Assembly: GCA_016184305.1 (NCBI GenBank)
Contig: JACPCX010000153.1
Location: 1-13,377, forward strand
Direction: 5' to 3'
Source: Candidatus Rokuibacteriota bacterium
GTDB taxonomy: Bacteria > Methylomirabilota > Methylomirabilia > Rokubacteriales > CSP1-6
Length of the DNA stretch: 13,377 nt
Part shown: piece after piece, positions 1 to 13,377 of the stretch
Position numbering within the stretch: the stretch's first letter is position 1
How the letters are laid out: the number at the start of each line of letters is the position of its first letter
Notes under the pieces: model-generated
Database searches by the model: none
Told to the model about the DNA's origin: nothing
The model's input: only the letters and a program-made list of their open reading frames with translations
Made by a program: the position numbers and the translations under genes

Positions 1-2576
<2,576 letters not shown>

Positions 2577-2587
2577 ACCCGTCACGT

Positions 2588-2593
2588 ATCTTA
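2588..2593 (-). promoter_or_regulatory. Candidate sigma70-type -10 hexamer (TAAGAT) for secA
   Basis: AT-rich TAAGAT in the 43-bp recN-secA gap, 11 nt before the ATG; no convincing -35 and no Shine-Dalgarno. Confidence 0.4.
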
Positions 2594-2619
2594 CACCATC
2601 ACCCGGGGAGGACAGGCGG

Positions 2620-4332
2620 TCACACGGAACGGCGGCCGTCGCGGAGCAGCTCGCGGGCGTGCCGGCGCGTCGCCTCGGAGATGCGCTCGCCGCCCAGCAT
2701 CCGGGCCAGCTCGTCGACGCGCCGGGCGCCATCCAGTGCCGCCACCGTGGTGCGCGTCACCCCGCGCCCGATCCGCTTCTCCACCACCAGGTGGTGCTCG
2801 GCGTGGGCCGCGATGGGTGCGAGGTGGGTCACGCAGAACACCTGGCGGCCGCCGGCAGTCTGGCGGAGCTTCTGCCCGACCACGTCGGCCACTCGCCCAC
2901 CGATCCCGGCGTCCACCTCGTCGAACACCATGGTCGGCATCTCGTCCGCGGCCGCCAGGATCGTCTTGATGGCAAGCATGGTGCGCGACAGCTCCCCGCC
3001 GGACACCACCTTCGCGAGGGGCTTGAGCTCCTCGCCAGGATTGGCCGAGAGCAAGAACTCCACGACATCGGCGCCTCGCGGCCCCACCCGCCACCCGGCC
3101 TCGCCGCAGCCGAGCTCCTCGGGTCCCGCGAGGTCGTGGCGGACCGCGACGCGGAACCGCGCGTGCTCCATCCCAAGCTCCCGCAGCTCCTTCTGGATCA
3201 GGCGCTCGAGGCGCCCTGCCGCCTCCGCGCGCGCTTCAGAGAGGGCGCGCGCCTCGCTCGCGGCCTCCTGCGCGAGCCCGCCCAGCCGCCGATCGAGCGC
3301 CGCCGCGAGATCCTCGTGCCGGTCGAGCCGATCGAGCACACCGGCGATCTCCTCGCGATACGCGCGCATGGCCGCCACGGTGTCCCCGTACTTTCGCCGC
3401 AGCTTTGCGAGGGCGTCCAGCCGCTCGTCGATCTCCTCCATCCGCCCCGGATCGAACGGGGCGCGGTCCCGCCGCCCACGCGTGCGCCCCACGGCCTCCT
3501 CCAGATACGCCTCGGCCTCCCGAAGAGCCTCCGCCGGGGCCGCCAGCTCCGGGTCGAAGGCAGACAGGTCCCGAAGCAGCGTGGCCGCCTGGCGGAGTCG
3601 CGCCGCGGCGGACTCCCCGTCTTCGTAGAGCAGCGCCATGATCTCCCCGAGGCCGGAGGCGATACGCCCGGCGTGCTGCAGTCGCCGCCCCTCCGCCCGG
3701 AGCTCGTCCTCCTCGCCCTCCCGGGGACGGACCGCGTCGATCTCGGAGAGCTGGAAGCGGTAGAGCTCCTCCTGGCGAACCCGCTCCCGGCCTTCCTCCC
3801 GCAGGCTCGCGACATCGTGTCGCGTCGCGTCCCAGCGCCCCACGAGCTCGGCGAGGCGATCGCGCCGCTCCTCGCACCCGGCAAAGCGATCGAGCAGCAG
3901 GAGCTGGCGGGCCGGCTCCATGAGCCGCTGGTGCTCGTGCTGGCCGTGGAGCTCCACCAGCGCGTCCCCCAACCGCTCCAGGAGCCCCACCGTGGCGGGA
4001 GCGTCATTGACGAACACGCGGTGCCGGCCGGACCGTGCCATCTCCCGCTTGATCACGAGCTGGCCGCCCAGCAGCGCATGGCCGGCTGCCTCGAGGATCC
4101 CCGCCACCGGGCTGCCGGGCGCCGGCTCGAAGAGCGCTTCCACCACCGCCGACTCCGCGCCGGATCGGATGAGGTCGGGCTGCGCGCGTGCGCCGATGAT
4201 TAGCAAGAGGGCATCAATGACGATGGACTTGCCCGCGCCCGTCTCGCCGGAGAGCACGTTGAGGCCCGGGCCGAATGGCACCGTCACCTCCTCGATGACG
4301 GCAAGGTTGCGAAGCCGGAGCTCGGTCAGCAT
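2620..4332 (-). CDS. recN: DNA repair protein RecN (SMC-like ATPase), 570 aa
   Basis: [14 protein letters not shown] start, Walker [10 protein letters not shown]-loop LHGQHEHQ, long coiled coil, SANPGE, signature SGGE, Walker B FDEVD, VTHL; usual position downstream of NAD kinase. Confidence 0.97.
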
Positions 4333-4344
4333 GGTGCCGGGGCC

Positions 4345-4373
4345 ATGCTACGACCGGCCGGGGCCGCCGGCAA
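4345..4373 (-). promoter_or_regulatory. Candidate sigma70 promoter for recN: TTGCCG-N17-TAGCAT
   Basis: -35 at 4368-4373, exact 17-nt spacer, -10 at 4345-4350, 12 nt before the recN ATG; no Shine-Dalgarno. Confidence 0.55.
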
Positions 4374-4405
4374 CGCGTATCCGCTCACGGACAGGCCGCG
4401 CTCGC

Positions 4406-4618
4406 CTAGCAGGCTGCTGAAAAAGGCCCATCTGCTTCGTTGGCGCCCTCAGCCGCACGCTCAACGTGGCTCGCTCACGCTCGCCCGGATCTCGGGATCC
4501 GCTCACCTCGCCTCCGGCTCGGCTCGCCAAGCGGAGTACGCCTCGCGTGCGGCCCTCGGGCGCCGCCTTGCATCTGGGCCTTTTTGAGCAGCCTGCGGGT
4601 TTTTCAGCAACCTGCTGG
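4406..4618. mobile_element. Non-coding MITE/REP-like palindromic element with terminal inverted repeats
   Basis: Left end GCAGGCTGCTGAAAAAGGCCCA (4409-4430) matches the reverse complement of 4575-4596 at 21/22. A second right end TTTTTCAGCAACCTGCT (4600-4616) matches 4408-4424 at 16/17. CTAG at 4406-4409 and CTGG at 4615-4618. Inner stems 4442-4448/4558-4564 and 4452-4460/4545-4553. No transposase in the window. Confidence 0.75.
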
Positions 4619-4642
4619 CGGGCGGCGGAAACACTCCGCAGG

Positions 4643-5500
4643 CTAGCGCTCGCCCCACTTGAGCTTGGTCCGGAGCACCGAGAAGAAGTGCTTCTGGGGG
4701 AACCGGACGAGGCGCGTGCGGGCGGCCGCCTGGCGGACCTCGACGGCATCACCCCGCTTGAGCGCGAAGCCCACCTGGCCGTCCAGGGTCAACATCACGT
4801 CCTGATCGGAGAGGAGCGTCACGTCGATCCGGAGGCGGGATGGCAGCACGATGGGCCGGTTCGTGAGCGTGTGGGAGCAGATGGGCGTGAGCACCACCGC
4901 GTCCATCGTCGAGAAGACGATGGGTCCGCCCGCCGAGAGGCAGTACGCCGTGGATCCCGTCGGCGTGGAGATGATCAGGCCGTCGGCCCGATAGCCGGTG
5001 GCGAACTCCCCTTCCACCGAGACCTCGAGGTTGATGATGCGGCTCATGGCCGACTTGGTGATCACCACGTCGTTCAGGGCCACGTACTCGGACAGGCGCT
5101 CCCCCTGCCGCGAGACGCGGGCCGACAGCATCATCCGCTCCTCGATCACCAGCTCGTCGCGCCGGAGAGCCTCGAGCGCCGGGAAGAGCTCGTCCACGGT
5201 GAGGGCCGTGAGAAAGCCGAGGCCCCCCAGGTTCACGCCCAGGATCGGCACGCCGAGGTCCCCCACGAGCCGGGCCACGGACAGCAGCGTCCCGTCCCCC
5301 CCCAGGACGACCAGGAGATCGACCTGGGCGGGGAGCTCCGGCTTCGCCACGGCGTGAGCGCCGGCATCCGGGCACAGCGCCGCCGTCTCCTTCTCCAGGA
5401 CCGGCGCCAGTCCACGCTCCGCGCACCACTGGAGCAGGCGCGGGACCACGACCCCCGCTTCTCGCCGGTCCACCTTGGCCACGATGCCGATGCGCTTCAC
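4643..5500 (-). CDS. nadK: NAD(+) kinase, 285 aa
   Basis: GGDGT motif, GVNLGGLGFL, ALNDVVI, ADGLIISTPTGSTAY, TPICSHTL. Start assigned to GTG at 5500 (VKRIGIVAK), overlapping the tlyA stop as GTGA, with GAGGA upstream. The ORF-track extension to 6043 overlaps tlyA. Confidence 0.95.
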   Translation of the reverse strand: MKRIGIVAKVDRREAGVVVPRLLQWCAERGLAPVLEKETAALCPDAGAHAVAKPELPAQVDLLVVLGGDGTLLSVARLVGDLGVPILGVNLGGLGFLTALTVDELFPALEALRRDELVIEERMMLSARVSRQGERLSEYVALNDVVITKSAMSRIINLEVSVEGEFATGYRADGLIISTPTGSTAYCLSAGGPIVFSTMDAVVLTPICSHTLTNRPIVLPSRLRIDVTLLSDQDVMLTLDGQVGFALKRGDAVEVRQAAARTRLVRFPQKHFFSVLRTKLKWGER

Positions 5501-6345
5501 GCGGGTTCCTCGCCCACCACGCGGTCGATACGGGTCAGGAGATCGCTGACCGTCCGTCCCGTGCGTGCCAGGTGCAGGAAGAATTCGCGGTTGCCCTTCA
5601 GTCCTCTGAGCGGGGAGGCCGTGATTCCTCGGACATGCCAGCCGTGGAGGACGGCGAAGCGGGCCACCCGCTCGATCACCGTCCGGTGCTGGGCCGGGTC
5701 GCGCACGACGCCGCCCTTGCCGACGAGCCCCTTCCCCACCTCGAACTGCGGTTTCACGAGGGCCACGACCTCTCCGTCCACGGTCAGCGAGCCGAACACG
5801 GGAGGCAGCACCTTCTCCAGCGAGATGAACGACACGTCCACCGTCGCCAGCCCCAGGGCCTCGGGGAACGCCCCGGGCGTGAGCGTCCGGGCGTTGACCC
5901 GCTCCATGACGATCACCCGGGCGTCCGCCCTGAGGCTCTGGTCGAGCTGCCCGTGCCCCACGTCCACCGCGTACACGCGCCCTGCTCCGCGCTCGAGCAG
6001 ACAGTGCGTGAACCCCCCGGTGGAGGCGCCGACGTCGAGACACACCCGCTTCTCGGTGGCGATGCCGAAGGCGTCGAGGGCGGGGGCCAGCTTGTCGCCG
6101 CCGCGGCTCACGAAGCGAGGCTTCGCCGCCACCTCCAGCGTTGCGGCAGCGGTGACTACCGCGCCGGCCTTGTCCACCCGCCGACCATCCACCATCACCG
6201 CTCCCGCGAGGATGAGCCGCGTGGCCTTCTCCCGGCTCGTCGCAAGGCCGCGCTGCACGAGCGCGTTGTCCAGGCGCTCCCTGGCAGTCCGGCCAGCATC
6301 GCGCCCCGGGGCGCTCGGCACCCTCGCCACCCTCTCTCGCTTCAC
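5497..6345 (-). CDS. tlyA: TlyA-family rRNA 2'-O-methyltransferase (S4 + FtsJ-like domain), about 282 aa
   Basis: ERLDNALVQRGL...SREKA (S4), FVSRGGDKL, LDVGASTGGFT, VYAVDVGHGQL, DVSFISL, LVKPQFE, GNREF. Start placed at GTG 6345 (GTGA overlap with the upstream stop, AAGGGG upstream); ATG at 6363 is an alternative. Confidence 0.95.
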   Translation of the reverse strand: MKRERVARVPSAPGRDAGRTARERLDNALVQRGLATSREKATRLILAGAVMVDGRRVDKAGAVVTAAATLEVAAKPRFVSRGGDKLAPALDAFGIATEKRVCLDVGASTGGFTHCLLERGAGRVYAVDVGHGQLDQSLRADARVIVMERVNARTLTPGAFPEALGLATVDVSFISLEKVLPPVFGSLTVDGEVVALVKPQFEVGKGLVGKGGVVRDPAQHRTVIERVARFAVLHGWHVRGITASPLRGLKGNREFFLHLARTGRTVSDLLTRIDRVVGEEPA

Positions 6346-8849
6346 GCGGTCCCCTTTCTCCATCCGTCGATGCGCTCCCGGTACTCCTCGGCCAGCACGC
6401 GCGCCCGGTCGCGATCCACCGACTCGGCCACCACGTGAAAGCAGGCCCGGTCGGCGTCGGGAATCGCCGCGACCCACTCCTCGCCCCGCGTGAGCCGCAC
6501 GCCCTCGATCAGCTCCACGTCGTCGCCCTTCGTGGCCTCGATGAGGCGGCGCATGACGGCACCCTTGCGCTCGTCCGGGCACGGCACCTCCACGCGCACC
6601 ACGTGGGTCTCTGGCACGGCCCGCGTGAGCTGGTGAAGCCGCACGTCCAGCCGCGCCATCATCTCGAGGATCGTGACGACGGCGGCCATGCCGTCGAAGG
6701 CCGGCTGGAAGCGCGGGAAGATCAGCCCGCCCTTCTCCTCCCCGACGAGCACCACGTCGCTGCCGAGCGCGGCCTCGGTCAGGGCGCGCAGTGTGCCCCG
6801 CGACCGGGTGACCGTGAAGCCGTGCTCCGCTGCGAGGCGCTCGACGGAGCGCGAGGCGGTGACGGGGACCACGATGCGGCCCCCCGGCTGTGTCCGCATC
6901 ACGAGAAGCGAGACCAGCGCCAGCGTCAGATCACCGGCGAGGATCTCGCCCTTCTCGTCCACCAGGAAGACCTTCTCGCCGCCAGTGTCCAGCAGGACGC
7001 CGAGGTCGGCCCCCAGCGTGCGCACGATGTTGGACAGCTGGGTGAGTGAACGCTGGAACTCCTCCGCGGTCTTCGAGATCCGGCGCTCGTCCAGATAGGC
7101 GTTCAGCGAGATGACGTCGACGCCGAGCGCACCCAGCACGCCGGGGAAGATCGACGAGGCCGACCCGAAGGCGTAGTCGAGCACCATTCTCAGGCCGGCC
7201 CGGCGCACGAGGTCCGCGTCCACCGACTTCAGGAGTCCGTCCCGGTACCGGTCGGTGCCTGCGTGTGGGAACGTCAGGAGGCCGGTCTCCTCCGTCGGGG
7301 CCCGGTAGAAGTCCTCGGTGAAGAAGAGCCGCTCCACCGCCTTCTCGCGATCAGGAGCGCACTCGATGCCTCGCCCATCGAAGAACTTCACGTCGATGAG
7401 CTCGGGGTCGTACGGGGACTTCCGGACATGGGTGCCACCCGCCAGGCCAAGGGACGAGATCTGATACCGCACCACCGGTACGGGCGCCACACCGAGGTCC
7501 TGCACATCCACGCCCACCGACAGCAGCCCCGCCATCAGCGCCCGGTTGATCATCCGCGAGGCCTTGTGGTGATCGCGGCTCGTGAGGACGACTCGCCGCC
7601 GCCCCAGCGTCGAGCCGTACGCAGCGCCGAGCTTGGCCGCGAACTCGGGAGAGATCTCGATGTTCGCCAGCCCCGACACCCCGTAGGGACCGAAGATCGA
7701 CCGGCTCCAGCGCTCGCCCCAGACGAGGCTCGTGGCCAGCGTTGCGCCGTCCTCCACTTCCTTGTACGGCCAGACCTTGGCGTTGGCCTTGATGACGCTC
7801 GACTCGCCGATCTTGCAGAAGTCGCCGACCACCACCCCCTCGGCGAGGAAGGCGTTGGCTCCGATGGCCGCCTTCCGGCAGACGATGGCTTCCTTGATGG
7901 TCGCCCCGGGCCCGACCTGAACGTCCGCCCAGAGCACGCTCCCCTCGATGTCAGCCCCTGTCTGGATCACCGAGCCGGCGCCGATGACGCAGTTGGCGAG
8001 GCGTGCCCCGGGCGCCACCTGGACCCCTCGCCCGAGGATGACCGACCCCGAGAGCTTCGCGGTGTAGTCCACACGCGCCCCCTCGTCGAGCCACACCGTG
8101 TGGCCGGTGCCCTCGTGACGGGTCCCGGCGATGTCCACGCCCACCACGCCCTGAAGCAGGTCGATGTGGGCCTTCCGGTACTCGCTGAGGTCGCCCACGT
8201 CCCGCCAGTACCCCTCCGCCACGTGGCCGTAGAGCGGGCGCCCCGAGGCCAGGAGCGCAGGGAAGAGCTCCTTGCCGAAGTCATACGGTCGTCCGGAAGG
8301 TACGGCGGCGAGGGCGGCCGGCTGGAGGACGTAGATACCGGTGTTGATCGTGTCGCTGAACACCTCGCCCCACGTCGGCTTCTCGAGGAACCGGATCACG
8401 CGCCCGGCTGGATCGGTGATGACGATGCCGTAGGCGAGCGGCGACTCCACGCGGGTCAGGACCATCGTGGCCTCGGCGGCGCAATCCCGGTGGAAGGCCA
8501 CCGCGGCGGCGAGATCGAAGTCCGTGATCACGTCGCCGGACGTGACGAGCACGGGCTCCGCGAGCTCCCCGGCGGCGAACTTCACGGCTCCGGCCGTGCC
8601 GAGGTCGGCCGTGGGAGTCACGTAGCTCATCCGGACGCCCCAGGGTGCGCCGTCGCCGAAGTGAGCGATGATGGTCTCCGGCAGGAAGTACAGGAGGACG
8701 ACCAGATCGGTGAAGCCGTGCCGCTGCAGCAGCCGCACCGTGTGTTCCATGATCGGCACGTTTCCGATCGGCACCAGCGGCTTGGGGAGATGGGTCGTGA
8801 GCGGGCGCAGCCGCGTCCCGAACCCCCCCGCCATGATCACTGCCTTCAT
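6342..8849 (-). CDS. Sugar-phosphate nucleotidyltransferase (mannose-1-phosphate guanylyltransferase-like) fused to hexapeptide repeats and a phosphoglucomutase/phosphomannomutase-like region, 835 aa
   Basis: MKAVIMAGGFGTRLRPLT..PKPL, GTAGAV, FLEKP, INTGIY, YWRDVG; beta-helix hexapeptide stretch; then IFGPYGVSG, SRDHH, LDYAFGSAS, GEEKGG, DG-type mutase fold motifs. AGGAG Shine-Dalgarno at 8856-8860. Confidence 0.9.
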   Translation of the reverse strand: MKAVIMAGGFGTRLRPLTTHLPKPLVPIGNVPIMEHTVRLLQRHGFTDLVVLLYFLPETIIAHFGDGAPWGVRMSYVTPTADLGTAGAVKFAAGELAEPVLVTSGDVITDFDLAAAVAFHRDCAAEATMVLTRVESPLAYGIVITDPAGRVIRFLEKPTWGEVFSDTINTGIYVLQPAALAAVPSGRPYDFGKELFPALLASGRPLYGHVAEGYWRDVGDLSEYRKAHIDLLQGVVGVDIAGTRHEGTGHTVWLDEGARVDYTAKLSGSVILGRGVQVAPGARLANCVIGAGSVIQTGADIEGSVLWADVQVGPGATIKEAIVCRKAAIGANAFLAEGVVVGDFCKIGESSVIKANAKVWPYKEVEDGATLATSLVWGERWSRSIFGPYGVSGLANIEISPEFAAKLGAAYGSTLGRRRVVLTSRDHHKASRMINRALMAGLLSVGVDVQDLGVAPVPVVRYQISSLGLAGGTHVRKSPYDPELIDVKFFDGRGIECAPDREKAVERLFFTEDFYRAPTEETGLLTFPHAGTDRYRDGLLKSVDADLVRRAGLRMVLDYAFGSASSIFPGVLGALGVDVISLNAYLDERRISKTAEEFQRSLTQLSNIVRTLGADLGVLLDTGGEKVFLVDEKGEILAGDLTLALVSLLVMRTQPGGRIVVPVTASRSVERLAAEHGFTVTRSRGTLRALTEAALGSDVVLVGEEKGGLIFPRFQPAFDGMAAVVTILEMMARLDVRLHQLTRAVPETHVVRVEVPCPDERKGAVMRRLIEATKGDDVELIEGVRLTRGEEWVAAIPDADRACFHVVAESVDRDRARVLAEEYRERIDGWRKGTA

Positions 8850-8855
8850 TCGCGG

Positions 8856-8905
8856 CTCCTCACTGCGGCTTCTCGCGGGCCCTGAGCGCGGCGTCTGTCA
8901 GTATA
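8856..8905 (-). promoter_or_regulatory. Candidate -10 (TATACT, 8900-8905) and RBS (AGGAG, 8856-8860) for the fusion gene-tlyA-nadK unit
   Basis: Near-consensus -10 in a GC-rich 81-bp intergenic gap; RBS 6 nt before the ATG; -35 not evident. Confidence 0.55.
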
Positions 8906-8930
8906 GCGGAAAGGCCTCGGGGCCGAGAAA

Positions 8931-9653
8931 CTACCGCCAGCGGGAGGCCCCGCGCGGACGCATCACGAAGAGCAGCCCCATCCCGGCCAGGAAGCCTCCG
9001 ATATGGGCGAACCAGGCGACGCCCCCGCCTGCGCCCTGGCCCCTGGCCGCCGCCACGCCCACCGACAGGAACCCGTTCAGGAGCTGCACCACGATCCAGA
9101 AGCCCAGCACGAACAGCGCAGGGATGCGCACGAGGCGGATGAAGAATCCGAAGGTGACGAGCGTCAGCACGTTGGCATGGGGGAAGAGGAGCAGGTAGGC
9201 CCCGAGCACTCCCGACACGGCGCCGCTGGCCCCGATCATCGGGACGGTCGAGCCCGGGCCCGTCAGCGTCTGCGCGAGCGCGGCGGCCACGCCGCTCAGG
9301 AGGTAGAACGCGAGGAAGCGCCCGTGGCCCAGGGTGTCCTCCACGTTGTTGCCGAAGATCCACAGATAGAGCATGTTGCCTCCGACGTGGAAGAGGCCCC
9401 CGTGAAGGAACATGGAGGTGAAGACGGTCAGGAACGGTGAGGGCATCCCGAGCGCGTCCCGGCATTGCCCGGTCAGCCGGCACGGGATCAGCCCGAACTC
9501 GAGGACGAGCTCCTGCGCGGCGCGGCCACCGCCCCCGGGCCCCTCACCGCTCAGGGAGAACTGATACATGAAGGCAAGAATGTTCATCGCAATCAACCCC
9601 ACCGTCACCACCGGGACGGAGCCACTGGGGATGTCGTCCTTGAGCGGAAGCAT
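8931..9653 (-). CDS. Rhomboid-family intramembrane serine protease, 240 aa
   Basis: TSMFLHGGLFHVGGNMLYLWIFGNNVED, catalytic GASG, AHIGGF histidine, multiple hydrophobic helices. Confidence 0.95.
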   Translation of the reverse strand: MLPLKDDIPSGSVPVVTVGLIAMNILAFMYQFSLSGEGPGGGGRAAQELVLEFGLIPCRLTGQCRDALGMPSPFLTVFTSMFLHGGLFHVGGNMLYLWIFGNNVEDTLGHGRFLAFYLLSGVAAALAQTLTGPGSTVPMIGASGAVSGVLGAYLLLFPHANVLTLVTFGFFIRLVRIPALFVLGFWIVVQLLNGFLSVGVAAARGQGAGGGVAWFAHIGGFLAGMGLLFVMRPRGASRWR

Positions 9654-9677
9654 CGGCCTGCCCCGGAGCGCTCGGCG

Positions 9678-10985
9678 CTACTGCCCGGGCGGCCGGAGGC
9701 TCACGACCGTCGGCAACCCCAGATACGCCCGCGCCACTCGCTGCACGTCCTCGGCGGTGATGGCCTGCACCGCCCGAACGTAGCGCTCGACGAAATCGTG
9801 GCCCACCCCGGCAGACTCGAAGAAGGCCTGATACCACGCCAGTCGCGCGTTGGTGCGGCGGTCCAGGGCGAACTGCCCGAGCAGGTATGTCCTGGCGCGC
9901 GCCACTTCCTCGGCGCCGAGTGCCTCGCGTCCCAGTCGCGCGAGCTCCTTTCGGATGCCCTCTTCAGCCTTCTCGGCGTTCGCCGGAGCCGTTCCGAGAT
10001 ACGCCACCAGCACACCCCGTCCCACGCGTGAGGGGTAGAAGGCGCCCGTGGAGTAGGCGAGGCCCTGCTTGTCGCGAAGCTCCCTGAAGAGTCGGCCCGC
10101 CATGCCGCCGCCGAGGGCCGTCGAGAGCACCTTCATGGCGGCGTAGTCCGGGTGGCTGAGGGGCGGGGCGAGCACGCCGACCAGCACCTGCGCCTGCGCG
10201 GCCGGGTGGGTCACGATCGTGCGCTCCGCTGCCGTGGGGGCGACCGGCGCCGCTGCGGCAGCTTCCCCCTCACCGGCAGGCATCGACGCAAACAGCCGCG
10301 CGATCTCGGCCGCGACCTCGCGTGCCGCCACCTGCCCGCTCACCGACACCACAGTACGGCCGGCGCGATAATGCTGCCGGTAGTGCTCCAGCAGATCCTC
10401 GCGGCCGAGCCGCGCCACCACCTCGCGCCGGCCCAGGCTCGGCAGGGCATACGGATGCCCTCGGTAGACGTGTTCCATGAGCGTTTCCAGCGCGCGCTGG
10501 AACGGCTGGTCCGTCCGGCTGCGGATAGCGCTCAGGACGACACGGCGCTCCCCCTCGATCTCGGATGCGGCCAGGGCGGGACGGAGAGCGATGTCGGCCA
10601 CGAGCTCCAGCAGCTCTCGCCAGTGCCGCGCCAGCGCGCTGCCCCGGATCTCGGAGAAATCCGTCTCGGCCGAGGCGCTCACGCTTCCGCCGATCCCTTC
10701 GGCCGTCTCGGCGATCTCGAGTGCCCTCCGGCGCTCCGTGCCCTTCACCATGACCTGCTGCAGGAGGTTGGTGATGCCCGAGCTCGCCGGACGCTCCCAC
10801 CCCGATCCCACCCGCACGAGCAGGGAGACCGCCACGACCGGGGCAGCGGGGTTCTCGCGCACGAGAATCGTCAGTCCGCTCGGCAGACGCTGCCGCAAAA
10901 CCGGGATCTCCTCCGTCCCGCCTGCCGGGGTGGAAGCCAGCAGGATCGCCGACAGGGCATACCCGGTGAGGCACCCCTTCTTCAC
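9678..10985 (-). CDS. M16B peptidase-family protein, non-catalytic subunit with probable signal peptide, 435 aa
   Basis: RLPSGLTILV M16 start; HxxEH position reads NLLQQ (GITNLLQQVMVKGT); keeps RLFRELRDKQGLAYS R/Y motif; N-terminus MKKGCLTGYALSAILLASTPAGG; GTG start overlaps the upstream stop (GTGA). Confidence 0.9.
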   Translation of the reverse strand: MKKGCLTGYALSAILLASTPAGGTEEIPVLRQRLPSGLTILVRENPAAPVVAVSLLVRVGSGWERPASSGITNLLQQVMVKGTERRRALEIAETAEGIGGSVSASAETDFSEIRGSALARHWRELLELVADIALRPALAASEIEGERRVVLSAIRSRTDQPFQRALETLMEHVYRGHPYALPSLGRREVVARLGREDLLEHYRQHYRAGRTVVSVSGQVAAREVAAEIARLFASMPAGEGEAAAAAPVAPTAAERTIVTHPAAQAQVLVGVLAPPLSHPDYAAMKVLSTALGGGMAGRLFRELRDKQGLAYSTGAFYPSRVGRGVLVAYLGTAPANAEKAEEGIRKELARLGREALGAEEVARARTYLLGQFALDRRTNARLAWYQAFFESAGVGHDFVERYVRAVQAITAEDVQRVARAYLGLPTVVSLRPPGQ

Positions 10986-12328
10986 CGGCCGCCGTCCGTG
11001 GGCACGAGCGTGAGCCGAGCGTGGGCGGCGGAGAGGTAGCGCCTGGCGGCGGCCTGGATCTCCTCGCGCGTGACGGTCTTGAGCCGGTCGAGGTAGCTCA
11101 GCTCCCCTTCCAGTGTCCAGAGCGTCTCGGCCAGGCCGTAGGCATAAGCGCGCCCCTCGGCAGTCTCGATCGAGAACGCATGCTGTGCCTCGGCGGCAGT
11201 GATCGCCCGCTGCCGCTCCGCCTCCGTCACGCCCTCCTCCCGCACCCTCGTCACCTCGGCCAGGATCGCCGCCTCCACCGCATCCAGGTCGCCCGACTCG
11301 AGCTGCGCCGTGACGCTCAGAAGCCCGCCGCCCGCCAGCGCCGAGTATCCGGCGCGGATCGACGACACGATCCGGGCCCGCTCCCGCAACGCCTGAGTGA
11401 GCCTGGAGGTCCGGGACCCGCCCAGGATATGCGCCAAGAGGTCGACGGCGAACATGTCGGAGTCACCGAGCCGCGGCCCCGCCCAGCCAACCGCCAGGGA
11501 GGCCTGCCGCTCCGGTCGCTGGCGGACCTCGCGCCGGCCGTCGTCCAGCCTCGGTGGTGCGGGCACCGGTCCCCGACCGTACCCCTGGGCATGCGTCGGG
11601 CCGAACCAGCGTTCCGCTGCCTGACGGATCTCTGCAGGGTCCACCGCGCCGATGACGACCAGGGTCATGTTCTCGGGAACGTAATGCCGCTTGTAGTAGG
11701 CGCGCAGGGTCTCCGGGGTCGCTGCCCGCATGGCGCGAGGATCCCCGAGCACCGGGAAGCCGTAAGAGTGACCTCGGAACGCCAGCTCGTAGAGCCGGCG
11801 AACGAGGAAGCTGCGCGGGTTGTCCTCTCCCAGTCGCACCTCCTCGGAGATGACCTCCCGCTCTCGCCCGACCTCGGCGGGAGCAAAGCGCGAGTTGAAC
11901 GCCATGTCGGCGAGAACCTCGATCCCGCGGTTTCCGTGGGCCGCCGGCAGGAGAATGTAGTAGAAGGTGTAGTCCCACGAGGTCCCGGCGTTGGTTCGTC
12001 CTCCGACGCTCTCGACTTCCCGGTCCACGAACCCGGGGGCCCGGCTGTCGGTGCCCTTGAACAGCATGTGCTCGACGAAATGAGAGAAACCACGCTCGTT
12101 TGGGGCCTCATCGCGCCCGCCCACACCAATCCACAGGTGAAGGGCGACCACGTCGCTCGTGCGGTGCTGCTGGATGATAAGGCGCATCCCGTTCGGGAGA
12201 ACCTCGCGCAACGGAGTGGACAGCCCGGCCTTGGAGAGGACGGGTGGGCCGACGGCGACGCAGCCAGCAAGGCCGATCACCGCCAGCGCCAGCAGCGGGA
12301 AACACACTGGACTGCGGCGGCGCGCCAT
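10982..12328 (-). CDS. M16B zinc metallopeptidase, catalytic subunit, predicted lipoprotein, about 448 aa
   Basis: SHFVEHMLFKGT (HxxEH, 12068-12082), NAGTSWDYT, EREVISEE third ligand region; basic N-terminus, hydrophobic core and lipobox LAGC (12260-12271). Start placed at ATG 12328 because ATG 12334 is only 2 nt from the predicted -10. Confidence 0.93.
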   Translation of the reverse strand: MARRRSPVCFPLLALAVIGLAGCVAVGPPVLSKAGLSTPLREVLPNGMRLIIQQHRTSDVVALHLWIGVGGRDEAPNERGFSHFVEHMLFKGTDSRAPGFVDREVESVGGRTNAGTSWDYTFYYILLPAAHGNRGIEVLADMAFNSRFAPAEVGREREVISEEVRLGEDNPRSFLVRRLYELAFRGHSYGFPVLGDPRAMRAATPETLRAYYKRHYVPENMTLVVIGAVDPAEIRQAAERWFGPTHAQGYGRGPVPAPPRLDDGRREVRQRPERQASLAVGWAGPRLGDSDMFAVDLLAHILGGSRTSRLTQALRERARIVSSIRAGYSALAGGGLLSVTAQLESGDLDAVEAAILAEVTRVREEGVTEAERQRAITAAEAQHAFSIETAEGRAYAYGLAETLWTLEGELSYLDRLKTVTREEIQAAARRYLSAAHARLTLVPTDGGR

Positions 12329-12336
12329 TGACATGA

Positions 12337-12365
12337 AGCCTATCAGACTTTCCGCACCCTCTCAA
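12337..12365 (-). promoter_or_regulatory. Candidate sigma70 promoter TTGAGA-N17-TAGGCT with extended -10 (TGa)
   Basis: -35 at 12360-12365, exact 17-nt spacer, TG-A immediately before the -10 at 12337-12342. Confidence 0.65.
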
Positions 12366-12590
12366 CAGATGGTGGGGCATCCGGTAGCTCGGAGCGGCGC
12401 TGCCAGCGTTACGGATTCAGGAGACTCCCAAGTCGGGCCCAGTAACATGGTCGGAGGTGCCCGGATGGGCCCCTCGCGGCATTCCGCTGCCTCTCGGGGG
12501 ATCTCCCGGGGCAGATTGCCGGGAGCGCCGCTGGAACGGCTCCGGGCAGAACGCCCCCGGGACCTGCCAAGGGATGGGCCTGGTGGCGCG

Positions 12591-12603
12591 TAACTCATTG
12601 ACT
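12591..12603. promoter_or_regulatory. Candidate IHF binding site
   Basis: TAACTCATTGACT versus the reversed consensus YAA-N4-TTGATW (from WATCAA-N4-TTR), one mismatch; about 30 nt upstream of the sigma54 motif. Confidence 0.55.
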
Positions 12604-12632
12604 TCAAGCGCCACCGCCTCGGCTTTCGAGTA

Positions 12633-12648
12633 TGGCATATCACCTGCA
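12633..12648 (+). promoter_or_regulatory. Candidate sigma54 (-24/-12) promoter
   Basis: TGGCATATCACCTGCA: GG (12634-12635), exactly 10 nt, then GC (12646-12647); resembles TGGCAC-N5-TTGCW and points at the gene at 12793. Confidence 0.7.
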
Positions 12649-12792
12649 TCGGTGAAACGCCGAAACACAATTCAGGGAGCACCCAGGAGCAGGTCACAAG
12701 GGTCTCGGGAAGGGCCGCTGGCTCGTGGGGGGTCGGCGGAGGCGGCGGTGGCGTGAGAGGCCGGTTAACCCAGAACGAAAGGAAGGCGGAGA

Positions 12793-13377
12793 ATGAAGAA
12801 GCTGTTCGCAACCCTGACGAGCTTCGTGTTCGTTGTGTCGCTGTCGGCCACGGTGAGCGCGGCCGAGCCGAGCTGCCCGCCTGAGGTGGCGTCAGCGAAG
12901 ACCATGCTGCAGAAGAAGCAGCAGTTGGCCAAGAGCCAGGACGTCCAGGCGCCACGGTCGCTTGCCGGTGCCAAGAGCCAGGACGTCCAGGCCCCGCGCG
13001 GTCAGGATGTGCAGGCGCCGCGGTCTCTGGCTGGTGCCAGGAGCCAGGATGTGCAGGCTCCGCGTGCCCAGGACGTGCAGGCTCCTCGCAGTCAGAACGT
13101 GCAGGCTCCGCGTGCCCAGGATGTCCAGGCCCCGCGCGCCCAGGACGTGCAGGCGCCGCGGTCTCTGGCTGGTGCTAGGAGCCAGGATGTGCAGGCTCCG
13201 CGTGCCCAGGATGTCCAGGCGCCGCGTGCCCAGGACGTGCAGGCTCCGCGCAGTCAGAACGTGCAGGCTCCGCGTGCGAGCATCACCAAGGCCGCTACCT
13301 TCGTGAAGGAAGCGGAGGCCGCGTGCAAGGCAGGCAACGCCAGCCTGGCGACCGAGAAGGCCAAGGCTGCCATCGCG
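12793..13377 (+). CDS. Secreted hypothetical protein with tandem QDVQAPR repeats (3' end off the right edge; at least 195 aa)
   Basis: Open from ATG 12793 to the window end; AGGAAGG RBS-like at 12780-12786; signal peptide MKKLFATLTSFVFVVSLSATVSA-AEP; repeat differences are almost all synonymous in this frame. Confidence 0.9.
   Translation, partial: MKKLFATLTSFVFVVSLSATVSAAEPSCPPEVASAKTMLQKKQQLAKSQDVQAPRSLAGAKSQDVQAPRGQDVQAPRSLAGARSQDVQAPRAQDVQAPRSQNVQAPRAQDVQAPRAQDVQAPRSLAGARSQDVQAPRAQDVQAPRAQDVQAPRSQNVQAPRASITKAATFVKEAEAACKAGNASLATEKAKAAIA
12934..13275 (+). repeat. Coding tandem repeat: 12 x 24-bp units ([S/A/G]Q[D/N]VQAPR) plus 3 x 18-bp spacers (SLAGA[K/R])
   Basis: Direct translation; 12x24 + 3x18 = 342 bp exactly fills 12934-13275. 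Confidence 0.97.

Follow-up and report, generated by a model that had tools for sequence, protein, structure and literature searches.

Introduction

Polyprotein precursors that are cut at basic residues are known from yeast prepro-alpha-factor, which is processed by Kex2, from the fungal Kex2-processed repeat proteins, and from the neuropeptide precursors of animals. The repeat protein that we describe here is alike in that a signal peptide is followed by tandem copies of one short peptide, with a basic residue bounding each copy and a variable linker residue beside the basic site, and in that copy number differs between relatives. Unlike these precursors, however, it is bacterial and Sec-exported, has single Arg sites instead of Lys-Arg pairs, and is predicted to enclose its repeats in a conserved two-Cys helical cap. 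Moreover, its gene has no linked subtilisin-type convertase.

A second comparison is with the ZraP/CpxP/Spy proteins. Expression of zraP depends on sigma-54 and ZraR, while CpxP passes its substrates to DegP and is degraded along with them. The repeat protein likewise appears to be a small exported helical protein made on demand, here through sigma-54 and a private activator site, and its gene lies beside an HtrA-family protease in most relatives. In contrast, activator and sensor are not encoded alongside it, the protein carries two conserved Cys along with a long repeat loop, and a search of Pfam and NCBIfam at E <= 0.01 gave no match to the ZraP/CpxP/Spy (LTXXQ) family profile. Hydrophilins and LEA proteins, in turn, share with the repeat protein a hydrophilic, disordered character and short tandem repeats, but the latter is exported, has sequence-constrained units and a putative folded cap, and matched no LEA or other family over the cut-off in a Pfam search.

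Pairs of M16B proteins are known to mature RiPP precursors, as AlbF/AlbE do for subtilosin and PqqF does for PqqA, and for most bacterial M16B pairs the physiological substrate is given as unknown (PMC12731061, including its Table 2). As in these RiPP systems, an active/inactive M16B pair lies beside a small gene for a secreted peptide at the present locus. The locus nevertheless lacks a radical-SAM or other modifying enzyme, its product carries a Sec signal instead of a leader, and the M16B block predates the repeat gene, each surviving without the other. The pair itself resembles MPP alpha/beta and the bacterial heterodimers SPH2681/2682 and TTHA1264/1265, with two M16 + M16_C proteins, HxxEH in one and a glycine-rich loop in the other; it differs from them in that the active subunit is a predicted lipoprotein and the pair belongs, together with a rhomboid, to a housekeeping block. 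Here we establish the anatomy of the repeat protein, the architecture of its promoter, the selection acting on its units and the history of its synteny.

Anatomy and conservation of the repeat protein

The window, i.e. the whole stretch of 13,377 nucleotides that was analysed, comprises all of contig C109. Its relevant features are the following.

8931..9653, minus strand: rhomboid intramembrane protease (Pfam PF01694, E 2.4e-33)
9678..10985, minus strand: M16B inactive subunit, with NLLQQ in place of HxxEH and a glycine-rich LGGGMAGR loop (Pfam; 21 orthologues aligned)
10982..12334, minus strand: M16B active subunit, predicted lipoprotein (lipobox LAGC, HFVEH; Pfam PF00675 + PF05193)
12510..12520, plus strand: candidate activator (EBP) site 1, GGCAGATTGCC, palindrome GGCA-N3-TGCC, 124 nt before the -24 GG
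12545..12555, plus strand: candidate upstream site 2, GGCAGAACGCC, 89 nt before the -24 GG and 35 nt after site 1
12633..12648, plus strand: sigma-54-type -24/-12 promoter TGGCATATCACCTGCA (pattern match, conserved in relatives)
12649..12792, plus strand: 5' untranslated region; the ATG is preceded by a purine-rich ribosome-binding stretch
12793..12861, plus strand: predicted signal peptide MKKLFATLTSFVFVVSLSATVSA, with an A-x-A type site assigned by eye (conserved in homologues)
12862..12933, plus strand: N-terminal cap helix with Cys28, AEPSCPPEVASAKTMLQKKQQLAK (alignment of 62 sequences; AF2)
12934..13275, plus strand: repeat loop, 12 units xQ(D/N)VQAPR and three spacers SLAGA(R/K) (script count, Tandem Repeats Finder, AF2)
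13276..13377, plus strand: C-terminal cap, two helices with Cys178 (KEAEAACKAGN...); last three codons, stops and terminator hairpin on contig C230

The ORF of the repeat gene (12793..13377, plus strand) is 3'-truncated and runs off the contig end. Beyond the last 99 nt of C109, which it carries again, contig C230 extends the sequence by no more than I-L-K, two stops and a GC hairpin with its T run, and the protein would as such be about 198 residues long, provided the repeat array was assembled correctly. By script, the loop holds exactly 12 octapeptides (SQDVQAPR four times, AQDVQAPR five times, GQDVQAPR once and SQNVQAPR twice) and three hexapeptide spacers (SLAGAK once, SLAGAR twice), while Tandem Repeats Finder reports periods of 24, 66 and 138 with a best score of 448. 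The last residue of all 12 octapeptides and all three spacers is R or K. A first-pass annotation of this DNA had arrived at the same count, and had taken the product to be secreted, in agreement with the signal peptide predicted in the translation and conserved in homologues.

At the DNA level, 10 of the 12 units differ, whereas their 7-residue core exists in only two peptide versions, and therefore the repeats are not recent copies. Within this core, pS amounts to 0.53 and pN to 0.019 (pN/pS 0.036), against a pN/pS of 0.75 for the first residue of the unit. The core is thus under strong purifying selection, with each unit individually constrained.

The repeat protein represents an undescribed family that is confined to one family-level clade of Rokubacteria/Methylomirabilota, where it is present in 111 of 125 genomes. 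Among 120 listed homologues, which have 6-18 units each and 1203 in total, R and P of the unit are both conserved at 98.7%, Q5 at 95.3% and Q2 at 91.8%. A small residue (G/S/T/A) follows the P-R in about 90% of these units, and K/R usually precedes the first unit. Units that end in P-R followed by a small residue, and spacers that end in R/K, have the look of endopeptidase sites, an appearance that runs counter to the protein acting intact. Exactly two Cys occur in 109 of the 120 homologues. In an alignment of 62 sequences, C28, V32, K36 and L39 of the N-terminal cap are conserved in at least 90% and A35 in all, while E173, A177, C178, G181 and K189 of the C-terminal cap are invariant; the conservation of cap positions matches that of the units.

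AF2 predicts three confident helices (residues 30-52, 158-179 and 183-194; block pLDDT about 69-85, up to 84 in the N-terminal and 81-85 in the C-terminal block) and a disordered loop, with a pLDDT of about 40 over residues 56-158. Structural matches to the model over residues 24-195 are compact three-helix bundles, e.g. 56 residues at an rmsd of 1.9, which suggests that the three helices pack into a small cap. These predictions bear on two readings of the loop. One is that the octapeptides build up a fibre of the trimeric beta-helix type, as seen in the C-terminal needle of phage T4 gp5, in line with a weak Pfam match to Gp5_trimer_C (PF22178, E 0.0041) and with one Atlas cluster carrying that label on 48% of its members. 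This is extremely unlikely, as the match reaches 17.7 bits against a cut-off of 30.9, AF2 predicts no strand in a loop of such low pLDDT, and the units are hydrophilic with a Pro in each. The other takes the loop for a hydrophilin/LEA-like protectant or an entropic spacer, a hydrated neutral polyampholyte of which only the bulk properties matter. A disordered hydrophilic loop of variable length with one D and one R per unit fits this, as do, if weakly, the habitat labels of relatives (soil and groundwater). However, the low pN/pS of the core and the near-invariance of Q2, Q5, P7 and R8 over the 1203 units point to sequence-specific recognition, and neither LEA nor another Pfam family was matched, which makes this reading quite unlikely in our judgement.

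Control of the repeat gene

The TGGCATATCACCTGCA pattern matches once in the window, both strands included, versus 0.01 matches expected. Of 20 main-locus relatives, 19 have an equivalent -24/-12 element, 102-165 nt upstream of the ATG; relative L032 has TTGA at -12. Further upstream, site 1 is invariant across the four genomes of the genus, and in most loci the -24 element is preceded, at 110-125 nt, by GGCAGAWTGCC. In tandem with GGCASAHYGCC, at a distance of 33-35 nt, it forms a pair of which both members are present in 17 of 23 loci and at least one in 22. This pair has a single occurrence in the 3.2-Mb assembly. Of 121 family genomes, 38 contain it exactly once each; a reversed-pattern control gave 0 of 121. 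The genome furthermore encodes rpoN on contig C168 (Sigma54_DBD, E 3.3e-60) and has 25 Sigma54_activat matches over cut-off, 19 of them with E < 1e-50. As such, conserved promoter, tandem activator-type sites, rpoN and activators together make sigma-54 control of the repeat gene, as proposed in the first-pass annotation, well supported.

For the 5' UTR (12649..12792), no conserved structure (three trivial pairs) and no Rfam family were found. In RNA libraries from four studies, contigs with close relatives of the repeat gene reach a depth of up to 425, in runs that had been chosen with the repeat gene itself; these contigs begin at positions equivalent to about 12678-12720 and none further upstream, although a transcript start cannot be read from contigs. 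Behind the repeat gene, a GC hairpin is present in eight of nine loci with a downstream protease and also in C230, and most of these loci have a clear T run next to it. The strict sigma-54 pattern is absent from the M16 side of the intergenic region. The repeat gene and the M16B pair are separate transcription units.

The M16B pair and its linkage to the repeat gene

Both M16B proteins carry Peptidase_M16 and M16_C domains as well as export signals, HxxEH is present in one only, and H85, E88 and H89 of the active subunit are invariant in 22 orthologues. The exported active/inactive pair divergent from the repeat gene is therefore real, and so is the rhomboid that was noted beside it, even though the latter lies outside the interval 9678..13377 to which the proposed system had been assigned. 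The rhomboid is the last gene of an ancestral block beside the M16B pair, syntenic in both family f1 and its sister family f4.

What had been proposed is cleavage of the loop by the M16B heterodimer, perhaps aided by the rhomboid, either into 12 octapeptides and three hexapeptides or at R-X|Q, where an N-terminal Gln would be exposed. The pair is indeed divergent from and adjacent to the repeat gene in 21 of 36 relatives, but it is not adjacent in six, and nine are unresolved, so that the predicted linkage holds in part. In the sister family, the block SecA-RecN-NadK-TlyA-rhomboid-M16B-M16B is present without a repeat gene in five of five loci, with a HIT gene abutting the active M16B gene in four, while the fifth contig ends there; the M16B linkage is therefore one of ancestry. 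Conversely, in six of the 27 resolved relatives the repeat gene and its promoter persist without the M16B pair beside them (G004, G006, G025, G027 and G029, as well as G021, where a remnant is left). In G004 and G027, both of which are about 90% complete, no M16B match in the whole genome exceeds 34% identity, and five extra copies of the repeat gene (G003:C51, G024:C22, G032:C120, G006:C33 and G033:C424) have no M16 neighbour.

Apart from adjacency, the intact HxxEH of one subunit and the export signals of both would suit a processing role, and the disordered loop predicted by AF2 would be an accessible substrate. M16 enzymes accept unstructured peptides and MPP prefers Arg at P2, yet M16 chambers limit substrate size, e.g. 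to about 65 residues in human PreP (both from PMC12731061). Further against such a role, all 61 genomes searched contain M16 matches, and the M16 side lacks the strict sigma-54 pattern. Since the peptidase block is older than the repeat gene, and either can be found where the other is missing, their adjacency should not be taken as a processing system, and cleavage by this putative heterodimer is very unlikely. Sensor kinases, activators such as enhancer-binding proteins, transporters and modifying enzymes, for which a look at the downstream genes had been suggested, are not conserved downstream in the annotated flanks of 17 loci.

A RiPP cluster with M16B as its maturation protease was likewise considered and rejected, since neither the window nor the annotated flanks of the 17 loci hold a modifying enzyme, with the block without a precursor in all five sister loci, and the precursor without the block in six relatives.

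An HtrA-like neighbour and the possible release of the units

In 19 of the 36 relatives (19 of the 27 resolved), a gene for an HtrA-like protease lies directly downstream of the repeat gene on the same strand. It has been lost from the locus here; because it is missing at the locus in G000, as well as in G001 (remnant), G002, G021, G029, G031 and G035, the protease cannot be obligatory as a partner in cis. Its gene carries a -10-like box and is set apart from the repeat gene by a terminator. In three relatives, a paralogous HtrA-like gene comes directly after a paralogous M16B pair in the same orientation, and a functional tie among these proteases is therefore possible. The closest solved relatives of the enzyme are HTRA1/2, DegS and DegP, which prefer aliphatic residues instead of Arg at P1.

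This preference weighs against the HtrA-like neighbour as the enzyme that would cut a multi-copy precursor into a diffusible signal or antimicrobial; an unlinked Arg-specific endopeptidase could take its place. Such release would agree with the near-invariant P-R of the units and the small residue that follows it in most, with the basic spacers and the basic residue before the first unit, and with the only freely varying position adjoining the putative scissile bond. Moreover, the range of 6-18 units is as expected if copy number only sets dose, and expression of the repeat gene appears strong and inducible. On the other hand, the surroundings of the gene show no conserved gene for a receptor, an exporter or maturation, and the motif is near-invariant in a clade deep enough for M16B orthologues to be only about 50% identical, unlike the fast-diverging signal peptides of bacteria. 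Furthermore, the cap is as strongly conserved as the units, which a mere carrier would not need. We therefore regard release by another enzyme as unlikely, while keeping it in consideration. More boldly, the locus might encode a bacterial 'prohormone', in which a private sigma-54 activator has this gene as its only target and the capped precursor is exported and its loop diced by a periplasmic endopeptidase at the 15 Arg/Lys sites. We offer this idea tentatively, as an unlikely one; if true, the release of one 7-8-residue peptide, conserved clade-wide, in 12 copies here and in dozens of copies in relatives would constitute a signalling or antimicrobial peptide system of the eukaryotic polyprotein type in bacteria.

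Discussion

The reading that we prefer, although we hold the chances of its being right and wrong to be about equal, is that the repeat gene is a stand-alone sigma-54 unit for a Sec-exported cap-and-loop protein, which would act intact in the periplasm as an inducible envelope factor. A dedicated sigma-54 activator would bind the two palindromic sites some 90 and 125 nt upstream of the -24/-12 promoter, a site pair that is the only one in the genome, and transcription would stop at the strong hairpin directly after the gene. The product would fold into a three-helix cap made of one N-terminal helix and a C-terminal helix pair, with one conserved Cys in each part, and these Cys are probably disulfide-linked. 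Between the two parts, the putatively disordered loop with its 12 copies of the QDVQAPR motif may present this short linear motif many times over to a conserved partner. The likeliest partner would be the HtrA-like protease of most relatives, for which the repeat protein could be a substrate, adaptor or decoy. As for the rhomboid-M16B-M16B block, the repeat gene would have been inserted beside this older housekeeping block, which would not be its dedicated processing machinery.

The family is undescribed, yet near-universal in a single large clade of uncultured bacteria from soil and groundwater. Its presence in RNA libraries, together with a private sigma-54 region and units under selection, points to a specific envelope function. 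If the units are released, the repeat protein would be a rare bacterial counterpart of the polyprotein hormone precursors of eukaryotes; if they stay unreleased, it would be a new type of multivalent periplasmic display protein.

Results

The repeat gene encodes a protein that opens with a signal peptide (residues 1-23) and the segment AEPSCPPEV...QQLAK, continues with 12 octapeptides of the form xQ(D/N)VQAPR and three spacers SLAGA(R/K), present in the translation as the first-pass annotation had claimed, and closes with ASITKAATFVKEAEAACKAGNASLATEKAKAAIA(ILK). It lies at the edge of C109, a full contig of 13,377 nt that comes from a metagenome-assembled genome with 69% GC and a completeness of 89%. 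Translation and Pfam place SecA, RecN, NAD kinase, a TlyA/FtsJ-type methyltransferase, a nucleotidyltransferase-phosphomannomutase fusion, a rhomboid and two M16 genes in this order on its minus strand, ahead of the divergent repeat gene:

6342-8849, minus strand: single 835-aa open reading frame with a nucleotidyltransferase, a hexapeptide-repeat domain and three phosphoglucomutase/phosphomannomutase domains
8931-9653, minus strand: rhomboid (Pfam)
9678-10985 and 10982-12334, minus strand: M16 peptidase genes (Pfam)
12793-13377, plus strand: repeat gene, running off the contig end and separated from the M16 genes by a 458-nt gap

The 835-aa fusion is found in the block of some relatives and is missing from that of others.

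Window positions 13279-13377 correspond to positions 1-99 of a second contig of the same assembly (G000:C230), a 99-nt overlap inside the repeat gene. On this contig the gene gains the codons for ILK and ends in two stops; a GC-rich hairpin and its T run come next, and convergent ABC-transporter genes follow. The relative G002 is arranged identically. Because the contig breaks within the repeat gene, the number of repeat units may be inexact. A contig likewise starts or ends within the gene in many relatives (G004, G005, G010, G016, G023, G026, G027, G028 and G032), and searches therefore yield too low a count of the gene and no certain number of units. The apparent absence of the gene from G004 is such an assembly artefact: its contig includes the ribosome-binding site, the promoter and the pair of upstream sites but breaks off exactly at the start codon.

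We show that the repeat protein belongs to an undescribed family that is confined to one clade. No family of Pfam or NCBIfam passes its cut-off for this protein, and searches of article text gave no paper on the protein and none with the motifs QDVQAPR, QDIQAPR, QEVQAPR or QDAQAPR. A word-seeded protein search gave 1,686 matches at E <= 0.01 from 8,000 scored candidates, and where these carry organism names, the names are only Rokuibacteriota and Methylomirabilota. Whole-genome searches found the gene in 34 of the 36 relatives of the host family (f1) and gave marginal matches alone in the sister family f4 (E 0.003-0.01, 4 of 21 genomes). In a phylum-wide sample it is present in 111 of 125 f1 genomes, against none of 75 genomes of 11 other families at E <= 1e-8. 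Two kinds of apparent relationship were discarded: Atg38, the sole PDB profile hit, is a chance match (E 0.0078), and the Atlas labels 'NB glycoprotein' (given to 21% of cluster members) and 'Gp5_trimer_C/Peptidase_M23' were treated as repeat-driven noise.

Among 120 listed homologues, restricted to proteins of 107-342 aa, there are 1,203 units, with 6-18 per protein. Position 1 of the unit is variable (G 50%, S 28.5%, T 6.7%, A 5.6%), and the remainder is strongly fixed: Q2 91.8%, D/E3 89%, V/I/L4 88%, Q5 95.3%, A/S6 99%, P7 98.7% and R8 98.7%. Within the window, 10 of the 12 units have distinct DNA sequences, and their seven-residue core exists in just two peptide versions. Over all unit pairs, which are non-independent and have synonymous sites close to saturation, pS of the core is 0.53 and pN 0.019 (ratio 0.036), against a ratio of 0.75 for the first residue. 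This contrast shows that selection maintains the sequence of each unit, the sole free position being the residue after Arg.

Conservation is not limited to the units. In a 62-sequence alignment the cap positions C28, V32, A35, K36, L39, L170, E173, A174, A177, C178, G181 and K189 are as conserved as the units themselves, and so is the first junction, QAPR-SLAGAR. Exactly two cysteines are present in 109 of the 120 listed homologues; Cys28 as a lipoprotein cysteine was rejected, since the residues that precede it (EPS, QTPS, QSA, ATS) form no lipobox. AlphaFold2, run on the same alignment, predicts helices at 30-52, 158-179 and 183-194 with block pLDDT values of 69-85, and a loop at about 40. 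The top fold matches over model residues 24-195 are generic compact three-helix bundles (e.g. 56 residues, rmsd 1.9), which supports a cap that would form a three-helix bundle; as these matches are generic and reach Z <= 7.8, the fold search assigns no family.

The divergent M16B genes had been read as an exported pair of one active and one inactive subunit, and this reading stands: in the upstream gene HFVEH is present and the N-terminus ends in the lipobox LAGC; in the downstream gene NLLQQ takes the place of HFVEH, and there is a glycine-rich loop; and H85, E88 and H89 are invariant only in the first protein (alignments of 22 and 21 orthologues). In an M16 review (PMC12731061), M16 chambers are described as restricting substrate size, MPP as using Arg at P2, in agreement with the preference that the first-pass annotation had invoked, and bacterial M16B pairs such as TTHA1264/1265 and SPH2681/2682 as mostly without a known physiological substrate, with AlbF/AlbE as the RiPP-linked exception. 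Our search on M16B heterodimers in the periplasm returned only this review, with nothing on the repeat protein, and the searches on Rokubacteria sigma-54 repeats and on bacterial tandem-repeat peptide precursors likewise gave nothing on it. A complex prediction of the M16B pair with loop residues 44-100 scored 0.00 against a mark of 0.32 in a run without controls and carries no weight either way.

The linkage of the repeat gene to the M16B pair was followed by comparing twenty loci from relatives with the window's proteins and extending the tally to 36 f1 relatives. The ancestral f1 order is SecA-RecN-NadK-TlyA-(PMM fusion)-rhomboid-M16B(inactive)-M16B(active), then the repeat gene divergently. 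Repeat gene and M16B pair are adjacent in 21 relatives (G001-3, 8, 10-13, 15-17, 19, 22-24, 28, 30-32, 35 and 36), apart in 6, and have contig ends intervening in 9; if the unpublished genomes G012, one of the adjacent set, and G025, one of the separated set, are left out, the counts become 20, 5 and 9 of 34. In G010 and G015 an inserted 1.3-kb gene, whose translation is a membrane protein carrying a diguanylate-cyclase-type GGEEF motif, separates the repeat gene from the M16B pair:

L027:8217-9473 (locus of G015): GGEEF-motif membrane protein
L034:8320-9537 (locus of G010): GGEEF-motif membrane protein

In the six relatives where the two are apart, the repeat gene adjoins TlyA (G029) or the rhomboid (G025, G027 and G004), the inactive subunit is reduced to its C-terminal half (G021), or two repeat-gene copies sit away from the block (G006). 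In G004 and G027 (89% and 90% complete), nothing in the genome matches the active subunit at more than 34% identity. In f4, the block from SecA through the M16B pair is present in all five loci and the repeat gene in none; in four of them a same-strand HIT-family gene sits immediately beside the active M16B gene, and the fifth has a contig end at that point. In f1 the HIT gene lies beyond the repeat gene, on its far side, and the f1 ancestor thus gained the repeat gene by insertion between the M16B pair and HIT. As the peptidase block predates the gene and persists without it, and the gene persists without the block, the linkage pattern is that of inherited gene order rather than of an enzyme dedicated to its substrate. 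The proposal of a dedicated precursor-M16B system is thus not borne out.

The two copies in G006 (G006:C33, L029:8265-12237) are additional ones and flank a DUF6788 gene and a weak DUF772 transposase-domain match (E 7.5e-05, slightly below the Pfam cut-off). A mobile element may have carried them; one of the two retains the sigma-54 element together with a single upstream site.

A better-linked protease neighbour is found on the other side. In 9 of 17 annotated loci, a Trypsin_2-domain gene of about 440-540 aa stands immediately 3' of the repeat gene in the same orientation; over the 36 relatives it is adjacent in 19 (G025 included) and non-adjacent with the flank seen in 8, which makes 19 of the 27 that could be scored. 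The nearest solved structures to its product are HTRA2, HTRA1, DegS and DegP (E from 4.9e-11), the active-site motif is GNSGGP, and Pfam finds no PDZ domain. This HtrA-like subfamily occurs in 118 of 125 f1 genomes, usually as two paralogues, and in 0 of 16 f4, 9 of 15 f11, 1 of 15 f8 and 1 of 1 f13 genomes. The window's own genome has lost the linked copy and keeps a paralogue (C118:15354-16769), and G001 has a 124-aa remnant (L037:4355-4726). Three relatives carry a paralogous second M16B pair after which, in the same orientation, comes another HtrA-like gene, possibly a protease operon, and a functional tie among the M16B and HtrA-like envelope proteases is possible:

L023:10338-11783 (G003), and 18 other relatives: HtrA-like gene adjoining the repeat gene
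G015:C105 (L050:9369-13466), G010:C25:7492-11654 and G033:C156:7734-11930: second M16B pair with HtrA-like gene

In the eight protease-bearing loci with a resolved intergenic region, the repeat gene is followed by a strong GC hairpin, after which most loci show a clear T run, and several have a TAGAAT-like box a few nt 5' of the protease start codon, so near that the mRNA may be leaderless. Because this terminator hairpin and the protease's own box lie between them, the repeat gene and the HtrA-like gene are neighbours, yet separate units.

The regulatory elements of the repeat gene are:

12510-12520: candidate upstream box 1, GGCAGATTGCC, a GGCA-N3-TGCC palindrome, invariant in within-genus footprinting
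12545-12555: candidate upstream box 2, GGCAGAACGCC, likewise invariant
12633-12648: sigma-54 element TGGCATATCACCTGCA, the window's single match, both strands included, to TGGCAY-N5-YTGCW (0.01 expected)

Of 20 main-locus relatives, 19 have a similar sigma-54 element 102-165 nt 5' of the ATG, and the twentieth has TTGA at -12. Of 23 loci, 17 have the two boxes together and 22 have one or both, at 110-125 and 75-99 nt upstream of the -24 GG. In the G000 assembly the tandem is found a single time, and the strict pattern exactly once per genome in 38 of 121 family genomes (reversed-pattern control: 0 of 121), just 5' of the repeat gene wherever coordinates are comparable. No second target of the pair was found in G000 or across the 121 genomes, and therefore regulation indicates no partner. 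G000 encodes rpoN and 19 strong activator-domain genes, none of which adjoins the repeat gene. Between the upstream sites and the -24 element, an AT-rich patch (12590-12610) in this 69%-GC DNA, similar in most relatives, resembles by eye a site for a DNA-bending protein. The 5' UTR has no conserved structure in an alignment of 19 loci, and the sole Rfam match over 12250-12900, to a miRNA, is chance (E 0.27).

RNA-library contigs from four studies carry close relatives of the repeat gene (88-99% alike) that start at about 12678-12720; one has a depth of 425 and none extends 5' of the promoter. This agrees with the promoter but is weak evidence, since contigs cannot show a transcript start and the runs had been found by means of the gene itself. 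The M16 gene is nearly uncovered in the metatranscriptome contigs; because the runs were selected with the repeat gene, this gives no ranking of expression between the two.

Discussion

In this study, we show a stand-alone gene under sigma-54/activator control, whose predicted exported product combines a small, conserved helical cap with a disordered loop of selection-constrained, Arg-terminated units. So is this loop cut into peptides, or does the protein act whole? The sequence A-P-R followed by G, S, T or A looks like a series of protease sites, and some trypsin-fold enzymes prefer Pro at P2; because of this resemblance, we consider release of peptides unlikely rather than negligible. Against it stand the conserved cap, the invariance of the motif across the clade, and the absence of genes for a receptor, an exporter or a modifying enzyme, and for these same reasons we favour an intact, multivalent periplasmic factor. 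CpxP, for comparison, acts together with DegP. By analogy, the intact repeat protein may work together with the HtrA-like protease.
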